Shown: in pieces, positions 1 through 51,759 of the stretch
How the letters are laid out: each line of letters starts with the position of its first letter
How positions within the stretch are numbered: position 1 is the stretch's first letter
Sequence record: OL539459.1
Length of the DNA: 51,759 bases
Source: Escherichia phage vB_EcoD_Fulano1
Reading direction: 5' to 3' (one strand)
Notes under the pieces: generated by a model
What the model was told of the DNA's origin: nothing
What the model saw: the letters and a program-made list of their open reading frames with translations, nothing else
Database searches by the model: none
Translations under genes and position numbers: made by a program

Positions 1-49
1 TGCCTGCAATTTGTCTATAATGATGCTTTGTTGTAAAGGAGGGCGCATT

Positions 50-571
50 ATGGCTAAAAACGTTGAGCCAGCAGTAAAGGCTTGCAATTTTAAAAAACTA
101 TATAATAAGCAATATGGCGATATTGCAAAAATGACAAAGGCGCACAAGTACACGCCGGAACAGGTATTTGATCTGGCTGTACGTTACTTTACGTGGGCGG
201 AGGAAAACCATATACAGGCTGCGGAAACGGCATCCTTTCAGGGTGACGTATACGAAAGCAAGATTCACAAGCCGCGAGTGTTCACCTTAAACGGATTCCG
301 ATTATTCGCTGGCCTTTCTGCTTCCGTACTTGAAAAATGGCGACGTGAGCCAGGATTCAGCGATGTTATGGACTTTATCGACGGCGTTGTTTACGAGCAA
401 AAATTCCAGCTTGCTGCAAACAATATTGTTAACGCCGGATTCATTGGTAAGGAGATCGGCATTGAAAAGCCAGCTACCGTTACCATTGAGAATAACACAA
501 GCGCCAGCGTTGACGCTGTAACGGCGGAGGAAGTCAAAGAGGCGGTAATTGACATTCTGGAGAAGATATAA
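50..571 (+). CDS. terminase small subunit (T1-like)
   Basis: ORF track 11..571 trimmed to ATG 50 behind RBS AAGGAGGG (36-43); stop overlaps start of large terminase (ATGA at 571); size and position typical of TerS. Confidence 0.5.
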   Translation: MAKNVEPAVKACNFKKLYNKQYGDIAKMTKAHKYTPEQVFDLAVRYFTWAEENHIQAAETASFQGDVYESKIHKPRVFTLNGFRLFAGLSASVLEKWRREPGFSDVMDFIDGVVYEQKFQLAANNIVNAGFIGKEIGIEKPATVTIENNTSASVDAVTAEEVKEAVIDILEKI

Positions 572-2139
572 TGCTGATTTGGGAAGACTTAACAGCGGCG
601 CAAAAACGCGCCGTTAAGGAAATGAGCGAATATTCATTCGAAAAGATGATCCGCATTTGGTTTCAATTATTGCAAGGTCAGAAATTCTTAGGAAACTGGC
701 ATTTTAGCTACCTATGCAGCGAAGTTGAAAAAATCATCAAAGGAGAGTCACAGAATGTAATTTTCAACATAACGCCAGGCAGCGGTAAAACAGAGATATT
801 CTCGATCCATATGTCACCTTATGCGTCATTGAAAAGTAAGAAGGTGAGAAATCTCAATTTGTCGTTTAGTGATGGCCTTGTCCAGCAGAATAGCAACCGC
901 ATCAAAGAGATTATTGGTTCTCCAGAATGGCAGGAGCTATGGCCTGGAAAGCTGGCAAAGGCGAGCGCAAAGGATTTGATTGTAACCGATGGCGGCAAGG
1001 TTAAATTGCAAGTTAACTCGCGTTCTATCGGTGGTCAGGTTACTGGTCTGCGTGGAGGCTACATGGACGATGGCTTTACTGGTATGCTGGTTCTTGATGA
1101 TCCAGACAAGCCGGATGACATGCTTTCTAAGGTGAAGCGCGAAGCCGGACACATGCGCCTAAAGAACACGGTTCGATCGCGTCGAATGAAGGACACCACG
1201 CCAATTGTGATGGTTCAGCAACGCCTACACGTCAATGATTCAACATGGTTCATGACAAACGGAGGTATGGGCGGCATCCAGTTTAAGGTGGTTAGTATTC
1301 CGGCGCTCGTTACTAAGGAATATCGCGAAACTCTTCCTGATTGGTTAAGGCATGAGTTTGATCGCGATGTTTTGTCCAGCAAGCCAGTAATGATTGATGG
1401 AGTTGCTCATTATTCATTCTGGCCTGCTAAGGAAAGCGCGGAGGAATTACTTGCACTTCGCAATGCTGATCCGTACACGTTCGCTAGTCAGTATCAGCAA
1501 CAGCCTGTTGCGCTTGGCGGTAACGTGTTTAAAACAGAGTGGTTTCAGTATTACGGCAGCAGCGAGAAATGCACGCTACCAAAACCGGATCGCTTTGAAT
1601 ATACATTTATCACGGTTGATACCGCACAGAAAACAGGGGAGCTTAACGACTACTCCGTGATCTGTTATTGGGGGATGTATAAAGATCGCGTTTACTTCAT
1701 TGATGGTGTTCGCGGAAAATGGGAAGCACCAGACCTTGAGACTAATTTTGTTGCGTTCGTTAATCAGTGCTGGAAGCGCAATAAAGAATGCGGAACGTTG
1801 CGAAGGATTCATGTTGAAGATAAATCGTCTGGCACTGGTTTGATTCAGAGTGCAGCGAAAAAAATAATGATCAAGATCAATCCCGTTCAGCGTGATAAAG
1901 ACAAGGTTACTCGCGCAATGGACGCAGCGCCAGTAATGCGCGCCGGACGCGTAGCACTTCCAGAATCGCATCATATGCTGGCTGAGATACTTGCGGAGGT
2001 TGCGGCTTTTGCTTATGATGATTCAGCGCCACACGATGATATTGTGGATACTATAATTGACGCTGTAAACATTGAGCTTAACCTTGCTGATGATGCCGTT
2101 GGTCGAATGAAAAAATTGGCAGGTTTGCGGAACAAATAG
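571..2139 (+). CDS. terminase large subunit
   Basis: 522 aa; P-loop PGSGKT near N-terminus; acidic C-terminal half (DDSAPHDDIVDT) consistent with nuclease domain; first large gene of structural module. Confidence 0.8.
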   Translation: MLIWEDLTAAQKRAVKEMSEYSFEKMIRIWFQLLQGQKFLGNWHFSYLCSEVEKIIKGESQNVIFNITPGSGKTEIFSIHMSPYASLKSKKVRNLNLSFSDGLVQQNSNRIKEIIGSPEWQELWPGKLAKASAKDLIVTDGGKVKLQVNSRSIGGQVTGLRGGYMDDGFTGMLVLDDPDKPDDMLSKVKREAGHMRLKNTVRSRRMKDTTPIVMVQQRLHVNDSTWFMTNGGMGGIQFKVVSIPALVTKEYRETLPDWLRHEFDRDVLSSKPVMIDGVAHYSFWPAKESAEELLALRNADPYTFASQYQQQPVALGGNVFKTEWFQYYGSSEKCTLPKPDRFEYTFITVDTAQKTGELNDYSVICYWGMYKDRVYFIDGVRGKWEAPDLETNFVAFVNQCWKRNKECGTLRRIHVEDKSSGTGLIQSAAKKIMIKINPVQRDKDKVTRAMDAAPVMRAGRVALPESHHMLAEILAEVAAFAYDDSAPHDDIVDTIIDAVNIELNLADDAVGRMKKLAGLRNK

Positions 2140-2153
2140 CACGAATCGACAAA
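2136..2153 (+). promoter_or_regulatory. recurrent element, variant ATAGCACGAATCGACAAA
   Basis: overlaps TerL stop TAG; TATATAAT follows. Confidence 0.3.
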
Positions 2154-2168
2154 CCAATATATAATCAA

Positions 2169-2193
2169 AGGCTGGTGAATCCAGCCTTTTTTA
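2169..2193 (+). terminator. intrinsic terminator
   Basis: stem AGGCTGG/CCAGCCT, loop TGAAT, T-run. Confidence 0.6.
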
Positions 2194-2207
2194 TTGGAGG
2201 AAAGATA

Positions 2208-3488
2208 ATGAGTAAATCACGAATCGTTAAGGCTGATGGCTATAACGAGATCTTTAAAGGCGAGAATTGCAAATCGCGAGTAGAGCAACCATTCTACATG
2301 CAATCAATGCCATACAAGACACTTGCTGACTTTTACGAAAAAGACGGCCTGGCAAAAAGGGTTATTGACGTAGTACCAGAGGAAATGGTTTCCCCTGGCT
2401 TCACGGTTGACGGCGTGGCAGACGAGGCAGCATTCCGTTCTTTGTGGGATGAGAAGCGATTGAATGCAAAAATTATTGATGCGCTTTGCTGGTCGCGTTT
2501 GTTTGGCGGATCTGCAATCATTGCTCTTGTTCAGGATGGGCGGGCGCTCAAATCACCTGTAAAGCCTGGTGCCACGCTGGAAGACGTGCGCGTTTACGAT
2601 CGTTATCAGATTCGCGTTGAAGCGCGAGAAACAAATCCCCGCAAGGTTCGCTATGGTGAGCCAGTGCTTTACACTGTAACGCCAGGAGGAGACTTGCCGG
2701 AATACCAGGTACACTACACGCGCGTTTGCATTATCGACGGTGAGCGGATACCTAACGCAAAGCGACGCAGCAATGACGGCTGGGGTGAGTCAGTTCTTAA
2801 CAAGCGGCTTGTTGAGGCTATTGTTGATTATAACTATTGTGAAACATTAGCTACGCAATTATTGCGAAGAAAACAACAGGCAGTATGGAAGGCCAAAGGT
2901 CTTGCTGACTTGTGCGATGATGAGGAGGGTGTTAGCGCGGCACGCTTGAGACTTGCGCAGGTTGACGACGAGGGCGGCGTTGGCAAGGCCATTGGTATTG
3001 ATGCTGAGGATGAGGAATATGATGTTCTTAACTCTGACATTAGCGGCGTTGATTCTTTTCTGGAAAAGAAAATGGATCGCATCGTTTCCCTTTCAGGTAT
3101 TCATGAAATCATCCTGAAAAATAAAAACGTTGGCGGAGTTAGCGCAAGCCAAAACACGGCGCTTGAAACATTCTATAAACTTATTGAGCGAAAACGCGTC
3201 GAGGATTACAAGCCTATCCTTGAATTTCTATTGCCGTTCATCATTAGTGAGCAGGAATGGAGCATTGAGTTTTCACCTTTGAGCGTACCTAGCGATAAAG
3301 ATCAGGCTGAAATTCTGAATAAGAATATCGACTCAATCAGCAAGGCTATTGATGGTCAGTTCCTTGATGTTGAAGAAGCGCGCGACACGTTGCGAGCAAT
3401 CGCACCAAGCGTTAAACTAAAGGACACCAATAAAATCAAGCTGCCGGAGCCAACTGAGCCGGAGCCAGGCACACAGGGGAATGAGTAA
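2208..3488 (+). CDS. portal protein
   Basis: ORF track 2175..3488 trimmed to ATG 2208 behind GGAGG (2196-2200); ~430 aa gene directly after terminase, acidic C-terminus; position-based call. Confidence 0.65.
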   Translation: MSKSRIVKADGYNEIFKGENCKSRVEQPFYMQSMPYKTLADFYEKDGLAKRVIDVVPEEMVSPGFTVDGVADEAAFRSLWDEKRLNAKIIDALCWSRLFGGSAIIALVQDGRALKSPVKPGATLEDVRVYDRYQIRVEARETNPRKVRYGEPVLYTVTPGGDLPEYQVHYTRVCIIDGERIPNAKRRSNDGWGESVLNKRLVEAIVDYNYCETLATQLLRRKQQAVWKAKGLADLCDDEEGVSAARLRLAQVDDEGGVGKAIGIDAEDEEYDVLNSDISGVDSFLEKKMDRIVSLSGIHEIILKNKNVGGVSASQNTALETFYKLIERKRVEDYKPILEFLLPFIISEQEWSIEFSPLSVPSDKDQAEILNKNIDSISKAIDGQFLDVEEARDTLRAIAPSVKLKDTNKIKLPEPTEPEPGTQGNE

Positions 3489-4252
3489 TGAAAGTGAAGG
3501 GCGTCGTTAAACAATGGCGCTTTCCTGAAGCAAGCGAGCGGCAATTTAGCCGCTCAATTCAGGAGGCAATTAGAGAACTTGTAGTTCTCATGCGCAAGCG
3601 AACAAAAGCGATGAAGTTTGATGCAACAGATAATGAGATCAACAGCGCAGAAGATGAAATTAACAGCCTGGCAACTGACCTTATAGCTGGCATTGTTTCA
3701 ACTCTTCCCGCAATCGCGTTGACAATTTATAAATTCAATGCGAAGCAGTTTATCAATGTTGCCAAGTCAACTGGCGGAAAGGATAATACGGCGGTAATTG
3801 TTTTGATCGCGGTTGGCGCTAACGCTAACGAGGACTGGTATCAGACGCTATACGGTCAATGGCACGGGCTTACAGAATCATCGCTAAGGAAGTTATTCAC
3901 AAACATTGTTTCTGATTGGTCAACAAACATTCGAAATGCAAACTTTCGCGGAAGCAATGATAAACAGGTTAATGATCTTGCAGAAAAGAGATTTGCTGTT
4001 TATAGCTCTTGGGGTAAAACGAGATCAGAAAACATTATCGGCGCGTGGAATAGTCGCCTGATGCGCCAGCGCCTTTATGATGCTAAGGTGACTCATTATT
4101 TCTGGCATGGAATGTTAGATGATAGAGAGCGATTGCAGCATGTGTTATGGGAAGGTAAAAGAATAGCGCTTGATGCAATTCATGATTTCCCTGGTGAGCC
4201 GTGGGGTTGCCGTTGCTGGGCGATTCCAGATTGGAATAATAAAGGAGAGTAA
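3488..4252 (+). CDS. head morphogenesis / minor capsid protein (SPP1 gp7 / Mu F-like)
   Basis: 254 aa, start overlaps portal stop (TAATG); position after portal. Confidence 0.5.
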   Translation: MKVKGVVKQWRFPEASERQFSRSIQEAIRELVVLMRKRTKAMKFDATDNEINSAEDEINSLATDLIAGIVSTLPAIALTIYKFNAKQFINVAKSTGGKDNTAVIVLIAVGANANEDWYQTLYGQWHGLTESSLRKLFTNIVSDWSTNIRNANFRGSNDKQVNDLAEKRFAVYSSWGKTRSENIIGAWNSRLMRQRLYDAKVTHYFWHGMLDDRERLQHVLWEGKRIALDAIHDFPGEPWGCRCWAIPDWNNKGE

Positions 4253-4255
4253 TTA

Positions 4256-5368
4256 ATGAAGGCAAAACAAAGATTTGATAGCGTCCAGGTTAAGGCGCAT
4301 TTTGATGATAATGGCTTTTTAGTGGATCGCCCAATTGTGGCGCGAATTGGTTTGCAGGAGTACCGCACACCGTATGGAATCAGACGAGAGTTCCGACCAG
4401 CGTCAGAAGTGTTTAAGGCGGATTCGCTTGCTACGTTCGCAGGCAAGCCGATCACTATCGGTCACGTCACAGTGACGCCAGATAATGCGGATCAGGTTGT
4501 TGTTGGTTCATGCGCTGGTGCTGGTGTTCCAAATGGTGTTGGCGTTGAAGTTCCGTTAAGTATTTACTCAAAGCGAGCAATTGAGAGCGCAAAAAAGAAA
4601 GACACGGCGGAAATTTCAGTTGGTTACACATCAATTGATATTGATAAACCAGGTTGGGGTAATAATAAAACTGGCGATTACTTGTTTGAGGAAGACATTA
4701 AGGAAGACTGGAAGCCTGATTCCCCTGATTGGGTTAAATTTGACGCCATTCAGACGAATATCCGTGTTAATCACATTGCACTTGTCTTTCGTGGTCGTGC
4801 TGGCATTGCCAAATTAAATCTTGATAGTGAACAAGATTTTCCGTATAGTGACGAGGTTCTAAATGACAAAGGAGATGAGGAAATGACAGTAAAAATTAAA
4901 CTTGATGGCGCGGTAGAATTTGATGTTCCAAAGGCCGTTGCTGATCATATTGAGGCGTTAAAGGCAGATGCAAAAGCTGCAACAGAAAAAGCTGATGGCC
5001 TTGAGGCCGAGCGCGACGCCCTGAAAACTAAAGTCGATGGCATTCCGGCGCAGATTGCAGAAGCTGTTAAGAAGGCAAAGACTGACGCAGAAGAGCACGC
5101 CAAGCTAGTTGCAGATGCAACTGAAATTGGCATCAAGTGTGACGGCTTGGATGCTAAAGCGATCAAAGTTGCTTACGTCAAAGAAGTCACTGGCGCTGAT
5201 ATTTCAGAAAAAGCCGATGCATATATTGAAACAGCTTTTGACCTTGCGAAGCAGTCTGATAAAATGGCGGCGCAGCGTAAATCTGTTAAGGGCGATTCTT
5301 TCGGGTCTGGCAAGAATGAAAAAACCGACTCCCTTGATCCGACTGCGCGTTTGAAAAAACTTAAATAA
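4256..5368 (+). CDS. putative capsid scaffold-like protein
   Basis: 370 aa; globular N-terminal half followed by long Ala/Lys/Glu-rich coiled-coil-like C-terminal half; lies between head morphogenesis gene and capsid gene. Confidence 0.45.
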   Translation: MKAKQRFDSVQVKAHFDDNGFLVDRPIVARIGLQEYRTPYGIRREFRPASEVFKADSLATFAGKPITIGHVTVTPDNADQVVVGSCAGAGVPNGVGVEVPLSIYSKRAIESAKKKDTAEISVGYTSIDIDKPGWGNNKTGDYLFEEDIKEDWKPDSPDWVKFDAIQTNIRVNHIALVFRGRAGIAKLNLDSEQDFPYSDEVLNDKGDEEMTVKIKLDGAVEFDVPKAVADHIEALKADAKAATEKADGLEAERDALKTKVDGIPAQIAEAVKKAKTDAEEHAKLVADATEIGIKCDGLDAKAIKVAYVKEVTGADISEKADAYIETAFDLAKQSDKMAAQRKSVKGDSFGSGKNEKTDSLDPTARLKKLK

Positions 5369-5380
5369 GGAGAAATAAAC

Positions 5381-5893
5381 ATGGCTACAATTGGAGCAAG
5401 TTATTTTGCTGTAATGTCTCGTGCGTTACCTGGTCAGGTTTCTGACACTTCAGCTTATAATATTGATGGCGCTTGTGTTCTTGAGAATGCGGCAGGCAAT
5501 CAGAATCAGTCTGTTTTTGTTGGTGTGGCGGTCCAGCATGGCGGCGTTGATGCGATGGGTAATAAACTGATCAAGCCTATGGCGGCAAGCGGCAAGGCTT
5601 ACGGTGTTGCAATTCGATCCCACTTCCAGACGACTTCGGCTGACGGTCGAATGATTTATGAGTCTGGCGGCGGAATCAACGTAATGACTGAGGGGCGTGT
5701 TTGGATGTTGGCTAAAGACGCTTCCGCGCCAGCGTTCGGCACTACAATCAAGCTGTCTAATGATGGTCAGGTTGATACAGGGTCTGGCACTATCGAAACA
5801 AACTGGATCGCAACTGGTGACTTTACCGAGTTTCAAGACTTGAAGCTGGTAGAGGTTCAGGTGCAAAAAGTTCCGGCAGTTTCTGCTGGTTAA
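5381..5893 (+). CDS. capsid-associated structural protein, paralog 1 (decoration-like)
   Basis: 170 aa; shares motifs VGVAV and GRVWxL...DAxAPxxG...G(D/N)WIxTG with the next gene; RBS AAGGAG upstream. Confidence 0.4.
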   Translation: MATIGASYFAVMSRALPGQVSDTSAYNIDGACVLENAAGNQNQSVFVGVAVQHGGVDAMGNKLIKPMAASGKAYGVAIRSHFQTTSADGRMIYESGGGINVMTEGRVWMLAKDASAPAFGTTIKLSNDGQVDTGSGTIETNWIATGDFTEFQDLKLVEVQVQKVPAVSAG

Positions 5894-5900
5894 TAAATAT

Positions 5901-5924
5901 GGCGCTCACTGAGCGCCTTTTTTA
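5901..5924 (+). terminator. intrinsic terminator
   Basis: stem GGCGCTC/GAGCGCC then T6. Confidence 0.7.
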
Positions 5925-5938
5925 TATTTGGAGTTATC

Positions 5939-6373
5939 ATGAGTGATTATTCAGTCATTGTTGGCGCTGAGTCGCCAGGGTGCATGGTCGATTCTTCAAT
6001 AATGGTGATTAACGGATCTTTCGTGTGCGGAGATGAATTTATTGAGCCAGGTAAGATTGTGCGACTATCACATATAACAAGTGGATACAAAATAGCAAGT
6101 GTTAATGGGGATCTTGTTATTGGCGTGGCGGTAAGGCCACCGGACTCGTGTATATATGAGGAAGGAGATCCAGTTAATGTAGCAAGTCTAGGCAGGGTGT
6201 GGTGCTTAACGCCTGAGAGAGATGCTCCAGAATACGGAGATAAGGTGTTTGTAACGCAAGATGGTGATGCGTCATACAGTGAAGGCGACTTACTGAGCGG
6301 TTGGATCTTTACTGGCGAACATGTAAAGGTTGATCATGATTCATATATTGTCGGGGTAAGCATTAGCGCATAA
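5939..6373 (+). CDS. capsid-associated structural protein, paralog 2
   Basis: 144 aa; paralogous to 5381..5893 (IGVAV, LGRVWCL, GWIFTGE); preceded by terminator and RBS. Confidence 0.4.
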   Translation: MSDYSVIVGAESPGCMVDSSIMVINGSFVCGDEFIEPGKIVRLSHITSGYKIASVNGDLVIGVAVRPPDSCIYEEGDPVNVASLGRVWCLTPERDAPEYGDKVFVTQDGDASYSEGDLLSGWIFTGEHVKVDHDSYIVGVSISA

Positions 6374-6392
6374 CACAAAATTATGTTGCACG

Positions 6393-6410
6393 TTTAACAA
6401 AAAATGCTAT
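6393..6410 (-). promoter_or_regulatory. recurrent element (reverse orientation) TTTAACAAAAAATGCTAT
   Basis: upstream of major capsid gene but antisense to it. Confidence 0.3.
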
Positions 6411-6456
6411 CATTGGGGCGTTACATACTAACAGCCTTTATATATGGAGGAAGAAA

Positions 6457-7431
6457 ATGGAAAAAGAAAAATTTGATCAGCTAGATGCGGATATTGTTTC
6501 TAGCCATCTGGCTACTCGCGGCGTTAAGGGTGATGCTTCTGATATGGGTATCTGGACGGCGCAAGAGCTTCACAAGATCCGCTCAACTGCTTACGAGAAA
6601 GAGTATCCGGCAGGTTCAGCGCTTCGTGTGTTCCCTGTAACTAATGAGCTTTCTGATACTGATAAGACTTTTGAATATCAGATGTTTGACAAGGTTGGTT
6701 ACGCAAAAATTATCGCTGATTACACCGACGATCTGCCAACTGTTGACGCTTTAATGTCAAGCGAGTTTGGCAAGGTGTTCCGCCTGGGTAACGCGTTCTT
6801 GATCTCCATTGACGAAATCAAGGCTGGTCAGCGCACTGGTAAGAGCCTTTCCACTCGCAAGGCAAACGCAGCGCAAAACGCTCATGATCAGGAAGTTAAC
6901 CGCCTGGTGTTTAAGGGTTCAAAGCCGCATAAGATTATTTCGGTGTTTGAACACCCTAACCTGACAAAGATCGTGTCAACTGGATGGTTGAGCAACGATG
7001 AGAACACCAAGTTCCCCGAGACGGCTTCGGACGATCTTGAAAAGGCGATCGAAACCATCGAGAAGATCACGAATGGTCAGCACCGCGCAACCAATATCCT
7101 GATCCCGCCGTCAATGCGCAAGGTTCTTTCCGTTCGAATGGAAAACACCACTGAAAGTTATCTGGAATACTTCCAGAAACAAAACAGCGGAATCACCATC
7201 GACTCAATCGCAGAGCTTGAGGATATTGATGGCACTGGAACGAAAGGTTGCCTGGTATATGAGAAAGACCCGATGAACATGTCGATCGAAATTCCAGAAG
7301 CATTTAACATGCTTCCTGCGCAACCAAAAGATCTGCATTTCAAAGTTCCGTGTACTTCAAAATGTACTGGCCTGACGATTTACCGTCCGTTTACGCTAGT
7401 TCTTATTACTGGCTTGAAAAAATCAGGTTAA
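6457..7431 (+). CDS. major capsid protein
   Basis: 324 aa; RBS GGAGGA; followed by strong terminator; position and size typical of T1-like major capsid protein. Confidence 0.7.
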   Translation: MEKEKFDQLDADIVSSHLATRGVKGDASDMGIWTAQELHKIRSTAYEKEYPAGSALRVFPVTNELSDTDKTFEYQMFDKVGYAKIIADYTDDLPTVDALMSSEFGKVFRLGNAFLISIDEIKAGQRTGKSLSTRKANAAQNAHDQEVNRLVFKGSKPHKIISVFEHPNLTKIVSTGWLSNDENTKFPETASDDLEKAIETIEKITNGQHRATNILIPPSMRKVLSVRMENTTESYLEYFQKQNSGITIDSIAELEDIDGTGTKGCLVYEKDPMNMSIEIPEAFNMLPAQPKDLHFKVPCTSKCTGLTIYRPFTLVLITGLKKSG

Positions 7432-7444
7432 TCGTATAACATTG

Positions 7445-7474
7445 GGGAATCCTTAACTGGATTCCCTTTTTTTA
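7445..7474 (+). terminator. intrinsic terminator after major capsid gene
   Basis: stem GGGAATCC/GGATTCCC then T7. Confidence 0.75.
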
Positions 7475-7488
7475 TTGGAGGTTATGAA

Positions 7489-7761
7489 ATGGCTAAAGAA
7501 AAAACTGTAACGCTAAAGGTTTCCGGCGTGTGCCTTATCATTGTTGATGGTGAGCATTATCATCCAGGCAAAGAGTTTGACGTAGAAGAATCAAAATTGA
7601 AAACAAGCGCGTTTGAATATCTAATTGCAAAAGGCGATCTGGAGGTTAAAGACAACTCCGCATTGAACGAAGAAATCAAACAGAGCGCAGCAAGCAAACG
7701 TAAAAAAGATCCGCGAGAGGGCAAGAGCAAAGCCGAACTTGAAGACGGCGGCATCTATTAA
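7489..7761 (+). CDS. hypothetical protein
   Basis: 90 aa ORF bracketed by terminators, RBS GGAGG. Confidence 0.45.
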
Positions 7762-7766
7762 TAAAG

Positions 7767-7790
7767 AGGGCGCTTATAGCGCCCTTTGTC
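7767..7790 (+). terminator. terminator-like hairpin
   Basis: stem AGGGCGC/GCGCCCT, weak U-tract TTTGTC. Confidence 0.4.
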
Positions 7791-7808
7791 ATATCTGGAG
7801 GAAACACA

Positions 7809-8225
7809 ATGGTTGATGAATTTTTCACTGACGCAGAAATCACGCAGCAAATCGTGAAATTAGCGCCACCGATGAAACAGATTGATCCAGATTTAATGGT
7901 GGCATGGATTGATCTGGCAAAGGAATTTGTTTGCAAGAAGCGGTTTAAAGAATCATATCCTAAAGCGGTTGCTCTTTATACGTTGCACCTTATGACGCTT
8001 GACGGAGCTATGAAGCAAGAGGGGGAAAGCGTAGAGAGTTACTCACGGCGCGTGGCGTCATTTTCCCTGACTGGTGAATTTAGCCAGACATTTGATCGCG
8101 TGTCCGGCGATTCAAGCGGAAAAGAGATCAGGCAAACCCCGTGGGGTAAAATGTATGAGACGTTAAATAGAAAAAAAGGCGGTGGATTTGGCCTTGTGAC
8201 TGGATTTCGGAGGCGCTGCAAATGA
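7809..8225 (+). CDS. putative head-tail adaptor
   Basis: 138 aa, RBS GGAGG, first of four translationally coupled genes between capsid and major tail. Confidence 0.45.
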
Positions 8226-8593
8226 ACTATAACGAGATCGCAAGAATGGCAACCGAAGGAATTAACTTCTTTAGTGATAGCGACGGTGAGTTTAAGTGCA
8301 TAACGCAGCGTGGAAGCGTTGAAATCATCGGAGGCGAAGAAGTAGAAAAGCCAGAGATTAGTGTAATGATTAAGGGTTTAATTAGATCACCCAAAGTCCG
8401 AGAGGTTGACGGCGAGACAATACGAGTAACCGATAAGTTGGGAGTTTTTAACAATAAAGTTGAAATTAAGAACGGGTATCATATTGATGTTGATGGTGAA
8501 TTATATGTTGTAGTTGAAGCAAGACCAATCAGACAAACCAATGTCACAGTTGCTTATCGGCCTATTTTGAGAAGGATTTCCGTGCATGGCTAA
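8222..8593 (+). CDS. putative head-tail joining protein
   Basis: 123 aa, start overlaps previous stop (ATGA). Confidence 0.4.
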
Positions 8594-9029
8594 AAACTAC
8601 ACGATAAGGGAATTTCACGGCAACATTGATGCGTGGATAAACGCCGTTGATAGTGGACTAAAAGATTGCGTGGAATTGTTCGCCGAAAAAGTACACACAG
8701 ATTTGGTTAAGCGTTCTCCGGTAGATACTGGTCGTTACCGTGGAAACTGGCAGGTAACAGCAAATAAGCCGCCATTGTATGCGCTTAACCAGTACGATAA
8801 GCACGGAGACAAAACGATCGCGGAAGGCAAGCGCGCCATATACGCGATTTTACGAGGTGGCGGCGCAGTAAGAGCCATTTATTTTTCTAACATGCTTATT
8901 TATGCTAACGCGCTTGAGTACGGTCATTCAAAACAAGCGCCAGCGGGTGTTCTTGGGATTGTAGCGGTTAAGTTGAGATCTTATATGGCTGAAGCAATAA
9001 AAGAGTCGAGGGCTAAAAATGCACTATGA
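8586..9029 (+). CDS. tail completion protein (HK97 gp10-like)
   Basis: 147 aa; motif PVDTGRYRGNW typical of HK97 gp10 family. Confidence 0.55.
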   Translation: MAKNYTIREFHGNIDAWINAVDSGLKDCVELFAEKVHTDLVKRSPVDTGRYRGNWQVTANKPPLYALNQYDKHGDKTIAEGKRAIYAILRGGGAVRAIYFSNMLIYANALEYGHSKQAPAGVLGIVAVKLRSYMAEAIKESRAKNAL

Positions 9030-9417
9030 ATTAATGCTATCGGCGCGTAAGGCGCTGGCGACTGAATACGAAAGCAGATTCATGATCGCTTATGAAAACG
9101 TAGAGTTTACGCCACCTGGTGACGGTTCGCCGTGGTTGAAGTTTGACTATGCCGAAGTTGATACAGAATACTTGTCATTGGATCGAAAATGCGTTTCTTA
9201 TATCGGAATGATTCAGGTTGGCATTGTGTTTCCACCAGGTTACGGAACTGACAGGCCGCGCGTTCTCGCTAAAGAGATTGCGCAATTCTTTTACGATGGT
9301 AAAATGCTGGAGCATGGTTATATATATGAGGGTGCAAGAGTTCACAAGCCGCTCAAGAGTGAAAGCGGATGGCTTCTCCCTATAAGGTTTTATGTTCGAA
9401 TTGAAACAAAGGAGTAA
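9019..9417 (+). CDS. putative tail terminator protein
   Basis: 132 aa, immediately upstream of major tail gene. Confidence 0.4.
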   Translation: MHYELMLSARKALATEYESRFMIAYENVEFTPPGDGSPWLKFDYAEVDTEYLSLDRKCVSYIGMIQVGIVFPPGYGTDRPRVLAKEIAQFFYDGKMLEHGYIYEGARVHKPLKSESGWLLPIRFYVRIETKE

Positions 9418-9422
9418 AAATT

Positions 9423-10085
9423 ATGCATTTACCAAATGGATCGCAAATTTTCGTTGAGAGCAATCGCGGAAGCGAAATCCAAGCAACAGCAGTGTCAAAC
9501 GCCAAAGATCCTGTTTTCACTGTTGCATCTGGCGGCACTGCGTACAAGAAAGGTGATTATGTGATCATCACTGCGTCTTCTTGGGGTAAGCTGATTGATC
9601 GTGTTATGCGTGTAAAGGCTAACGGTGAAGAAACAAGCGTGACTCTTGAAGGTGTAGATACTACTGATCAGAACGTTTTCCCGACTGGCGGTACTGCATC
9701 TTTTGCCAAAATTGATGCATGGACTGAGATCCCTTGCGTTCAGGATTTGTCGCAGGACGGCGGCGAACAGCAATACTACACTTATCAGTGTTTGGCAGAC
9801 GATCAGGAACAGCAGTTACCTACCTATAAGAGCGCCGTTTCTCTTACCTACACTTTTGCGCACGAATACGATAACGCGATCTATCCGCTATTGCGTTCAG
9901 CAGATGAATCAGGCGCTGTAACGGCGCTTCGCATGTATGTACCAAAAGCAAAAGAGATGCGTTGCTGGGCTGGTGTCCTTTCGTTTAACGAAATCCCGCA
10001 GACCACAGTTAACGAAATGGAAACCGTTTCCCTGTCTGTATCCCTGAAAGGTCGATTCACCTTCCTACCTTCTCAAGTAGCATAA
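9423..10085 (+). CDS. major tail protein
   Basis: 220 aa, RBS AAGGAG, followed by strong terminator; position before chaperone/tape-measure genes. Confidence 0.65.
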   Translation: MHLPNGSQIFVESNRGSEIQATAVSNAKDPVFTVASGGTAYKKGDYVIITASSWGKLIDRVMRVKANGEETSVTLEGVDTTDQNVFPTGGTASFAKIDAWTEIPCVQDLSQDGGEQQYYTYQCLADDQEQQLPTYKSAVSLTYTFAHEYDNAIYPLLRSADESGAVTALRMYVPKAKEMRCWAGVLSFNEIPQTTVNEMETVSLSVSLKGRFTFLPSQVA

Positions 10086-10090
10086 TCACA

Positions 10091-10114
10091 AGGGGCGTTG
10101 CGCCCCTTTTTTTG
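10091..10114 (+). terminator. intrinsic terminator after major tail gene
   Basis: stem GGGGCG/CGCCCC then T7. Confidence 0.75.
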
Positions 10115-10152
10115 TTACTGTACAATCATGCTACACGATTCATAATCAATTC

Positions 10153-10171
10153 TTTTAACAAAAAGTGCTAT
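10153..10171 (-). promoter_or_regulatory. recurrent element (reverse orientation) TTTTAACAAAAAGTGCTAT
   Basis: between major-tail terminator and chaperone RBS; antisense to flanking genes. Confidence 0.3.
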
Positions 10172-10184
10172 CAAGGAGAAAGAA

Positions 10185-10502
10185 ATGTCAAAAATGAAAT
10201 TGACGATTGGGCCGCTTCCTGACTTTAAATTACCAGTGAAATTTGCAATGCCTAACGGAGAAGATCAAACAATTATCTTCACAGTTCGCCACCGCAAAAC
10301 AAGTGAGATTCACGAGCGCTACACGTCAGATACTCCAATGAGAGATGTTGAAATGATCACCTTCCTTGCTTCAGGTTGGAATCTTGATGATGAATTTAAC
10401 GAAGAAAATATTAAACAGCTTCTTGATTACTACCCAGCAACAGCAATCGGATTAACTAGCGCATACATGAAAGCGCTTGCGGGGCAGCGAGTAAAAAACT
10501 AA
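10185..10502 (+). CDS. tail assembly chaperone (lambda G-like)
   Basis: 105 aa between major tail and tape measure genes; ends VKN-stop inside slippery heptamer. Confidence 0.7.
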   Translation: MSKMKLTIGPLPDFKLPVKFAMPNGEDQTIIFTVRHRKTSEIHERYTSDTPMRDVEMITFLASGWNLDDEFNEENIKQLLDYYPATAIGLTSAYMKALAGQRVKN

Positions 10503-10813
10503 AAAGGGCGGTTTACCTGTTTTATCAGAAACCGCCGACAGATGCAGAGCTTGAGGCCGTTGGCCTTACAAGGGCAGACTATGAAGGAGAAGATCCGCCA
10601 GAGGTTATATTTGATGAAAGCATGATGCAATCATGGGATATATTTTGCGCAATGAAAACGCAATGGAGATGTTCTGGCGGTGGCGCTTACGGATTTGATT
10701 ATAATGTCTTGCCTATGCTTTTTGAGATTTACAAGGTTGAGGATCGCGAGATGGCGCTAAACGACTTGCGAATCATGGAGCAAAAAGCACTTGAAATGAT
10801 GCATTCAAAATAA
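10185..10813 (+). CDS. tail assembly chaperone GT-like fusion via -1 frameshift
   Basis: slippery A_AAA_AAC at 10493-10499 in 0-frame; -1 frame is open from 10499 to stop 10811-10813. Confidence 0.6.
10493..10499 (+). promoter_or_regulatory. -1 programmed ribosomal frameshift slippery heptamer AAAAAAC
   Basis: X_XXY_YYZ in frame with chaperone codons AAA-AAC immediately before stop TAA. Confidence 0.6.
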
Positions 10814-10833
10814 GCGCCTACGGGCGCTTTTTT
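10812..10833 (+). terminator. intrinsic terminator
   Basis: stem AAGCGCC/GGCGCTT then T-run; overlaps stop of GT frame. Confidence 0.65.
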
Positions 10834-10852
10834 ATTACCTGGAGGATTAATA

Positions 10853-13525
10853 ATGTCAGAACAATACGCAGGTTTGACGCTTGGGGTTGACGTTTCTCAA
10901 CTCAACAATGCTGTAAAGTCTTTGCAGCAATTCAAGAAGGCAAACGACGACGCAAAGGGGAGCGTTGAGAGTTTTGTTGATTCAGAGGTTGTTGCAAGAC
11001 AAAGAGCCAAACAACTGGCTGAGGAATTGGCAAAGCAGAAGCAAGAATTTAAAGCAATTCAGTCGGCAATAGATCCGACAGCAAGCAAAATGGATAAGTT
11101 GCGCCAGGCTGCGACACAGCTTGATGCGCTTTGGAAAAAAGGAATTGTGCCGGATGATACATTCTTTGAGTTAGGATCAATTCTTGAGACGCAGCAAAAC
11201 AAACTGATCGCAACTAAAAAGGCGCTAACTGAAGAAGGTCGCGCGGCGCTTGAGGAAGCAAAGAATAAAGCCAGGGCAGAGGCTGAGGCCAGAAAGTTCA
11301 TTGCGGCATTGCAGGCGCAAGCTGAAGCAGCCGGAAAAAGCAAGTCTGAATTGCTGGAAATGAAAGCGGCACAGCTTGGAGTTAGCCAAGAGGCGGCGCC
11401 TTACATCGCAAGACTGAAAGAGCAGGAAAAGCAGATTCAAAAACTTGGGATTTCTATGGGGCAGTACAAGCAAGCAATGGCGCAATTGCCAATGCAGATC
11501 ACTGACGTTGTTACTTCTCTTGCTTCAGGTATGCCAGTATGGTTGATCGCAATCCAGCAGGGCGGGCAAATCAAGGACTCATTTGGCGGTGTTGCTAACA
11601 CGTTTAAAGCGCTAATGACATTTGTCACGCCTTTAAGTGTAGGAATGACGGCGCTGACTGGTGCGCTTGGTTATGCTGCATATAATGCATACAAAGCAAA
11701 TGCGCAACTGAAGGAGATCACAAAAACCGTTCAGGAGGCAACTGGTCTTTCTGGTGATTTTGCGGAGCGGATTGCAACTGGAATCCAGGCGCTATCTGAC
11801 AAGACAGGTGAGAGCGCCGACAATCTGGCAAAGGCATACATAAGCACTAAGGATGGAGCAACCGAGGCCATACAAAAACTAGTCGATGTTGGATTTACCT
11901 ATGACGAAGCAAAGGCAAAAGTAAACGAATACAAAAACGCATCAAGTTTTGTAAGTCTTAACAATGAAATTGCTGATCACAAAAACAAAGTTCTTGAGCT
12001 TGGCGATTCATGGTATGCGGTCTTAAAAGCAAAACGTGATTATGCTTCACCGTCCGGCGGGCTGTTGGGGAAAGAGCTTGGTTATGTGAATCCAATGCTG
12101 CAATTTGCGAAGAACACCTATGAGGATATAGGAAAGATTGTAAAAGATGCGAATAAGGATATGGCGGAACGAGCAGCACGCATCGACAGAGAAAACCTTT
12201 CCTTAAACAGAGTTCGAGCGGCGCAAGAGGCTTTAAACAAAGCCATAGAGGATCAGAAGAACGTAGCAAGGACAGCAGACGAAGAGTTGAAGAAGCGCGC
12301 GGCTGAGAACGTGGAGTTCAGGCGAAAAGAGCTTGAAGAGGCGAAGAAGGCGCAGCAGCAAAAGGAAAAAGTTGGTGGAGTTGTAAAAGCACCAACAGAG
12401 CAGCTTGATAAGGAGCTATATGTTCTCAAGGCGCAACTTGAAACGCTGAAAGAGCACAGAACTGTAAATGATGTTATTTCACGCCAGAGGAAATCTTTGT
12501 GGAGCATTGAAAAGCAGATCCAGATCCTTGAGGAAGCGCAAAGTAAACGAAAGCTGACAAAAGCGGAACAGGCGTTACTAAACGAGCAAAAAGCAGTTAT
12601 TGCTATGGCAAAAGAAAAGGCAGAGATAGGCGATCAGATTGTTTTGCAACAGAGAAAGAACAAGCAATACCAGGAAGGGCTTAAATTCATTCAGCAAACA
12701 TCAGATGCTATTGACGCTATGAACTTGCGACAGTCTGGAGCTACAGATCTGCAAATCCAGCGAGAGCTTGAGTTGAAGAAGTTGCGAACTGATTATGTTG
12801 CTGGCGGCGGTAGTATCGACGATGAAATTTATCAGCAGATGGAAGCAAAGCTGAAGGAGTATTACGCCACTGAGGATCAACTTAGAAATAACTGGATTGC
12901 AGGAGCAAAGAACGCATGGGAGGTTTACGGACAAGATGCAATGGATATGTACGGCAACGTGCAAGATATTGCAAGCGAGGCGCTCAACGGTCTAACCAAC
13001 CAAATGGCTACATTCCTTGCAACAGGTAAGGCAAATTTTAAGAGCTTCGCAACGTCAATCATCCAAATGATTATTCAGATGATCACAAAGATGGTTATCT
13101 TTAATGCCATATCTGGTGCGATTGGCGGTGACACTTGGACGATTGGAAGCCTTCTTAAAAATGTTGGATTTGCAACTGGTGGATACACTGGAGACGGCGG
13201 CAAGTATGAGCCAGCAGGTGTTGTTCATAAAGGCGAGTTTGTCATGACTAAGGAGGCCACGAAGCGGATCGGAGTTGGAAATCTTTACAAAATGATGCGC
13301 GGTTATGCAAATGGCGGCGTTGTTGGTGGATCTTCATACACTGGCGGCGGCGTTTCATCTGGAGCCACAAATCTTAATATTGGCGGGATCAGCGTTGATA
13401 TTAACAACGGAAGCGATCCGAAAGGGTTGGAGACTGGCGTAAAAATGATTTTCACTGATATGATTAAGCGTTCCTGTACGCAGGGTGGGGAAGTTTACGA
13501 ATTTGTTATGTCTAAGCGGGGGTGA
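10853..13525 (+). CDS. tape measure protein
   Basis: 890 aa, coiled-coil-rich N-terminal half, hydrophobic Gly-rich segment near C-terminus; lambda-like position. Confidence 0.85.
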
Positions 13526-13878
13526 TAGTGAAACTTGAGCAATTCAAATGGTGTACGCAAACGCAAGGAGGTGGCGGCACTATGACCACATCAAATAACG
13601 ACAGGGAAATCTCATTTGGTAATGGTTACACGCAGGTTGCGTCAGGAGGGTTTAACACTGTACGCAGGGAGTTTTCCATTGTATATGTGGGTAATGATTA
13701 CCGAGATGTTGTTGACTTCCTGAATGGTCACAGGTTGAAGCCGTTTTTATGGTTTATGCCTGACGGTCAACCAGGTCTATTCAGGGTGAAATCTGGTAGT
13801 GTTGGATTAACTCCAATATCAGCAACCGTTCAGGAAGTGAAAGCAACATTTACTGAGCAATTTACATCAATGCAATAA
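13522..13878 (+). CDS. minor tail protein (lambda M-like)
   Basis: 118 aa, GTG start overlapping tape-measure stop; first gene after tape measure. Confidence 0.6.
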
Positions 13879-13882
13879 TTCA

Positions 13883-13906
13883 AGCCGCCTTTGTGCGGCT
13901 TTTTTA
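13883..13906 (+). terminator. intrinsic terminator
   Basis: stem AAGCCGC/GCGGCTT then T-run. Confidence 0.7.
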
Positions 13907-13939
13907 TTGATGATACAATGTACGAAAGGAGGTGCAATT

Positions 13940-14701
13940 ATGGCTAATGAAACAACAGGTCGCGCGGATCTTGAAAATTGTCTGCAAAGCCTTTACCCTG
14001 GCGAGATTATCACGCTAATTGAAATTGACGGAACAAAGTTTGGCGCAAACATTTACCGCATACACAATGAGAACATCTCATACACTGCGGAAGAATTATT
14101 GCAGGCGCGAGAAACTGGAGTTCTTCCGCCGAAAGAGATTACATTCCGTGGCGAGGTTTACGGCGCGCGCCCATTCGGAATATCTGGAATCAACTTCACA
14201 AGCAACGGAAAGGCTGATAAGCCACAATTGATACTATCAAACCTTGATAGCCAGGTGAGCGCGATGATTCGCAACTTTAACGGCATGATGCAAGCAAAGG
14301 TTACAATCTGGATCACGCCAGCGGAATTAATGGGGAAAGATGGCAGCATTAAAGATGGAGCCTCAAGAAAGCTGGTTTACTACATTGAGCGCCCAAGCCA
14401 TTACAATAGAATGATGGCGAAATTTGACCTGACATCGCCTTATGATATGGATGGGATAATGATTCCTCCGCGAATAACTCAAAGCGTTTGTTATTGGGCG
14501 CAGCGTGGATGGTATCGAAGCGGAAAAGGTTGCGGATACAATGGATCGCGAATGTTTGACAAAGACAACAATCCTGTAACCGATCCATCTCAAGACTTTT
14601 GCGCCGGAACTGTAACAGCGTGCAAACTTCGTTTTGGTGCAGATAAGCAGCTTGATTTTGGCGGCGCACCAGTAGCAAGCCTGTTAAGGAGAAATCAGTG
14701 A
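13940..14701 (+). CDS. minor tail protein (lambda L-like)
   Basis: trimmed to ATG 13940 behind AAGGAGG; N-terminal LYPGEIITLIEIDG and several Cys in C-terminal half. Confidence 0.65.
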   Translation: MANETTGRADLENCLQSLYPGEIITLIEIDGTKFGANIYRIHNENISYTAEELLQARETGVLPPKEITFRGEVYGARPFGISGINFTSNGKADKPQLILSNLDSQVSAMIRNFNGMMQAKVTIWITPAELMGKDGSIKDGASRKLVYYIERPSHYNRMMAKFDLTSPYDMDGIMIPPRITQSVCYWAQRGWYRSGKGCGYNGSRMFDKDNNPVTDPSQDFCAGTVTACKLRFGADKQLDFGGAPVASLLRRNQ

Positions 14702-15432
14702 TGATTAGTGCAAAGATAAAACTTGAAATAATGCAGCACGTAAAAGATGAATACCCGCGCGAGGCGTGCGGGGTTATCACTCAAAAATCACGCGTGCAAA
14801 AATACCACCGCATAACCAACGTGCATGATGATCCTGAAAATAATTTTGAGATGAACGCAATTGAATACGTTGAGGCTTGTGAAAGTGGCGAGCTTATTGC
14901 TGTTGTGCATAGCCACACTGGAGACGGGGCAAGTACAATTCCAAGCGCCCATGATACATGCATGTGTGATGAGATGGGTGTTTCATGGGTTATTGTGTCA
15001 TGGCCCGAAGGTGATATGAGAATCATTGAGCCTGAATCTCGTCCTCTGATTGGTCGCCCGTGGTCGCTTGGGGCGTATGATTGCTGGGGGCTTATTATGG
15101 CATGGCATAAGCAACATGGCGTTATCCTGAATGATTTCAGGAAACCATATGAATGGTGGAAGCCTGAGCACGGCGAAAATCTTTACCAGGAGAATTATCT
15201 GAAAGAGGGTTTTGTTGAAACAGGAGAGCCGCCAAAACCTGGTGATATGGTTATCTTTCAGCTTTCCGCGCCAGTGTGGAATCATGCAGGCATTTATCTT
15301 GGAAACAATCAGTTGCTTCATCATGCCTTTGGCAAGTTGTCAAGGGTTGATTTGTATTCTGGATGGTATCAGGAACATGCAAAAATGGTTTGTAGACATA
15401 AGGATCTGAAATATGACTTTGAAGGTAATTAA
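14698..15432 (+). CDS. tail assembly protein (lambda K-like; JAMM/MPN + NlpC/P60)
   Basis: JAMM motif HSHTGDGASTIPSAHD followed by NlpC/P60-like Cys (YDCWGL) and His. Confidence 0.75.
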   Translation: MMISAKIKLEIMQHVKDEYPREACGVITQKSRVQKYHRITNVHDDPENNFEMNAIEYVEACESGELIAVVHSHTGDGASTIPSAHDTCMCDEMGVSWVIVSWPEGDMRIIEPESRPLIGRPWSLGAYDCWGLIMAWHKQHGVILNDFRKPYEWWKPEHGENLYQENYLKEGFVETGEPPKPGDMVIFQLSAPVWNHAGIYLGNNQLLHHAFGKLSRVDLYSGWYQEHAKMVCRHKDLKYDFEGN

Positions 15433-16009
15433 ATTATCTGGATCTTTAGGCCGAAGATTTGGAGTATTTCATAAGCTGGCTGTTGATTCATACCCCGAAG
15501 CAATACGCGCATTATCTTCGCAGGTGGAAGGATTCAAGGACTACATGCAAAGCGAAGTAGGATCGCGAATGCGTTACGCTGTATTTGTTGACGGTAATAA
15601 TGTAGGGCAGCACGATGAAAAAGCGTGGCAATGTGCAAAGGAAGTGAGGATTATTCCAATCCCAACAGGTTCAAAGTCTGGCGGGTTGTTTCAGGTTGTT
15701 CTTGGCGCGGTTATTATGGCGACTGCATTTTTCACTGGCGGCGCTTCACTTGCGTTGATGGGTGCTTTTGCATCGTCTGCTTTCATGATGGGTGGAGCAA
15801 TGGTACTTGGCGGAGTAATGCAAATGATTTCACCGCAGCAAGGCGGATCAAGATTGTCCTCGCAGTCAGCAGAAAACAAACCGTCTTATGCTTTCGGTGG
15901 CGCTGTTAACACAACGGCAGCAGGATACCCAATACCATTGCCATATGGTCAAAGGACAGTTGGGGGAGCTATCTGGTCGGCTGGCAGCTATGCAGAAGAT
16001 AATGCTTAA
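15413..16009 (+). CDS. tail assembly protein (lambda I-like)
   Basis: 198 aa; region KSGGLFQVVLGA...MVLGGVMQM resembles lambda gpI. Confidence 0.7.
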   Translation: MTLKVIKLSGSLGRRFGVFHKLAVDSYPEAIRALSSQVEGFKDYMQSEVGSRMRYAVFVDGNNVGQHDEKAWQCAKEVRIIPIPTGSKSGGLFQVVLGAVIMATAFFTGGASLALMGAFASSAFMMGGAMVLGGVMQMISPQQGGSRLSSQSAENKPSYAFGGAVNTTAAGYPIPLPYGQRTVGGAIWSAGSYAEDNA

Positions 16010-16019
16010 TATAAAAGAG

Positions 16020-16046
16020 TCGCGCGTTGCGCGGCTTTTTTTTTGC
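16020..16046 (+). terminator. intrinsic terminator
   Basis: GC stem CGCGC/GCGCG then T9. Confidence 0.7.
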
Positions 16047-16089
16047 CCGTATAATTCAACAAATCAAATAGCACAAAAGGTGAAAAAGC

Positions 16090-19000
16090 ATGGCTGAAAA
16101 TATGATAACTGGCAGTAAGGGTGGATCATCAAAACCTTATGTGCCGAAAGAGATGGAAGATAACCTGATCTCAATCAACAAAATCAAAATCCTTCTTGCC
16201 GTTTCCGATGGTGAGTGCGATCCAGATTTCACGCTTCGCGATCTGTATCTCGATGATGTTCCGGTAATTGCAGATGATGGAACTGTTAACTATCAGGGTG
16301 TGAAAGCTGAATTTCGACCTGGAACGCAGACGCAAGATTACATCCAGGGGTTTACTGACACATCAAGCGAAGTGACGCTGGCGCGTGACATTACGACAAC
16401 AAATCCTTATGTAATTTCCGTAACCAACAAAACATTATCGGCTATCAGAATCAAAATGCTAATGCCAACAGGCATTAAGCAAGAGGATAACGGCGATCTT
16501 GTCGGCGTTAAGGTTACTTATGCTGTTGATATGGCTGTTGACGGAGACTCTTACAAAGAAGTATTGCGAGACACTATCGAAGGTAAAACGCGATCAGGTT
16601 ACGACAGAAGCAGAAGGATTGACCTTCCGGAATTTAATGATCGCGTATTACTTAGGGTTAGAAGGGTTACGGCAGACAGCACATCCTCTCGTGTTACTGA
16701 TCTGATTAAACTACAAAGTTACGCTGAGGTTATTGATGCAAAATTCCGTTATCCTCTGACTGGTCTTGTATACGTTGAATTTGACAGTGAGTTGTTCCCT
16801 AACCAGATCCCTAACATTTCAATCAAGAAGAAATGGAAGTTGATTAATGTTCCTAGCAATTACGATCCGGTAATGCGAGAGTATCACGGTTCATGGGATG
16901 GTACGTTCAAGAAAGCGTGGTCGAACAATCCGGCGTGGGTACTTTATGACATTATCACAAACCAGCGATACGGATTAGATCAGCGAGAGCTTGGTGTACA
17001 GGTTGATAAATGGAGTCTTTACGAAGCGGCGCAATACTGCGATCAGAAAGTTCCTGACGGGAAAGGCGGTACAGAGCCGCGTTATCTATGCGACGTTGTG
17101 ATTCAAAGCCAGATTGAGGCTTATCAGCTTATTCGTGATATTTGCTCAATCTTCAGAGGCATGAGCTTTTGGAATGGAGAGAGCTTGTCAATCGTCATTG
17201 ATAAGCCGCGCGATCCGTCGTACATCTTCACAAATGACAATGTTGTTGATGGTGATTTTCAGTACACAACAGCAAGTGAAAAGAGCATGTACACGCAGTG
17301 CAACGTGACGTTCGATGACGAACAAAACATGTATCAACAGGACGTAGAGGGTGTATTCGACACAGAGGCCGCATTGCGATTTGGATACAATCCTACAAGC
17401 ATAACCGCGATCGGATGTACACGCAGGAGTGAGGCTAATCGGCGCGGTCGATGGATACTAAAAACCAACTTGCGCAGCACTACGGTAAACTTTGCTACTG
17501 GACTGGAAGGCATGATCCCATCAATAGGTGATGTGATTGCTATTGCTGACAACTTTCACAGCAGCAACCTTAAGTTAAACCTATCAGGGCGAGTGATGGA
17601 AGTTTCCGGCTTGCAGGTATTCGTTCCGTTTAAGATTGATGCTAGACCAGGTGATTTCATTATCATCAACAAGCCGGACGGAAAGCCAGTTAAGCGCACA
17701 ATCTCAAAAGTAAGCGGTGACGGAAAAACCATTGAGCTAAACATAGGGTTTGGATTTGAAGTTAAACCGGACACGGTTTTTGCAATCGACCGCACTGATA
17801 TTGCATTGCAGCAATACGTTGTAACGAGTATCGGCAAAGGTGATGATGATGATGAATTTACATACTCCATCACGGCTGTTGAATATGACCCGAACAAATA
17901 CGACGAGATTGATTATGGAGTAAATATTGACGACAGGCCAACTTCAATTGTCCAGCCTGACACAATGGCAGCGCCTGAAAATGTGCAAATATCCTCATAC
18001 TCGCGAATTGTCCAGGGTGCAAGCGTTGAAACAATGGTTGTGTCGTGGGATAAAGTACCTTACGCATCGCTGTATGAAATGCAATGGCGAAAAGGTGATG
18101 GCAACTGGCTGAATACACCACAGACCGCAAACAAAGAAATTGAGGTTGAAGGTATTTATTCAGGAAACTACCAGGTAAGGGTTAGATCTGTTTCTGCTTC
18201 AGGTTCGACTTCTCCGTGGTCCAGAATTGTAACAGCCTCACTGACAGGTAAGGTAGGAGAGCCAGGCGCTCCAGTTAACTTAACCGCATCCGACAATGAG
18301 GTGTTTGGCATTCGTGTTAAGTGGGGGATGCCAGAAGGGAGCGGAGACACGGCATACATTGAACTTCATCAGTCGCCAGATGGAACAGCGGAAAACTCAA
18401 GCCTGTTAACGCTGATCCCATATCCACAATATGAATACTGGCACGGTACGCTTCCGGCTGGTCATGTTGTATGGTATCGGATCAGGAGCGTAGACAAGAT
18501 CGGCAACGTTTCCGGTTGGACTGATTTTGTTAGAGGTATGGCTTCAGATGATGTTGAGGCTGTTTTAGGAGATATTCTTGATAAGATTTTTGATACTGAA
18601 GCAGGTCAGGATCTGAAAGAGAACGCCATTGACAGTGCAAACAAGATAAAGGACCAGGCGCAAGCAATCATCCAGAATGCTCTTGCTAATGATGCTGATA
18701 TTAAGTGGACGCGAGTACAAAACGGAAAGAGAAAGGCTGAATATGGTCACGCTCTTGAGCTTATCGCCACAGAGACTGAGGCGCGAGTTACGCAGATTGA
18801 AGAATTGAGGGCGTCAATCGACGAGGATATTGTTTCAAGCATAAAGACAGTGCAGGAGGCTATCGCCACAGAATCTGAAACGCGAGCAACTCAAATAAAT
18901 GCTTTGGATTCAAAATTCACAACTGAAATTGACGGTGTAAAACGCGATACAGCCGCAAGCATTAATCAAGTGAATCAAACCATTGCCAATGAGTCAGAAG

Positions 19001-19668
19001 CGCGCGCGCAGGCCGTTAACGCGCTTGATGCGAAGTTCACAAAGGAGATCGAAGATTTAAACGGAGTCATTAAGACTGAGGTTGAGGCTAACATCTCTGA
19101 AGTGAAACAGGCTATCGCTAACGAGACAGAGGCAAGGGTACAGGCTGACCAGGCGTTAACAGCTAAGTTTGGAGACGTTGAATCTGCATTAGCTCAAAAA
19201 CTTGATTCATGGGCTGGCGTATCGTCTGTTGGTGCTAAATACTCAATGAAACTTGGGTTAACTTACAACGGGCAGAAGTACAGCGCAGGAATGGTAATGC
19301 AGCTTTCGCAGAGTTCATCCGGCCTTATCTCGCAAATCTTGTTTGACGCGAACAGGTTCGCGATTATGACTAGCTCGACTGGCGGAACGTTTACTTTGCC
19401 TTTTGTTGTTGAAAACAACCAGGTTTTCATTAATAGCCTGTTAGTTAAAAACGGTTCAATCACAAATGCTATGATCGGTAATTATATTCAGTCGAATAAC
19501 TTTGTTGCCAATCAGCAGGGTTGGAGGCTGGATAAAAGCGGAAGATTTGAGAACTACGGTTCTACATCTGGAGAAGGGGCCATGAAGTTGACAAATGAAA
19601 CGATAAGTGTACGAGACGCAAACGGGCGCTTGCGTGTTCAGATTGGTAGGCTTACTGGTACGTGGTAA
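16090..19668 (+). CDS. host specificity protein J-like central tail fibre
   Basis: 1192 aa, lambda J-like position; C-terminal periodic repeats (ETEARxxQ...ALxAKF). Confidence 0.85.
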   Translation: MAENMITGSKGGSSKPYVPKEMEDNLISINKIKILLAVSDGECDPDFTLRDLYLDDVPVIADDGTVNYQGVKAEFRPGTQTQDYIQGFTDTSSEVTLARDITTTNPYVISVTNKTLSAIRIKMLMPTGIKQEDNGDLVGVKVTYAVDMAVDGDSYKEVLRDTIEGKTRSGYDRSRRIDLPEFNDRVLLRVRRVTADSTSSRVTDLIKLQSYAEVIDAKFRYPLTGLVYVEFDSELFPNQIPNISIKKKWKLINVPSNYDPVMREYHGSWDGTFKKAWSNNPAWVLYDIITNQRYGLDQRELGVQVDKWSLYEAAQYCDQKVPDGKGGTEPRYLCDVVIQSQIEAYQLIRDICSIFRGMSFWNGESLSIVIDKPRDPSYIFTNDNVVDGDFQYTTASEKSMYTQCNVTFDDEQNMYQQDVEGVFDTEAALRFGYNPTSITAIGCTRRSEANRRGRWILKTNLRSTTVNFATGLEGMIPSIGDVIAIADNFHSSNLKLNLSGRVMEVSGLQVFVPFKIDARPGDFIIINKPDGKPVKRTISKVSGDGKTIELNIGFGFEVKPDTVFAIDRTDIALQQYVVTSIGKGDDDDEFTYSITAVEYDPNKYDEIDYGVNIDDRPTSIVQPDTMAAPENVQISSYSRIVQGASVETMVVSWDKVPYASLYEMQWRKGDGNWLNTPQTANKEIEVEGIYSGNYQVRVRSVSASGSTSPWSRIVTASLTGKVGEPGAPVNLTASDNEVFGIRVKWGMPEGSGDTAYIELHQSPDGTAENSSLLTLIPYPQYEYWHGTLPAGHVVWYRIRSVDKIGNVSGWTDFVRGMASDDVEAVLGDILDKIFDTEAGQDLKENAIDSANKIKDQAQAIIQNALANDADIKWTRVQNGKRKAEYGHALELIATETEARVTQIEELRASIDEDIVSSIKTVQEAIATESETRATQINALDSKFTTEIDGVKRDTAASINQVNQTIANESEARAQAVNALDAKFTKEIEDLNGVIKTEVEANISEVKQAIANETEARVQADQALTAKFGDVESALAQKLDSWAGVSSVGAKYSMKLGLTYNGQKYSAGMVMQLSQSSSGLISQILFDANRFAIMTSSTGGTFTLPFVVENNQVFINSLLVKNGSITNAMIGNYIQSNNFVANQQGWRLDKSGRFENYGSTSGEGAMKLTNETISVRDANGRLRVQIGRLTGTW

Positions 19669-19675
19669 AATCAAA

Positions 19676-19700
19676 GCGGGGCATTTGCCCCGCATTTATG
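19676..19700 (+). terminator. terminator-like hairpin after J gene
   Basis: stem GCGGGG/CCCCGC, weak ATTTAT tract. Confidence 0.4.
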
Positions 19701-19711
19701 GAGGTTTAATA

Positions 19712-20017
19712 ATGGCTGAATATGGTGTTTCAACGTGGGATGCTAACGGGAAGTATAACAACTACGGAATCAAGCCAGTTTCCGTTGTTGGTGTCATTAG
19801 CCTTGCGGCTGGTCAGACAAGCGGATCGTGGAGCTTTAGCATTCCAAGTGGTTTTAAGGTTGGGTATGTTGTTTCGCTTGATGAGGGTGCTAGAGGGGTT
19901 GGAAGGGAAATAGTAGCATCTGGAAACACAATAAGAATCAGTCCTACATCTTCAGTTGGTGCAAATAGATATTCTTCTTCAAAGTGTGAGTTAGTTGTTT
20001 TTCTTGAGAGGGCTTAA
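19712..20017 (+). CDS. hypothetical tail-associated protein
   Basis: trimmed to ATG 19712 behind GGAGG; begins MAEYG like next gene. Confidence 0.35.
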   Translation: MAEYGVSTWDANGKYNNYGIKPVSVVGVISLAAGQTSGSWSFSIPSGFKVGYVVSLDEGARGVGREIVASGNTIRISPTSSVGANRYSSSKCELVVFLERA

Positions 20018-20018
20018 A

Positions 20019-20657
20019 ATGGCTGAATATGGAGCAATGTTATCTTTATCAAATGGGAATCCATTTATCACACCAAAATCAACGCCATTTTGCTTATATG
20101 GCAAGTACACTTATTCATCTTCTGGCACTTCTGCCTATCATAGCGCAAGCGCAAATATACCATTGAATCAATCTTATCCATGTATGGCATTTATAAAAAC
20201 AACAAACACACAGCAGCCAACTGCATTAATAGCTTACAGGAATGGTGGCAACATTTATGTAAACGGAGGCAATCCATACGGGCAATCATTTACAATGACT
20301 GTTTATATATTTGCCATATTCCCTCAAACTCTACCCAAATATGGTATGGCTATATGGGATGCAAGCGGCAAGTTGGTTTTAACTAATGAAAGCAGGGTGC
20401 TAACAGATCTTGTTACAATTGGTACTCCTGGTTCTTCAGGTGGAACGAATATAGATCAAACGTTATCTGGTTCTTATGCCGTTTGCCCGTCAAGGCTTGG
20501 TGCGGTTGTAGGCATGGGGGCTTCTGATATATACACATCATGCAGGTATAATGGTTCAAGCACAAGGATAGGTGCAGCAAGGACAACGCCAGGAACAGGA
20601 TCTATAACAAATAACGGAAATTCAATAATTGCAATAAAGACTGATATTTACGACTAA
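20019..20657 (+). CDS. hypothetical Ser/Thr/Gly-rich protein (fibre-like)
   Basis: trimmed to ATG 20019; begins MAEYG and contains internal copy of the WDAxGK module. Confidence 0.35.
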   Translation: MAEYGAMLSLSNGNPFITPKSTPFCLYGKYTYSSSGTSAYHSASANIPLNQSYPCMAFIKTTNTQQPTALIAYRNGGNIYVNGGNPYGQSFTMTVYIFAIFPQTLPKYGMAIWDASGKLVLTNESRVLTDLVTIGTPGSSGGTNIDQTLSGSYAVCPSRLGAVVGMGASDIYTSCRYNGSSTRIGAARTTPGTGSITNNGNSIIAIKTDIYD

Positions 20658-20660
20658 TGA

Positions 20661-20690
20661 AAAAGGGGCTTTCGCCCCTTTATTTTTATT
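20661..20690. terminator. bidirectional intrinsic terminator
   Basis: A-run, stem GGGGC/GCCCC, T-run; between convergent genes. Confidence 0.7.
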
Positions 20691-20917
20691 TACAGACTGC
20701 AATCAGCGTTTTTAAAGTTATCAATACTTACCCACTGAAAATTAAACGGATAGCCAGCCTTAACAAGAGTGCGGTCGCCAACTCGTTTCACTCCGAAAAT
20801 AGCAACTGAATACTGCATTCCGCTATTTTCATAAATAGCCGTGCATTCACGTTTAGGCATATTTGCGCACCCAGTCAGGGTTACGGCTGCAATCAAAACG
20901 GCGATTAACTTTTTCAT
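20690..20917 (-). CDS. cor: lipoprotein, Cor-like superinfection exclusion candidate
   Basis: 75 aa, signal peptide MKKLIAVLIAAVTLTGC with lipobox, RBS AAGGAG; located after tail fibre genes as for cor in T1/phi80-type phages. Confidence 0.5.
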   Translation of the reverse strand: MKKLIAVLIAAVTLTGCANMPKRECTAIYENSGMQYSVAIFGVKRVGDRTLVKAGYPFNFQWVSIDNFKNADCSL

Positions 20918-20973
20918 GTTGGTGTCTCCTTAGTTGTTGTTGGTTGCAACTATACACGATCTTGCGGTGGGCG

Positions 20974-20991
20974 TTTAGCAAAAAGTGCTAT
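20974..20991 (-). promoter_or_regulatory. recurrent element upstream of Cor-like gene
   Basis: on minus strand ATAGCACTTTTTGCTAAA then ~21 nt then TATAGT then RBS then ATG 20917. Confidence 0.45.
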
Positions 20992-21160
20992 TCTTGTTCT
21001 TTTTGTTATCCGGCGTTCTCAAATCTGCGGAGTCTTAAATTTAGCTCAAAAAGTGAACAACAATAGAGCGCAATACATACAGATAAATATATACATACAT
21101 ATAAATCAATAAGTTAGCAGTATATATATTCATGTTTGTTCTTTATTGTTATCTATGTTT

Positions 21161-21224
21161 TGTGTGATTTTGTGTGTCTGGTGATTTTTCTGTGATTATG
21201 CATGTGTCAGTGGTTATGTGTGTC
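21161..21224. repeat. phased TGTG/GTGATT short direct repeats (~10 bp period)
   Basis: TGTGTGATTT TGTGTGTCTG GTGATTTTTC TGTGATTATG CATGTGTCAG TGGTTATGTG TGTC. Confidence 0.5.
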
Positions 21225-21360
21225 TATATATCTATATCCGGCGCAAATTGAGGAACAAGAGAACAAAAAGACAACAAAGATATTTATCAATCACTTACAT
21301 GTAAGTTTTGTTATCAAAGCTGGCTAGAACGTTGCTAGAACAGAAAAAACAAAATAACTA

Positions 21361-21388
21361 TTGACTAAACGCATCAAATAGCTACAAT
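21361..21388 (+). promoter_or_regulatory. sigma70-like promoter TTGACT-16-TACAAT for recombination operon
   Basis: TTGACT 21361-21366, TACAAT 21383-21388, about 30 nt before ATG 21418. Confidence 0.55.
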
Positions 21389-21417
21389 GCAGACATACCA
21401 ACCAATGAGGGCAAATC

Positions 21418-22479
21418 ATGAATAAGTTTATGGCGTACACCAGCGAAGAAATGAGCAATGAGCTTTATCACGATCCAGAAGCGTGGACGGCTGATTATGT
21501 TAGCGGTTCAAGCCTGGCAGAGATTTACAGCACATGCCCGGCAGCGTGGAAGTTCAAGCCGCGTGACGACAAGAGCAAGGCGCTAGTTTTTGGTACGCAG
21601 TCGCATACCAACTTTGAAAGCAAGGAGCTTTTCGAAAAAACCTATCGCCGTGCGCCAGCACCAGAAGACTTTAAGGATCTGATAACCAGCCAAACGGCGC
21701 TTGCTGCAAAGCTGAAATCATTTGGCCTGAAAGGTACAACCGGAAAGACTTATCCCGAACTTATAAAAATGATGGTTGACTGCGGAGAAGACCTTAACGT
21801 CATGTGGTTAATCGACATGATCGCAGAAAGTCAGGCCAGGGCCGATGGGGTTCAGTTAATAGAGTCTAAAGATTACGATTCGTGCGTGGCAATGCGCCAG
21901 GTTCTGGAATCAATACCGGAACATAACGCATGTATGAATAGCAAGACGGCACAACGTGAATTATCGTTGTTCGGTGAAATTAACGGCGTAAAAGTCAAAG
22001 TGCGATGCGATCACGTTGACGTAACAAAGAACGTCACAGCAACGCTGATTGATGGTTACGATGAAAAAGGTCATCCGATTTGCCGCGATATTATTTATCC
22101 AGAGGCCATTGTGATCACAGACTACAAAACTACAATGAGCGCGAATCCGGCTGAGTTTATGCGCCTGGCTTACAATCACGGCTATTATTTGAAAATGGCG
22201 TTGCAATGTGATTTATTCAGAAAAGCGTATCCAGAAGAAAAGCGACCTATAGTTGTGCGACTGTTAGCGCAAGAGAAGAAAGAGCCTTATTTGCCGTTGG
22301 CTTTCCGCATGAACAGCGAGCAATTGAAGATCGGGCGCATTCAGTACATGAGCGTAATTAACCAGTTTGCCATGTGCCAGCAACATGACGTTTGGCCTTC
22401 GTATTCAAACGGCGAGCCGGAGGTTTGCCTTGATACTCCTGACTGGGTGCGACGCCAGTTTAAGCAATATCTTATTTAA
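21418..22479 (+). CDS. recombination exonuclease (PD-(D/E)xK family)
   Basis: 353 aa; motif VITDYKT; first gene of exo-Erf-SSB operon behind TTGACT-16-TACAAT promoter. Confidence 0.55.
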   Translation: MNKFMAYTSEEMSNELYHDPEAWTADYVSGSSLAEIYSTCPAAWKFKPRDDKSKALVFGTQSHTNFESKELFEKTYRRAPAPEDFKDLITSQTALAAKLKSFGLKGTTGKTYPELIKMMVDCGEDLNVMWLIDMIAESQARADGVQLIESKDYDSCVAMRQVLESIPEHNACMNSKTAQRELSLFGEINGVKVKVRCDHVDVTKNVTATLIDGYDEKGHPICRDIIYPEAIVITDYKTTMSANPAEFMRLAYNHGYYLKMALQCDLFRKAYPEEKRPIVVRLLAQEKKEPYLPLAFRMNSEQLKIGRIQYMSVINQFAMCQQHDVWPSYSNGEPEVCLDTPDWVRRQFKQYLI

Positions 22480-22560
22480 ACAGCACAAATAGCTAAACAA
22501 ATGAAAAATGCGGTGTTATAATTCACCGCATAAGTTAACAACAAGCGTAAGGAAATAAAC

Positions 22561-22839
22561 ATGGAAAACAAACAAGTGTCAGAGGTGGCAGTTCATATCA
22601 ATAATTTTGCAACTGGCATGGCTATGTTGCTTCGTGACTTTGTAGCGCCGCTTGATCCAACGGCAGGCGCAGAAGAAATGGAGTACATCAGAAAAGTAAT
22701 GGATGCAGTCGATAACGTCGTACTTGTTGCAACAATGAGCGAAGACAACGAGGAAGCAATCAAGGCGGTAAAAGAAAGTTCTGATCGCATGATGGAAAAT
22801 CTGATTAAATTACACACCAAAGAAGAAACAAAACATTAA
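22561..22839 (+). CDS. hypothetical acidic protein
   Basis: 92 aa, Asp/Glu-rich, between exonuclease and erf. Confidence 0.4.
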   Translation: MENKQVSEVAVHINNFATGMAMLLRDFVAPLDPTAGAEEMEYIRKVMDAVDNVVLVATMSEDNEEAIKAVKESSDRMMENLIKLHTKEETKH

Positions 22840-22848
22840 CAGCAATAA

Positions 22849-22864
22849 GGCGGCGAAAGCCGCC
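22849..22864 (+). other. GC hairpin with GAAA tetraloop (no T-run)
   Basis: GGCGGC-GAAA-GCCGCC between 22561..22839 and erf. Confidence 0.4.
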
Positions 22865-22884
22865 ATTAATTACGGGAATTAATC

Positions 22885-23541
22885 ATGAAACTATCAGAGC
22901 AATTCGACAAGGTTTTACCAGCACTGCATAAGGCGCGTAGTTTGTTTGTAAAAGTGAAGAAGGATAAGCAAAACACGCACCTTAAAAACCGTTACGCGAC
23001 ACTTGATGCCGTACTTGATGCAATCACTCCAGCATTGAATGATAACGAGCTAATGTTGATGCAGGACATGATTGAAAGCGAACAACCTAACAGAATCAAG
23101 GTTGAGACAACAGTTCTTCATGTTTCCGGTCAGTGGGTGAAATTCTACGCAGAGCTACCAATAGTTAAAAACGATCCTCAAGGTGTAGGATCTGCATTCA
23201 CATACGCGCGTCGTTATGCAGCAGCCGCAGCATTTGGCTTAAGCCAGGCAGACGATGACGCACAGATTGCCGTTAAATCTGCAAACGACTGGAAACGTGA
23301 CATTGAGAAATGCGAAAGCGTAAACGAATTACAAGAAGTGCTTAAATCAGCATGGAAGGCAAGCGATCCGGCAAGCAAACAGGTAATTAAAGAGCATTAC
23401 GAAAAACGCAAGGCAGAGCTTGAGATAGGCAAAGCACGAGGATTTAATCCAGCGCAACCAAAGAAAAATCTTGCCTCGCCAGAAGTTGACACAAAAAACG
23501 ACGAGCAAGTAAAATCACAAAGTATCACTGATTTTGAATAA
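22885..23541 (+). CDS. erf: Erf-family single-strand annealing protein
   Basis: motif [24 protein letters not shown] matches the conserved core of P22 Erf-family proteins. Confidence 0.65.
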
Positions 23542-23585
23542 TTGACATGGGGCGCTTGCGCCCATTTCTTACAGGAGTATAAAAC

Positions 23586-24047
23586 ATGCATATTATTACT
23601 GGTGAGATCCGAAAAGAGCCGCGAGTAAAGCAAATGCCTAACGGCAGCACACTTTATGTGGTTGAACTTTCAGAGCGATACAAAGATAAAGATGGAAACT
23701 GGCAATATACAAACTACAGTTTCTTTTTTAATGCAAAAACTGACGGACTTAATGGTTTGTATGCTGAGGCGTTCCAGGTTGGCAAGGTTATTTCTGTTTC
23801 TTGTGACACCCTGCGCATTGAAACGCGAGAATACAACGGAAATCTGTATTCAAGTTTAATGCCAGGAGGATTTGCAAATCTTATCTTCAGTCAGCGCGGG
23901 GAAAGCCAGCAACAATATCAGCAGCGAACGCAAGGAGGATGGGGACAACCACAACAACAGAATCAACCGCAACAACCGCAACAACCGCAACAGCCAAGAC
24001 AAAGCAATCAGCCTCCTATGGACTTTGACGACGACATCCCCTTCTGA
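23586..24047 (+). CDS. ssb: single-stranded DNA-binding protein
   Basis: OB-fold-sized N-terminal domain, Gln/Pro-rich linker and C-terminal DFDDDIPF identical to the canonical SSB acidic tail. Confidence 0.9.
   Translation: MHIITGEIRKEPRVKQMPNGSTLYVVELSERYKDKDGNWQYTNYSFFFNAKTDGLNGLYAEAFQVGKVISVSCDTLRIETREYNGNLYSSLMPGGFANLIFSQRGESQQQYQQRTQGGWGQPQQQNQPQQPQQPQQPRQSNQPPMDFDDDIPF
23964..23990 (+). repeat. perfect 9-bp tandem repeat (CAACCGCAA)x3 inside ssb linker
   Basis: three exact copies encode QPQQPQQPQ. Confidence 0.8.
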
Positions 24048-24052
24048 TCAAC

Positions 24053-24076
24053 AAAGGGGCATTACGCCCCTTTTTC
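24053..24076. terminator. bidirectional intrinsic terminator
   Basis: stem GGGGC/GCCCC then T5; between ssb and convergent leftward gene. Confidence 0.7.
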
Positions 24077-24319
24077 ACTTTCAGCCATTCCAAGAACAGC
24101 AATCACCTTAACAGCAATTCTCTTTGCGAGTTCAGTTTGATGAGCGTTAAGTTTTCCAGTGGTCATTATTGACAGCATTCCGCTCATACTTCCAAGCCCG
24201 TTAAAATCTGACATTGCCGATTTCATAATTGATATTGGTGAGTGACCCTCACCAGCTATTGTGTGCGCTCTCTCTGAAAGGTCTTTAACTACCTGATCAA
24301 TTCCTTCACTTTTCGTCAT
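24062..24319 (-). CDS. hypothetical protein
   Basis: 85 aa ORF, last gene of leftward block. Confidence 0.35.
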   Translation of the reverse strand: MTKSEGIDQVVKDLSERAHTIAGEGHSPISIMKSAMSDFNGLGSMSGMLSIMTTGKLNAHQTELAKRIAVKVIAVLGMAESEKGA

Positions 24320-24797
24320 TTGCTTTTCCTTCAGGAGTTGATTGCTGTCCTGGCATTACAGGCCACGGGCTAATTGATTCCCTTTCTGCTACTGGCTTTT
24401 CAGGTTCAATTCCTAAAAACTTTCCTACAAAATCACCAACAAAATTTGAGCTATCGCTTACATAAACATGCATCCTGTCTAGATCTGCAACAGTAACGCT
24501 ATTTGGTGCGATCATGATCCTCTGTTGGTGAAAACCGATATACATCACATTAGCCGGACGCTCAAGAGTTCCCATATTTGGCGCAATTACGCCCATTATC
24601 CAACAATAATGAATGTTGCCATCAAGCGGCTCACATCCAGCGTTAAGCCAGTTTACTTTCTGGTGTGGGAATGCCATTGATGAATCAGTAGCATCACGCC
24701 GCAACGACCATTTAACGCCTCCAATCTCAATGATTTGTTTTGGCCTCATTCCGTTGAATTGAGTCACGCCAGCGCCATTTTGATTAATGTTTTGCAT
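24306..24797 (-). CDS. hypothetical protein
   Basis: 163 aa ORF, no motif recognised. Confidence 0.4.
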   Translation of the reverse strand: MQNINQNGAGVTQFNGMRPKQIIEIGGVKWSLRRDATDSSMAFPHQKVNWLNAGCEPLDGNIHYCWIMGVIAPNMGTLERPANVMYIGFHQQRIMIAPNSVTVADLDRMHVYVSDSSNFVGDFVGKFLGIEPEKPVAERESISPWPVMPGQQSTPEGKANDEK

Positions 24798-24811
24798 ATC
24801 GGTTCACCTTG

Positions 24812-25135
24812 TTACATTGATTTCATTTTACGCAATGCGCAGATACAAGCGGCAGCAAGATCGGTTAATTCTTTCTCAATGCCATGATGCGAGCCGTCTG
24901 CCTTTTCGGTCATTAGCTCTTTGTACTCCATTTCTACAATCGACATTAAGCCGCCAGACTTGTCAATGTGCGCGTCCCAGGTCTTAGGATAGTGCTTAGT
25001 TCTTTCAATAACACTTCCCATAACTGCATCATGTTCATGATCTCGATCATAATCTTTATCATGGCCATTTCCTCCAATTACTACTCGCGGCAAATGCACG
25101 CGCGGTAAATGATAGCCAGCGACAAGAATTTTCAT
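24812..25135 (-). CDS. hypothetical His-rich protein
   Basis: 107 aa, HLPRVHLPRV repeat and HDKDYDRDHEHD cluster; RBS AAGGGGA; terminator immediately upstream. Confidence 0.4.
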   Translation of the reverse strand: MKILVAGYHLPRVHLPRVVIGGNGHDKDYDRDHEHDAVMGSVIERTKHYPKTWDAHIDKSGGLMSIVEMEYKELMTEKADGSHHGIEKELTDLAAACICALRKMKSM

Positions 25136-25150
25136 GAGTATATCCCCTTA

Positions 25151-25176
25151 TAAAAAAGCGCCCCGAAAGGCGCTTG
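25151..25176 (-). terminator. intrinsic terminator (minus strand)
   Basis: minus strand AGCGCCTTTCGGGGCGCT then T6; between glycine-rich ORF and next gene. Confidence 0.6.
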
Positions 25177-25181
25177 GTTTA

Positions 25182-25559
25182 TTAGCAGCCGCAACAGCCA
25201 GTAGGCGGAGTCTGCGGAGTAGGCAACTTGAAGTTTACCAATTGCTCTACCTGGTTGATTTTGCAATTCAGTGCGGCTGTCTGGTTTGCCTGAGATAGAG
25301 CAAATCGCGCCTCCTGCAACTGAGCTTTCATATCGCAAATCAAAACAGCCTGAGAATCAGCAAACTGTTGGCGCATCAGATCTCGCGTTGCATTGCCTTG
25401 TCGCTCAATATTCAGGTTTGTCTCACAGCAACATCTCTCCGATGCAATTTGTGCCTGATAGGAACGCTCAAGAGCATTAACATCAGCAGCATTAATCGCA
25501 GCAACTGTCTGGTTAGTACCGCTAACAATCGCGGTATTCAGTCCGGCGAAACCTTGCAC
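25182..25559 (-). CDS. glycine-rich / Cys-cluster protein; true start unresolved (frame open to 25889)
   Basis: ORF track gives GTG 25559; same frame stays open and codon-periodic upstream to stop at 25890-25892, with RBS AAGAGGA (25869-25875) but no in-frame ATG/GTG/TTG. Confidence 0.4.
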   Translation of the reverse strand: MQGFAGLNTAIVSGTNQTVAAINAADVNALERSYQAQIASERCCCETNLNIERQGNATRDLMRQQFADSQAVLICDMKAQLQEARFALSQANQTAALNCKINQVEQLVNFKLPTPQTPPTGCCGC

Positions 25560-25992
25560 CGATGCAAGCAGGTTTTGCGTATTCTGGCTGGTAATGCCGT
25601 TAAAGGTTGATGCGGCGGAGCGCTCAACGGTAAGGTTTGTGGAGTTTTGGCCTTGCAGAGTTTGCAGCCCCAGGTTGTTTACGCCTGTCTGGATGTTATT
25701 AATACCATCAAGAACAGCGTTAGCACCGACAGCAACAGCAGCACCATCACCACCATAACCACCACGACCATTAAAGCCGTTACCAAACCATGACCCAATC
25801 AGGCCGCCAACAGCACCGCCAAGACCAGCCGCGCCAGCTTCGCCACCAAAACCACCACCAAGTAAATTCCTCTTTGACGTTAAAAAAAATTAAAAAAGTT
25901 TGCAACATTTATGTTACGACAAAGAGTATGCGCCAAATTACCAGGAATAGATATGAAACATTTGTAAGCGATATGTCAGCAAATGGCATAAA

Positions 25993-26024
25993 GACGAAAA
26001 AAGGCGCAGCCGTAGCCGCGCCTT
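25993..26024 (-). terminator. intrinsic terminator after side tail fibre gene
   Basis: minus strand stem AAGGCGC/GCGCCTT then T6. Confidence 0.6.
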
Positions 26025-26038
26025 GTGATTATTTTTTG

Positions 26039-27898
26039 TTAACTCTCAAGAGTTGTAGGCTTGTTGATCAATGCAGAAACAGCCGCTTTCAGTTCTTCAA
26101 CCTCCTTTTCAAGTTTTGATATTCTTTCTTTGTTTTCAACGTCACGCGCACGTAGAGCCTTTATTGCAGCTAGACCATCCATCAGCAGCGGATTAATGTC
26201 AAGAGTCATAATTCCAGATACAGAATCGCTATGAACATACTCCCTATCTATCATCATGGCATCTTGAGCTATTATTCCGCGTCTTGCGCTCCTTTCGTTG
26301 CTATCAAATGTATACCTAAATAATTTGAAGTTCATCCTTGATATATTATCAAGCGCGCATTCAACATTAAGATTTCCTTTAACATCTTTGAATCTAATAT
26401 CAGACGTTCCAGACTTCTGTAATGTGTTCCACGGCGTAGTTGTTTTTGCTACCTTCGGATCTCCTGTATTGTTATATCTAGTGTATGCATTCCCTGCCGT
26501 ATCAATCCAGAATTGAAATATCCTGTATTTATCATAGGATGATTGAAAACCGCCTCCATTTGTAGCAGCCCACGTAGTAAGACCTTCATTATCACTTATA
26601 AACTGACATCCGGAGTTTGTTATATCATTAGCAAGGTTTTTTACTTGACCAACTCCATATTTTGATGCTACAGGATGCCAAACCCAACCACTCCACCTCC
26701 ACGAATCAGAAACCTTGTCATAACTCCTTGAATAGTAAGATGGATCGTCAATAGGGTAATAATATTGATTTGCCTGTTCCGATCCGTTTGCTGTGGAGCT
26801 TGTAACCAGAAGAACACCGGCTTTTTGTACTGGATAGTTATTTTGAGGAGTTGCGTTAGCATTTGCACCCTGATAGTAATAACCAAAATTACTATAACCA
26901 TATAAGTCATTTAGGTTTCCGCTTAATACACCTCTTTGCTGCCTCATTAAATTTAGGTTGTCTCTTACCGACTCGACTGATTTTGATCCTGTTCCTCCTT
27001 TGCTTATCGGCAAAGCTATATCACTCTGTGATGTAGAATCCCACACACCCCAATTGCCATCATTTTTTACAAAAATTCGTTTTGTTCCATCAGCACTTGA
27101 AACAGCAGTCTCTCCAGATGCACCAGTGCCCTGCACCAACCTGTCTACGCTTAGGTTTTTTCTTGCTTCACCTTTATCTGCAACATCGCTAAGGTTGTTG
27201 TTTTTGTTAAGCATATTTTCCGGATTTATGCTATCTGCATATTCTTTCGCCTTATCTTCAGAAGCCTTAGCGGCATTTTTTGATGTCAGGGCGTCAGAAG
27301 CAGATCTGGCAGCTTCGCTTTTGCTTGTATTAGCCGCGATTTCAGAGTTTTTTGCATTAGTCTCTGACGCCTTTGCTGCGATCTTGCTCGCGTTGGCTGC
27401 GTTTTCTGACTCTTTGGCTTTAGTCTCTGACGCTTTTGCTTCGTTCTTTGAATTAAGCGCATCAGAGGCAGATCTTGCTGCGGCATCCTTACTTTGATTC
27501 GCAGACGCTGCGTTTTCTTCCACCTGTTTAGCCAAATCCTGATAATGCTTCCAATCAAACGTCTTAAAAAATTCCAGCGCTTCCCCGATCTCTGATTCTT
27601 TACTCTGATAGTAGCGCAATGTTTCAGCTACATCTTGAGCAAGCCCATCAACAGTTATTGAGTCATGAAGCAAGATTGCGTAATTTGAGCGAGTAACTAC
27701 CGCACCTCCAGTTGTAATTGCACGAATGCTTGTATCGTTGATAACTTCAGTTATTACAGCGATTTGTAACGGCTGAGTTAAGAATACAATGGTCGCACCA
27801 GGGCGAATGAGTGTTAGTTGCTCTCGCCATTTTGTGTCGTATCCAGTGATATAACCTTGTGCGTCCATTGACGCTTGTCCGGTTCTGTAAATTGCCAT
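26039..27898 (-). CDS. side tail fibre protein with C-terminal intramolecular chaperone-like domain
   Basis: trimmed to ATG 27898 behind GGGAGA; Ala/Ser/Lys repeat shaft, Trp/Tyr-rich distal domain, C-terminal coiled coil. Confidence 0.6.
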   Translation of the reverse strand: MAIYRTGQASMDAQGYITGYDTKWREQLTLIRPGATIVFLTQPLQIAVITEVINDTSIRAITTGGAVVTRSNYAILLHDSITVDGLAQDVAETLRYYQSKESEIGEALEFFKTFDWKHYQDLAKQVEENAASANQSKDAAARSASDALNSKNEAKASETKAKESENAANASKIAAKASETNAKNSEIAANTSKSEAARSASDALTSKNAAKASEDKAKEYADSINPENMLNKNNNLSDVADKGEARKNLSVDRLVQGTGASGETAVSSADGTKRIFVKNDGNWGVWDSTSQSDIALPISKGGTGSKSVESVRDNLNLMRQQRGVLSGNLNDLYGYSNFGYYYQGANANATPQNNYPVQKAGVLLVTSSTANGSEQANQYYYPIDDPSYYSRSYDKVSDSWRWSGWVWHPVASKYGVGQVKNLANDITNSGCQFISDNEGLTTWAATNGGGFQSSYDKYRIFQFWIDTAGNAYTRYNNTGDPKVAKTTTPWNTLQKSGTSDIRFKDVKGNLNVECALDNISRMNFKLFRYTFDSNERSARRGIIAQDAMMIDREYVHSDSVSGIMTLDINPLLMDGLAAIKALRARDVENKERISKLEKEVEELKAAVSALINKPTTLES

Positions 27899-27951
27899 GC
27901 GTTTTCTCCCATGTTGCATGTTAATGTCAATGCAGATAATAGCATTTGCTA

Positions 27952-27980
27952 AGGCCAAAAAAAACCCCGCAATGCGGGGT
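27952..27980 (-). terminator. intrinsic terminator (minus strand)
   Basis: minus strand CCCCGC-ATT-GCGGGG then T9. Confidence 0.75.
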
Positions 27981-27996
27981 AAAGTAGCAGTGACAT

Positions 27997-28929
27997 TTAG
28001 AGAAGTGATTCAGGCTTGTAAACCTTTCTCTCCATCCCTTGCCTGTAATTATCATTAATCGGCATCATAATTTCAAGTCCTCTTTCCTCTGCGGCAATGA
28101 TCGAGTCACGGTCTGTACTCTTACAGACAACTCTCATTCTTCTGTTTCCCTTATACCTGTAAGCCACAATCTCAATGTTAGTTGCATCAAAGCAGGCCCA
28201 AACCTCTTGACCAGTTGCAAGGTGAATATGTTGCGCATCAATCCAGTCAACGCAAAGATAGATCGTCTTATCGGTGCTTCCTGTTCTCACAACCGACCCG
28301 CGCGTGTAGTCCTTTGCGAGAAAAGACTGTTTACCATCTTCATCAATGAAAAGCACATTGCACATTTCATCATCAATATCATCGGAATGCACCAGGTAAC
28401 ATGGTAACGCGTGAATGTATCGACCATCTTTAACGCCGCATTCATAATAACCATTTTCAGGAGGATATATCCCTTCATAGGTGCTTAACGGCGTGCGATC
28501 AAATTTTAGTGTTTTTGACATAACGCGCTCGCAGCATTCATGGCTTGCCTGCTTCCCAAACGAATAACCAGAATCACGAGATACTCTCTTATTTGCCTTG
28601 ATCCTATAGTCCTGCGGAACTTTTCCAAGAAAGCGGCCCAAAATATTGATCACTTCGCTGTAAGGTTCTCCGGTTAGCTTCATGATCCAACCAATTCCAG
28701 TATCGTTTCCGCACACATTGCAGATAGCGCCGCCGTCGCCTTTTTTATCTCCAAGTTTATCAGTCCATCTAAAGCGATCCTTTCCGCCGCAGTGGGGGCA
28801 AGATTGATGCTTGCCGTTAAAAACTTCATTTGGAAGACCACAAATACTTTGTAGCGCCTCACGCCATAATCCCTGCATATATGGGAGAACATCTTCCTTT
28901 TGATAAACCATAAAGTTTTCGTTATTCAT
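27997..28929 (-). CDS. putative DNA primase (zinc-ribbon containing)
   Basis: trimmed to ATG 28929 behind GAGGTG; Cys cluster CPHCGGKDRFRW...CNVCG; acidic stretch HSDDIDDE. Confidence 0.45.
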   Translation of the reverse strand: MNNENFMVYQKEDVLPYMQGLWREALQSICGLPNEVFNGKHQSCPHCGGKDRFRWTDKLGDKKGDGGAICNVCGNDTGIGWIMKLTGEPYSEVINILGRFLGKVPQDYRIKANKRVSRDSGYSFGKQASHECCERVMSKTLKFDRTPLSTYEGIYPPENGYYECGVKDGRYIHALPCYLVHSDDIDDEMCNVLFIDEDGKQSFLAKDYTRGSVVRTGSTDKTIYLCVDWIDAQHIHLATGQEVWACFDATNIEIVAYRYKGNRRMRVVCKSTDRDSIIAAEERGLEIMMPINDNYRQGMERKVYKPESLL

Positions 28930-28984
28930 ATACACCTCAAACAAAAAAGCCTGACAGATGATAACATCATGCCAGGCATTGTTT

Positions 28985-29458
28985 TTAGCAATTAGTGCTT
29001 TCAGGTTTATACAGGAATCCGCCAGGTTCATAATCTGACATTCTTACCACTCGCAACATTTCACGCTTATCACATCTCTTTGTGAGCGGTTTGCCATTGG
29101 AATCAAATCGCAGGTCTGGACGACAGAATGATGCGCGATAGCCTTGACATCCATATTTTTTGTAATCGTTATGCACCTTTTGAGCGCCAGCGGCTGAAAT
29201 CATACCACGAACGCGCCACTGATTTACAGTTTGCTGGCTAACGTTAAGACGTTTTGCCATTGCTGACACGCTTCCGTAATACTCAATAAGGATGTCAAGT
29301 CGCGCTTTTAGTCCGGCGCGCACTTCATCTTTTAAAACATAGTATCCCGTAGGGCGCTTGCGCTTCTTCTTGTCCTTGCCTCTTCGAGTTCCGTTATTGC
29401 CATTAATTGTGCGCTTGTCAATCTTTCCTGTTGATACTGCGATTCGTTGCTCTTTCAT
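28985..29458 (-). CDS. HTH DNA-binding protein (putative regulator)
   Basis: 157 aa; basic N-terminus RRGKDKKKRKRP; helix-turn-helix-like MAKRLNVSQQTVNQWR; divergent from helicase gene. Confidence 0.5.
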   Translation of the reverse strand: MKEQRIAVSTGKIDKRTINGNNGTRRGKDKKKRKRPTGYYVLKDEVRAGLKARLDILIEYYGSVSAMAKRLNVSQQTVNQWRVRGMISAAGAQKVHNDYKKYGCQGYRASFCRPDLRFDSNGKPLTKRCDKREMLRVVRMSDYEPGGFLYKPESTNC

Positions 29459-29471
29459 TATTCATTCTCCA

Positions 29472-29518
29472 ATAGCATTTTTTGTTAAACGATGATTTAA
29501 TGATTGTGTATTATACAC
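29472..29518 (+). promoter_or_regulatory. helicase promoter region: recurrent element plus 13-bp palindrome GTGTATTATACAC
   Basis: ATAGCATTTTTTGTTAAAC 29472-29490; perfect palindrome 29506-29518 overlapping -10-like TATTAT. Confidence 0.45.
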
Positions 29519-29547
29519 GCCAAATGGCATTACTCAAAGGTTTTAGA

Positions 29548-31593
29548 ATGATTCCAAACATTGAAAAGCAAATATCAGCACTTGGTGAAGCGGTAATTAA
29601 ATCCATTCAGGAGCGATTCACTGTTGGAGAGATTGTGCCTTACCCTTACCAGTGCGTTGCATACGCTGAGATCGCAAAGCGTATGAAAAATTATGAGCAT
29701 CCATTCTTTGTTAAAGCGTCGGTATCGGCTGGCAAAACATTGATGTTTGCAATGGTTGCTCACCAGTGCCGTAAAATGGGCTTGAAAATGATGGTCCTTG
29801 CTCGCCAGGCTGAGATTGTGGATCAGGATTCTGAAGAGATAACAAATCTTGGCGTGCCGAACTCTATCTATTGTGCAGGACTGAAGACAAAAAGCGCATA
29901 CTTTCCGATCGTTGTTGGTTCTGAGGGAACTGTAGTTAATGGACTGTTTAAAGCGCTTGGCGACTATGTTCCGCACGTTATCGGGATTGACGAGTGTCAC
30001 CAGGTGGATTGGGAAGACCTTGCCGACGCAATAGAGAAAGACGAATCATTTTTACAAATGACGACGAAGAAAGGCGAAAAAGTACCAAATCCAGATTATG
30101 ACATAACAAAGGGAAGCAGGAACAGAAATACAGAGTTCCTGATTGGTGAGGATGGCTTGCCAATGGAGGGAACAGGCCGCACACAATACACTGTCATTAT
30201 CATGGAAATGATGCGACGTTGCAGGAAAGCATATGGCCATGAACTGCGCATATTTGGCATGACTGGATCGGAGTTTCGCGGTGTAGTCCCAATACTGGTA
30301 GAAGATAAAAAGCAGAAAGGATTTTGGCGTGAACAGGTTACTAATATTGACACCAACTACCTGATCAAGTTCGGTTCTGTTGTTCCGACTAATTTTGGCG
30401 ACGTTGGCGATCTCGGGTATGACCTTTCAGAGTTTGAGGCATCAAGCGAGGATGGCGTTGCAGACTTTGACGCTAAAACGCTTCGTAGGATGGAACAAAA
30501 AATTCATGAAGAAGCGACCATGACAAAGCGCATCATGGCGAAAGTGCACGAGATCTGTAAAAACCGTAACGGTGTACTTGTGACATGTGCAGGCGAAAGG
30601 CACTGTAAAGAGGCAGCGGCAGCATTGCCACCTGGAACGACTTACAGGATCATTACTGGTAAGACTGGAGATAACCAGCGAAAGGAGTGGTTGAAAGAAG
30701 CATACGAGGGGAAGGTTAAATACATCTTCCAGGTGCAGGCGCTAACTACTGGCGTTAACGTGCCGTTTTGGGATACGTCTGTTATTCTGCGTAAGATTGG
30801 ATCTCTTACGTTGCTGATTCAGCTTTTAGGGCGCGGAATGCGACTACTTAAGAAGTGGCATAAGGAGCAAGGATTCCAGAAAGATGATCATCTCGTCATG
30901 GATTTTTCAGGAACGATGGACGAGCTAGGGGAGCTTTATTTTGATCCGATACTGGAACAGGCGCAGCATCAGAAGCGATTCAGAAATGGTAAAGATCCGA
31001 AGCCTTGTCCTGTTTGCGGAACTCTTAACAGCTATTATGCTCGTCGTTGTATGCACGTAGACGAAAACGGCAACAGATGCGAGTGGTTCTTTAAATTCAG
31101 GACATGTGATGATCAGATTGACCCGCGCACTAAAAAGATTATTCATCGCGGTTGCGGAACGAAGAATGATATTGCGGCCAGGGTATGCAGACATTGCGAC
31201 ATGTCATTGATTGACCCCAACGAGAAGTTAAGCGGAAAGCACTACACAAAAAACGACTGGTTCCAAGTGCAATCTTTCGCGGTTAACATGACGAAAAACC
31301 AGAAAGGGATAATATTTAATTATGAGCTTTCCGATGGCATAGATACTTTCAAGGCGAGAGAGATATTTTTCCCTGAATCTGAAAGCCAAATTTGTCGCGC
31401 AAAATGGCGAAGCGTTGCTCTTAAGCACATACCAGATCGCCGTGTCGCTGGCATGGTCGCGAGCTATCGTAATGCACGAAAAATAATGCAGTATGTGAAT
31501 CACATTATGCCACCATCGCGCGTTACTCACCGCAAGACTAGCAAGGGCGAAGATAATTTGTACAAGAAGGAATTTAATTATGGCAATGACTGA
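29548..31593 (+). CDS. SF2 DNA helicase (DEAH-like)
   Basis: Walker A SVSAGKT, motif II GIDECHQV, C-terminal Cys clusters; start ATG 29548 (RBS AAAGG) chosen, ATG 29524 possible. Confidence 0.7.
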   Translation: MIPNIEKQISALGEAVIKSIQERFTVGEIVPYPYQCVAYAEIAKRMKNYEHPFFVKASVSAGKTLMFAMVAHQCRKMGLKMMVLARQAEIVDQDSEEITNLGVPNSIYCAGLKTKSAYFPIVVGSEGTVVNGLFKALGDYVPHVIGIDECHQVDWEDLADAIEKDESFLQMTTKKGEKVPNPDYDITKGSRNRNTEFLIGEDGLPMEGTGRTQYTVIIMEMMRRCRKAYGHELRIFGMTGSEFRGVVPILVEDKKQKGFWREQVTNIDTNYLIKFGSVVPTNFGDVGDLGYDLSEFEASSEDGVADFDAKTLRRMEQKIHEEATMTKRIMAKVHEICKNRNGVLVTCAGERHCKEAAAALPPGTTYRIITGKTGDNQRKEWLKEAYEGKVKYIFQVQALTTGVNVPFWDTSVILRKIGSLTLLIQLLGRGMRLLKKWHKEQGFQKDDHLVMDFSGTMDELGELYFDPILEQAQHQKRFRNGKDPKPCPVCGTLNSYYARRCMHVDENGNRCEWFFKFRTCDDQIDPRTKKIIHRGCGTKNDIAARVCRHCDMSLIDPNEKLSGKHYTKNDWFQVQSFAVNMTKNQKGIIFNYELSDGIDTFKAREIFFPESESQICRAKWRSVALKHIPDRRVAGMVASYRNARKIMQYVNHIMPPSRVTHRKTSKGEDNLYKKEFNYGND

Positions 31594-31999
31594 TAAAGGC
31601 GATTATCTGGAGTTTTACGAAAGAGATCCGACAGATACACTAAAAGAAGAATCGCACCAGATAGGCGCGTTTCAATGGGTAACTTATGCTCATCCTGAAT
31701 TACTGGCATGGCATACGAAAAACGAGGGCGACAAGGGGATCGCCACCGCAATGATGGATCAGCAAGCTGGGCTTGTTAAGGGCGTAAGTGATTTTATCAT
31801 CCTGATTGGATTAAAAGGTCGTTACCCGTTCGCGGCAATTGAGATGAAGCGCGTCAATAAGTCCGGCAAGGGTAAGGCTTCACCAGTCAGCAAGGACCAA
31901 AAAGCCTTCTTGCGTCGTGTGCGTGAGCTTGGCGGATTCGCTGCCGTAACATACGGATATAAGCAATTCATGATCGCGGTAGAATACATGATGAAATAG
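31580..31999 (+). CDS. VRR-NUC domain nuclease
   Basis: 139 aa; PD-(D/E)xK-like core GVSDFIILIG ... AIEMK. Confidence 0.55.
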   Translation: MAMTDKGDYLEFYERDPTDTLKEESHQIGAFQWVTYAHPELLAWHTKNEGDKGIATAMMDQQAGLVKGVSDFIILIGLKGRYPFAAIEMKRVNKSGKGKASPVSKDQKAFLRRVRELGGFAAVTYGYKQFMIAVEYMMK

Positions 32000-32015
32000 C
32001 ACTTTTTGTTAAAAC
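31996..32015 (+). promoter_or_regulatory. recurrent element ATAGCACTTTTTGTTAAAAC
   Basis: overlaps stop TAG of 31580..31999; hairpin 32017-32034 then CATAAT 32034-32039. Confidence 0.45.
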
Positions 32016-32073
32016 AGGCGCGAAGGATTGCGCCATAATAACACCAGTTCAACAAGCAACAGGTAATTAAGAA

Positions 32074-32775
32074 ATGAGCAAAGAAACTGAAGTGACATTT
32101 GAACAAATAGAACGCGAAACATTCATTGGCAATGCTCTTGCTACTGGTGGTCATTACCAGGCTGTTAAACCAAATCAATATTTCAAAGTGACTGGCAACC
32201 GCTATAACGGCAGCAATACGCCGGACATTGTGCGCGATTTGTGGTCTACTCCGTATGAGCTTGTCGCATGGATGGAAAGCGAATACGGTGATTATGACAT
32301 CGACGCGGCGGCGAGCAAAGAAAATGCCGTATGTGAAAAATTCTACAGCAAGGAAACAAATTGCTTAAAGCGTTGGTGGGGTAGTAATAAGCATATCTGG
32401 CTTAATCCACCGTACAGCAATATTACGCCTTTTGTTAAGAAGGCGATTGAGCAAATGGAACACAACAACCAGATCGACATACTGTTACCTTGCGACACAT
32501 CAACAGGATGGTTTTATGAAGCGCAACAGCGCGCAGCGGAAATCATCTGGATCACTGGAGAAGTTTACCAGGAGGACGGAACAGAATATTCCCGCACAGG
32601 ACGCCTTGCGTTTACCTCGGCTCTTACAGGTAAACCAGTGCAGGGCAACAACAAAGGAAGCGTTATTTTCATCATGCGCGAACTTAAAGAAGGTGAGCAG
32701 CAGAAAACGCGATACGTTAAAATCAGCGACATTTGCCCTTCGGTGGCAGACCGTCGCGCACGGAAACGGAGCTAA
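32074..32775 (+). CDS. dam: DNA N6-adenine methyltransferase (phage Dam-like)
   Basis: 233 aa; catalytic motif WLNPPYSN (NPPY). Confidence 0.75.
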   Translation: MSKETEVTFEQIERETFIGNALATGGHYQAVKPNQYFKVTGNRYNGSNTPDIVRDLWSTPYELVAWMESEYGDYDIDAAASKENAVCEKFYSKETNCLKRWWGSNKHIWLNPPYSNITPFVKKAIEQMEHNNQIDILLPCDTSTGWFYEAQQRAAEIIWITGEVYQEDGTEYSRTGRLAFTSALTGKPVQGNNKGSVIFIMRELKEGEQQKTRYVKISDICPSVADRRARKRS

Positions 32776-32779
32776 AACC

Positions 32780-33037
32780 ATGCAGAAAGAAAGAAGAGTT
32801 TTACTTAATGAAGATGGCGAATTTCTTTTGTATCGCGCTATGGTATGCGATGCAATTGATAAAAACCCTAACGTGAAAAAGATGATTGATTGCGATCCGT
32901 GGGAATTTTCAAGCGCATTAGATATGAGCTTTGAGGAGACAAAAAAACTCCCGCTTGAAAAATGGCACGAACAAATCAGAAATGACATGCAAGAATTTGT
33001 CGATTCTTGGAATTTTCAGAACGGAATGATCCACTAA
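32780..33037 (+). CDS. hypothetical protein
   Basis: ORF track 32432..33037 trimmed to ATG 32780 to remove overlap with dam. Confidence 0.4.
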   Translation: MQKERRVLLNEDGEFLLYRAMVCDAIDKNPNVKKMIDCDPWEFSSALDMSFEETKKLPLEKWHEQIRNDMQEFVDSWNFQNGMIH

Positions 33038-33056
33038 TAGCACTTTTTGTTAAAAC
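33037..33056 (+). promoter_or_regulatory. recurrent element ATAGCACTTTTTGTTAAAAC
   Basis: directly after stop TAA 33035-33037; hairpin 33057-33075 then CATAAT 33075-33080. Confidence 0.45.
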
Positions 33057-33112
33057 GCCCGGCCTTGTGTCGGGCATAATTATTTCATCAAAACGAACAA
33101 GAGGAAAACAAA

Positions 33113-33292
33113 ATGGTTGTTTACGATCCACGCGCTTTTAAAATTGCTCAAGAAGTTTCACGCGAATCTGTTGCTGGCGGTTCGGTTAACGGCTATCAGT
33201 TTGATTGGTCGGCAGCAATGACCTTGCTTAAGGTTGCATATGGTCACGCGCCAATTGAAACAGCGGAGGAATATTATAAGCATGAAGGTTGA
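33113..33292 (+). CDS. hypothetical small protein
   Basis: 59 aa ORF not in track; RBS AAGAGGA; downstream of recurrent element plus hairpin. Confidence 0.3.
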   Translation: MVVYDPRAFKIAQEVSRESVAGGSVNGYQFDWSAAMTLLKVAYGHAPIETAEEYYKHEG

Positions 33293-33524
33293 ACAAGGTA
33301 GGCAGGCTGTATGGGATCACGCAAAGGAATGCGGGATCGCAGAAGACATATCCAGGATAGCGGAATATTTTGATATTGCTGACATAAGCATTATCAGCGG
33401 CGACAAAATGACATTTCTCAATGAACGCCCGCGCAAGATGCATCGCGTCCCAGCAATACCAACAAAGATTGATTTCAAAGAGGCTATGGCGAAAATTCGC
33501 GAGCCGCGAAAATACTACAAATGA
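33282..33524 (+). CDS. hypothetical protein
   Basis: ORF track 33234..33524 trimmed to ATG 33282 behind GGAGG. Confidence 0.35.
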   Translation: MKVEQGRQAVWDHAKECGIAEDISRIAEYFDIADISIISGDKMTFLNERPRKMHRVPAIPTKIDFKEAMAKIREPRKYYK

Positions 33525-33622
33525 GGATTATTATCATGTGGCGTTTGTTACTTTTGCCCTTACCTGTTATGATGGCGATCTCTATTGTATATGTTGTCAT
33601 AATGAGATAAGGAGAATTTTTG

Positions 33623-34753
33623 ATGAAGCAAATCAAAATCACAGATGAACAATTTATCAATGAGCGCAAGCAGGGAAAGACATATAAGCAGATCGCTAAT
33701 GAATATGGCATGAACGTTCGCAGCATTGAGCGCCGCGCGGCACGATTAGCAAAGCAAGGTAAAGTTACAACCATCGGATCACCTGGTTTTGGTGTTACTG
33801 GAGAATCAAAGCTAATTGATAAAGATGGCAATGTGGTTATGACATGGATTAAGACAAGTAAGGACCGCGAACAGTTAGAAGCATTAATGCAGGCCGCTAT
33901 GGATGCATTTAGCGAAGAAGTTCCTCGACTTGATCCACAGCCAGAATCACAAAAGGATTATAGCGAGACGTTATCACTGTATCCGATCTTTGACATGCAC
34001 TTGGGCGCAATGGCGCATAAGCATGAATGCGGCGAGAATTGGGATACAGCAACAGCAGAGCGCGTAATGAATAATTTCATTGATTATTCCATCCAGTGCG
34101 CACCTGATAGTGAGAATGCTGTTTTGCTGATTGGCGGTGATATGCTTCACAGTGACGGACTGGAAGCGGTAACACCTGCAAGCGGTCACGTATTGGATCA
34201 AGATAGTCGATACGCAAAGCTTGTTTATGTTGCCATCCGGTCAGTGCGTCGAGCAATTACAAAGCTGTTATCAAAACACAAAAACGTCGAGATTCAGATC
34301 ATTGAAGGCAACCACGACCAAAGCGGCATGATCTGGTTGCGCGCAGCAATGGCGGCAGCATATGAGAATGAGCCACGAGTGCATGTTGATGTGTCTCCGC
34401 GAGTAGTTCATCACACACAATATGGCAAAACGTTCCTGGCATACCATCACGGGCATACTATCCGCAAACCTGAAACATTGCTAATGATGTGCGCGGCAGA
34501 CTGGCGCGAAGACTTCGGCAATTCAAAAATGATGTATGCTCACGTAGGGCACTGGCATCATCAAACAGTAACTGAAACAAGCCTGGGCATTGTTGAAGTG
34601 CATAGCACTATGGCGGCAAAAGATGCATATGCTGCGCGCGGTGGATGGCGTTCTCGTCGCCGTGCGGCTGTTATTGTTTATGATAAAGAATACGGAGAAG
34701 TAGGGCGATTTATGCATTATCCAGAAATGGCCGATCGAACTTTTAATTATTAA
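33623..34753 (+). CDS. HTH domain + calcineurin-like metallophosphoesterase
   Basis: N-terminal HTH-like KTYKQIANEYGMNVRSIERRAARL; phosphoesterase motifs DMH, GGDMLHSD, GNHD, GHWHH; ATG 33623 behind AAGGAG. Confidence 0.6.
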   Translation: MKQIKITDEQFINERKQGKTYKQIANEYGMNVRSIERRAARLAKQGKVTTIGSPGFGVTGESKLIDKDGNVVMTWIKTSKDREQLEALMQAAMDAFSEEVPRLDPQPESQKDYSETLSLYPIFDMHLGAMAHKHECGENWDTATAERVMNNFIDYSIQCAPDSENAVLLIGGDMLHSDGLEAVTPASGHVLDQDSRYAKLVYVAIRSVRRAITKLLSKHKNVEIQIIEGNHDQSGMIWLRAAMAAAYENEPRVHVDVSPRVVHHTQYGKTFLAYHHGHTIRKPETLLMMCAADWREDFGNSKMMYAHVGHWHHQTVTETSLGIVEVHSTMAAKDAYAARGGWRSRRRAAVIVYDKEYGEVGRFMHYPEMADRTFNY

Positions 34754-34781
34754 AATATCAATATAAATCATCAATTTAATT

Positions 34782-34812
34782 GGGCGTGGCATTTTGCTTC
34801 GCCCTTTTTTTA
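34782..34812 (+). terminator. intrinsic terminator before lysis cassette
   Basis: stem GGGCG/CGCCC then T8. Confidence 0.55.
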
Positions 34813-34884
34813 TTCCTTTTTGTGCGTTCAATGGTTAGGATACAATCAATTAATTGTTGACTTTTATCTACAGGAGATCTAATC

Positions 34885-35100
34885 ATGAAAGATTTTTTAA
34901 ACGCTGCAACTTCCGGCACTGGCGGCGCGTCAATCACTGGCGCGGTAACTGGTCAAACAACTATTGCAATAGCCAGCTTCGTTTTGATGGCTGCATTTGG
35001 TATGTGGGGAGCTTATCTTCGCTGGCGTGATAGTAAGGCGCTACGTGACGCGCTTGAATGCGGTGATATTAAGAAAGCTATTGAGATCAGAGGTAAATAA
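34885..35100 (+). CDS. holin
   Basis: 71 aa, hydrophobic helices, charged C-terminus, directly upstream of endolysin with ATGA overlap. Confidence 0.55.
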
Positions 35101-35588
35101 TGAGTATAAAACAAAGAGTGACCGCTGCGGCTTTTGGCGTTGCTCTTGCCCTTACTTCTCCGCTACTGGAGGAAATAGAAGGAGTAAAACATAAGCCGTA
35201 CAAAGATATTGCTGGGATATGGACGGTTTGCGCCGGAATAACTGGACCTGACGTAATACCAAGTAAAACGTACACACAGAGAGAGTGCGATGCGCTACTG
35301 GCAAAGCATATCAAGATCGCAAAGGATGAAGTTGATAAACGTGTGAAGGTTGAGATTCCTGATACAATGCGCGCGGCAATGTATTCATTCACATACAATG
35401 CTGGCACTGGTGCTTTCAGAAATTCAACCATGCTTAAGCTGATTAATAAAGGACGTTACATGGAAGCGTGCGATCAGTTATGGCGATGGACAAAATACAC
35501 CAATCCAAAAACAGGAAAGAAAGAAACGTCTAAAGGACTGCGCAACCGCCGCGCTGTGGAATTTAAATATTGCATTAAGGATCTGTAA
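35100..35588 (+). CDS. endolysin (lysozyme, probable SAR type)
   Basis: catalytic triad E-x8-D-x5-T ([16 protein letters not shown]); N-terminal hydrophobic Gly/Ala-rich segment resembles signal-anchor-release domain. Confidence 0.8.
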
Positions 35589-35590
35589 TT

Positions 35591-35989
35591 ATGAGAAAGC
35601 TATCAGCAATCGCGATCGCTGTTATTTTGTCTGGATGTTCAAGCGTTATGCCACTGACCGGATTAATCGGTAGTAAGCCGGAAATCACAGCACAGGCAGG
35701 AGCGGAGAACGTAAAGCAGACCGTTGGCGTTACCGCAAAGCAGGACACCAGCACGAAACAGGAAACTACAATAAAGGAATCTGCGGTTGATAAGGTGGAC
35801 ACTTCCAGCAAGAAGGATTTCACTACGTCAACCATTCAGGCTAACACCATCAAGGCCGATAAAATCCAGGTCGTGCAGGGGGAGCAAAGGAAGTGGTACG
35901 ATCCTATAATCTATTGCGCTGCAATTTTCAGTGGTCTTTTGACTATGCTTTACTTTTCCTACCGCAAAGATAACAAAAAGGAGGCTTAA
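35591..35989 (+). CDS. unimolecular spanin (u-spanin)
   Basis: lipoprotein signal MRKLSAIAIAVILSGC plus C-terminal transmembrane helix; architecture of the T1 gp11 u-spanin. Confidence 0.7.
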   Translation: MRKLSAIAIAVILSGCSSVMPLTGLIGSKPEITAQAGAENVKQTVGVTAKQDTSTKQETTIKESAVDKVDTSSKKDFTTSTIQANTIKADKIQVVQGEQRKWYDPIIYCAAIFSGLLTMLYFSYRKDNKKEA

Positions 35990-36004
35990 CGCCTCCTTTG
36001 TTAT
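35980..36004. terminator. bidirectional terminator after lysis cassette
   Basis: stem GGAGGC/GCCTCC, T-rich on both sides. Confidence 0.55.
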
Positions 36005-36243
36005 TCGATACGCTTTACAGTAACCAACAAAACGCCGTCCTCATCACACAAATTATGCTCTGATATGTTAAACGCTCGCATGTCAGAATGAATGAGCGTT
36101 AACATTGCGTGCATGAAGTCGCCATGTGAGATTTGAGAAGTAGCGCAAAACTTAAGAATTTCATCTATCAGTTTACTTTCCATGATTTTCATGATAACCA
36201 AGTTTAGCCTCTGCTTGTTCTCTTGCCATAATTGCATCATCAA
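36001..36243 (-). CDS. hypothetical protein
   Basis: 80 aa ORF, overlaps 3' end of HNH gene. Confidence 0.3.
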   Translation of the reverse strand: MMMQLWQENKQRLNLVIMKIMESKLIDEILKFCATSQISHGDFMHAMLTLIHSDMRAFNISEHNLCDEDGVLLVTVKRIE

Positions 36244-36646
36244 TGCTTGAAAATAATCCTAAATGAATACTCTTACCTTTATCATATATGGTTGCATGCC
36301 ATTTTTTTTCTTTCTTCCTCCAGCACACTCCAACCCTACCAGATTTATTTCTTTTTAGTAGAGATACGTTTTTGCTGTTCTCTAATCTTGATGCAAGCCT
36401 TAAATTTTCAATCCTGTTATCCAACCTATTGTGCCATATATGATCTATCTCCATTCCTTCTGGTATTTTTCCATTGTGCATTTCCCATATTATCCTATGC
36501 GCCAAAAGCAATACACCATTATACCTTATTCTTACATAGCCATTTTTATCTACACATCCAGCAACGCTTCCTGGCTTTGCTTTTCCCCTTCTGTTTCTCC
36601 ATCTCAATATTCCATTGTCATATATAAATATTTTATTCCAATCCAT
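36173..36646 (-). CDS. HNH homing endonuclease (HNH + AP2-like domain), copy 1
   Basis: motifs HRIIWEMHNG, IDHIWHNRLDNRIENLRL and AP2-like C-terminal segment. Confidence 0.75.
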   Translation of the reverse strand: MDWNKIFIYDNGILRWRNRRGKAKPGSVAGCVDKNGYVRIRYNGVLLLAHRIIWEMHNGKIPEGMEIDHIWHNRLDNRIENLRLASRLENSKNVSLLKRNKSGRVGVCWRKKEKKWHATIYDKGKSIHLGLFSSIDDAIMAREQAEAKLGYHENHGK

Positions 36647-37025
36647 ATCTTTTCCTTAGAGCTTCTATTTGTTGTCTATTAGCATTTGACGTAAACAATT
36701 CTTCATCGCTCATTTCTCCGATCCTTAAAACATCCCTTACCCATTCGTTTTGCATACCTTCCAGGCTGTAAAGTTCAAACGAGAATGGGCGATTTGCTGA
36801 TCCTTTCTTACACCAGAACTTTCCACCAACTCCATCAAGATAACCAGCGGTCATCATTCTTGAGCAAAATTCTTTTGAAACGGCAGTTGCAAACATCCTC
36901 GGCGTAAATCCTGCGGCCCTTGCGAGCCGCTCACATTCTCTATGCTGAAATATAAATTTCGCTATATGTTGACGTGTAAAATAGTCAAAGGATTCGCACC
37001 ACCTATATAGGTCAAGAATAAACAA
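36633..37025 (-). CDS. hypothetical protein
   Basis: 130 aa ORF wedged between two HNH genes. Confidence 0.4.
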   Translation of the reverse strand: MFILDLYRWCESFDYFTRQHIAKFIFQHRECERLARAAGFTPRMFATAVSKEFCSRMMTAGYLDGVGGKFWCKKGSANRPFSFELYSLEGMQNEWVRDVLRIGEMSDEELFTSNANRQQIEALRKRYGLE

Positions 37026-37028
37026 AAC

Positions 37029-37502
37029 TTATCCCCCGTGATTTTTGTGATAGCCAAGTTTTTCTTCTGCTAGTTTTCTTGCGTCTATAGCGTCACTTAT
37101 ATCTAAAAATCTCCCAAGATGTTTTATTCCATTATCTGTCTTTATCTGCGCCTTCCACTTGCCAGAGTAATTATCAAAGTAAACGCCAGTTACACCAGAT
37201 CTATTATTTTTTGATCTTGATTTGTTTTTACTATTCTCCTTGCATGTTACAAGCCTCAAGTTTTCTATCCTGTTATCGGTTCTTATGTGATTTATGTGAT
37301 CTATCTGCATTCCATCAGGAATATCTCCGTTAAACATTTCCCAAACTATCCTATGCACTCTCCTGAATCTATATCCTACATTAACCTGCAAGTATCCATC
37401 AGGTAGCATCCTACCAGCAGGCTCTCCAGCCTTGACGCGACCATAACTACGCTTCCAACGAAGTATTCCATTGTCATAATCAAAAACATCATGCCAATTC
37501 AT
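37029..37502 (-). CDS. HNH homing endonuclease, copy 2
   Basis: paralog of copy 1: NGILRW, HRIVWEMFNG, IDHINH...DNRIENLRL. Confidence 0.75.
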   Translation of the reverse strand: MNWHDVFDYDNGILRWKRSYGRVKAGEPAGRMLPDGYLQVNVGYRFRRVHRIVWEMFNGDIPDGMQIDHINHIRTDNRIENLRLVTCKENSKNKSRSKNNRSGVTGVYFDNYSGKWKAQIKTDNGIKHLGRFLDISDAIDARKLAEEKLGYHKNHGG

Positions 37503-37506
37503 AAAG

Positions 37507-39090
37507 TTACCCCAGCAATGTTGGATTTACGAAAACAACGCCATTAATCACACAAATATAATTTCTTTCTTCAAGCATCGGCAGCAGTTGCGTTTCCATA
37601 CGCTTCATTACGCCAGCCTGACCAACAAACGGCTTAACTTTTCGTGCAGCCTCATATATGGCGCGCACATTCAAGATCCCCTTGTTAGCCTTACCGTGTC
37701 GAGTGATAATCTCGATTAGTTTACCCATTTCAGCATCATCACCAGCATAGCCAGAAGCGTTTGCGGCGCTAATGTATGTTTTGCTCAACTCGCTAAACAT
37801 CAGTAGTGCTTCCTGAACGGTTTCAACCTCAATCTCTTTCGACTTTTGAGGGTATCCGCCAGGATTAAACCAATTGCGGATAGTGTGCAAAACCGAAGCA
37901 ATTCTGATCACCTGCTTATCCATTTTGCCAAGCGCGCCGCGCAGCATTGTATGAGAATACTTTCCGCCATCGGCAAGGTGCGGTTCCATCTCCTGACGAG
38001 CCATGTTAAGCACTCGCATTGCTGATTTGCTGATCTTAAGCTGGATGTTTGATTCGCTCATTATGTTATGGATCAGCTTAAAATATTGGCTTTTCAGTTC
38101 TCCATCAACAGGCTCATAAGTCGAATCACCGTTATCATCAACAAACTTTCGACGACCTAAAAATGATTCCTCACGCACAAGCAAATAACGCTCACTTACA
38201 CCGATACCGCGTGATCCTGCGTCCATGATGGCATTGATTGTTTCATCCTGGGCAATTACCGCCATGCAGCCAAGAGCTTTAAAACTCATATTGTTGTCAG
38301 CGTTTGCACGAGCTATAGAAACATGACCATGATCCCATGCTTTTAGCACAAGTTCGCTGTTTGTTTTGCGTTCGCTATTGGCATATGTCAGGCCTAAAAG
38401 GCTGTTAATACTCGTTGCCTCGTCTGAAATTACAGCAAAGTTACCCTGGCGATTGTTGATTCTTGCAAGTCCTTCAGGCGTGGTGTCTGAAACAGGGAAA
38501 ACAATGTCACACATCTTTTCCAGCTTTTCTTCAAGATCTTCTTTCTCCTGGTATAGCGATTCCATATCAGCGCCAGATCGCTCGCTTTTCATCTCTTTTG
38601 CAAGACCTGCCAACTTTGCCTGAATCTTTTTTCGTTCCTTCTTTCGCTGATCATTAATTCTTTCTACCTCAGCAACCATAGGAGCAAGTGCCAGGCTGTT
38701 AACGGCAGATTTACCAGTTGAAGGAGGCTGACTTGTAACAACGTAAAGAGCAGTTGGTTGATCCGTTCCGTGATACTCAACCGTGAAGCGTCCAAGCATT
38801 GCAGCAGACACGCAGCCGATAAAATGCATATATGCCGATGATTCAGGGAACTGAACTGATCGAGCAATGTTGCGCGCCAACTTACCAACAACATCAACAT
38901 CATTGCCAAGAGAAATTATAGGGTAGCGATCGTTTCCGTTATTAACATCATTAACCTCACCCCAAAAGCTGGACGATTGACGGTATCCGTTTGCCTGAAT
39001 GGACACGCGCACCGGAGATAATCCTTGTGCATCAGCTAATTCGATAATTTGTTTTGGTGTTAGTTTATTGGTTTCAAACGAAAAATTCAT
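37507..39090 (-). CDS. P-loop NTPase (putative replication/helicase-like ATPase)
   Basis: 527 aa; Walker A PPSTGKS, Walker B-like VISDEATS; function not resolved. Confidence 0.4.
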   Translation of the reverse strand: MNFSFETNKLTPKQIIELADAQGLSPVRVSIQANGYRQSSSFWGEVNDVNNGNDRYPIISLGNDVDVVGKLARNIARSVQFPESSAYMHFIGCVSAAMLGRFTVEYHGTDQPTALYVVTSQPPSTGKSAVNSLALAPMVAEVERINDQRKKERKKIQAKLAGLAKEMKSERSGADMESLYQEKEDLEEKLEKMCDIVFPVSDTTPEGLARINNRQGNFAVISDEATSINSLLGLTYANSERKTNSELVLKAWDHGHVSIARANADNNMSFKALGCMAVIAQDETINAIMDAGSRGIGVSERYLLVREESFLGRRKFVDDNGDSTYEPVDGELKSQYFKLIHNIMSESNIQLKISKSAMRVLNMARQEMEPHLADGGKYSHTMLRGALGKMDKQVIRIASVLHTIRNWFNPGGYPQKSKEIEVETVQEALLMFSELSKTYISAANASGYAGDDAEMGKLIEIITRHGKANKGILNVRAIYEAARKVKPFVGQAGVMKRMETQLLPMLEERNYICVINGVVFVNPTLLG

Positions 39091-39143
39091 TGATGATAAC
39101 TCCTTTTTTGATGCGGCAATAATACCGCACCAATGCTACCCGC

Positions 39144-39162
39144 ATTTAACAAAAAATGCTAT
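39144..39162 (-). promoter_or_regulatory. recurrent element ATAGCATTTTTTGTTAAAT
   Basis: overlaps stop TAG of HNH copy 3; hairpin with TATTAT loop; then RBS AAAAGGAG and ATG 39090. Confidence 0.45.
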
Positions 39163-39659
39163 ACGCCATGATTCTTGTGAAATGAGAAATCTTTCTGAGC
39201 TGTTTTTCTGGCAGTTTCTGCTTCATGTATCGACTCATACCGCCCTAAACTTACGTTTTTACCATTAATTTGAATTTGTGCCCTCCACTTTCCAGTTTGT
39301 TTGCAGAATGTAACTCCAGTCACCCCGCTTGAATTATTTATCTGAACAGACTTGTTCATATTGTTTTCAAGCCTTGTTACCAGCCTTAGATTTTCAATCC
39401 TGTTGTCTGCGCGATTGTGGTTAATGTGATCAACCTCCATGTTTGGCGGAATGTCTCCATTGTGCATAATCCAAACAATTCTATGCGCCAGGTATTTCCT
39501 GCCAAAAATACCAATAGAAATATACCCATTACCTTTTTCGCAGCCAGCTATGAAACCTATTTTATTCTTCTTTCCTGTATTGACCCTCCATATCAAATAT
39601 CCATCTTTGTATTCAAACAGCCTCAAAAGTATTTCGCTTGAAATTTTGCAGTTGCACAT
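39159..39659 (-). CDS. HNH homing endonuclease, copy 3
   Basis: HRIVWIMHNG, VDHINHNRADNRIENLRL, AP2-like tail; RBS GGAGGG. Confidence 0.75.
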   Translation of the reverse strand: MCNCKISSEILLRLFEYKDGYLIWRVNTGKKNKIGFIAGCEKGNGYISIGIFGRKYLAHRIVWIMHNGDIPPNMEVDHINHNRADNRIENLRLVTRLENNMNKSVQINNSSGVTGVTFCKQTGKWRAQIQINGKNVSLGRYESIHEAETARKTAQKDFSFHKNHGV

Positions 39660-40006
39660 TCGAAACCCTCCTCGCAGCGATATAGAGTAAAGCGATCACC
39701 TTGTTCATCGTAAACATACCCAGCAACAGCGCCAAGCACTCTACCACTTTCCACTTGATACCTATTTCCTTGCTTGAAAGTTTTCTTAACGCTAAGAGAA
39801 TGGTCAACGTAAGTGCAAAGTATTGTTTTTGTCTTGATGTGACGATAGTCAGACTCAACAACGTTTTGCCACTTGCTACCCTTTGTAATGCTCTTTACCT
39901 GGAATTGTTCCAACTCGATCACATCATCGCTACCAGCAATTTTTTCGTATACAGCTTTATAACGACCGTCCATCAAAACGTTGGTTTTATTGCAGATAAC
40001 TTTCAT
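39623..40006 (-). CDS. hypothetical protein
   Basis: 127 aa, RBS AAAGGAG; promoter-like element upstream. Confidence 0.4.
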   Translation of the reverse strand: MKVICNKTNVLMDGRYKAVYEKIAGSDDVIELEQFQVKSITKGSKWQNVVESDYRHIKTKTILCTYVDHSLSVKKTFKQGNRYQVESGRVLGAVAGYVYDEQGDRFTLYRCEEGFECATAKFQAKYF

Positions 40007-40062
40007 CGTTTATTTCTCCTTTCGTTTCGGTGAAGTGATTATGCCAGGCTTTTACACCTGGC

Positions 40063-40081
40063 TTTTAACAAAAAGTGCTAT
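40063..40081 (-). promoter_or_regulatory. recurrent element ATAGCACTTTTTGTTAAAA
   Basis: overlaps stop TAG of methyltransferase gene; hairpin GCCAGG..CCTGGC then CATAAT then ATG 40006. Confidence 0.45.
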
Positions 40082-40788
40082 TTTGCGTTAGCTTCAAAGA
40101 CTGCGCGGGCAAAACCGCGCGGGGTTAGGGAGCGGATCATCTTTGTGCGAGATGATTTTCCGCCAGTTTTGGCCCAGCCTGGATTATCTTTGTCATTCTC
40201 TTTCGGCAGGATTAAAGCGCGCGGAGGAATAACAAATCCGTTTCCAGTCCAAAGGCATGTTTTCTTAAAGTACCGATCCCGCGCCGGAATAATATCAGGG
40301 AAGTCGGGATGCTTATCATCTTCCGGCAGATAGCCAGCATAATCGCACGGATGGAACGTATAATCAGGCTTACGCCATAACGTTGACAGCTTGCCTACAG
40401 GATTTTCGATCATGTAAGGAACGCCGAAATAATCAGCGATATGCGCCGCGATTCTGCAAGTGTCGGCGGCCTCATCCTGGAAAGAGGGATTCTCAAGGCG
40501 TTTTTTGGACCAATGGCGAGATCCGCTATTTGCAAGGTCAGTGCACGGCGGAAATGCCATAATGAAATCAGGCTTACCCCAATTTTCAAGTTTTGCGGTA
40601 TATTTGAATAGCTCATCAATCCACACATTAACGTAAAAAATATTATCATGGATTATGCGCACTGATTGGTAATCTCCGTGATCGGCATCATCGTAATTAA
40701 AGCAAATGCATTTATATCCAGCATCAGCCCAATCTTTAACGGCTTTACCAGATCCATCAAACAAAGAGAATATTAAACCTTTATACAT
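40078..40788 (-). CDS. DNA cytosine-5 methyltransferase (Dcm-like)
   Basis: motif I LFDGSG, motif IV FPPCTD, motif VI ENPVG. Confidence 0.6.
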   Translation of the reverse strand: MYKGLIFSLFDGSGKAVKDWADAGYKCICFNYDDADHGDYQSVRIIHDNIFYVNVWIDELFKYTAKLENWGKPDFIMAFPPCTDLANSGSRHWSKKRLENPSFQDEAADTCRIAAHIADYFGVPYMIENPVGKLSTLWRKPDYTFHPCDYAGYLPEDDKHPDFPDIIPARDRYFKKTCLWTGNGFVIPPRALILPKENDKDNPGWAKTGGKSSRTKMIRSLTPRGFARAVFEANAK

Positions 40789-40797
40789 TTCATCACC

Positions 40798-41022
40798 TCA
40801 AAACGGAAAGCATCTAGGACAGTTCGGATCAAAATTGCAACCACAATCATTAACAATCATAGTTGGATCTGCAAATGCAGCGCCGCATTCATGGTCCATA
40901 TCCATTTCACCCAACGCATCATCAAGCGTCCTGATTTTATATGCCACTTCAAGCGCTGCCTCTTTATTTAATCCGGCATCTTCAGCCATTTGCAGGCGCT
41001 CAAAAAATCCGTCCTGACTCAT
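40798..41022 (-). CDS. hypothetical Cys-rich protein
   Basis: 74 aa, C-terminal CGCNFDPNCPRC. Confidence 0.35.
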   Translation of the reverse strand: MSQDGFFERLQMAEDAGLNKEAALEVAYKIRTLDDALGEMDMDHECGAAFADPTMIVNDCGCNFDPNCPRCFPF

Positions 41023-41024
41023 TT

Positions 41025-41129
41025 CATAAACTCCTTGACAACAACCAGAATAATAACAAGACCAGCAGTGACAACCAAAAGACCAGCAAGGCCAATCATC
41101 ACTCCAAATAAAATATCAAGAAATTTCAT
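41025..41129 (-). CDS. hypothetical single-TM peptide
   Basis: 34 aa ORF not in track; RBS AAGGTG. Confidence 0.25.
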
Positions 41130-41179
41130 CATTATTATCACCTTTATTTAAAGGGAGGCGAAAACCTCCCATTGATTAA

Positions 41180-41407
41180 TCAGACAGCCTTCCAGCTTTC
41201 AATAAACATGCTGTTTTCTTCCAGCAGTTTAATCAATTCTTCGCGCGTGTATTTGCGGATTTTACTACCTGGATGCGATCCAACAACAAACACACCTTTA
41301 CCGCTCGTGATTGTTAACTGGTTGATTCCACAAGATTTATCCATCTTAATGGCGACGCGGTGATGTGCATCAACAGTGTGCATGATGTTAGTGACTTTAG
41401 CTTTCAT
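41180..41407 (-). CDS. hypothetical protein
   Basis: ORF track 41180..41470 trimmed to ATG 41407 behind GAGGA. Confidence 0.35.
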   Translation of the reverse strand: MKAKVTNIMHTVDAHHRVAIKMDKSCGINQLTITSGKGVFVVGSHPGSKIRKYTREELIKLLEENSMFIESWKAV

Positions 41408-41462
41408 TATGCAATCCTCATTATATTTGGTGTGGTAACTATACCAAGTTTTCGAAATATTG

Positions 41463-41480
41463 TTTAACAATTCGTGCTAT
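41463..41480 (-). promoter_or_regulatory. recurrent element, GAATT variant ATAGCACGAATTGTTAAA
   Basis: ~21 nt upstream of TATAGT; TATAAT + GAGGA precede ATG 41407. Confidence 0.4.
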
Positions 41481-41581
41481 CAGTTGAAATAGCTATGGCG
41501 CTTTGCTCGCTTTCCATCTCCGCCATAATGATCATTTGCAACAGCTACCATCCAGGCATTATGGAATATTATTAGCTTCAT

Positions 41582-41860
41582 CTAATTAATACCCACCACG
41601 TTAAAACTTACAGCTTTTGTTCTAAACACATACGCTTCAACAGCATCACCAAATACACGAATTTTTCCATAGCCGTACTGCGCATTCATATTTCGCCAAA
41701 CCGTCCTGTTAGAGCAGAGCGCGCTACCAGTCTTAATAAGCGTATCCATCTCTTTTCTTAGATCGCGATAGTCCAGCCAGAATCTAAAGGCACGCTGTTT
41801 AATTCGCGCCGCCTTGATTTTTTCTCTTGCGCTATTGAAATCATTCTTTTCGTATGCCAT
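41582..41860 (-). CDS. hypothetical protein
   Basis: 92 aa ORF in leftward early block. Confidence 0.35.
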   Translation of the reverse strand: MAYEKNDFNSAREKIKAARIKQRAFRFWLDYRDLRKEMDTLIKTGSALCSNRTVWRNMNAQYGYGKIRVFGDAVEAYVFRTKAVSFNVVGIN

Positions 41861-42057
41861 TAAATGATCTCCATGTATGTTTCAAAGCCATTTAACTTGA
41901 ACAGGCCGTTTTCACATTTGCGCACGTTCCAAGTTAGCCCTGAGTGGTACGCCTCCATATCATCAAGGTCAATGGTGATTTCAGCACCTTTCTTAAAGAT
42001 TCCTTTCTCGTGAGTGGTGTCACGCTGTACAACTTTAACATCAACTTGATTTTCCAT
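41860..42057 (-). CDS. hypothetical protein
   Basis: 65 aa, RBS GAGGA, downstream of recurrent element. Confidence 0.35.
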   Translation of the reverse strand: MENQVDVKVVQRDTTHEKGIFKKGAEITIDLDDMEAYHSGLTWNVRKCENGLFKLNGFETYMEII

Positions 42058-42113
42058 TTTTAAATCCTCGTTCGTTGTCGATGCGCATAATATACCAATC
42101 AGAGGCGCATCGG

Positions 42114-42132
42114 TTTTAACAAAAAGTGCTAT
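42114..42132 (-). promoter_or_regulatory. recurrent element ATAGCACTTTTTGTTAAAA
   Basis: adjacent to stop of 42133..42399; hairpin 42079-42112 with TATATTAT loop; then ATG 42057. Confidence 0.45.
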
Positions 42133-42399
42133 TTAGTCCATGAATTCGATTTCGCGCTCGCCAGTTAACGGATCTACAAGCCAGAATCCGAGCGGCTCAC
42201 CGTAAACACCGCCATAGAATCCAAGCGCCGCCAGATCTTCACCGTTAACAAATACCAGATCACCGCTACGGCTTACGTGAGACACGTTAACGATAACCGG
42301 AAATGTGCGGTTTTTAAATGCAGGCCGCAGGGCGTAACACCCGTTATTGAGCAAACGTGCTTTGCGCTTAACTGGAATAGGTGCATTGATTCGCGCCAT
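42133..42399 (-). CDS. hypothetical protein
   Basis: 88 aa, stop overlaps recurrent element. Confidence 0.35.
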   Translation of the reverse strand: MARINAPIPVKRKARLLNNGCYALRPAFKNRTFPVIVNVSHVSRSGDLVFVNGEDLAALGFYGGVYGEPLGFWLVDPLTGEREIEFMD

Positions 42400-42412
42400 C
42401 TTTGTTTCTCCT

Positions 42413-42658
42413 TCATTGTTGATCGTGTTTAACGGCCATCAGAACATCACAGGACTCGTTAATAAATTTTGCCATGCGCTTATCATCACCAGCAGGGATT
42501 AGCGCGTTAAACTCGCGTTTGCTACTGAATACCGTCACTTTATGAAACGATGCGAACGGCATCGACGGGAACTCGACTGTTTGCGTCAAGATCCGCAATC
42601 CCATCTTTTTGGCCCTTACCTGGGCCTCAGCGAGTTCAAAATCCACTTCATTAATCAT
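42413..42658 (-). CDS. hypothetical protein
   Basis: 81 aa ORF. Confidence 0.35.
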   Translation of the reverse strand: MINEVDFELAEAQVRAKKMGLRILTQTVEFPSMPFASFHKVTVFSSKREFNALIPAGDDKRMAKFINESCDVLMAVKHDQQ

Positions 42659-42927
42659 TTCTTGATCTCCTCAGCAATAAACTTCAGGACTTTGCGCAAA
42701 AACACTTCATTATTGATGGTCGCTGGCAATTCCTCTTTCACTTCTTGCGGCAGGTAAACGTTGCCATGCCAGGTTAAGCAATCGTAGTTGATACGATAAG
42801 AGCAAAGCCACTCGCAATCGTTATCCGCTTCCCAAATGCAGAGTTGCAGAACATCACCGAAATCCTCAACAGTCAGATCCAGACCGTGACGCTTTGCAAA
42901 GTTGAAAGTGGTTTTGCTGATGTTCAT
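42655..42927 (-). CDS. hypothetical protein
   Basis: 90 aa ORF. Confidence 0.35.
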   Translation of the reverse strand: MNISKTTFNFAKRHGLDLTVEDFGDVLQLCIWEADNDCEWLCSYRINYDCLTWHGNVYLPQEVKEELPATINNEVFLRKVLKFIAEEIKK

Positions 42928-42975
42928 TGCTATCTCCTGATGGCTATCTCGTTTCGATGAGATAACTATACCAGG

Positions 42976-43212
42976 TTATTCCGATCGCGCTTTAACAAAA
43001 AGTGCTATTTGCTGACTGGTCATTATTCCATCTATTCCATTAATCAGGAATAACAGGAATAATTCATTCGCGATCACCTGGATTGTGAGACTTTGAGTTT
43101 GATCAATTTTAATCAGTTGATTAACTTTTTGTGTGGAGGGGATAGAGAAACGCGGCCCTCTTGCGTCCTTTCCAGCAATCCTGGCGCGCGCATCTGTTAT
43201 TTCTGTTCCCAA
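42976..43212 (-). CDS. questionable ORF (may be non-coding leader)
   Basis: 78 aa; contains dyad repeat 43022-43063 and recurrent element 42991-43008. Confidence 0.2.
   Translation of the reverse strand: MGTEITDARARIAGKDARGPRFSIPSTQKVNQLIKIDQTQSLTIQVIANELFLLFLINGIDGIMTSQQIALFVKARSE
42991..43008 (-). promoter_or_regulatory. recurrent element ATAGCACTTTTTGTTAAA
   Basis: ~70 nt upstream of ATG 42927; not at a stop codon here. Confidence 0.35.
43022..43063. repeat. dyad-symmetric element with ATTCC/GGAAT half-sites
   Basis: ATTATTCC (43022-43029), ATTCC (43034-43038), centre ATTAAT, GGAAT (43047-43051), GGAATAAT (43056-43063). Confidence 0.5.
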
Positions 43213-43549
43213 TGTTATCTCAAATAAGCCTCCGCACTTTTAGATAACAGAAACGGCGTTCATCAACAAAAAGAACAAAATAAAATTTATATATATACCC
43301 ATAAAATCAATAAGTTAGTTATATATGTATTTATATTTGTTATTTACTGTTATGCTTGTTCTGTGGGTATGTGGTGGGTGTTGATGATTCCTTCATTTAA
43401 CATTTGTACTTTTTATGCGGTTATATATATAGATTTTGCGGCATTATCGAGACAACCAGTGAACGAGATTGAACGAGCTTTAAAATCAATCACTTGCGCG
43501 CAATTTTGTTATCGCGTCAAAAAAAGATGTTATTAGAACGAAAAATCAG

Positions 43550-43578
43550 TTGACTACCTGGCTGTGAGTATTGATAAT
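43550..43578 (+). promoter_or_regulatory. sigma70-like promoter TTGACT-17-GATAAT for rightward early operon
   Basis: TTGACT 43550-43555, GATAAT 43573-43578, 33 nt before ATG 43611. Confidence 0.55.
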
Positions 43579-43610
43579 GCACGCAGACAAAACGAAAAGG
43601 GAGACAGCAC

Positions 43611-43910
43611 ATGACAAAAATGCTTGCAATAAACCGAAAACTTGAAGTGAAAGAGATGTCACAAGATGATATTGATGATTTGGCGCGCGGCATGACAACA
43701 GGTTACATGCGGAGAATTGTCAATCACTTGATTAACTCTGAACGAAATAAGGCCGTATACATCAGCATAAATCACGCTGGAGGGAATGCTGCATCAATGC
43801 GACAGATGATTAACAACGTGGCAAAAGAGTTAAATGTTGATGTTAAGACGTTTGTTGTTGATGGATTCCTGGGCCTGGTAATACTTGAAGTTAACGAAGC
43901 GTTTGCATAA
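43611..43910 (+). CDS. hypothetical early protein
   Basis: 99 aa, first gene behind TTGACT-17-GATAAT promoter, RBS AAGGGAG. Confidence 0.4.
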   Translation: MTKMLAINRKLEVKEMSQDDIDDLARGMTTGYMRRIVNHLINSERNKAVYISINHAGGNAASMRQMINNVAKELNVDVKTFVVDGFLGLVILEVNEAFA

Positions 43911-43921
43911 GGAGTAAGAGA

Positions 43922-44383
43922 ATGGAGCAAGAATTTATTAACCGCGCGGCATTTTGCGACACGTTGCGAGATATTGGAAGGGCTATCGGTAGCGGTGAGC
44001 GAGAAACCGTATTTATGCCTGAAATCTACCTGAGAAGTCGAGTTGAGGGGGGCGACGCAATTACAGCATCGTACATGCGCCAGGTGGTCAACCGTGTGCC
44101 AGAAGTAAAGCAAAAAGGCGTGATCAGCATTAAGCGAAAGGTGACTGATGAGGGTGATGGCTTTGTGTTTACGCTCACTGAAGCCAAAAGCAAGCCTCGC
44201 GTGCTGACTGGAGACGATATAGCGAAACTTGAAATCAAGTGGCGAGCAAAGTTTATTGCTCAACTTCTGAAAACCCAGCCGAGAATCAGCGACCTGGAAG
44301 GCGAGCGCCTGGAGGGTGCGGCAATCGCACTTGAGAGAATGAATGAAATGCTCAACGAGATGGTAAAGGTGGGGGATGAATAG
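43922..44383 (+). CDS. hypothetical protein
   Basis: 153 aa, RBS AAGGAG. Confidence 0.4.
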   Translation: MEQEFINRAAFCDTLRDIGRAIGSGERETVFMPEIYLRSRVEGGDAITASYMRQVVNRVPEVKQKGVISIKRKVTDEGDGFVFTLTEAKSKPRVLTGDDIAKLEIKWRAKFIAQLLKTQPRISDLEGERLEGAAIALERMNEMLNEMVKVGDE

Positions 44384-44649
44384 TGAATAAGGCATTAATT
44401 GGAGTTTTGATTGCAATTGCTACCCTGACCGGATGCGAAAAGGCATCTGAATCAACGGTAGTCGTAGGCGTGGAGTCAGATTTTAAAGTCGGTCGCCTGT
44501 TTACTGTTGATGGATGCACTGCGTACCGATTCTATGATAACGGTCACGCGATCTATTACACCAACTGCAAGGGCACGACTAGCTGGGAAGTGTCGAAAAG
44601 CAACGGCAAGGTAACGACAACAGAACATATGACAGTGGAGACAAAATAG
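44383..44649 (+). CDS. lipoprotein (signal peptide near-identical to Cor-like gene)
   Basis: GTG start overlapping previous stop; MNKALIGVLIAIATLTGC lipobox. Confidence 0.5.
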   Translation: MNKALIGVLIAIATLTGCEKASESTVVVGVESDFKVGRLFTVDGCTAYRFYDNGHAIYYTNCKGTTSWEVSKSNGKVTTTEHMTVETK

Positions 44650-44665
44650 CACTTTTTGTTAAAAC
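44646..44665 (+). promoter_or_regulatory. recurrent element ATAGCACTTTTTGTTAAAAC
   Basis: overlaps stop TAG of lipoprotein gene; CATAAT 44684-44689. Confidence 0.45.
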
Positions 44666-44744
44666 TCAAAAACGATAACCAGGCATAATAAATCACATAG
44701 GGCGGCACGGCGTCGCCCAGTTAAACCAATCAGGAGAAAGCACC

Positions 44745-45638
44745 ATGTTAAAACTTGCTGACATTAAATTCCCGATCACTTTCGAATCTCGTGGCGTTGG
44801 TCATTACATTTTTACAGATGAGAAAACATGCCATAACGTTTGGTTGCACAGCGATAAGCCAAGCCCATCAAAAATGGAGATTCAGCACTTCATTGATGCG
44901 CATAATCAGCACTACAACTCAATCCGTGACTACGGCTACGCAATGCCAGGCTACACATGCTTGCACTACAAGCCATATAAGGGCCAGGTGTTACCAGTGC
45001 GCTCACCGGAACGCGCAGAGATTCCGATGGTCAATATGAAAACCTGCGACTACAAAAAGCTGTGGTGCTTAAGTCTGGACAATATCAAGTATCCGATCAC
45101 GTTCCACACGACTGGTAAGTCAACGATTCGCTACACATCGCGCGACAATGGCGTTTATAGCGATGGTACGAAATCAGAGTTGAAAGTTGATTTCTTTGTC
45201 AACGGTCACAACAAATTCAATCCGCACAACGAAGAGGATAAAGTGTACTACGTGGAAGATATTACAAAACACTTGTTTGGCGAAACTCCATTCGGCGGCG
45301 GGAAGACGTCAATTCAAAAAATCATTGGCGAGGAGATCCACAAGGCAGCCGCTGAAATGAAAGCACCAGGAGGCTGGCGTATTGATAAGAGCGCAATTTC
45401 CTATCAAGAAATCGTAACGCAGGGCGCTATTGAAGACATGCCAGTTGCCGCCACGCTAAAAGGCGTTCAGCTTGATGACGGCGTGTGGTATGAATTAACG
45501 GCTAAGCCAAAGACGATCGAGATTCATGATGATGTTGTTATTCTTCTGCTTCATTACGGTAGCGCAAAAAACCGTGCCGTTGCGGGTGAGATTAGCATCA
45601 AGCGCGGAACGATGGTTAAGTGGAAGGTTAAGGTGTAA
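44745..45638 (+). CDS. hypothetical protein with internal tandem duplication
   Basis: 297 aa; LADIKFPITFESRG and LDNIKYPITFHTTG repeat units. Confidence 0.45.
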   Translation: MLKLADIKFPITFESRGVGHYIFTDEKTCHNVWLHSDKPSPSKMEIQHFIDAHNQHYNSIRDYGYAMPGYTCLHYKPYKGQVLPVRSPERAEIPMVNMKTCDYKKLWCLSLDNIKYPITFHTTGKSTIRYTSRDNGVYSDGTKSELKVDFFVNGHNKFNPHNEEDKVYYVEDITKHLFGETPFGGGKTSIQKIIGEEIHKAAAEMKAPGGWRIDKSAISYQEIVTQGAIEDMPVAATLKGVQLDDGVWYELTAKPKTIEIHDDVVILLLHYGSAKNRAVAGEISIKRGTMVKWKVKV

Positions 45639-45658
45639 ATAGCACGAATTGTTAAAAC
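45639..45658 (+). promoter_or_regulatory. recurrent element, GAATT variant ATAGCACGAATTGTTAAAAC
   Basis: follows stop TAA; TATAAT 45676-45681 in loop of GGCC stem. Confidence 0.45.
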
Positions 45659-45711
45659 TCAAATGTGGGGCCAGGTATAATGGCCTCACTTTCAACGAAG
45701 GAGATAAAACG

Positions 45712-45916
45712 ATGTACATTATCAAGAAGATGAAATGCGTTTCCGTTAATTATTGTTGTGCTGGAATGTTCAAGCCTAGCGAAATCTATACGGCGCAAAA
45801 ACTGAATCTTTTTACGTGAGCAATAGTAAGGGGCATCGCATGTTCCTGAACGGCGGCGAAGGCACTAAGGTTATGGCACACGCTATGGTAATGGCTGAAT
45901 TTGAGGAGGTGAAATA
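45712..45916 (+). pseudogene. frameshifted paralog of 45917..46150
   Basis: ORF 45712..45819 (35 aa) and -1 frame 45780..45916 together align to the downstream protein; frames meet at A5 run 45797-45801. Confidence 0.35.
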
Positions 45917-46150
45917 ATGATCATCGAAAACAACTTTCTTTGCGTTAAGAGCAATCGACCATTCTTCACGCCTGGCAAGGTGTACCAGGGCAAGAAGGAC
46001 ACAAGAGATGGTCACTCTTATCATGTTCACTGCAACAACGGATACAAGTTTTACCTCAACGGTAATAATGGAACTGAGATTGTTGCGTTTGAAAACGTAA
46101 TTGCCGAGTTCGAGCAGATTACAGACGCGGAATTTGAGGAAGTGAAATAA
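45917..46150 (+). CDS. hypothetical protein
   Basis: 77 aa, RBS GAGGAGG. Confidence 0.4.
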   Translation: MIIENNFLCVKSNRPFFTPGKVYQGKKDTRDGHSYHVHCNNGYKFYLNGNNGTEIVAFENVIAEFEQITDAEFEEVK

Positions 46151-46152
46151 TC

Positions 46153-46362
46153 ATGGATCAGAACAAAACAGCAAAATATAAATTCACTGACGACTACGGA
46201 GACACTATCGACGTTTATCAGCGTGGGAATCAGATCTTTATCGATGGCACTTTCGAATATGGCCGGATGCCAGACTTTCGGGGAATACTTTCGGCAGATA
46301 GCGCGCGACGCATGGCGAACGTGTTAAATAAACTGGCGGCAAAGATTGAGGCGATGCAATGA
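46153..46362 (+). CDS. hypothetical protein
   Basis: 69 aa ORF. Confidence 0.4.
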   Translation: MDQNKTAKYKFTDDYGDTIDVYQRGNQIFIDGTFEYGRMPDFRGILSADSARRMANVLNKLAAKIEAMQ

Positions 46363-46898
46363 AAAAATACACTTTCGAACTATGGGGCAATAAGTACGAA
46401 TTTACGACAAGCAAGCCTATTGTTGTGTGCGATCTCGACGGCACGCTATCGGACGGATCGCATCGTTTGCATTTGCTGCCAAATGAAAACTTGCACCTTA
46501 CGGAATCGTGGCGCGAGTTTAACAGGGCCGCCGCCGGAGATTCACCGATTAAAAGCACTATCGCGGTTATTAACGGTTTATGGGTGTCGGGATTTGCCAT
46601 CGTCATCTTGACCGGACGCAGCGACGAGGTTCGCTATGAAACCTGCAAATGGTTGAATGAGAACGGCGTGAAGTTTGACGAAATCATCATGCGCCGCCAG
46701 GAGGACAACCGAAAGGATACTGTTATTAAAGAAGAAGCCTTGCGCGCTATTGGCCTGGACAATATTGTTTGCGCCTTTGACGATTCGCCGAGCGTGGTTA
46801 AGCACTTCCGCAGCTTGGGGATCACAACCTATCAGGTCACGGAATACGACAAGCCACACGCTCACATACAATCTCACGGCGTGGATGAATTGAAATGA
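46359..46898 (+). CDS. HAD-family phosphatase (polynucleotide 3'-phosphatase-like)
   Basis: motif I VVCDLDGTL, motif II ILTGRS, motif IV FDDSPS. Confidence 0.6.
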   Translation: MKKYTFELWGNKYEFTTSKPIVVCDLDGTLSDGSHRLHLLPNENLHLTESWREFNRAAAGDSPIKSTIAVINGLWVSGFAIVILTGRSDEVRYETCKWLNENGVKFDEIIMRRQEDNRKDTVIKEEALRAIGLDNIVCAFDDSPSVVKHFRSLGITTYQVTEYDKPHAHIQSHGVDELK

Positions 46899-47056
46899 CC
46901 TGGTTACTTTTAATCTTTGTCACAAGTTACAATTCCGCCGCTATTGAATCGCAAGAGTTCCACGGCGAATCAAGATGCCAGGAAGCACGAAAACAAGTTG
47001 TTCTCCACATGTCAGATAGTGGGAAAGATGTAACAGCGCTATGCGTTCGTAAATAG
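46895..47056 (+). CDS. hypothetical small protein
   Basis: 53 aa ORF not in track, ATGA overlap with phosphatase stop, hydrophobic N-terminus. Confidence 0.25.
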   Translation: MTWLLLIFVTSYNSAAIESQEFHGESRCQEARKQVVLHMSDSGKDVTALCVRK

Positions 47057-47072
47057 CACTTTTTGCAAAAAC
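47053..47072 (+). promoter_or_regulatory. recurrent element ATAGCACTTTTTGCAAAAAC
   Basis: overlaps stop TAG of small ORF; TATAGT 47091-47096 in hairpin loop. Confidence 0.4.
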
Positions 47073-47127
47073 ACATTATCGGGCTTGCGGTATAGTAAGC
47101 CCATCGACAACAAGCGAGGATTAAATC

Positions 47128-47391
47128 ATGGTTAATAAAGTTGAGTTTTTCAAAGCGGTAGACAAGATTGACGGCGCGCCAAGTTTCTTTGCTATCCATT
47201 CCATTGACGGCGAAGACGTTGCATACAACGTGATTAGTCGAGACGGTATATCAAAACTTAGTGACCTGGTGGGTTATATTGTGGCAAACGGGAAATGTGC
47301 ATGGCCCGATTCGCCACGAGAGCCGCGCCGCCGCGACATGCAAAATCCAGTCCTGCTTTACACGCTGGTAATTGAAGGAGTCAACAAATGA
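47128..47391 (+). CDS. hypothetical protein
   Basis: 87 aa ORF behind recurrent element. Confidence 0.35.
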   Translation: MVNKVEFFKAVDKIDGAPSFFAIHSIDGEDVAYNVISRDGISKLSDLVGYIVANGKCAWPDSPREPRRRDMQNPVLLYTLVIEGVNK

Positions 47392-47588
47392 TTTGGTTAC
47401 TTGTATTTTTGGTGGTTTTCTTTTATATTTCAGGCTTATTCATCTTCCGTGCGCTGGTGAAAACATGCGATTGCACGGATAAAGATCAGCCTCTTGTTCT
47501 GATGTTCTGGTTTGTGTGGTTTTGGGTTGTGTGGTTTTGGGTTGCGCTTTATCAGATTGTACGGGATAAAAGCGGATTCAAGTGGTGA
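47388..47588 (+). CDS. small membrane protein (Trp/Phe-rich)
   Basis: 66 aa, two hydrophobic segments, FWFVWFWVVWFWV from DNA direct repeat 47508-47540. Confidence 0.4.
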   Translation: MIWLLVFLVVFFYISGLFIFRALVKTCDCTDKDQPLVLMFWFVWFWVVWFWVALYQIVRDKSGFKW

Positions 47589-47782
47589 TTCTTACTATAG
47601 CGCATTCACGCAGTGCGCTATGTTGAGATAACAACATGAGATCATGAAGATGCGAAACTTCGAAAAAATCGTATCCAAAAAGAAGCGATACAGCTACCAC
47701 GAGCACCAAGAGATGAATCAACGCTATCGCAATAAGCGCCAGCGCAAAGGTAAACATTCCGGTAAACATGGAGAAAATCAAT

Positions 47783-48373
47783 ATGAAACGAGACATTATC
47801 ATCCTTAACGGACCGCCAGGAGTTGGCAAAGATACGCTTGCCGCATACTTAACGGGCCATCGTTACGCAGCGGTTAAAGCGTCGTTTAAACAGCCGATGT
47901 TTGATATTGCATTCTCCATGCTTGGCGTTTACAGATATGACGAGTTCATTGATCTGTATAACGACCGCGAGCAGAAAGAAAAGCCTCAAGCAATCTTGCA
48001 AGGCAAGTCTCCGCGACAATTCATGATTTGGATTAGTGAAGAAGTCATGAAGCCAGCTTTTGGCGAGCAATATTTTGGGAATCGCATGGTTGAGCAGGTA
48101 CACGAGATGTACAGAGATTTAGCTGTTGTAATTAGTGATGGAGGATTCCCTGAAGAAATCAAGCCGCTCGTTAAGGCAGGCCATGAAGTTCACATTTGCC
48201 GACTGCATCGCGAAGGATTCACGTTTGATGGCGATTCGCGAAACTATATTGACCTGAGCGGATACCATTACCGAGTCAAGCATTACGACTTCACAATGAC
48301 TGATGGCGAGCCAGAAAAGACTGTTGATGAGATCATCAAAACGGTGCAGTGGAAACACACAAAGATTAAATAG
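47783..48373 (+). CDS. P-loop kinase (nucleotide/polynucleotide kinase-like)
   Basis: Walker A ILNGPPGVGKDT; ORF track 47768 trimmed to ATG 47783 behind GGAG. Confidence 0.55.
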   Translation: MKRDIIILNGPPGVGKDTLAAYLTGHRYAAVKASFKQPMFDIAFSMLGVYRYDEFIDLYNDREQKEKPQAILQGKSPRQFMIWISEEVMKPAFGEQYFGNRMVEQVHEMYRDLAVVISDGGFPEEIKPLVKAGHEVHICRLHREGFTFDGDSRNYIDLSGYHYRVKHYDFTMTDGEPEKTVDEIIKTVQWKHTKIK

Positions 48374-48389
48374 CACGAATTGCTAAAAG
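48370..48389 (+). promoter_or_regulatory. recurrent element, GAATT variant ATAGCACGAATTGCTAAAAG
   Basis: overlaps kinase stop TAG; hairpin then TATAAT. Confidence 0.45.
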
Positions 48390-48443
48390 CGGGGCGCAAT
48401 GCCTCGCTATAATGCAAACACCAATCAACGAGAGGAAACAATC

Positions 48444-48848
48444 ATGGTAGAGTTAAACGACATTCGCGTAGGCACAAAATTTCGCGTAACCTGGGTATAT
48501 GATGAGCGATGCGGCATTCGCAAAGGTGAGATTGTAACGGCTTCCGATCGTTATATCGGATCGTTAAAAGAGTTTAACCGACCACGCATCAAGAATGGCT
48601 ATATCATTACTCGACGACTTGGCTTTGATCATTATTGCGTAGTGGCAACTCAAGGCGTTTTGATTGAGCTTAAGCGAATCAGCGATCATCGCGGCTGCCA
48701 TGTTAAGACAATGAAAACACCATTTCAGCGAGCGCGATACGATGCGCGACGTATGCGCCGACTTGCGCGCAATGCGATCAAGTTCAAAAAGCCTGGTAAT
48801 GATTTTTACGTCATGTACAAGGGGATTGCGCGAAATGCTGGGAAATAA
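48444..48848 (+). CDS. hypothetical protein
   Basis: trimmed to ATG 48444 behind GAGAGGA. Confidence 0.4.
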   Translation: MVELNDIRVGTKFRVTWVYDERCGIRKGEIVTASDRYIGSLKEFNRPRIKNGYIITRRLGFDHYCVVATQGVLIELKRISDHRGCHVKTMKTPFQRARYDARRMRRLARNAIKFKKPGNDFYVMYKGIARNAGK

Positions 48849-48947
48849 CAACAACGCAACAAATCAAAAGCCGCCATTTGATTTTCATGAAATCATGATT
48901 GTGTTATTCTTGATTCTCTTAGTTATTTATTCAGTGAGGGCCGCACT

Positions 48948-49211
48948 ATGGTTTTTAACGCACTAAAACGAATCTTTAAACCTGAATACCGGATCGTTGC
49001 TTGCACAGAATGCAAGATTTATTACCTGCAACGCCGCCGCGTTATTAGTGGCGATTGGGAATATCTGACGGATGATGCTTTCGGCTTTTGGGCTATGGAG
49101 TTCAATAGCTACAGCGAAGCGCGTGAGTACGCTAAAAAGTTGCACAAGTTCAGACCTTACAAGCTGCGTTTGCTGGTTGTCAAAAAATGCGATGTGTTGG
49201 ATCACGAATGA
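48948..49211 (+). CDS. hypothetical protein
   Basis: 87 aa ORF. Confidence 0.35.
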   Translation: MVFNALKRIFKPEYRIVACTECKIYYLQRRRVISGDWEYLTDDAFGFWAMEFNSYSEAREYAKKLHKFRPYKLRLLVVKKCDVLDHE

Positions 49212-49387
49212 AAAGAGTAATTATCATTTTTATTGCCATTATCGCTGGTTGCTACCTGGCTTATAATTATAGCGGCATTGTTGAGTCAATCGGCAGGTTG
49301 ATTATCTTCATGGCTGGCGGGTATGCTGGCTATTATGATGGATTCGAAAACGGAAAGCGTTACATGCTTACCGGAAAAAAGAAGTAA
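49208..49387 (+). CDS. small membrane protein / possible lipoprotein
   Basis: ATGA overlap at 49208; MKRVIIIFIAIIAGC resembles signal peptide with lipobox. Confidence 0.35.
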   Translation: MKRVIIIFIAIIAGCYLAYNYSGIVESIGRLIIFMAGGYAGYYDGFENGKRYMLTGKKK

Positions 49388-49430
49388 TGTTAACCGCGCC
49401 GCTTCGGTGGCGCTAAAAGGAGGAAACAAA

Positions 49431-49718
49431 ATGGCTAAAAGCAATCGTAAAATGTTGATTAACGCATTCGAAAAGGCGGCGCTTGAGCGTGGTTGGAATG
49501 ACTCATTTCACACAGCAAACTGTATCCGCCGTTACGGATTCAAGAATTGCCGATCCTGGGCGCGTCAAATGGCTTCATGGTATGATCTTGATGCGCATTA
49601 CCTTGATATGGATTGCGCCCTGGTTGAAATGATTGAGCAGGCAGCATTAGAGGATCGACCATTAACGCAATCTGATTTTGACGATTTTGTGCGCGATGAA
49701 ATCTATTACATGAGCTAA
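49431..49718 (+). CDS. hypothetical protein
   Basis: trimmed to ATG 49431 behind AAAGGAGG. Confidence 0.4.
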   Translation: MAKSNRKMLINAFEKAALERGWNDSFHTANCIRRYGFKNCRSWARQMASWYDLDAHYLDMDCALVEMIEQAALEDRPLTQSDFDDFVRDEIYYMS

Positions 49719-49737
49719 TAGCACTTTTTGTTAAAAC
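49718..49737 (+). promoter_or_regulatory. recurrent element ATAGCACTTTTTGTTAAAAC
   Basis: directly after stop TAA of 49431..49718. Confidence 0.4.
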
Positions 49738-49793
49738 TTCCGCGAGGGCATTTGTTAAAGTGTCCTCATTGAAGCGAAACAGAGGAAATAAAA

Positions 49794-50006
49794 ATGAAAA
49801 TTCGAATCACCAGGGTTGACATTGACCGTAACGACGGAAGCATTACCCTTGAGCAATGCGGATTCAAAGTTGGTGACATTGTAGAGGTTGACGGATTCTT
49901 TCGCGATGGTTCTTACTGCGTGTTAGCAATCCGAAACACAGAAGAAATTCGAATCGGTGATAACATCGGCGTAAACCATGACGAATGCGAGGTAGTAGAA
50001 GAATGA
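49794..50006 (+). CDS. hypothetical protein
   Basis: 70 aa, RBS GAGGAA. Confidence 0.35.
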   Translation: MKIRITRVDIDRNDGSITLEQCGFKVGDIVEVDGFFRDGSYCVLAIRNTEEIRIGDNIGVNHDECEVVEE

Positions 50007-50236
50007 TCACGATTAACCTGTCAGAGCAGCAAGCAGCACAGATTATGCGTCATATTTCCGTAATGGGTATTGATGGTGATTTCTCTGAAGTGGTGAAGCA
50101 GATTTATCGCCAACTTGCGCCAGCATCAACAATGGCGTCTGAGGTTGCAGTATGGCGTCACGAGGCAGGATACACGCAAAGGATGATTGAAGACTGGAAG
50201 CGCAAAAACGAGACTGCGGAGGATGCAGGATTATGA
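50003..50236 (+). CDS. hypothetical protein
   Basis: ATGA overlap with previous stop. Confidence 0.35.
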   Translation: MITINLSEQQAAQIMRHISVMGIDGDFSEVVKQIYRQLAPASTMASEVAVWRHEAGYTQRMIEDWKRKNETAEDAGL

Positions 50237-50547
50237 TTTACATTCACTACTACCAGATCGGGACAAACGAAAACAAGCATGATCGCAGAGCAATTTGTGA
50301 CACGCTCGAAGATGCGAAAGCACAGCAACGCGTTTTGGGTGGTGTAATTCAGGCTTTTGAGCCAGTGGAAGACATAGAGCACAGAGAGCATTTGAAAGAG
50401 ATTGTTGTTGATGAAATTTCATCACTAATCGACGACATGACAAATCACGGTCCTGGTTCTCCGTGGGAAGAAGCTGGATCGACGGAGTGGGATTGCGCTA
50501 AAGTTGCAACTCTTAACAACTTTCGTGAGTTGCTCGACGATTTTTAA
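50233..50547 (+). CDS. hypothetical acidic protein
   Basis: 104 aa, ATGA overlap. Confidence 0.4.
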   Translation: MIYIHYYQIGTNENKHDRRAICDTLEDAKAQQRVLGGVIQAFEPVEDIEHREHLKEIVVDEISSLIDDMTNHGPGSPWEEAGSTEWDCAKVATLNNFRELLDDF

Positions 50548-50617
50548 TTAAAATTGAATGCCTTATACAGCGAACAGGACGCATTTTGACGAGGCATTTT
50601 TTAGGTAAGGTGATTCA

Positions 50618-50746
50618 ATGGATAACTACATAAAACCGTCGCAGTGGTGCGCACAGATGCAAGAGGAAGCATTAGAACGAGGCGACACTGAAACGGCAAT
50701 GCACTATTTCGAAATGTACAACTTGTGGAAGGGTAGAGGTCTGTAA
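50618..50746 (+). CDS. hypothetical small protein
   Basis: 42 aa ORF not in track, RBS AAGGTGA, stop overlaps next start. Confidence 0.25.
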   Translation: MDNYIKPSQWCAQMQEEALERGDTETAMHYFEMYNLWKGRGL

Positions 50747-50976
50747 TGTTTGGAATGAACGAGGCACAATTCAACGCTGCAAAACGCCAGGCTAAGAAGT
50801 GCGGAGAGGCAATGAAGGCGGATGTTGAAAAGCGCGGAAAGTATGTTGATGAAGTTATGAAGGGCATTATTGCCGAACATTATCAGCCAGTTTCGCCAAT
50901 GCTGACAATTACCCAATTCATCTGGTTGTGTGGTTATCTTCGTGGGCGATGGGGAAACGCATTTGACCGCGAATGA
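50746..50976 (+). CDS. hypothetical protein
   Basis: 76 aa ORF. Confidence 0.35.
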   Translation: MFGMNEAQFNAAKRQAKKCGEAMKADVEKRGKYVDEVMKGIIAEHYQPVSPMLTITQFIWLCGYLRGRWGNAFDRE

Positions 50977-51005
50977 TTGACAACGATTTACTGATTGGTT
51001 AACAT
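50977..51005 (+). promoter_or_regulatory. sigma70-like promoter TTGACA-17-TAACAT
   Basis: consensus -35 with 17-nt spacer, directly after stop of 50746..50976. Confidence 0.45.
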
Positions 51006-51122
51006 CTTCGGTGTTTACATAAGAGCGGCGTTAGTGCCGAACGGGTGGCGCGGTTGCCACGCAACAACGGCGATATGCAGGTTTTTACCGTAATACGTAT
51101 CGCCTTTTTTATAGGTGAATAT

Positions 51123-51356
51123 ATGGAAAAGTACAAATTAACTTTCATGTTTAATAGTATGGTGATGAATCCCTTAAATGGTTACGCTTGCAATAGCTTT
51201 TCTGTTACCGTGAATGAGGATGAAATTGATGATGATGGCAAATTCATTCGAATTGGTGAATACTTGTACCCAGTTCACAATATCAATTGCATCAAACGCG
51301 AGATTGTAAAAGATGAAGTACAAAGTAAAGCTGACGATCAGGCGAATGGGGCGTAA
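51123..51356 (+). CDS. hypothetical protein
   Basis: ORF track 51045..51356 trimmed to ATG 51123 behind AGGTGA; upstream part spans hairpin plus T-run. Confidence 0.35.
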   Translation: MEKYKLTFMFNSMVMNPLNGYACNSFSVTVNEDEIDDDGKFIRIGEYLYPVHNINCIKREIVKDEVQSKADDQANGA

Positions 51357-51501
51357 TTGCCAGTCATGTAGGCAGGATTTTGAATGCGAGATTTCAGCGC
51401 AAAATCCTGTTGACGCGATTCAATGTGCTAAAGTTATATCAGGTGCAGATCCAGAGACGCATCAATTTTCAATAAATTTTGTAAGGGAAGTATCATGTTA
51501 A
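51346..51501 (+). CDS. hypothetical Cys-rich small protein
   Basis: ORF track 51313..51501 trimmed to ATG 51346 to limit overlap. Confidence 0.2.
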   Translation: MGRNCQSCRQDFECEISAQNPVDAIQCAKVISGADPETHQFSINFVREVSC

Positions 51502-51728
51502 ACTTAATTTCTGCTTTTGTTATTGGTTTTGTTTTTGCTGTGATTATTCTGCTTATCGCGTCGGAAAAGATTTGCAAATTTCTTGCTAAGAACGGGAAGT
51601 TTGCAAGCGCGACATGGAATAACAAGATGCAGCGATGGGATGTGCGCGGTCACTATCTGACGATTGGTAGCAGAATCCATCAGCATCTGAAGAATCAAGA
51701 AGATGAAAAAGTAAAATACAAGTGTTGA
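51495..51728 (+). CDS. small membrane protein
   Basis: 77 aa, hydrophobic N-terminal helix; followed by terminator. Confidence 0.35.
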   Translation: MLNLISAFVIGFVFAVIILLIASEKICKFLAKNGKFASATWNNKMQRWDVRGHYLTIGSRIHQHLKNQEDEKVKYKC

Positions 51729-51735
51729 ACAACTA

Positions 51736-51758
51736 CCCGCCAAATGGCGGGTTTTTTA
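51736..51758 (+). terminator. intrinsic terminator
   Basis: stem CCCGCC/GGCGGG, loop AAAT, then T6. Confidence 0.75.
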
Positions 51759-51759
51759 T

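What the first reader, a model, noticed from the sequence alone, without database searches (positions are those of the whole stretch)
29459..29547. Divergent regulator/helicase intergenic region with a recurrent-element copy and a perfect 13-bp palindrome
Between the leftward HTH gene (start 29458) and the helicase gene lie ATAGCATTTTTTGTTAAAC (29472-29490), direct repeats GATGATTT/AATGATTG, and GTGTATTATACAC (29506-29518) overlapping the -10-like TATTAT. This is the classic layout of an autoregulated divergent promoter, with the adjacent HTH protein as the likely ligand.
Basis: partly seen in the sequence, partly recalled or inferred. Interest (0 to 1): 0.45.

Follow-up and report, generated by a model that had tools for sequence, protein, structure and literature searches.

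The report
Two-way promoter between phage replication genes
This 89-base gap in a T1-like coliphage looks like an ordinary, very compact two-way promoter whose "perfect palindrome" is mostly two back-to-back -10 boxes, while its recurrent element is the already described but still unexplained 21-base repeat of T1-like phages, which here behaves as the upstream half of the phage's main promoter type.

Summary
The window is a Hanrivervirus (T1-like, Drexlerviridae).

**The palindrome is no more than chance.** There are 15 such 6+1+6 palindromes in the window, against about 15.6 expected. All 13 bases are found only in Hanrivervirus. In T1, TLS and others only TATnATA survives. That core is two overlapping -10 hexamers, TATTAT rightward and TATAAT leftward. 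This is the "18-bp class" of bacterial bidirectional promoters.

**The recurrent element is already described.** It is the 21-nt direct repeat (DR) reported for TLS, T1 and Rtp, whose function is unknown.
- The window holds 18 copies.
- 17 of the 18 have a -10-like hexamer 18-19 nt downstream, as do 208 of 222 distinct copies from relatives.
- A C(-1)A(+1) start context follows.
- The DR is therefore centred near -41/-42, where a -35 box is missing.

**Proposed layout.** A DR-type promoter drives the helicase gene. A sigma70-type promoter (TTGAGT-16-TATAAT, the equivalent of TLS P57) drives the Cro-like gene. That gene has its own terminator.

Autoregulation through the palindrome is not supported. 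Whether the Cro-like protein binds the DR is open; its recognition helix is its least conserved part.

The parts
28985..29458 (-). Gene for a 157-aa Cro-like HTH protein, ortholog of the TLS protein made from promoter P57 (the gene between primase and helicase; gp57 in the paper, locus tag PTLS_gp58 in RefSeq). The N-terminal basic arm and the C-terminal FCRPDLRFD region are conserved; the recognition helix is variable.
   Evidence: ORF, family hits, annotation in relatives; AF2 pLDDT 86, Cro fold; conservation profile.
29467..29470 (-). Shine-Dalgarno GGAG of the HTH gene, 8 nt before its ATG, directly abutting the 5' end of the repeat.
   Evidence: Read from the sequence; the same juxtaposition is seen in all orthologs.
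29470..29490 (+). Copy of the T1-family 21-nt direct repeat (caATAGCATTTTTTGTTAAAC). It spans about -51 to -31 of the inferred helicase promoter and takes the place of a -35 box.
   Evidence: 18 copies in the window; the TLS paper and its table; consensus aaATAGCACnnnTTGnTAAAA; present at this position in every Drexlerviridae ortholog examined.
29491..29508 (+). 18-nt spacer between the repeat and the -10. Its length is conserved (18-19 nt) but its sequence is not.
29509..29514 (+). Rightward -10 hexamer TATTAT of the helicase promoter.
   Evidence: a -10-like hexamer 18/19 nt after the repeat in 17/18 window copies and 208/222 distinct copies; it is TATTAT in 15 of the 16 ortholog regions (TATGAT in TLS).
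29510..29515 (-). Leftward -10 hexamer TATAAT (perfect consensus) of the HTH-gene promoter. It overlaps the rightward hexamer by 5 bp, so that positions 2 and 6 of the two hexamers pair.
   Evidence: corresponds to TLS promoter P57; the geometry matches the 18-bp class of bidirectional promoters.
29506..29518 (.). 13-bp palindrome GTGTAT-T-ATACAC, made of the bidirectional -10 core TATTATA plus lineage-specific flanks.
29532..29537 (-). Leftward -35 hexamer TTGAGT (4/6), 16-nt spacer. It overlaps the helicase ribosome-binding region.
   Evidence: homologous to TTGACT in TLS P57, TTGAAT in T1 and TTGTCA in Webervirus.
29521..29522 (+). Predicted start of the helicase transcript (7-8 nt after the -10). 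Inferred, not measured.
   Evidence: Family logo C(-1) 80% / A(+1) 75% at exactly this distance.
29503..29504 (-). Predicted start of the HTH transcript. Inferred. About 18 bp from the rightward start, which places the repeat at about +14 to +33 of this transcript.
   Evidence: Distance from the leftward -10; class geometry.
29537..29540 (+). Shine-Dalgarno AAGG of the helicase gene.
   Evidence: TCAAAGG is conserved in orthologs.
29548..31593 (+). Superfamily-2 DNA helicase gene.
28983..29001 (-). Degenerate repeat copy AAAGCACTAATTGCTAAAA overlapping the last codons and the stop codon of the HTH gene. Upstream half of the primase promoter.
   Evidence: same arrangement in T1 and TLS (TLS DR10).
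28943..28977 (-). Terminator hairpin GCCUGGCA...UGUCAGGC plus U6 that ends the HTH transcript. The -10 TATCAT (28958-28963) of the primase promoter lies in its loop, 19 nt after the repeat.
   Evidence: -24 kcal/mol, z -3.7; equals T57 in TLS.
27997..28929 (-). DNA primase gene.

Best explanation
The 89-bp gap is a compact bidirectional promoter shared by two replication-module transcription units.

**Leftward.** A sigma70-type promoter (TTGAGT-16 nt-TATAAT) that host RNA polymerase should use unaided makes a monocistronic mRNA for a Cro-like protein. That mRNA ends at its own hairpin terminator.

**Rightward.** The helicase operon is driven by a member of the phage's main promoter class: the 21-nt T1-family repeat, an 18-19 nt spacer of free sequence, a -10 hexamer, and a start 7 nt further on. 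The repeat is centred near -41/-42, where a -35 box is missing. That is the position from which class II activators work.

**How the two interact.** The two -10 hexamers overlap by 5 bp on opposite strands, so only one polymerase can occupy the site at a time. Whatever strengthens the repeat-dependent rightward promoter should therefore lower expression of the Cro-like gene.

**The palindrome.** The 13-bp palindrome is the symmetric -10 core TATTATA plus flanks that happen to match in this genus. It is not a separate operator.

**Shown versus inferred.** Shown by comparison: the fixed geometry, the conservation pattern, and the family membership of the repeat. Inferred: the start sites, promoter activity, polymerase competition, and what reads the repeat.
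For: **Identity of the phage and of the repeat**
- The window is 99% identical to Hanrivervirus herni.
- The element matches the published TLS/T1/Rtp repeat consensus. That repeat is described as intergenic, co-oriented with genes, about 76 nt before start codons, and of unknown function.
- Here the distance from the first base of the 19-mer to the helicase ATG is 76 nt.

**Fixed geometry of the repeat promoters**
- 17 of 18 window copies and 208 of 222 distinct copies from all fetched relatives have a -10-like hexamer exactly 18 or 19 nt after the repeat. No other offset exceeds 39.
- The aligned logo shows G-14 at 75%, G-13 at 69%, TAtaAT, C-1 at 80% and A+1 at 75%. The last two were not used for selection.

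**Orthologs of this intergenic region**
- The 16 ortholog regions compared keep the repeat, an 18-19 nt spacer of variable sequence, and the two overlapping hexamers; 15 read TATTAT (+) / TATAAT (-) and TLS reads TATGAT / TATCAT. The more distant L049, Vc1 and HCF1 keep the layout with a repeat degenerate at its 5' end and weaker hexamers.

**The leftward promoter**
- It is one of only three correctly oriented near-consensus sigma70 promoters in intergenic DNA that are not themselves repeat promoters.
- The three coincide with the only three sigma70-like intergenic promoters the TLS authors found: P01, P51 and P57.

**Known parallels**
- The hexamer overlap (positions 2 and 6 pairing) is the most common configuration of E. 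coli bidirectional promoters, with starts 18 bp apart.
- At such promoters an activator placed at -40.5 turns on one direction and shuts the other through polymerase competition.

**Other support**
- There is a strong terminator after the HTH gene.
- Intergenic sites are 3-5 times less variable than the flanking coding sites within the genus.
Against: - No transcription start or RNA-seq data for any T1-like phage were found, so all promoter assignments rest on sequence patterns.
- The rightward promoter has T rather than G at -14 and C at the modal +1, so it is not the best member of its class.
- The leftward -35 is only 4/6 here, and 3/6 in some genera.
- The distant myophage DIBBI has a different layout in the same gap: no repeat, and TTGACT-18-CAGAAT instead.
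- The extra palindrome flanks are kept in three lineages (arms of 5-6), so a function for them cannot be excluded.
Confidence: 0.7

Rival explanations
1. The 13-bp palindrome is the operator of the adjacent HTH protein, which binds it as a dimer over the -10 and autoregulates the divergent promoters.
For: - A Cro-fold protein is encoded next door.
- The palindrome covers both -10 hexamers, a position from which a repressor would block both directions.
- Arms of 5-6 persist in Hanrivervirus, Webervirus and L045.
- The recognition helix varies between lineages, as expected if operators were lineage-specific.
Against: - The palindrome is no more than chance.
- It is a single copy.
- It decays to the bare TATnATA in T1, TLS and several other genera that keep the protein.
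- The left flank GTG recurs at other repeat promoters in the window (20973, 10153, 6392).
- G at -13 is a class feature on either strand, which accounts for the inner flank bases without an operator.
- A 13-bp site with half-site centres about 7 bp apart is short for a Cro dimer (established knowledge of Cro/CI operators).
Confidence: 0.1
2. The Cro-like protein is the reader of the 21-nt repeat. Made early from its own sigma70 promoter, it binds the repeat at about 18 promoters from a class II position and activates them. At its own locus the same event shuts off its gene.
For: - It is the only recognisable DNA-binding regulator in the genome.
- Its gene is insulated by its own host-type promoter and its own terminator, and is flanked on both sides by repeat promoters.
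- The repeat is centred at -41/-42 and replaces a -35 box.
- In most Drexlerviridae copies the repeat reads as an imperfect dyad, TAGCA-N5-TG(C/T)TA, with the variable bases at its centre.
- The protein and the repeat promoters occur together even in the myophage DIBBI, whose tail genes have no match in the window.
Against: - The recognition helix (residues 75-84) is the least conserved part of the protein across 43 homologs, and it differs in Vc1 and DIBBI. The repeat core TAGCAC-N3-TTG is invariant in all of them.
- In DIBBI the right 'half-site' is not conserved, which weakens the dyad reading.
- Two other immediate-early proteins of unknown function (99 aa, and 153 aa DUF7174) are equally available as candidates.
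Confidence: 0.2
3. The repeat is read by host RNA polymerase alone, as an UP-element/-35-like composite. The region is then a pair of constitutive promoters with no phage regulator involved.
For: - The repeat is invariant across phages of Escherichia, Klebsiella, Vibrio and Xanthomonas, whose polymerase sigma70 and alpha are highly conserved.
- It contains TTG and A/T tracts.
- TTAAAA at an 18-19 nt spacing scores 4/6 as a -35 (picks up two repeat promoters this way).
- G-14 suggests a partial extended -10.
- The TLS authors list UP elements as one option.
Against: - TTG lies 22 nt from the -10, outside the working range of sigma70 spacers (established knowledge).
- The invariant G/C positions (TAGCAC) are unlike UP elements.
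- Several promoter predictors used by the TLS authors did not call these sites.
- One copy (6392) is conserved without a usable -10 and in antisense orientation, which suggests a binding site with a role beyond polymerase recruitment.
Confidence: 0.3
4. The gap between primase/HTH and helicase is the replication origin. The HTH protein would be an origin-binding protein, and the palindrome would provide DnaA-like boxes.
For: - It sits inside the replication module.
- The helicase | HTH-primase arrangement is conserved even in the myophage DIBBI.
- The palindrome gives two overlapping 8/9 matches to TTWTNCACA (read from the sequence).
- The region is AT-rich.
Against: - There are no perfect DnaA boxes and no iterons. 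About 0.1 such 8/9 matches are expected by chance in the region (my calculation), and the two matches are not independent of each other or of the -10 core.
- The boxes are not conserved in T1 or Vc1.
- The TLS authors found no origin-like repeats.
- Promoter features explain all conserved positions.
Confidence: 0.05

Closest known systems
21-nt direct repeats of phage TLS, also noted in T1, Rtp and Rogue1 (German, Kropinski, Misra et al. 2024, PMC11447400)
   Same: - Same sequence family.
- Same count (18 intergenic copies).
- Same orientation rule and the same distance (about 76 nt) to start codons.
- TLS DR11 and promoter P57 are the direct orthologs of the two promoters in this gap. TLS DR10/T57 are the orthologs of the cassette after the HTH gene.
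   Different: - The paper leaves the function open (stoperator, enhancer site or UP element) and does not report a fixed-distance -10.
- Here the repeat is shown by comparison to sit 18-19 nt before a -10 and a C/A start context.
- Two copies in this genome are antisense within the structural genes.
Bacterial bidirectional promoters with overlapping -10 elements, 18-bp class (Warman, Grainger et al.; bioRxiv 10.1101/2020.01.31.928960; NAR 2026, PMC12825309)
   Same: - Two -10 hexamers on opposite strands, with positions 2 and 6 pairing.
- Predicted starts about 18 bp apart.
- mRNAs in both directions.
- One side is expected to be activator-dependent, so that activation represses the other side by polymerase competition. 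This resembles acrA/acrR, where a regulator gene sits on one side.
   Different: - No start-site data exist here.
- The rightward arm uses a phage-specific upstream element instead of a -35 box.
- The arrangement is conserved across the Drexlerviridae relatives examined rather than being incidental.
Class II activator-dependent promoters (CRP at -41.5, lambda cI at PRM, Mu Mor at Pm)
   Same: A conserved site centred near -41/-42 overlaps the place of a missing -35 box and is paired with a good -10.
   Different: The activator is unidentified and may not exist. The site is only an imperfect dyad, and in DIBBI only its 5' half is invariant.
Lambdoid Cro/CI operator-promoter regions
   Same: A Cro-fold protein is encoded beside divergent promoters, and there is a dyad over a -10.
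   Different: There is a single, non-conserved, statistically unremarkable dyad with no operator array. The phage is virulent. The protein carries conserved N- and C-terminal extensions absent from Cro.
T4-type PeSL/PmSL composite terminator-promoter cassettes (Arbiol 2010, PMC2839356; Comeau 2014, PMC4122927)
   Same: Short conserved intergenic motifs combine a stem-loop with a promoter and are repeated between small non-structural genes. 11 of 18 repeat promoters here have a strong hairpin in the spacer or around the -10.
   Different: The hairpin lies between the upstream element and the -10, or around the -10, rather than beside a canonical sigma70 promoter. The copy in the studied gap has no such GC hairpin. 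A role in gene shuffling was not tested.

Membership tests
T1-family 21-nt direct repeat (TLS DR) | Match to consensus aaATAGCACnnnTTGnTAAAA | tested here: met
   caATAGCATtttTTGtTAAAC at 29470-29490. It deviates at C7->T and the last A->C, and the 19-mer is identical to that of TLS DR7.
T1-family 21-nt direct repeat (TLS DR) | Intergenic, pointing in the direction of transcription of the next gene, about 76 nt before its start codon | tested here: met
   It lies on the + strand upstream of the + strand helicase gene, 76 nt from the 19-mer start to the ATG at 29548.
T1-family 21-nt direct repeat (TLS DR) | Many copies per genome (18 intergenic in TLS) | tested here: met
   18 copies in the window.
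Bidirectional promoter, 18-bp class | -10 hexamers on opposite strands arranged so that positions 2 and 6 pair | tested here: met
   TATTAT at 29509-14 (+) and TATAAT at 29515-10 (-). Conserved in orthologs.
Bidirectional promoter, 18-bp class | Divergent transcription starts mapped about 18 bp apart | not testable with these tools
   No start-site data were found. The predicted starts are 29521/2 and 29503/4.
Cro/CI-type autoregulated operator | Cro/CI-fold HTH protein encoded next to the site | tested here: met
Cro/CI-type autoregulated operator | Dyad operator conserved, or co-varying with the protein, in relatives, and beyond chance | tested here: not met
   Arm length falls to 3 in T1, TLS and others. 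Shuffle tests give p = 0.54 for the window; only T1 shows a significant, different, inverted repeat.
Cro/CI-type autoregulated operator | Several related operator copies | tested here: not met
   No second copy at up to 2 mismatches beyond chance.
Cro/CI-type autoregulated operator | Protein binds the site | not testable with these tools
   Needs EMSA or footprinting.
Class II activator-dependent promoter | Conserved site centred near -41.5 with a weak or absent -35 | tested here: met
   Geometry derived from the fixed -10 and the C/A start context. The hexamers at the -35 position score 3/6.
Class II activator-dependent promoter | Identified activator that contacts polymerase | not testable with these tools
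   The candidate Cro-like protein has a non-conserved recognition helix.
Replication origin with DnaA boxes or iterons | Clustered consensus DnaA boxes or iterons, conserved in relatives | tested here: not met
   There are only two overlapping 8/9 matches inside the palindrome, and they are absent in T1 and Vc1. No iterons were seen.
sigma54 promoter (TGGCAC-N5-TTGCW) | GG and GC elements 11 nt apart, and no -10 hexamer | tested here: not met
   The repeat reads TAGCAC-N3-TTGC, which is 2 nt too short and has AG in place of GG. It is followed by a fixed -10.

The most novel reading that the evidence does not exclude
The 21-nt repeat is the operator of a phage-encoded factor, possibly the Cro-like protein acting through its invariant N- and C-terminal regions rather than its helix 3. 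That factor would switch on about 18 promoters from a class II position. This particular gap would then be the master toggle. The factor's gene fires first from a host-type promoter. The factor's own action at the abutting repeat then hands the shared -10 to the helicase direction and silences the gene. That would give T1-like phages a one-protein early-to-middle switch, and would answer what the repeats are for.
Probability: 0.2. Interest if true: 0.6.

Novelty: new member of a known kind. Interest (0 to 1): 0.3.

Why it matters
On its own the locus is an ordinary compact divergent promoter, and its palindrome can be set aside. Its value is as a test bed. T1-like phages are very common coliphages and fermentation contaminants, yet how they time their gene expression is unknown. 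The TLS authors explicitly list the function of the 21-base repeats as an open question. The comparison made here turns that question into a concrete, cheap experiment: are these repeats the -35 substitutes of the phage's main promoters, and who reads them? This 89-bp fragment carries a repeat promoter, a host-type promoter and the start of the only candidate regulator gene, so it is the natural template for that experiment.

Tried and rejected
**Literature.** Searches for start-site or RNA-seq data on T1-like phages found nothing usable.

**Rfam.** No family matches anywhere in the window.

**Recurrence of the palindrome or of AAATGGCATT.** AAATGGCATT is a conserved 10-mer just downstream of the -10. 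Neither it nor the palindrome recurs beyond chance.

**Lineage-specific palindromic operators in each ortholog.** A fair shuffle test gives p of 0.12 to 0.97 for all orthologs except T1. I rejected this as a general feature.

**The repeat as a true dyad (TAGCA-N5-TGCTA).**
- This was attractive in Drexlerviridae but is weakened by DIBBI, where only TAGCAC-N3-TTG is invariant.
- The chance of such a 5-bp dyad in a 19-mer is roughly 3% (my estimate).
- The G-C/G-T alternation at one arm position would also fit an RNA hairpin, but the fixed distance to the -10 argues for a DNA-level role.

**The Cro-like protein reading the repeat through its recognition helix.** This is disfavoured by the conservation profile.

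**Fold searches for the protein's C-terminal extension.** No match beyond the Cro core. NCBIfam gave only a sub-threshold HTH domain hit.

**Other readers of the repeat, considered by eye or by rule.**
- IHF and Fis consensus: no match.
- MerR-type spacer activation: the spacers differ in sequence between promoters.
- sigma54: spacing is wrong by 2 nt and a -10 is present.
- Cruciform shortening of the spacer: the resulting geometry does not work.

**Other conserved small proteins shared with DIBBI** (window 32780-33040 and 33282-33524). No family hits.

Full report
**What the window is.** A megablast of 28900-29700 finds 60 phage records covering at least 80% of the query (62 records at 95% identity or more). 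The best is Escherichia phage herni at 99.4%, a Hanrivervirus in Drexlerviridae, i.e. a T1-like virulent siphophage. Mapping the annotated genes of the close relative KarlJaspers onto the window gives primase 27997-28929 (-), a 'putative transcriptional regulator' 28985-29458 (-), and DNA helicase 29548-31593 (+). The studied gap is therefore the turning point between a leftward unit (regulator, primase) and a rightward unit (helicase, VRR-NUC, Dam and onwards).

**Checking the observation.** The 19-mer has 12 copies at up to 3 mismatches, against 0.06 expected. The palindrome GTGTAT-T-ATACAC is perfect but unremarkable:
- The window contains 15 perfect 6+1+6 palindromes, and composition-matched simulations give 15.6 +/- 4.0.
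- It has no relative elsewhere in the window.
- An inverted repeat at least this long appears in 54% of shuffles of the same 89 nt.

The ATGATT duplication is real but lies in a stretch whose sequence is free in other genera.

**The recurrent element is already in the literature.** A 2024 re-annotation of phage TLS describes a 21-nt direct repeat, aaATAGCACnnnTTGnTAAAA. It has 18 intergenic copies, all pointing in the direction of transcription, about 76 nt before start codons, and it is also present in T1, Rtp and Rogue1. The authors call its function unknown. They mention stoperators, enhancer sites and UP elements as possibilities, list it among open questions, and found only three sigma70-like intergenic promoters: P01, P51 and P57. 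Their supplementary table places DR11 and P57 in the TLS equivalent of this very gap, and places DR10 and terminator T57 just after the regulator gene.

**What the repeat does, judged by comparison.** Searching the window with the family consensus gives 18 good copies.
- In 17 of them a -10-like hexamer (at least 4/6, with A2 and T6) begins 18 or 19 nt after the repeat.
- Across 222 distinct repeat units collected from 44 IMG/VR relatives, T1, TLS and the window, 208 have it at 18/19 nt. No other offset exceeds 39.
- Aligning on the hexamer shows G-14 (75%), G-13 (69%) and TAtaAT. C at -1 (80%) and A at +1 (75%) occur exactly 7 nt after the hexamer, and these two were not used for selection. 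An A-rich leader resembling ATCGAAACGAAC follows.
- The spacer has a fixed length but a free sequence.

This is the signature of a promoter. The repeat spans about -52 to -32 (centre -41/-42). Its TTG lies 22 nt from the -10, too far to serve as a normal -35. It therefore occupies the position of a class II activator site, or is an unusual polymerase-contact element.

**The gap itself, across relatives.** I extracted the orthologous region from 44 viral contigs, T1, TLS, Vibrio phage Vc1, Citrobacter phage HCF1 and an unnamed contig. All Drexlerviridae show the same layout:
- the regulator's start codon;
- its Shine-Dalgarno sequence abutting (in some, overlapping) the 5' end of the repeat;
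- an 18-19 nt spacer of unrelated sequence;
- then TATTAT on the helicase strand (TATGAT in TLS, TATCAT in Vc1).

One base to the right, the opposite strand reads TATAAT (TATCAT in TLS). A -35-like hexamer lies 16-17 nt further on that strand: TTGAGT here, TTGACT in TLS, TTGAAT in T1, TTGTCA in Webervirus, and weaker matches elsewhere.

The palindrome arms measure 6 only in Hanrivervirus, 5 in Webervirus and L045, and 4 in L010. They measure 3, which is simply TATnATA, in T1, TLS, L007, L011 and L013-16. The left flank GTG is shared with T1 and TLS but not Webervirus. The right flank CAC is shared with Webervirus but not T1 or TLS. The full palindrome therefore arises where two independently varying flanks coincide. 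In TLS the central base differs (G), which changes position 4 of both hexamers, the least critical position. That is what a double -10 constraint predicts.

**Relation to known bidirectional promoters.** In E. coli, 19% of mapped starts belong to divergent pairs. The commonest spacing is 18 bp, produced by -10 elements on opposite strands whose positions 2 and 6 pair. The hexamers at 29509-14 (+) and 29515-10 (-) have exactly that register. The predicted starts are about 29521/2 and 29503/4. A follow-up study shows that such promoters accept only one polymerase at a time. It also shows that an activator at -60.5 or -40.5 on one side represses the other side through competition, for example at acrA/acrR, where a regulator gene sits on one arm.

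**The leftward promoter is special in this genome.** A scan for at least 10/12 matches with a good -10 finds nine intergenic sites. Three are just repeat promoters or lie beside one, and three lie in stretches I did not annotate. The three correctly oriented remainder are at 21383 (+, before the exonuclease gene), 29515 (-, this one) and 43573 (+, before three small genes). These are the equivalents of TLS P51, P57 and P01.

The regulator transcript is also insulated at its 3' end. A degenerate repeat (28983-29001, -) overlaps the stop codon. It is followed after 19 nt by TATCAT, which lies in the loop of a strong hairpin with a U6 tail (-24 kcal/mol, z -3.7). Incoming transcripts should therefore terminate, while primase transcripts start inside the 3' arm. 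T1 and TLS have the same construction.

**The protein.** The 157-aa product hits YdaS and P22_Cro just below Pfam thresholds, and hits phrog_2856 strongly. It is present in 830 phage records, essentially all Drexlerviridae. An AlphaFold model built from 43 homologs (pLDDT 86) has a four-helix core, residues 44-101, whose best structural matches are Xfaso-1 Cro, N15 Cro and P22 Cro. The C-terminal 45 residues match nothing.

The conservation profile is unexpected for a sequence-specific regulator of an invariant site. The HTH helices (64-84) are the most variable part. An N-terminal basic arm (DKRTxNGNNGTRRGxDKKxRKR) and a C-terminal motif (G[YF]RAxFCRPDLxFDxNGK) are nearly invariant.

**A distant relative.** Xanthomonas myophage DIBBI has tail genes with no match in the window, yet it carries the same helicase | HTH-primase module. 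It also has at least seven repeat-type promoters: TAGCACTTTTTG..., 19 nt with a GC hairpin, then TAATAT, TATTAT or TATAAT.
- Its HTH homolog lacks the basic arm and has a different helix 3.
- Only the 5' half of the repeat is invariant there.
- Its own helicase/HTH gap has no repeat.

Co-occurrence of the protein and the repeat beyond Drexlerviridae is compatible with a functional link. The invariance of the site against a changing recognition helix argues against the simplest version of that link.

**Conclusion.** The best-supported reading is a bidirectional promoter whose rightward arm belongs to the repeat-promoter class and whose leftward arm is a host-type promoter for a Cro-like protein. 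The palindrome is a by-product. Autoregulation is plausible only in the indirect sense that activation of the rightward arm must compete with the leftward one. Direct binding of the protein to the palindrome is not supported, and binding to the repeat is possible but unproven. The locus is a new member of known kinds. Its interest lies in being the obvious template for finding out what reads the T1-family repeats.

Noticed in passing
window 6392-6410 (-) and 10153-10171 (-): Two repeat copies lie antisense inside the + strand structural module, just before the major capsid gene (6457) and the tape-measure chaperone gene (10185). The 6392 copy is the only one of the 18 without a usable -10. It is identical to the copy in the studied gap and to TLS DR7, which is likewise antisense beside terminator T35. 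These could be roadblocks or antisense promoters.
   Followed up: partly
window 28943-29001 (-): Composite cassette at the end of the HTH gene. A repeat overlaps the stop codon, followed by a strong terminator hairpin with the primase -10 (TATCAT) in its loop. The same arrangement is conserved in T1 and TLS.
   Followed up: yes
window, repeat promoters at 22480, 28983, 31996, 33037, 39144, 40063, 42114, 45639, 47053, 48370, 49718: 11 of 18 repeat promoters carry a strong GC-rich hairpin (z <= -3), either filling the spacer or straddling the -10, so that the U-rich -10 follows the stem. This looks like combined terminator-promoter cassettes, comparable to T4 PeSL/PmSL motifs.
   Followed up: partly
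window, about +1 to +20 of most repeat promoters (e.g. 40020-40040, 33087-33105): A conserved A-rich leader resembling ATCGAAACGAAC...AGGAG follows the predicted start. It is also present in the helicase leaders of other genera and in DIBBI. Its function is unknown.
   Followed up: no
window 43190-44649: A 420-bp AT-rich gap is followed by a host-type promoter (TTGACT 43550-55, GATAAT 43573-78, equivalent to TLS P01). It drives three small ORFs: 99 aa, 153 aa (DUF7174) and an 88-aa lipoprotein-like product. The first two share a T-x-x-YMR-x-(I/V)VN motif and are alternative candidates for an early regulator.
   Followed up: partly
L053 (Xanthomonas phage DIBBI, NC_017981) 32053, 34943, 36790, 40945, 42965, 43934, 45706: A myophage of another genus, infecting another host, has T1-type repeat promoters and the T1-type replication module. 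Its HTH homolog is probably annotated too short; the ORF extends upstream to MSVIGYTTK.
   Followed up: partly
L048 (phage T1) helicase/HTH gap: T1 has a 9-bp inverted repeat, AACGTTTAC...GTAAACGTT, flanking the shared -10 at a distance of 20 nt. It is the only ortholog whose inverted repeat beats shuffles (p about 0.01).
   Followed up: no
window 29505-29519: The palindrome gives two overlapping 8/9 matches to the DnaA box TTWTNCACA, one on each strand. They are not conserved in T1 or Vc1 and are probably incidental.
   Followed up: partly
window 28985-29458 (protein): In the Cro-like protein the recognition helix is the least conserved segment. A low-confidence (probably disordered) basic N-terminal arm and a C-terminal FCRPDLRFD motif are nearly invariant, which hints at a conserved partner other than a variable operator.
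   Followed up: partly
public records matching window 28900-29700: 19 GenBank records named 'Campylobacter phage' (host C. jejuni; unannotated where listed) match this coliphage genus, and those listed are about 97% identical. The host was probably misattributed, or a coliphage was carried over.
   Followed up: no

What the first reader, a model, noticed from the sequence alone, without database searches (positions are those of the whole stretch)
32074..40788. Phage carries both an adenine (Dam-like) and a cytosine-5 methyltransferase
32074..32775 has NPPY. 40078..40788 (opposite strand, early block) has C5-MTase motifs FxGxG, PC and ENV. Both are orphan methyltransferases with no adjacent endonuclease, consistent with anti-restriction self-methylation. 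The C5 enzyme is unusually small (236 aa), so its target recognition domain and specificity are open.
Basis: partly seen in the sequence, partly recalled or inferred. Interest (0 to 1): 0.4.

Follow-up and report, generated by a model that had tools for sequence, protein, structure and literature searches.

The report
Known phage Dam and minimal Dcm methyltransferases
This T1-like coliphage does encode an adenine and a very small cytosine-5 DNA methyltransferase, but both are already annotated in its close relatives, and the small one has been shown by experiment to be an active enzyme that sets off the retron Ec86 defence.

Summary
Both genes are real and intact at the stated coordinates. The window is a Hanrivervirus (Drexlerviridae), about 96% identical over this region to phage KarlJaspers, whose record already names them Dam-like and Dcm-like methyltransferases.

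**Adenine enzyme (32074-32775, +).** It is a T1-type Dam: PF05869 E=2e-60, above the TIGR01712 cut-off, and 67% identical to T1 Dam.

**Cytosine enzyme (40078-40788, -).**
- It has no Pfam or NCBIfam hit, but it belongs to a large phage family (phrog_757, found in 1,500 phage records).
- It has invariant FDGSG, PPC and ENPV motifs.
- It models confidently (pLDDT 89.7), and the nearest solved folds are DNMT3A/B methyltransferase domains.
- It matches the 711-bp dcm of phage K42 in length and in residues C82, E128, K175 and K176. Wang et al. showed that enzyme makes 5mC on retron Ec86 msDNA and triggers the retron.

**New supporting evidence here.**
- The genome has lost many palindromes: 20 of 64 six-base palindromes are absent, and CCSGG occurs 2 times against 53 expected. 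It keeps GATC (279) and CCWGG (118).
- A nanopore-only assembly of a close relative is miscalled at every CCWGG site, the known signature of 5mC.

**Still open.** The genome-wide specificity, the recognition mechanism, and how much of the methylation comes from the host rather than the phage.

Verdict: ordinary and already known.

The parts
32074..32775 (+). dam: T1-type phage N6-adenine DNA methyltransferase, 233 aa
   Evidence: PF05869 E=2.3e-60. TIGR01712 equivalog at 184.9 bits against a cut-off of 97. phrog_111. 67% identical to T1 Dam ST20. Same helicase / VRR-NUC / dam gene order as T1.
32404..32415 (+). NPPY catalytic motif IV of Dam (residues 111-114)
   Evidence: Position computed. 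Conserved in the alignment with T1 Dam.
40078..40788 (-). Minimal C5-cytosine DNA methyltransferase ('Dcm' of Hanrivervirus phages), 236 aa, 711 bp
   Evidence: phrog_757 E=5.4e-86. No Pfam or NCBIfam hit for this protein, but 15 of 27 family members touch PF00145. AlphaFold2 pLDDT 89.7. Top Foldseek hits are DNMT3A/B methyltransferase domains, E about 3e-7. The KarlJaspers orthologue is annotated 'Dcm-like C5 cytosine methyltransferase'. Same length and same C82/E128/K175/K176 as K42 Dcm.
40543..40545 (-). Codon of the catalytic Cys82 (PPC, motif IV)
   Evidence: Read from the sequence. Invariant in 27 homologues. Aligned to the PC motif of DNMT3B.
40796..40799 (-). GAGG Shine-Dalgarno of the C5 methyltransferase gene
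   Evidence: Sequence. [quoted passage not shown] This link is an inference.
31580..31999 (+). VRR-NUC nuclease-fold gene upstream of dam (context, not a restriction partner)
   Evidence: PF08774 E=1.1e-9. It overlaps the end of the helicase gene by 14 nt. T1 has a gene of similar size at the same position (ST21).
39623..40006 (-). 127-aa gene of unknown function immediately downstream of the C5 methyltransferase gene
   Evidence: phrog_2684, unknown function, E=3.4e-40, and no Pfam hit.
40798..41022 (-). 74-aa gene of unknown function immediately upstream; its stop codon abuts the Shine-Dalgarno of the C5 methyltransferase gene
   Evidence: phrog_9323, E=6.1e-39. Sequence.
39159..39659 (-). 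HNH_3 + AP2 homing endonuclease, two genes downstream of the C5 methyltransferase gene (context)
   Evidence: PF13392 E=1.6e-22 and PF00847 E=1e-6. No HNH or homing-endonuclease gene is annotated in this region of KarlJaspers.

Best explanation
The phage encodes two stand-alone DNA methyltransferases that modify its own replicating DNA.

1. **Dam.** A T1-type Dam uses S-adenosylmethionine and its NPPY site to make N6-methyladenine, most likely at GATC.
2. **The 236-aa enzyme.** This is a stripped-down C5-cytosine methyltransferase.
   - It has motif I (FDGSG) for the cofactor, the PPC loop with Cys82 as nucleophile, and ENPV with E128.
   - Only about 75 residues lie between motif VIII (WRKP) and a fused motif IX/X (RSLTPRGFARAV).
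   - It makes 5-methylcytosine, most likely at CCWGG.

**Shown.** The gene identities, motifs, fold and family membership are shown here. The 5mC activity and the dependence on the catalytic residues are shown in the literature for the K42 enzyme.

**Inferred.**
- The modification protects GATC and CCWGG sites from restriction enzymes. That would let the phage keep these sites while it loses most other palindromes.
- The cost is that the same cytosine methylation of retron Ec86 (Eco1) msDNA activates that abortive-infection system.
For: **Identity of the phage and the two genes**
- The region is 96.3% identical to KarlJaspers over the 82% that aligns. That record annotates both genes as methyltransferases.
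- Dam passes the Pfam and NCBIfam curated cut-offs and is 67% identical to T1 Dam.
- C5 enzyme: invariant G12-S13-G14, P81-C82, E128-N129-P130, W138-R139, K175 and R219-to-G225, in true numbering, across 27 homologues down to 56% identity.
- Its model has pLDDT 89.7 and pTM 0.89. All of the top 50 PDB fold matches are C5 methyltransferases.

**Published experiments**
- Escapers of retron Ec86 map to the 711-bp dcm of a KarlJaspers-type phage of about 51.7 kb.
- Expressing that Dcm raises 5mC on msDNA by LC-MS. The C82A/E128A/K175A/K176A mutant does not.
- Changing CCTGG in the msDNA abolishes defence.
- The residue numbers are identical in the window protein.

**Genome signature**
- GATC occurs 279 times (observed/expected 1.43) and CCWGG 118 times (1.76).
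- CCSGG occurs 2 times against 53 expected and GGWCC 11 against 67. Twenty of 64 six-base palindromes are absent.
- In 80 IMG/VR loci carrying the small methyltransferase, CCWGG is never depleted (observed/expected minimum 0.62, median 1.60). In 24 of them CCSGG is below 0.2.
- Every locus with a Dam hit keeps GATC, at 0.97 or above among the 80 Dcm-like loci and 0.67 at the lowest among the Dam-anchored loci. Seven loci of about 50% GC with no Dam hit have GATC at 0.04-0.18.

**Indirect methylome evidence**
- In the nanopore-only assembly of Hanrivervirus 2019SD1 (native DNA, Albacore and Canu; PMC8590004), 0 of 34 aligned CCAGG/CCTGG sites are conserved, against 72% for all 5-mers.
- In other close relatives, 78-90% of these sites are conserved.
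- Such consensus errors are characteristic of Dcm-methylated sites (PMC6591954).
Against: - This protein has no Pfam or NCBIfam hit. Sequence hits to solved C5 methyltransferases are only marginal (E 0.15-1.1), and fold TM-scores are only about 0.5.
- There is no detectable similarity to E. coli Dcm outside the PC motif. CCWGG specificity therefore cannot be inferred by homology.
- In the preprint, CCWGG was assumed from host Dcm and tested only through msDNA mutants. No genome-wide motif was mapped in what I could read.
- The experiments used MG1655, which I recall is dcm+. Its own Dcm neither gave high msDNA 5mC nor triggered the retron. That difference is left unexplained.
- The site-retention and nanopore-error evidence cannot separate the phage enzyme from host Dcm or Dam.
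- T1 lacks the C5 gene yet is not depleted in CCWGG (observed/expected 1.17).
- BASEL found no simple link between these methyltransferase genes and restriction resistance.
Confidence: 0.8

Rival explanations
1. The small enzyme is an active C5 DNA methyltransferase, but its true target is not the host-Dcm site (inner C of CCWGG). It could be the outer C, a shorter or degenerate motif that contains CCWGG, or hairpin or single-stranded DNA. The CCWGG modification seen in virions would then come mainly from host Dcm.
For: - There is no TRD similarity to E. coli Dcm.
- MG1655 cells, which I recall are dcm+, with an empty vector gave only low msDNA 5mC and did not self-activate Ec86. Phage Dcm did both.
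- Mutating either C of CCTGG abolishes defence, and the figure legend marks both cytosines.
- Specificity was assumed, not mapped.
Against: - The difference from host Dcm could be quantitative: arabinose-induced phage enzyme against a chromosomal host enzyme acting on a multicopy, protein-bound msDNA.
- Across 80 loci the retained motif is specifically CCWGG, while its sibling CCSGG is lost in 24 of them.
- The nanopore error signal in 2019SD1 is confined to CCAGG/CCTGG. No other 5-mer approaches 0% conservation.
Confidence: 0.2
2. The methyltransferases do not serve mainly as anti-restriction devices. Dam might time replication or packaging, or avoid MutH nicking. The C5 enzyme might counter another defence or alter host gene expression.
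For: [quoted passage not shown]
- The genome already relies heavily on site avoidance.
- T1 does without the C5 gene.
Against: - The two motifs kept at high density amid widespread loss of palindromes are the ones these enzymes are expected to protect.
- Loci with no Dam hit within 10 kb can show near-total GATC loss.
- That pattern is what protection by methylation predicts.
- The restriction systems BASEL tested need not recognise GATC or CCWGG.
Confidence: 0.15
3. The 236-aa ORF is not a functional DNA methyltransferase. It would be a degenerate remnant, or an enzyme for RNA or another substrate, that merely keeps short methyltransferase-like motifs.
For: - It has no Pfam or NCBIfam hit.
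- It is about half the length of E. coli Dcm.
- The ENV motif is altered to ENPV.
Against: - The catalytic motifs are strictly conserved across thousands of homologues.
- The C5-methyltransferase fold is predicted with confidence.
- A same-length orthologue with the same catalytic residues makes 5mC in DNA in vivo, and this depends on those residues.
Confidence: 0.03

Closest known systems
Dcm of Escherichia phage K42 (KarlJaspers strain Hzau42), the trigger of retron Ec86/Eco1 (Wang et al., bioRxiv 10.1101/2023.08.16.553469; cited elsewhere as Cell Rep 2024, 43:114857)
   Same: - The gene is 711 bp in both.
- C82, E128, K175 and K176 sit at the same positions.
- The host genome is of the same type: about 51.7 kb and about 95-96% identical to KarlJaspers Bas06.
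- G at gene position 451, and C on the + strand at -9, match the bases named for the escaper mutations.
   Different: The K42 sequence is not in the collections I could search, so identity cannot be measured. No pair of direct repeats 2,262 bp apart flanks the gene, so the reported deletion cannot be mapped here.
Dcm-like C5 cytosine methyltransferase bas06_0055 and Dam-like methyltransferase bas06_0042 of Escherichia phage KarlJaspers (MZ501090, BASEL collection)
   Same: The genes are syntenic, with the same strands and sizes. The region is 96.3% identical over the aligned 82%.
   Different: The 18% of the query that does not align to KarlJaspers matches three extra HNH-type endonuclease ORFs that the window carries between the lysis genes and the C5 methyltransferase gene.
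Phage T1 Dam (ST20, YP_003925; PF05869 family)
   Same: 67% identity over 218 residues, the NPPY and D-x-D-A-A-A motifs, and a position downstream of the helicase and VRR-NUC genes.
   Different: T1 has no homologue of the 236-aa C5 enzyme anywhere in its genome. GATC specificity of T1 Dam is recalled from the older literature, not checked here.
DNMT3A/DNMT3B catalytic domains (e.g. PDB 6u91, 6kdt, 8tdr)
   Same: They are the best fold and sequence matches among solved structures. Motif I and the PC motif align. They are also C5 methyltransferases with a very small target-recognition region.
   Different: Identity is only 12-18% and TM-score about 0.5. DNMT3 domains are about 50 residues longer, recognise CpG and work as oligomers with DNMT3L. 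The oligomeric state of the phage enzyme is unknown.
E. coli K-12 Dcm (b1961, 472 aa)
   Same: Same chemistry and the same proposed target, CCWGG.
   Different: A profile comparison aligns only 23 columns around the PC motif, at probability 1.2%. The phage enzyme is half the size, and no vsr-like partner gene is annotated in the KarlJaspers region.

Membership tests
Phage T1-type Dam (Pfam PF05869 / NCBIfam TIGR01712) | Profile match above the curated cut-offs | tested here: met
   PF05869 at 203.5 bits against 28.1. TIGR01712 equivalog at 184.9 bits against 97.05.
Phage T1-type Dam (Pfam PF05869 / NCBIfam TIGR01712) | (D/N)PPY catalytic motif and the upstream D-x-D-A-A-A cofactor motif | tested here: met
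   NPPY at residues 111-114 and DIDAAAS at 75-81. Both are conserved with T1 Dam.
Phage T1-type Dam (Pfam PF05869 / NCBIfam TIGR01712) | m6A formation at GATC | not testable with these tools
   Indirect only. GATC is not avoided (279 sites, observed/expected 1.43). Every locus with a Dam hit keeps GATC (0.97 or above among the Dcm-like loci, 0.67 at the lowest elsewhere), while seven loci with no Dam hit have 0.04-0.18.
C5-cytosine DNA methyltransferases (Pfam PF00145) | Match to the PF00145 profile at the gathering threshold | tested here: not met
   The window protein has no hit, even at E up to 1. 15 of 27 family members hit PF00145 at E up to 1, best 1.3e-6. Three homologues carry a precomputed PF00145 hit.
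C5-cytosine DNA methyltransferases (Pfam PF00145) | Motif I FxGxG, motif IV PC with the catalytic Cys, and motif VI ENV | tested here: met
   FDGSG at 10-14, PPC with C82, and ENPV with E128 (a variant of ENV). All are invariant in 27 homologues. The PC motif aligns to DNMT3B's PC.
C5-cytosine DNA methyltransferases (Pfam PF00145) | C5-methyltransferase fold | tested here: met
   Model pLDDT 89.7. The top 50 Foldseek PDB hits are all C5 methyltransferases, best E=2.7e-7, TM about 0.5.
C5-cytosine DNA methyltransferases (Pfam PF00145) | Separate target-recognition domain between motifs VIII and IX, and distinct motifs IX and X | tested here: inconclusive
   Only about 75 residues lie between WRKP (138-141) and RSLTPRG (219-225). 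The protein ends 11 residues after RSLTPRG, so IX and X appear fused. This motif assignment comes from reading the alignment, not from a structural superposition.
C5-cytosine DNA methyltransferases (Pfam PF00145) | 5mC formation in DNA | not testable with these tools
   Published for the K42 enzyme of the same length and catalytic residues: LC-MS, with a dead catalytic mutant.
E. coli Dcm / M.EcoRII-type CCWGG methyltransferases | Sequence homology that includes the target-recognition domain | tested here: not met
   hhalign of the family profile against K-12 Dcm aligns 23 columns around the PC motif, at probability 1.2%.
E. coli Dcm / M.EcoRII-type CCWGG methyltransferases | Methylation of the inner C of CCWGG | tested here: inconclusive
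   Consistent: CCWGG is retained while CCSGG is lost. The nanopore miscalls in 2019SD1 are specific to CCWGG. The msDNA CCTGG mutants support it. None of these separates the phage enzyme from host Dcm.
phrog_757 / phage K42 Dcm (retron Ec86 trigger) | Family profile match, same length and same catalytic residues, in a Hanrivervirus genome | tested here: met
   phrog_757 E=5.4e-86. 711 bp with C82, E128, K175 and K176. 96% identical to KarlJaspers.
phrog_757 / phage K42 Dcm (retron Ec86 trigger) | Activation of retron Ec86 by msDNA methylation | not testable with these tools
   Literature only.
Type II restriction-modification system | A cognate restriction endonuclease gene next to the methyltransferase | tested here: not met
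   Neighbours of dam: a VRR-NUC gene coupled to the helicase, small hypothetical genes, and a 377-aa ORF whose T1 and RefSeq counterparts are annotated 'DNA repair exonuclease'. Neighbours of the C5 gene: small proteins of unknown function, plus an HNH_3+AP2 homing endonuclease.

The most novel reading that the evidence does not exclude
The 236-aa enzyme represents a minimal, phage-specific architecture of DNA C5 methyltransferase. Its sequence readout would come from about 75 residues carrying family-specific invariant positions (H160-P161-x-F163, D171-x-Y173-x-K175, W180, G209-G210). Motifs IX and X are fused, and it might read the palindrome as a dimer in the manner of DNMT3. Its true genome-wide target might also differ from that of host Dcm, which would explain why a host I recall to be dcm+ does not set off retron Ec86 while the phage enzyme does.
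Probability: 0.25. Interest if true: 0.45.

Novelty: already known. Interest (0 to 1): 0.15.

Why it matters
For the question as posed, it matters little. Paired Dam and C5 methyltransferase genes are a stated, common feature of Drexlerviridae, and 64 of 80 related loci carry both within 10 kb. The small enzyme also has a published function, as a 5mC writer and as the trigger of retron Ec86/Eco1.

What remains useful:
- The family is very widespread (1,500 of 50,697 phage records), yet Pfam and NCBIfam do not detect this member. It is therefore often left as 'hypothetical'.
- I found no genome-wide motif map or account of its recognition mechanism in the papers I could read. It is about the smallest active DNA C5 methyltransferase I know of.
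- The contrast between retained CCWGG and lost CCSGG is a simple sequence signature of which sites a phage protects by methylation and which it removes.

Tried and rejected
2. **The published Cell Reports version of the retron paper.** It is not held, so only the 2023 preprint was read. Later specificity data may exist.
3. **Homology to E. coli Dcm as a route to specificity.** The profile comparison found nothing beyond the PC motif.
4. **T1 as a natural 'no C5 gene' control.** T1 lacks the gene, but its CCWGG is not depleted (1.17). Absence of the gene therefore does not force avoidance.
5. **Locus L014.** Its CCWGG count of 0 against 27 expected first looked like a specificity swap. It is a sequencing artefact: every site is garbled with indels, and dam and dcm are frameshifted in a nanopore-only assembly.
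6. **Locus L026.** It has CCWGG 1 against 26 expected and no C5 gene within the locus, but the locus is cut at the contig end. It has no close relative in the phage collection, so it cannot serve as a control.
7. **Comparing T1-like loci with and without the C5 gene.** I dropped this because truncated loci make 'absent' unreliable.
8. **Mapping the K42 2,262-bp escaper deletion.** No direct repeats at that spacing flank the gene.
9. **Literature search for T1 Dam specificity.** It returned nothing usable, so that point rests on recall.
10. **Promoter and terminator scans.** Promoter-like sites were fewer than in shuffled sequence, and nothing there could be assigned to either gene.

Full report
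**What is in the sequence.** Both ORFs exist exactly as described.
- ORF 32074-32775 (+) encodes 233 aa, with DIDAAAS at residues 75-81 and NPPY at 111-114.
- ORF 40078-40788 (-) is 711 bp and encodes 236 aa. It has FDGSG at 10-14, PPC with Cys82 (codon 40543-40545), and IENPVG with Glu128.
- A GAGG ribosome-binding site lies at -11 to -8. It directly follows the stop codon of the 74-aa upstream gene, so the C5 gene is tightly packed into a minus-strand gene block.

**What the window is.**
- The 9-kb region is 96.3% identical, over the 82% that aligns, to Escherichia phage KarlJaspers (Bas06; Drexlerviridae, Tempevirinae, Hanrivervirus).
- It is similarly close to EC147, haarsle, pSf-1 and others.
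- In KarlJaspers the two genes are already annotated 'Dam-like N6-adenine methyltransferase' and 'Dcm-like C5 cytosine methyltransferase'.
- The unaligned 18% corresponds to extra HNH-type endonuclease ORFs.

**The adenine enzyme.**
- It matches PF05869 (Dam) at E=2.3e-60 and the NCBIfam equivalog TIGR01712, 'phage N-6-adenine-methyltransferase', at 184.9 bits against a cut-off of 97.
- It is 67% identical to T1 Dam.
- It sits in the same place as in T1, after the helicase and a small VRR-NUC gene.
- No related solved structure was found by sequence.
- GATC specificity of T1 Dam is from my recollection of the older literature (Schneider-Scherzer et al., 1990). I could not find it in the held library.

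**The cytosine enzyme.**
- Pfam and NCBIfam do not recognise this protein, so the assignment needed testing.
- It matches PHROG 757, 'DNA methyltransferase', at E=5.4e-86.
- It has more than 3,358 homologous clusters in the protein database. Most full-length ones are about 226-262 aa, and a few carry a precomputed PF00145 hit.
- It is found in 1,500 of 50,697 phage records, spanning genomes from about 40 to about 170 kb that infect Escherichia, Klebsiella, Salmonella, Vibrio and other hosts.
- In an alignment of 27 homologues down to 56% identity, these positions are invariant in true numbering: G12 S13 G14, P81 C82, E128 N129 P130, W138 R139, H160 P161, K175, G209 G210 and R219-G225.
- Fifteen of the 27 give PF00145 hits at E up to 1, best 1.3e-6.
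- Sequence and profile searches of the PDB give only marginal hits (E 0.15-1.1). All of them are to C5 methyltransferases (DNMT3B, M.HaeIII), and they align motif I and the PC motif.
- An AlphaFold2 model built on the alignment is confident (pLDDT 89.7, pTM 0.89). Its lower-confidence stretches include residues 81-90, just after the catalytic Cys82, and residues 191-210.
- All of the top 50 Foldseek hits in the PDB are C5 methyltransferases. Most are DNMT3A/B catalytic domains. The list also includes the prophage CP-933R methyltransferase 3g7u and plant MET1. The best E is 2.7e-7, with TM about 0.5.

**Why it is so small.** This part is my reading of the alignment.
- Only about 75 residues separate motif VIII (WRKP, 138-141) from RSLTPRGFARAV (219-230).
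- That last stretch looks like motifs IX and X run together, and the protein ends a few residues later.
- A profile comparison with E. coli K-12 Dcm (472 aa) aligns just 23 columns around the PC motif, at probability 1.2%.
- 'Dcm-like' is therefore a functional label and does not mean homology of the recognition domain.

**What is already known from experiment.**
- Wang et al. (bioRxiv 10.1101/2023.08.16.553469) selected mutants of phage K42 that escape retron Ec86. K42 is a KarlJaspers-type phage of about 51.7 kb, 95.4% identical to Bas06.
- Expressing Dcm was toxic only when Ec86 was present, and it raised 5mC on msDNA by LC-MS. A C82A/E128A/K175A/K176A mutant did neither. Changing the msDNA CCTGG to AATGG, ACTGG or CATGG abolished defence.
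- The window protein has C, E, K and K at exactly those positions. It has G at gene position 451, and at -9 it has a G in the Shine-Dalgarno sequence, which is C on the + strand.
- The window is 51,759 bp long. It may be K42 or a near relative, but I could not test this because the K42 sequence is not in the searchable collections.
- Later papers treat the result as established.
- The BASEL paper states that N6-adenine and C5-cytosine methyltransferases are 'abundantly encoded by Drexlerviridae' and may counter restriction. It found no simple correlation with restriction sensitivity (PMC8594841).

**New supporting evidence from sequence statistics.**
- The window avoids palindromes strongly. 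Twenty of 64 six-base palindromes are absent and ten more occur once. CCSGG occurs 2 times against 53 expected from composition, GGWCC 11 against 67, and CTAG 25 against 195.
- GATC (279, observed/expected 1.43) and CCWGG (118, 1.76) are retained. So are GCGC, CGCG and some others, so retention is not unique to the two candidate target sites.
- Against a Markov expectation, GATC and CCWGG are about 1.0.
- In 80 IMG/VR loci carrying the small methyltransferase, CCWGG is never depleted (minimum 0.62, median 1.60). In 24 of them CCSGG is almost eliminated, below 0.2.
- 64 of the 80 loci also have a PF05869-type Dam within 10 kb.
- This is what I would expect if CCNGG-cutting enzymes select against these phages while CCWGG is shielded by methylation. 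That reading is my inference.
- Every locus with a Dam hit keeps GATC: 0.97 or above among the 80 Dcm-like loci, and 0.67 at the lowest among the Dam-anchored loci. Seven loci of about 50% GC with no Dam hit within 10 kb have GATC at 0.04-0.18.
- T1 has Dam but no homologue of the C5 gene. Its CCWGG stands at 1.17, so lacking the gene does not by itself cause avoidance.

**An accidental methylome.**
- One Dam-anchored locus, L014, had no CCWGG at all.
- It is Shigella phage 2019SD1 (NC_049820/MT360681), a Hanrivervirus sequenced only from native DNA on ONT R9.4 with Albacore 2.3.1 and Canu (PMC8590004).
- Aligned to the window, all 41 CCWGG sites are altered to forms such as CCGGG, CCGTG, CC-GG or CACGG. 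Its dam and dcm reading frames are broken.
- Among all 5-mers, CCAGG/CCTGG is the sole extreme outlier. It is conserved at 0 of 34 sites, against 72% overall. GATC is conserved at 81%.
- In three other close relatives CCWGG is 78-90% conserved.
- Wick et al. showed that Albacore-era consensus errors concentrate at Dcm-methylated CCAGG/CCTGG (PMC6591954).
- I read this as indirect evidence that CCWGG in virion DNA of a close relative is modified at essentially every site. It cannot tell whether the phage or the host enzyme did it.

**Mechanism and its weak points.**
- The most likely picture is that both enzymes methylate replicating phage DNA, at GATC and CCWGG. The modification protects those sites from restriction.
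- The C5 enzyme is also a liability, because methylation of msDNA fires retron Ec86. The preprint notes that Dam methylases were previously identified as retron triggers in the same way.
- The unresolved points are these:
  1. No genome-wide specificity map was found in what I could read.
  2. MG1655, which I recall is dcm+, neither methylates msDNA well nor triggers Ec86, although it should target the same motif. This could be a matter of dosage, or a real difference in target.
  3. There is no demonstrated anti-restriction phenotype.

**Verdict.** The finding is ordinary and already in the literature and in GenBank annotations. Interest is low. The residual interest lies in the unmapped specificity and the recognition mechanism of this minimal C5 methyltransferase family.

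Noticed in passing
window 36173-36646, 37029-37502 and 39159-39659 (all - strand): Three paralogous ORFs of about 157-166 aa interrupt the block between the lysis genes and the C5 methyltransferase gene. Pfam confirms HNH_3 + AP2 for the third. The other two look alike by eye (NGILRW..., ENLRL motifs). KarlJaspers has no HNH gene annotated in this region, and no phage record covers more than 80% of 35900-40100, so this combination of insertions seems particular to this phage.
   Followed up: partly
whole window: Palindrome avoidance is very strong. Twenty of 64 six-base palindromes are absent (including GGATCC, CTGCAG, GATATC, CCCGGG and GTCGAC) and ten more occur once. CCSGG occurs 2 times against 53 expected and RCCGGY once against 30. 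GCGC (359, three times expectation), CGCG, GCSGC and CGSCG are strongly over-represented.
   Followed up: partly
L014 = Shigella phage 2019SD1, NC_049820 / MT360681 (record 22033-42729): This RefSeq genome is a nanopore-only assembly with systematic errors at every CCWGG site and many indels (346 gap columns in 16.8 kb). The errors frameshift its dam and dcm-like genes. Its published 'no cleavage site' statements and some gene calls are probably artefacts.
   Followed up: yes
IMG/VR loci L067, L069, L076, L084, L085, L087, L109: These contigs, about 24-45 kb and about 50% GC, carry the small C5 methyltransferase (58-62% identical) but have no Dam hit within 10 kb. They have almost no GATC: 3-10 sites where 47-81 are expected. 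This is a clear case of site avoidance in place of methylation.
   Followed up: partly
window 31580-31999 (+): A VRR-NUC (PD-(D/E)xK nuclease fold) gene overlaps the 3' end of the helicase gene by 14 nt and ends 75 bp before dam. It is probably a replication or recombination nuclease, not a restriction partner. Its role is untested.
   Followed up: no
IMG/VR locus L026 (IMGVR_UViG_3300048920_000084): A distant T1-like contig (Dam 63% identical) has both CCWGG (1 against 26 expected) and CCSGG (1 against 23) lost through ordinary substitutions, and no small C5 methyltransferase within the fetched 16.6 kb. It could be a natural 'no Dcm, full CCNGG avoidance' control, but the locus is truncated and has no close relative in the phage collection.
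   Followed up: partly
literature (bioRxiv 10.1101/2023.08.16.553469) in relation to window 40078-40788: The retron experiments were done in MG1655, which I recall is dcm+. Host Dcm neither gave high msDNA 5mC nor activated Ec86, while the phage enzyme, assumed to share the CCWGG target, did both. The preprint does not discuss this discrepancy.
   Followed up: no
window 37507-39090 (-): A 527-aa DUF3987 protein (E=1.8e-43) is annotated as 'putative helicase' in relatives. It lies between two of the HNH insertions.
   Followed up: no

Follow-up and report, generated by a model that had tools for sequence, protein, structure and literature searches.

The lysis genes of Escherichia phage vB_EcoD_Fulano1 (sequence record OL539459.1; the entire 51,759-nt stretch analyzed is referred to here as the window) form a T1-type cassette composed of a holin, an endolysin of the signal-anchor-release (SAR) type, and a unimolecular spanin (u-spanin), an arrangement that is already known. 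An earlier note had placed such a cassette at positions 34885-35989, and this assignment proved to be correct: in the ORF list, three tightly packed genes on the + strand encode the holin (34885-35100, 71 aa), the endolysin (35100-35588, 162 aa), and the spanin (35591-35989, 132 aa), which are by sequence comparison gene-for-gene orthologues of T1 genes 13, 12, and 11, respectively. Each gene is preceded by a Shine-Dalgarno sequence (AGGAG at 34872-76 for the holin, AGAGG at 35089-93 for the endolysin, and AAGGA at 35577-81 for the spanin). The holin stop codon overlaps the endolysin start codon in TAATG, and the spanin start codon is found 2 nt past the endolysin stop codon. Matches to the PHROG families of holin (E = 1.2e-35), endolysin (8.1e-54), and Rz-like spanin (4.5e-50), together with the Pfam match of the endolysin described below, are too strong to be due to chance. 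NCBIfam contains no model for the holin, and only sub-threshold matches (BgtA, SpmX, TraV) for the endolysin and the spanin.

The cassette stretch shares 96-98% nucleotide identity with those of the Hanrivervirus phages KarlJaspers/Bas06 (MZ501090), vojen (MN850569), and EC147 (ON185589), which differ from it by point differences only, with 100% identical holins and 93-97% identical u-spanins, and in which the three genes are annotated as holin, endolysin, and u-spanin/RzlA. Fulano1 belongs to the Drexlerviridae and is Hanrivervirus-like, i.e., a T1-like virulent coliphage with a standard cassette. Since near-identical copies have already been annotated likewise in public phage genomes, the cassette is correctly assigned but ordinary; none of its sequences is of a new type (published holins identical to its own exist, and for the endolysin and spanin the identity is about 97-98%), and its value is mainly a matter of correct annotation. 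T1-like cassettes have been published as pinholin, SAR endolysin, and u-spanin (PMC11447400, PMC13164509). R21-type SAR endolysins and T1-family u-spanins are of some applied interest for antibacterials and membrane-fusion studies.

With the gene identities, homologies, motifs, and predicted endolysin fold established in this analysis, we consider it very probable (about 0.86) that the cassette works as a T1-like holin/SAR endolysin/u-spanin system that disrupts the three layers of the envelope one after the other. By analogy with homologues and the literature, which bear on Sec export without cleavage, release by depolarization, holin hole size, and membrane fusion, the endolysin would be exported via the host Sec system and held inactive, tethered to the inner membrane by an uncleaved, weakly hydrophobic SAR segment (residues 7-23). 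The 71-aa holin would build up in the inner membrane and collapse the proton-motive force at a set time, probably by making small holes as pinholins do, though it is unrelated in sequence to EssD. Upon depolarization the SAR segment would exit the bilayer and the enzyme would refold as R21 does; because the segment is free of Cys, disulfide caging would not be involved. The refolded E27/D36/T42 muramidase would break down the peptidoglycan, and once the murein mesh is gone the u-spanin would be free to fuse both membranes and release the progeny.

The endolysin is a GH24 lysozyme-domain protein (Pfam PF00959, 1.8e-37) with the catalytic triad E27 (35178-80), D36 (35205-07), and T42 (35223-25). 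The spacing is the E-x8-D-x5-T proposed in the earlier note, and the triad is unchanged both in the 34 homologues that were aligned and in 120/120 homologues from the database. Among solved structures, the closest relatives are two SAR endolysins, R21 (PDB 3HDE, E = 8.8e-40), aligned over residues 3-159 including the SAR segment with one 6-residue gap, and RrrD of DLP12 (PDB 4ZPU, E = 7.7e-39), which is 49% identical in the catalytic domain. In a Foldseek search with the AF2 model of the endolysin (pLDDT 86), the same two structures were the top matches (TM 0.79-0.83). Sequence and predicted fold therefore place the endolysin in the R21/RrrD clade of SAR endolysins, in agreement with the earlier proposal of a probable SAR endolysin.

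The N-terminus of the endolysin begins with MSIKQR (basic residues K4 and R6) and continues with 17 uncharged residues, the putative SAR segment (residues 7-23, nt 35118-35168), which ends three residues before the catalytic Glu27. This segment is 53% Gly/Ala/Ser/Thr with a mean Kyte-Doolittle hydropathy of 1.84; it had been described earlier as hydrophobic and Gly/Ala-rich, and it is indeed hydrophobic and Ala-rich (5 Ala), whereas the single Gly does not bear out the remainder of that description. All 34 aligned homologues carry one to three basic residues followed by approximately 17-18 uncharged residues, about half of them Gly/Ala/Ser/Thr (medians: a run of 17 residues and 50%), while the sequence itself is variable. 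The pattern agrees with the way in which SAR domains have been described (PMC9239132), and T1 gp12 and TLS gp68 have already been termed predicted SAR endolysins (PMC11447400; PMC13164509). SAR behavior, i.e., an uncleaved, membrane-tethered enzyme released by depolarization, is predicted from homology and composition.

A hydrophobic core of only 17 residues would also suit a cleavable Sec signal peptide, in which case the product would be a soluble periplasmic lysozyme restrained by some means other than tethering. A possible signal-peptidase motif, A15-L16-A17, lies inside the segment and fits the -3/-1 rule; G13-x-A15 is kept in nearly all homologues, and position 17 is Ala in 79/120 homologues and a permitted small residue (A/T/S/G) in 94/120. 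The same G-x-A-x-A pattern, however, occurs in the aligned R21 segment, and SAR domains of this kind have been described as uncleaved by signal peptidase (bioRxiv 10.64898/2026.09.09.750462). The other 26 of the 120 homologues have Met, Val, or Leu at position 17, all disallowed at -1, so the motif is not conserved; the next candidate site is blocked by the conserved Pro21, and an h-region of only about 6 residues would remain if cleavage occurred at A15. A free active muramidase would moreover lyse the host before assembly and render the adjacent holin pointless. We regard a cleaved signal peptide as improbable.

Even less credit is given to a soluble cytoplasmic enzyme whose N-terminal helix is part of the fold and which would leave the cell through large, lambda-like holin holes. 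The AF2 model packs helix 14-27 onto the body of the protein with moderate confidence, and in the T1 RefSeq record the holin is given one transmembrane domain (TMD), both as such a scheme would have it. The helix packing is no argument against a SAR segment, because the full-length R21 chain in the 3HDE alignment also includes its SAR segment; the helix break in the model, at F12-G13, falls at the position aligned with the Gly run of the R21 SAR segment. Against a cytoplasmic enzyme stand the basic n-region and the uncharged 17-18-residue segment, kept across homologues despite sequence drift, and the alignment with both solved SAR endolysins through the N-terminal segment. Lysis by a related Drexlerviridae endolysin of the same layout (E26/D35/T41) is azide-sensitive, i.e., Sec-dependent (bioRxiv 10.64898/2026.09.09.750462), which also argues for export. 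We consider the cytoplasmic scheme highly improbable.

Within the SAR endolysins, the enzyme can be assigned to the R21 type ("class II"), in which the SAR segment is without Cys (bioRxiv 10.64898/2026.09.09.750462), since its own putative SAR segment contains none: C44 is the first Cys of the protein, and a Cys ahead of the catalytic Glu is found in only 5 of 120 homologues. R21 and RrrD (PDB 3HDE/3HDF and 4ZPU) share with it the GH24 fold, the E-x8-D-x5-T spacing, 45-49% identity, N-terminal basic residues, a weakly hydrophobic Cys-free segment, and four Cys at equivalent alignment positions. The hydrophobic run in R21, however, is 23 residues long as opposed to 17 here, GGG is present where the Fulano1 enzyme has one Gly, and Pro21 is a conserved feature of the Fulano1 enzyme. 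Relative to R21, 6 residues are deleted behind the SAR segment and ahead of the catalytic Glu, which brings segment and Glu next to each other, so that details of refolding may differ from those of R21. The partners differ as well: R21 and RrrD work with S21/EssD and Rz/Rz1, while the Fulano1 endolysin is accompanied by an unrelated holin and a u-spanin. P1 Lyz, a class I SAR endolysin (PDB 1XJT/1XJU), shares the SAR concept and the GH24 fold (Foldseek rank 22) and is otherwise distant (E = 1e-4, 24% identity); it is activated in a disulfide-dependent manner, and enzymes of its class carry a Cys in the SAR domain (bioRxiv 10.64898/2026.09.09.750462), whereas the Fulano1 endolysin has no Cys before residue 44.

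The holin matches phrog_2877 over its full length, and the holins annotated in KarlJaspers and vojen are 100% identical to it; a Pfam search detected nothing beyond a sub-threshold match to DUF3262. Hydropathy analysis indicates a weakly hydrophobic, Gly/Ser/Thr/Ala-rich stretch at residues 4-23, a robust TMD at residues 25-45, and a charged C-terminal tail at residues 46-71. Residues 4-45 form a single continuous uncharged run, without a charged loop to separate the two hydrophobic segments. The Hessa sums of the two segments amount to +7.0 and +0.3, compared with +6.5 and +0.2 for TMD1 and TMD2 of EssD, the S21-type pinholin of DLP12; in pinholins of this type, TMD1 is SAR-like and can be removed, while TMD2 makes the small hole. 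The holin thus resembles S21-68/EssD in its length of 71 aa, weak first segment, robust second TMD, near-equal hydropathy, basic C-terminal tail, and location just upstream of an R21-type endolysin; it differs from them in lacking detectable similarity (no BLASTP alignment with EssD at E <= 100), a charged inter-helix loop, and a dual-start motif. M1 is the only Met before M35, which leaves no evidence for a dual-start antiholin, and RNA folding around the holin start revealed no structure beyond chance (z = -0.05).

A class II pinholin has been predicted in the TLS and KanT1 papers (PMC13164509, PMC11447400), and among phages that have a SAR endolysin, most also have a pinholin gene (PMC9239132). 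Published annotations differ, however: the T1 RefSeq record of gp13 gives a single TMD and PMC11447400 gives two. Because EssD similarity and a charged loop are absent and the T1 record has a single TMD, we infer both pinhole formation and the name pinholin by analogy only.

Phage P1 pairs its SAR endolysin Lyz with the canonical holin LydA, and the Fulano1 cassette could be built likewise. A canonical holin that has one TMD (N-out, C-in) and makes large holes would suit the absence of EssD similarity, the single uncharged run from residue 4 to residue 45, and the words "single transmembrane domain" in the T1 annotation. In size and in the hydropathy of both segments the holin nevertheless closely mimics EssD, and the published predictions for TLS and KanT1, as well as the usual company of SAR endolysins, favor a pinholin. 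We consider a large-hole holin beside the SAR endolysin possible, though less likely than not.

A further reading, speculative and rather unlikely in our judgment, combines both peculiarities of the cassette: the holin could represent a new pinholin class, built either of one TMD plus a periplasmic membrane-active N-terminus or of a minimal-turn hairpin, and the unusually short SAR segment (17 residues with a conserved Pro), which adjoins the catalytic Glu, could inhibit the enzyme by holding Glu27 at the membrane surface, unlike the Glu displacement in R21. If true, the pinholin/SAR system would exist in a structurally different form in the T1-type cassette. The pinholin status of the T1-type holin and the release of a SAR segment of 17 residues are matters for the T1 family as a whole and are not specific to Fulano1.

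The last gene of the cassette, located after the endolysin and followed by a terminator, encodes a u-spanin of the T1 gp11 family, as judged from its homology and motifs; the u-spanin architecture of a lipoprotein signal together with a transmembrane helix at the C-terminus had been recognized in the earlier note. The N-terminus (MRK-LSAIAIAVI) leads into the lipobox L13-S14-G15-C16 (LSGC, nt 35627-35638, + strand, with Cys16 at 35636-38); the +2 residue is Ser (S17), and a residue other than Asp at this position is what outer-membrane sorting takes. The predicted C-terminal TMD (residues 105-124, nt 35903-35962, + strand) was located by hydropathy as the uncharged stretch PIIYCAAIFSGLLTMLYFSY, with Hessa sums of -0.64 (17-mer) and +0.88 (19-mer), and is directly followed by the basic tail RKDNKKEA. 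Between these elements is a periplasmic domain (residues 17-104) that consists of 31% Val/Ile/Thr with 2 Leu and no Cys; for u-spanins of this family, the periplasmic domain is described as made up of a short helix and at least four beta elements, in place of coiled coils (PMC6139136). The protein also has a WYDP motif. LSGC-S, WYDP, and KKEA are unchanged in 7 Drexlerviridae homologues. The protein is 97% identical to a KarlJaspers protein annotated as u-spanin, and it aligns over its full length with T1 gp11 (E = 2e-36), whose gene complements lambda Rz/Rz1 and defines the u-spanins, with the lipobox LSGC (PMC6139136). No Pfam family covers the spanin. A weak match to the Cor family phrog_1119 (E = 4.6e-5, residues 1-63) raises the thought of a Cor-like superinfection-exclusion lipoprotein instead; this match, however, is limited to the signal peptide and the N-terminal third, while the match to the Rz-like spanin family phrog_1804 extends over residues 1-131. 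Given also the identity with an experimentally validated spanin, the C-terminal TMD, and the position at the end of a lysis cassette, a Cor-like function is extremely improbable.

The cassette is delimited by terminators on both sides. Upstream, a DNA-repair exonuclease gene (33620-34753) ends at an intrinsic terminator (34782-34811, + strand) consisting of a hairpin (34782-34804; dG -14.6 kcal/mol, z = -4.19, with none of 200 shuffles equally stable) and a U7 tract (34805-34811). Hanrivervirus, Warwickvirus, and T1 all have a hairpin with a T-run at this position, with stems that differ by compensatory changes, and the T1 record has a terminator annotated at the equivalent site. The terminator that the earlier note had seen ahead of the cassette is therefore real, and it has been kept by compensatory changes out to T1. 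Downstream, a bidirectional terminator hairpin (35969-36005) is located between the cassette and the convergent genes of the - strand (dG -18.5 and z = -5.95 on the + strand; dG -18.1 and z = -5.1 on the - strand), with the spanin stop codon (35987-89) inside its loop. The terminator listing of the scan places this hairpin on the - strand, and a T1 terminator is annotated at the equivalent place, overlapping the end of gene 11.

The possible promoter suggested in the earlier note, TTGTGC-15-TACAAT, is present as a string at 34820-34846 (+ strand), but it fared poorly as a promoter. It is a weak, unsupported candidate with 8 of 12 consensus positions and a 15-nt spacer, absent from the results of a sigma-70 scan of 34400-36400. 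When the intergenic region was aligned across 8 phages, its -10 element TACAAT was found to be replaced by TGCGGT in Warwickvirus and TCGACT in T1, i.e., it is not conserved beyond close relatives. An invariant TAnnAT (TAGGAT in Fulano1) is present at 34836-34841, with a plausible -35 element only in T1 (TTGTGT-17-TAAAAT) and no good -35 element in Fulano1. The scan returned 2 promoter-like sites in 34400-36400, fewer than the 4.2 in shuffled sequences. The only + strand match, TTGACT-18-AATCAT (34857-34886), was rejected as the cassette promoter as it overlaps the holin start codon. No convincing cassette promoter was thus detected by the scan or in the eight-phage alignment.

In comparison with T1, the three genes are the same, in the same order and of nearly the same length (71/162/133 aa in T1 and 71/162/132 aa in Fulano1), with identities of 59, 64, and 47% for gp13, gp12, and gp11, respectively, and with the LSGC lipobox common to both spanins. 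A DNA-repair exonuclease and a terminator upstream and a convergent terminator downstream are also shared. In T1, however, two further genes lie between the exonuclease and the holin, gene 15 for an HNH endonuclease and the small gene 14 with an SH3 domain, both missing there in Fulano1, and the intergenic sequences differ. No homologue of T1 gp14, the SH3 accessory protein proposed in PMC13164509, was detected anywhere in the window.

Beyond the cassette, most relatives have 297 bp more than Fulano1 directly after the spanin terminator, a segment in which a 73-aa gene is located. Two HNH genes come next in Fulano1 that are missing from KarlJaspers and vojen, and no phage record spans at least 80% of 35990-37510. 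That the first of these HNH genes splits a host gene was considered and rejected, as the ORFs at this place in vojen (64 and 130 aa) are distinct from each other and overlap; the HNH gene of Fulano1 is situated between the counterparts of the 64-aa and the 130-aa ORF.

The three-gene lysis cassette that the earlier note had placed at 34885-35989 was confirmed as three contiguous, tightly packed plus-strand open reading frames with holin, endolysin and spanin profile matches in PHROG and Pfam. In the ORF map, the holin ORF (34885-35100, 71 aa) matches phrog_2877 'holin' over its full length (E = 1.2e-35), the endolysin ORF (35100-35588, 162 aa) matches PF00959 Phage_lysozyme in Pfam (1.8e-37) and phrog_7 'endolysin' (8.1e-54), and the spanin ORF (35591-35989, 132 aa) matches phrog_1804 'Rz-like spanin' (4.5e-50); at the sequence level, all three family matches are far beyond chance. 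The holin and endolysin genes overlap in TAATG, the spanin gene starts 2 nt past the end of the endolysin gene, and Shine-Dalgarno sequences read from the sequence lie 6-9 nt 5' of each ORF (AGGAG 34872-34876, AGAGG 35089-35093, AAGGA 35577-35581).

By its ORF map, the entire window corresponds to a complete T1-like genome (about 51.8 kb), and region 34700-36100 is 96-98% identical to Hanrivervirus (Drexlerviridae, Tempevirinae) phages of Escherichia/Shigella, including EC147, KarlJaspers (Bas06), vojen, egaa, and herni, whose records already label the cassette genes as holin, endolysin, and u-spanin, RzlA or Rz-like spanin. KarlJaspers and vojen have the same holin (100% identity), and their spanins are 97% and 93% identical, respectively, to that of the window. 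The T1 counterparts are ST13 (holin, 59% identity, E = 1e-29), ST12 (endolysin, 64%, 2e-81) and ST11 (spanin, 47%, 2e-36); in the T1 record the cassette has a DNA-repair exonuclease gene and a terminator as its 5' neighbours and a convergent terminator at its end. In the window only a terminator lies between the exonuclease gene and the holin gene (intergenic 34754-34884), without the HNH gene or SH3 gene found between exonuclease and holin in T1. A standalone SH3-domain protein (T1 gp14, DUF7244) has been proposed as an accessory of Drexlerviridae lysis modules (PMC13164509); tblastn of T1 gp14 detected no homologue anywhere in the window (best E = 1.6). Every feature of the cassette matches a known system, and its interpretation has already been published for T1-like phages (PMC11447400, PMC13164509), so that the result amounts to correct annotation from raw sequence.

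The catalytic triad of the endolysin given in the earlier note is correct: E27, D36 and T42 do not vary in the alignment of 34 homologues or in any of the 120 database homologues examined. Ahead of it, two basic residues precede a 17-residue uncharged run (53% Gly/Ala/Ser/Thr, with five Ala and one Gly; mean Kyte-Doolittle value 1.84) that stops three residues ahead of the catalytic Glu. The segment varies in sequence among homologues (down to 55% identity) but keeps its character (1-3 basic residues, then a median uncharged run of 17 residues with a median small-residue content of 50%), and it fits the published description of the signal-anchor-release (SAR) domain, basic residues followed by an uncharged segment rich in small residues (PMC9239132). 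The N-terminus is thus consistent with a SAR domain, as the earlier note had suspected; T1 gp12 and TLS gp68 have likewise been termed predicted SAR endolysins (PMC11447400; PMC13164509). A conventional cleaved signal peptide, for which A15-L16-A17 would satisfy the -3/-1 rule, is very improbable: 26 of the 120 homologues have Met, Val or Leu at position 17, Pro21 rules out the next candidate site, a cut following G13-x-A15, a nearly invariant motif, would reduce the hydrophobic stretch to about six residues, the same G-x-A-x-A pattern occurs in the aligned R21 segment, and SAR domains of the R21 type are described as uncleaved by signal peptidase (bioRxiv 10.64898/2026.09.09.750462).

The SAR reading also agrees with the nearest solved structures by sequence, which are two characterised SAR endolysins: R21 of phage 21 (3HDE, E = 8.8e-40), aligned over residues 3-159, SAR segment included, with one gap of 6 residues immediately ahead of the catalytic Glu, and RrrD of the E. 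coli K-12 prophage DLP12 (4ZPU, 7.7e-39), with 49% identity in the catalytic domain. An AlphaFold2 model built from the 34-homologue alignment (mean pLDDT 86, pTM 0.78; residues 1-11 below pLDDT 50) places helices at 3-11 and 14-27, interrupted at F12-G13, and Foldseek ranked 4ZPU and 3HDE first (TM 0.79-0.83, 45-46% identity), above P22 lysozyme, P1 Lyz, and T4 lysozyme. Because the first 43 residues are devoid of Cys, and only 5 of 120 homologues carry a Cys before the catalytic Glu, the enzyme is assigned from its sequence to the R21 type ('class II') and not to the disulfide-dependent P1 Lyz type, following the division made in a 2026 preprint that also reports azide-sensitive (Sec-dependent) lysis by a Drexlerviridae endolysin of the same layout, E26/D35/T41 (bioRxiv 10.64898/2026.09.09.750462). 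It differs from R21 in its shorter SAR segment, the 6-residue deletion, and its holin and spanin partners. Four further residues, C44, C63, C124, and C158, are invariant in 34/34 aligned homologues and have equivalent positions in R21, which suggests structural disulfides, given a periplasmic enzyme.

The holin has one robust transmembrane domain (TMD; residues 25-45, Hessa sum +0.3 to +0.4) and a charged C-terminal tail. Its residues 4-23 are highly conserved and rich in Gly/Ser/Thr/Ala (small residues make up 88% of the core, 7-23), with a Hessa sum of about +7. These values are almost equal to those of the two TMDs of EssD, the S21-type pinholin of DLP12 (+6.5 for the first and +0.2 for the second), which is also 71 aa long. 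Published annotations of T1-type holins disagree: the T1 RefSeq record gives gp13 one TMD, and the TLS holin is described as a class II pinholin with two (PMC11447400). No dual-start motif was found. Given this conflict, the lack of detectable similarity to EssD in pairwise comparison, and the lack of any charged residue between positions 3 and 46, we place the protein by homology in the T1 gp13 holin family and regard pinholin action as a reasonable inference.

The u-spanin (unimolecular spanin) architecture described in the earlier note was borne out. The protein begins with a lipoprotein signal, MRK-LSAIAIAVI-LSGC-S, in which Cys16 is the lipid acceptor and the +2 Ser agrees with the outer-membrane sorting rule. 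An invariant WYDP motif is followed by an uncharged stretch, residues 105-124 (PIIYCAAIFSGLLTMLYFSY), whose Hessa insertion sum ranges from -0.64 (17-mer) to +0.88 (19-mer), and then by RKDNKKEA. T1 gp11, the prototype u-spanin, which complements lambda Rz/Rz1 (PMC6139136), has exactly the same architecture, LSGC lipobox included. By tblastn the family occurs in 1073 phage records, mostly of Drexlerviridae and KP34-like Klebsiella phages; a weak match (4.6e-5) to the family of the Cor exclusion lipoprotein is confined to the protein's signal peptide and N-terminal third (residues 1-63).

The terminator noted upstream of the cassette is real: the hairpin at 34782-34804, followed by U7, has a dG of -14.6 kcal/mol (z -4.2), and eight aligned phages ranging from Hanrivervirus to T1 keep both the hairpin and the T-run, with differing stem sequences, which is strong comparative support. 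Of the possible promoter TTGTGC-15 nt-TACAAT (34820-34846), the string is present, but it gained no support as a promoter: the spacer is short, a promoter scan did not pick it out, and its TACAAT is not conserved in Warwickvirus or T1. A TAnnAT hexamer at 34836-34841 is invariant in 8/8 phages from Hanrivervirus to T1, with a good -35 only in T1 (TTGTGT, 17 nt, TAAAAT), and a TTGAC motif about 25 nt 5' of the holin ATG (34857-34861) is conserved within Tempevirinae; neither yields a convincing sigma-70 promoter in the window. At the other end, a hairpin at 35969-36005, with the spanin stop codon in its loop, has nearly the same stability on either strand (-18.5 and -18.1 kcal/mol) and coincides with an annotated T1 terminator.

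The gene identities, motifs, homologies, and endolysin fold were obtained directly; the best-supported model for the cassette is a pinholin/SAR/spanin pathway, every dynamic step of which we infer. The endolysin would be exported by Sec and tethered, inactive, in the inner membrane; holin triggering would depolarise the membrane, the SAR segment would exit the bilayer, and the muramidase would refold like R21 and degrade the murein, after which the u-spanin, anchored in both membranes, would fuse the inner and outer membranes.

Just downstream of the cassette lie two free-standing HNH_3 homing-endonuclease genes on the minus strand (36173-36646, E = 1e-21; 37029-37502, 2e-23), each with a sub-threshold AP2-domain match, and a 130-aa ORF between them (36633-37025). 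KarlJaspers and vojen have no HNH genes there. The first is shared with BEK7-type phages; the second, at this site, seems unique to this genome, because a search of phage records found none spanning at least 80% of 35990-37510. An 80-aa minus-strand ORF (36001-36243) matches a 64-aa ORF of vojen and KarlJaspers over its C-terminal ~45 aa; since its 5' part differs from theirs and overlaps the inserted HNH gene, translation probably begins at an internal Met (MKIMESK... or MESK...). Most close relatives, e.g. KarlJaspers, carry directly past the spanin terminator a 297-bp insert that has its own hairpin and a minus-strand gene for 73 aa, absent from vojen and from the window (35999/36000 junction). 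The minus-strand ORF at 39159-39659 resembles T1 gp15 (E = 6e-28) by tblastn only. Finally, about 20 GenBank MG0656xx records titled 'UNVERIFIED: Campylobacter phage A1xx', with C. jejuni from chicken as host, are classified as Hanrivervirus and show 84-97% identity to this T1-like coliphage sequence; their host label is probably wrong or derived from contamination.

What the first reader, a model, noticed from the sequence alone, without database searches (positions are those of the whole stretch)
36173..39659. Three paralogous HNH-AP2 endonuclease genes flank a P-loop NTPase gene; one may split a gene
HNH copies at 36173..36646, 37029..37502 and 39159..39659 share NGILRW, HRIVWEMxNG, DHINH-DNRIENLRL and an AP2-like tail. 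Copy 2 lies 4 nt after the stop of the P-loop gene and 3 nt before the start of ORF 36633..37025. That packing is what is seen when a free-standing homing endonuclease inserts into or between genes. ORF 36633..37025 could be the detached C-terminal part of the NTPase.
Basis: partly seen in the sequence, partly recalled or inferred. Interest (0 to 1): 0.55.

Follow-up and report, generated by a model that had tools for sequence, protein, structure and literature searches.

The report
Three mobile HNH endonuclease genes around helicase
A T1-like coliphage carries three selfish "homing endonuclease" genes inserted between and into the ends of small genes around its helicase gene; this is a well-known kind of phage parasite, and the helicase itself is intact, not split.

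Summary
The window is a T1-like phage (Drexlerviridae, Hanrivervirus). It has exactly three HNH_3+AP2 ORFs at the stated coordinates, 50-52% identical to each other, around a 527-aa DUF3987 "DNA helicase".

In about 40 relatives without an HNH gene after the helicase, the helicase ends at the same residue. The 130-aa ORF ("YdbL") starts 2-14 nt later, in another frame in aalborv. All significant YdbL homologues are at most 158 aa. No intron RNA is detected.

The three genes are independently mobile free-standing homing endonuclease cassettes. Close relatives carry none, one, two or all three. The same lineage sits at the same junction in other genera. Different lineages also occupy the same site.

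Each cassette brings recoded ends for its neighbours:
- Copy 2 is linked to a 45-nt, mostly synonymous rewrite of the ydbL 5' end, including ATG to TTG.
- Copy 1 sits inside the former 74-nt overlap of ydbL and the next gene. It carries two diverged copies of that overlap, one per reading frame.
- Copy 3 replaces a 73-aa gene exactly to its stop codon.

This is a known kind (HNH-AP2 endonucleases, "HEG-island") with new members. Interest is low to moderate.

The parts
39159..39659 (-). HNH3: free-standing HNH_3+AP2 homing endonuclease gene (166 aa). Its first 37 nt overlap the tail of the upstream gp62-like gene.
   Evidence: Pfam HNH_3 79 bits, AP2 29 bits. An identical protein sits at the same site in metagenome contigs L045/L046, which lack copies 1 and 2. 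The best match among deposited phages is only 52-54%.
39163..39676 (-). Site-3 cassette: 514 nt that replace 271 nt of the empty allele (aalborv L001 4070..4340). The replaced stretch includes the whole 73-aa gene gp63 and the last 19 codons of gp62.
   Evidence: Boundaries from blastn against L001. The TAG stop of HNH3 lies exactly where the TAG stop of gp63 lies in aalborv. The gp62 tail RCEEGFECATAKFQAKYF is shared with site-3-occupied phages of another genus (L016) but not with their HNH-free congener L012.
39623..40006 (-). gp62-like gene (127 aa, phrog_2684, function unknown). Its C-terminal tail is supplied by the site-3 cassette.
37507..39090 (-). DUF3987 P-loop protein annotated 'DNA helicase' (527 aa). 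It is complete, not split.
   Evidence: Pfam DUF3987 E 1.8e-43. phrog_2373 'DNA helicase' is matched over positions 2-515 of 515. Same length and stop in HNH-free relatives.
37029..37502 (-). HNH2: free-standing HNH_3+AP2 homing endonuclease gene (157 aa), inserted exactly between the helicase stop and the ydbL start.
   Evidence: Pfam. The insert is window 37036..37499 relative to aalborv. A 97% homologue (L042) and a 68% homologue in a phage with 79% helicase identity (L043) sit at the same junction. AF2 model pLDDT 90; top fold hit is I-HmuI 1U3E, with AP2 domains also matched.
36981..37025 (-). Recoded 5' tract of ydbL, linked to HNH2: 14 substitutions in 45 nt. Nine of them are synonymous and one changes the start codon from ATG to TTG. 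Probably the disrupted or immune form of the HNH2 target.
   Evidence: Against aalborv there are 14/45 mismatches here and 3/309 in the middle of the gene, Fisher p = 2e-11. The same tract is in L042 and L044 (HNH2+) and absent from all empty alleles.
36633..37025 (-). ydbL (130 aa, phrog_2794): an independent small gene restricted to T1-like phages, possibly winged-helix-like.
   Evidence: The AF2 model has pLDDT 88 and a self-contained fold; fold hits are weak only, E >= 0.4, to wHTH proteins.
36633..36671 (-). Recoded ydbL tail, the left copy of the former ydbL/gp65 overlap. It keeps the ydbL frame (..QQIEALRKRYGLE*) and contains the RBS and start of HNH1.
   Evidence: 22/39 mismatches against aalborv, Fisher p = 3e-21. 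The same tail is in BEK7 and tonnikala, which also carry HNH1.
36665..36706 (-). Remnant of the ancestral start of the gp65-like gene (ATG plus 12 codons, MKNCLRQMLIDNK*), now cut short by a stop codon.
   Evidence: Read directly from the sequence and compared with aalborv gp65, MKNCLRQMLIDKILKF...
36173..36646 (-). HNH1: free-standing HNH_3+AP2 homing endonuclease gene (157 aa), inserted within the 74-nt overlap of ydbL and the gp65-like gene.
   Evidence: Pfam. The insert is window 36172..36657 relative to aalborv, with about 25 nt aligning on both sides. 98.9% nt identity in the BEK7 group and 89% in tonnikala (a different genus), at the same site.
36001..36192 (-). gp65-like gene (63 aa, phrog_9539). 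Its new start codon lies inside the 3' end of HNH1. Positions 36122..36171 are the right, recoded copy of the former overlap and keep only the gp65 frame (LIDEILKFCATSQISH).
   Evidence: The same 63-aa gene call is made in L044, and tonnikala gp12 overlaps its HNH gene in the same way.
35977..35999 (-). Terminator-like hairpin that closes the leftward operon, between the convergent gp65-like and spanin genes.
   Evidence: Consensus scan: 9-bp stem followed by a T-run.

Best explanation
The three ORFs are separate, independently acquired free-standing homing endonuclease genes of the HNH(N)-AP2 / I-HmuI-like class. They sit in the leftward early/replication operon of a Hanrivervirus (T1-like) phage and bracket the intact DUF3987 helicase gene and the small gene ydbL.

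Proposed mechanism, by analogy with characterised relatives: when this phage co-infects a cell with a relative lacking one of the genes, the enzyme acts on the empty allele. Its N-terminal beta-sheet plus HNH domain, together with the C-terminal AP2 domain, recognise a long site at or next to the empty junction and nick or cut it. Recombinational repair from the endonuclease-carrying genome then copies in the gene plus some flanking sequence. The carrier genome is protected because the site is interrupted and the adjoining coding sequence has been recoded.

Shown here: domain architecture and fold; conserved catalytic residues; base-precise presence/absence at three sites; independent assortment of the three genes; site fidelity of lineages across genera; lineage turnover at a site; and cassette-linked recoding of neighbouring gene ends. 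Copy 1 resolves a two-gene overlap into two single-frame copies. Copy 3 replaces a small gene.

Inferred, not shown: enzymatic activity, the exact target sites, nicking versus double-strand cutting, and super-Mendelian inheritance.
For: Architecture:
- HNH_3 scores 76-82 bits.
- A family profile hits I-HmuI 1U3E at E 1.8e-7 and plant AP2 domains.
- The AF2 model (pLDDT 90) matches I-HmuI (probability 1.0) and AP2 domains at 1.5-1.7 A.
- D68, H69, N81 and N93 are invariant and N77 and N90 nearly invariant in 42 homologues.

Mobility, by which sites are occupied:
- None: aalborv, L004-L007, L036.
- Site 3 only, with a 100% identical HNH3: L045/L046.
- Sites 2 and 3: L042.
- Sites 1 and 3: BEK7.
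- Site 1 only: tonnikala, a different genus.
- Site 2 with an unrelated lineage: pSf-1.
- All three: the window and L044.

Lineages and flanks:
- Lineages cluster by site: 87%, 67-97% and 57-93% identity within a site against 39-53% between sites. There are two clear replacements: pSf-1 gp17 at site 2 and the window's HNH3 at site 3.
- Flank recoding is tightly localised and linked to the cassettes.

Literature:
- HNN-AP2 genes are multi-copy and free-standing in T1, Rtp, T5 and Xp10-like phages (PMC2248197).
- Endonuclease genes bracket essential genes as 'HEG-islands', with turnover at fixed sites (PMC10448857).
- I-HmuI-like HNH genes cluster by insertion site and cause marker exclusion in Skunavirus (PMC12724721).
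Against: - No activity data exist for any of these three proteins or for any T1-like HNH-AP2 enzyme that I could find.
- The AP2 hits are below Pfam's own threshold.
- The recoded flanks could be co-converted donor sequence rather than selected immunity changes. The two cannot be separated by sequence alone.
- The helicase 'cargo' is not visibly more conserved in carrier genomes than in empty ones. It is 98-100% identical at the protein level across Hanriverviruses regardless, so the island or drive aspect is unproven.
- Nucleotide conservation at the putative target sites is only a modest local peak.
Confidence: 0.85

Rival explanations
1. One reading: copy 2 interrupts a formerly continuous NTPase gene. 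ORF 36633..37025 would be its detached C-terminal exon or domain, rejoined by splicing (intron or intein) or working as a split protein.
For: Only the tight packing (4 nt and 3 nt) and the unusual TTG start of the downstream ORF.
Against: - In all 36 loci with no HNH gene after the helicase, the helicase ends at residue 526/527 and ydbL has its own start 2-14 nt later. In aalborv it is in a different frame.
- No YdbL homologue is longer than 158 aa, apart from one spurious repetitive hit with no Pfam match.
- The helicase matches its family profile end to end.
- YdbL folds as a self-contained domain, pLDDT 88.
- No intron family is detected in Rfam, and there is no room for a ribozyme.
- HNH2 has its own start and stop, so it is not an in-frame intein.
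Confidence: 0.02
2. The three genes are products of local duplication of one resident HNH gene within this genome: ordinary paralogues, not separately acquired mobile elements.
For: They are clustered within 3.5 kb on the same strand with the same architecture, and are about equally distant from one another at 50-52%.
Against: - Each has a much closer relative in another phage than in its own genome. HNH1 is 87% identical in protein to tonnikala's. HNH2 is 97% and 68% identical to L042 and L043. HNH3 is 100% identical to L045.
- Relatives carry every subset of the three.
- Nucleotide similarity between the copies is confined to the HNH core, at 66-73%.
Confidence: 0.04
3. The genes are domesticated rather than selfish. 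They would be kept because they benefit the phage, for example as AP2-type DNA-binding regulators, as nickases that help replication or recombination next to the helicase, or as weapons that exclude co-infecting relatives.
For: - AP2 domains are used by phage transcriptional silencers (bioRxiv 10.64898/2026.02.23.707548).
- Marker exclusion by I-HmuI-like enzymes is documented (PMC12724721).
- The clustering around a replication gene is non-random. All three ORFs are intact here and in L044.
Against: - Most close relatives lack all three and are viable isolates, so none is needed.
- The catalytic motif is intact, which argues against a pure DNA-binding role.
- HNH1 is frameshifted in four BEK phages, the decay expected of a selfish gene after fixation.
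- Exclusion of competitors is the same mechanism as homing seen from the phage's side, not a true alternative.
Confidence: 0.09

Closest known systems
I-HmuI (Bacillus phage SPO1; PDB 1U3E), the structural archetype of Pfam HNH_3
   Same: It is the only solved structure found by sequence (E 0.003 with the single sequence, 1.8e-7 with the profile) and the top fold hit. It has the same N-terminal beta-sheet DNA-binding region followed by an H-N-N type catalytic motif (DH..N..N).
   Different: I-HmuI is encoded inside a group I intron and has helical and HTH C-terminal DNA-binding modules. The window proteins are free-standing, have an AP2 domain instead, and are about 20% identical to I-HmuI. 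That I-HmuI is a strand-specific nickase comes from my own knowledge. Whether these enzymes nick or cut both strands is unknown.
HNN-AP2 free-standing endonucleases of T1, Rtp, T5 and the Xanthomonas phages Xp10/OP1/Xop411 (Magnani et al. 2004, cited in PMC2248197)
   Same: Same two-domain architecture, multiple copies per siphovirus genome, variable presence between relatives, and degenerate copies (compare the BEK7 frameshift).
   Different: The Xoo-phage study found no conserved flanks and proposed sequence-independent spread. Here each lineage shows strict site fidelity and cassette-linked recoded flanks.
HEG-islands and IPA-HNH endonuclease genes of ICP1-like phages (Barth et al. 2023, PMC10448857)
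   Same: Several endonuclease genes bracket an essential replication gene. Cognate sites are occupied by homologues, by unrelated genes of the same class, or are empty.
   Different: No excess nucleotide conservation of the bracketed cargo relative to the rest of the genome was demonstrated here. The window enzymes hit canonical HNH_3, unlike the divergent IPA-HNH group.
T4 MobE and Seg-type free-standing endonucleases (PMC2790892, PMC2988022)
   Same: Intergenic insertion between conserved genes, intron-less homing with co-conversion of flanks, and protection of the carrier allele by target-site differences.
   Different: Different phage family. The Seg enzymes are GIY-YIG. MobE is an HNH enzyme but lacks an AP2 domain (from my own knowledge).
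I-HmuI-like HNH endonucleases of lactococcal Skunavirus (PMC12724721)
   Same: Variable number and position per genome, phylogenetic clustering by insertion site, and an experimentally shown marker-exclusion effect.
   Different: Gram-positive host and unrelated insertion sites. AP2 tails were not compared here.

Membership tests
HNH(N)-AP2 / I-HmuI-like free-standing homing endonuclease | HNH_3 (PF13392) nuclease domain above the curated threshold | tested here: met
   76.5, 82.2 and 79.3 bits against a cutoff of 24.8; phrog_99 'HNH endonuclease' E 3e-66.
HNH(N)-AP2 / I-HmuI-like free-standing homing endonuclease | Catalytic and metal-binding residues of the H-N-N motif (D-H ... N ... N) conserved | tested here: met
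   D68, H69, N77, N81, N90 and N93 are invariant in the six-sequence alignment. In 42 homologues D68, H69, N81 and N93 are invariant and N77 and N90 at least 90% conserved. They align with the DH..N..N of I-HmuI.
HNH(N)-AP2 / I-HmuI-like free-standing homing endonuclease | C-terminal AP2-type DNA-binding domain | tested here: met
   Pfam AP2 is only sub-threshold (18-29 bits against 33.3). However, the family profile hits WRI1 (E 0.005) and TEM1. The AF2 model's three strands plus helix (residues 107-149) superpose on TEM1 and AtERF1 AP2 domains at 1.5-1.7 A, probability 1.00.
HNH(N)-AP2 / I-HmuI-like free-standing homing endonuclease | Free-standing gene with its own start, stop and RBS, not embedded in an intron or intein | tested here: met
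   ORFs with their own ATG and stop and with SD-like sequences upstream. No Rfam intron.
HNH(N)-AP2 / I-HmuI-like free-standing homing endonuclease | Presence/absence polymorphism at a precise site among close relatives, and the same lineage at the same site in diverged genomes | tested here: met
HNH(N)-AP2 / I-HmuI-like free-standing homing endonuclease | Site-specific cleavage of the empty allele and super-Mendelian inheritance in mixed infection | not testable with these tools
   Needs in vitro cleavage assays and phage crosses.
Intron- or intein-encoded endonuclease that splits a host gene | Host gene is continuous in relatives lacking the insert | tested here: not met
   Helicase and ydbL are separate genes in all 36 loci with no HNH gene after the helicase, in different frames in aalborv. 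No fused homologue exists in 5.8 billion or 1.84 billion protein searches.
Intron- or intein-encoded endonuclease that splits a host gene | Self-splicing RNA core, or an in-frame intein with splice-junction residues | tested here: not met
   No Rfam match at E <= 1 in 35500..40500. There are only 4 nt and 3 nt outside the ORF. The ORF has its own stop and start.
HEG-island (PMC10448857) | Two or more endonuclease genes bracketing an essential gene or module | tested here: met
   HNH3 lies upstream and HNH2 immediately downstream of the helicase. HNH1 lies one gene further on.
HEG-island (PMC10448857) | Cargo unusually conserved at nucleotide level between otherwise diverged phages | tested here: inconclusive
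   The gp62 tail travels with site-3 genes across genera. The helicase is equally conserved in empty and occupied Hanriverviruses.
HK97 gp74-type HNH packaging cofactor | HNH gene adjacent to the terminase and conserved in all relatives | tested here: not met
   The terminase-sized ORFs lie at 11..2139 (assigned from size, position and typical T1-like gene order), about 34 kb away. The genes are absent from most close relatives. The domain family is HNH_3.

The most novel reading that the evidence does not exclude
The trio works as one composite mobile unit, a HEG-island that drives the helicase-ydbL replication module through Drexlerviridae. The cassettes are adapted to invade coding junctions without damage. 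Each carries replacement ends for its neighbours. Copy 1 has turned a 74-nt dual-coding overlap into two single-frame, heavily recoded copies that also serve as immunity to its own enzyme. The structural part of this is shown by the sequence. The drive, cooperation and immunity parts are not.
Probability: 0.3. Interest if true: 0.45.

Novelty: new member of a known kind. Interest (0 to 1): 0.25.

Why it matters
Mainly as a correction: the helicase should be annotated as intact, ydbL as an independent gene, and the three ORFs as mobile endonuclease genes.

Beyond that, the locus is a clean natural series. Relatives with 0, 1, 2 or 3 cassettes are 96-99% identical in the shared DNA. That makes it a convenient system for three things:
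- measuring intron-less homing and co-conversion in T1-like phages;
- mapping HNH-AP2 target sites from the recoded flanks;
- seeing how a selfish gene can enter overlapping genes by duplicating and recoding the overlap.

HNH2 and HNH3 are at most 56% identical to anything in deposited phage genomes, so they add new specificities to a family of potential nicking enzymes.

Tried and rejected
- Megablast of copy 2 against deposited phages found nothing, and copy 3 matched only over 33 nt. I therefore used tblastn and the protein and contig look-ups.
- Sequence searches of solved structures with the helicase and with YdbL gave only chance-level hits.
- NCBIfam gave no hit for any of the five proteins.
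- The fold search of the YdbL model gave only weak winged-helix-like hits (E >= 0.4), so its function stays open.
- A column-conservation profile across 33 loci with empty sites 1 and 2 showed only modest local peaks near those two sites. I do not use it as evidence.
- The promoter scan found fewer sigma-70-like sites than in shuffled sequence (10 against 15.2), so there is no evidence that the cassettes carry their own promoters.
- An HK97-type packaging HNH and a purely regulatory AP2 protein (CasPR-like) were considered and rejected on position, dispensability and the intact catalytic motif.
- The one long hit of the YdbL profile (P0242, 2503 aa, nine repetitive stretches) has no Pfam domain and was dismissed.

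Full report
**What the window is.** The region matches T1-like coliphages of the family Drexlerviridae, subfamily Tempevirinae, genus Hanrivervirus (BEK7, aalborv, pSf-1 and others) at 95-98% identity. No deposited phage covers more than 78% of window 35900..40100. The shortfall is the three HNH genes. The gene order is methyltransferase, gp62-like, HNH3, helicase, HNH2, ydbL, HNH1, gp65-like, all on the - strand. The operon converges on the lysis genes across a terminator hairpin.

**Checking the observation.** All coordinates, spacings and motifs are as described.
- The three ORFs hit Pfam HNH_3 at 76-82 bits, and AP2 below threshold.
- They are 50-52% identical pairwise, E 1e-41 to 1e-52, and are the only such genes in the window.
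- The AP2 tail is real. A 42-sequence profile hits I-HmuI (1U3E, E 1.8e-7) over residues 1-103 and the plant AP2 proteins WRI1 and TEM1 over residues 86-150.
- An AlphaFold model of copy 2 (pLDDT 90) has I-HmuI as its top fold hit. Its last three strands plus helix superpose on TEM1 and AtERF1 AP2 domains at 1.5-1.7 A.
- The D-H...N...N catalytic pattern is conserved in all three copies and across homologues.
- The 527-aa gene is a DUF3987 P-loop protein, annotated 'DNA helicase' in RefSeq relatives.

**Is a gene split by copy 2? No.**
- aalborv has no HNH gene in this region. Its helicase is also 527 aa with the same stop. The ydbL homologue is a separate 130-aa ORF whose ATG lies 2 nt after that stop, in a different frame.
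- Thirty-eight IMG/VR loci spanning 64-100% helicase identity were fetched. Every one that contains the junction shows the helicase ending at residue 526/527 and ydbL starting just after it. A pattern scan of all fetched loci found the junction in 36 with no HNH gene after the helicase. ydbL starts 2-14 nt after the stop, with ATG in 35 and GTG in one.
- All 102 YdbL homologues among 5.8 billion proteins are 74-131 aa.
- An exhaustive profile search of 1.84 billion representatives gave 20 significant hits of at most 158 aa. The one other hit is a weak, repetitive 2503-aa protein with no Pfam domain.
- The helicase matches its PHROG profile over positions 2-515 of 515, and YdbL has its own PHROG.
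- YdbL models confidently as a self-contained helical domain with a beta hairpin (pLDDT 88). Fold hits are weak only and winged-helix-like.
- No Rfam family, intron or otherwise, matches 35500..40500. Seven nucleotides of non-ORF flank leave no room for a ribozyme.

**What the three genes are.** Each is a discrete cassette that is present or absent in near-identical genomes.

| Cassettes present | Genomes |
|---|---|
| none | aalborv, L004-L007, L036 |
| site 3 only, HNH3 100% identical | metagenome contigs L045/L046 |
| sites 2 and 3 (HNH2 at 97%) | L042 |
| sites 1 and 3 | BEK7 group |
| site 1 only (HNH1 89% nt) | tonnikala, genus Warwickvirus |
| site 2, unrelated lineage (gp17, 46%) | pSf-1 |
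| all three | the window and L044 (99.1% identical over 8.5 kb) |

- A 68% homologue of HNH2 sits at the same helicase/ydbL junction in a phage whose helicase is only 79% identical (L043).
- The identity matrix shows lineages clustering by site: 87% at site 1, 67-97% at site 2 and 57-93% at site 3, against 39-53% between sites.
- There are two replacements: pSf-1 gp17 at site 2 and the window's HNH3 at site 3. HNH3 shares with the BEK7-type site-3 enzymes only the first 12 residues, the part that overlaps the gp62 tail.
- This rules out recent intragenomic duplication. It is the pattern described for homing endonuclease turnover at fixed sites (PMC10448857).

**Junction anatomy, read directly from aligned sequence.**

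*Site 2.*
- The empty allele reads ...CTGGGGTAA-TT-ATGTTTCTTCTGGAT...
- The window reads ...CTGGGGTAA-CTTT-[HNH2]-GTT-TTGTTTATTCTTGAC...
- Against aalborv, the first 45 nt of ydbL carry 14 substitutions: nine synonymous, the ATG-to-TTG start change, and L3I, E14D and W15Y. The next 309 nt carry three. Fisher p = 2e-11.
- The helicase 3' end shows no such cluster (p = 0.5).
- The same tract and TTG start occur in the other HNH2 carriers, L042 and L044. pSf-1, whose site 2 holds the unrelated gp17, also has a TTG start but not the tract. None of the 36 empty-site alleles has a TTG start (35 ATG, one GTG).

*Site 1.*
- In empty alleles the ydbL tail and the gp65 head overlap by 74 nt in different frames.
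- In the window the insert lies inside that overlap, and the overlap is represented twice in diverged form.
- The left copy (36633..36671) keeps only the ydbL frame (QQIEALRKRYGLE*) and houses the RBS and ATG of HNH1. It leaves a 13-codon stump of the old gp65 start (36665..36706).
- The right copy (36122..36171) keeps only the gp65 frame (LIDEILKFCATSQISH, 10 of 13 residues conserved despite 15 changes in 39 nt). A new ATG lies inside the last codons of HNH1, giving ORF 36001..36192.
- Tonnikala and L044 are annotated or gene-called in the same way.
- So an insertion into coding sequence does exist in this region, but at copy 1, and both affected genes are restored by the cassette.

*Site 3.*
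- 514 nt replace 271 nt of the empty allele.
- The last 19 codons of gp62 are replaced by a tail that overlaps the HNH3 start.
- The 73-aa gene gp63 is gone, and the HNH3 TAG sits exactly at the position of the gp63 TAG.
- The replacement gp62 tail (RCEEGFECATAKFQAKYF) is shared with a site-3-occupied phage of another genus (L016) but not with its HNH-free congener L012. This indicates co-transfer of flank and endonuclease gene.

**Mechanism.** By homology with I-HmuI and by analogy with characterised free-standing phage endonucleases (T4 MobE and Seg enzymes, PMC2790892 and PMC2988022; Skunavirus I-HmuI-like enzymes with demonstrated marker exclusion, PMC12724721), the most likely working is intron-less homing. 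In mixed infection each enzyme nicks or cuts the empty allele near its junction, and recombinational repair copies in the cassette plus flanks. The carrier allele is immune because the site is interrupted and recoded. The architecture, the polymorphism, the site fidelity and the recoding are shown. The cleavage, the target sites and the biased inheritance are inferred. The bracketing of an essential replication gene by several such genes matches the 'HEG-island' description (PMC10448857). I could not show that the helicase itself is being driven, because it is 98-100% identical at the protein level in carriers and non-carriers alike.

**Comparison and novelty.** HNH(N)-AP2 endonuclease genes are long known as multi-copy, variable, sometimes decaying genes in T1, Rtp, T5 and Xp10-like phages (PMC2248197, citing Magnani et al. 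2004). The family is large: tblastn finds relatives in about 3000 to at least 4000 deposited phage records. HNH2 and HNH3 are at most 56% identical to anything in deposited phages but 97-100% identical to genes in metagenome assemblies. They are new members, not a new kind. The un-overlapping of two genes by copy 1 and the sharply bounded recoded tract next to copy 2 are neat, and I found no description of them in four full-text searches. They are still consequences of a known mechanism.

**Verdict.** The 'split NTPase' part is refuted. The finding is ordinary for this phage family, with some instructive detail. Interest 0.25.

Noticed in passing
L002 (BEK7) 1774..2246; compare window 36303..36313: The four BEK-group phages carry HNH1 at 98.9% nt identity, but with a 1-nt deletion in the A8 run between the HNH and AP2 parts (GAAAAAAAATGG becomes GAAAGAAATGG). 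This frameshifts the gene, which is annotated as a 128-aa 'homing endonuclease'. It is either a decaying copy or a homopolymer sequencing error.
   Followed up: partly
window 39091..39162, against L001 4066..4287: The conserved 73-aa gene gp63 (phrog_12725, function unknown) is missing from the window, from L044 and from L045/L046. It is replaced exactly to its stop codon by HNH3. BEK7 and L042 keep gp63 downstream of a different site-3 HNH gene.
   Followed up: partly
window 35990..36001, against L001 1604..1895: A 78-aa accessory gene (aalborv gp66), present between gp65 and the spanin gene in some relatives, is absent here. Only a bidirectional terminator-like hairpin (35977..35999) separates the convergent operons.
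   Followed up: no
window 36633..37025: The propagated annotation name 'YdbL' looks like an inherited label. The protein belongs to a small family seemingly restricted to T1-like phages: 21 hits among 1.84 billion representatives, 20 of them strong. Its confident model is four helices, a beta hairpin, then further helices, resembling winged-helix DNA-binding proteins only weakly. Its fixed position right after the helicase suggests a replication accessory role.
   Followed up: partly
L045/L046, against window 40046..41091: Metagenome relatives that share the identical HNH3 lack the Dcm-like methyltransferase gene (window 40078..40788). That gene is another presence/absence polymorphism next to the endonuclease cluster.
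   Followed up: no
L041 (Shigella phage 2019SD1, IMG/VR copy) 1800..6600: Pieces of helicase, ydbL, HNH1, gp62 and methyltransferase appear scrambled on both strands. This is either a heavily rearranged genome or a misassembly seeded by the repeated HNH sequences.
   Followed up: no
GenBank records MG065636, MG065638, MG065675 and others: Several records named 'Campylobacter phage' (host given as C. jejuni) are 92-96% identical to this E. coli T1-like phage region. They probably reflect contaminating coliphages or mislabelled hosts.
   Followed up: no
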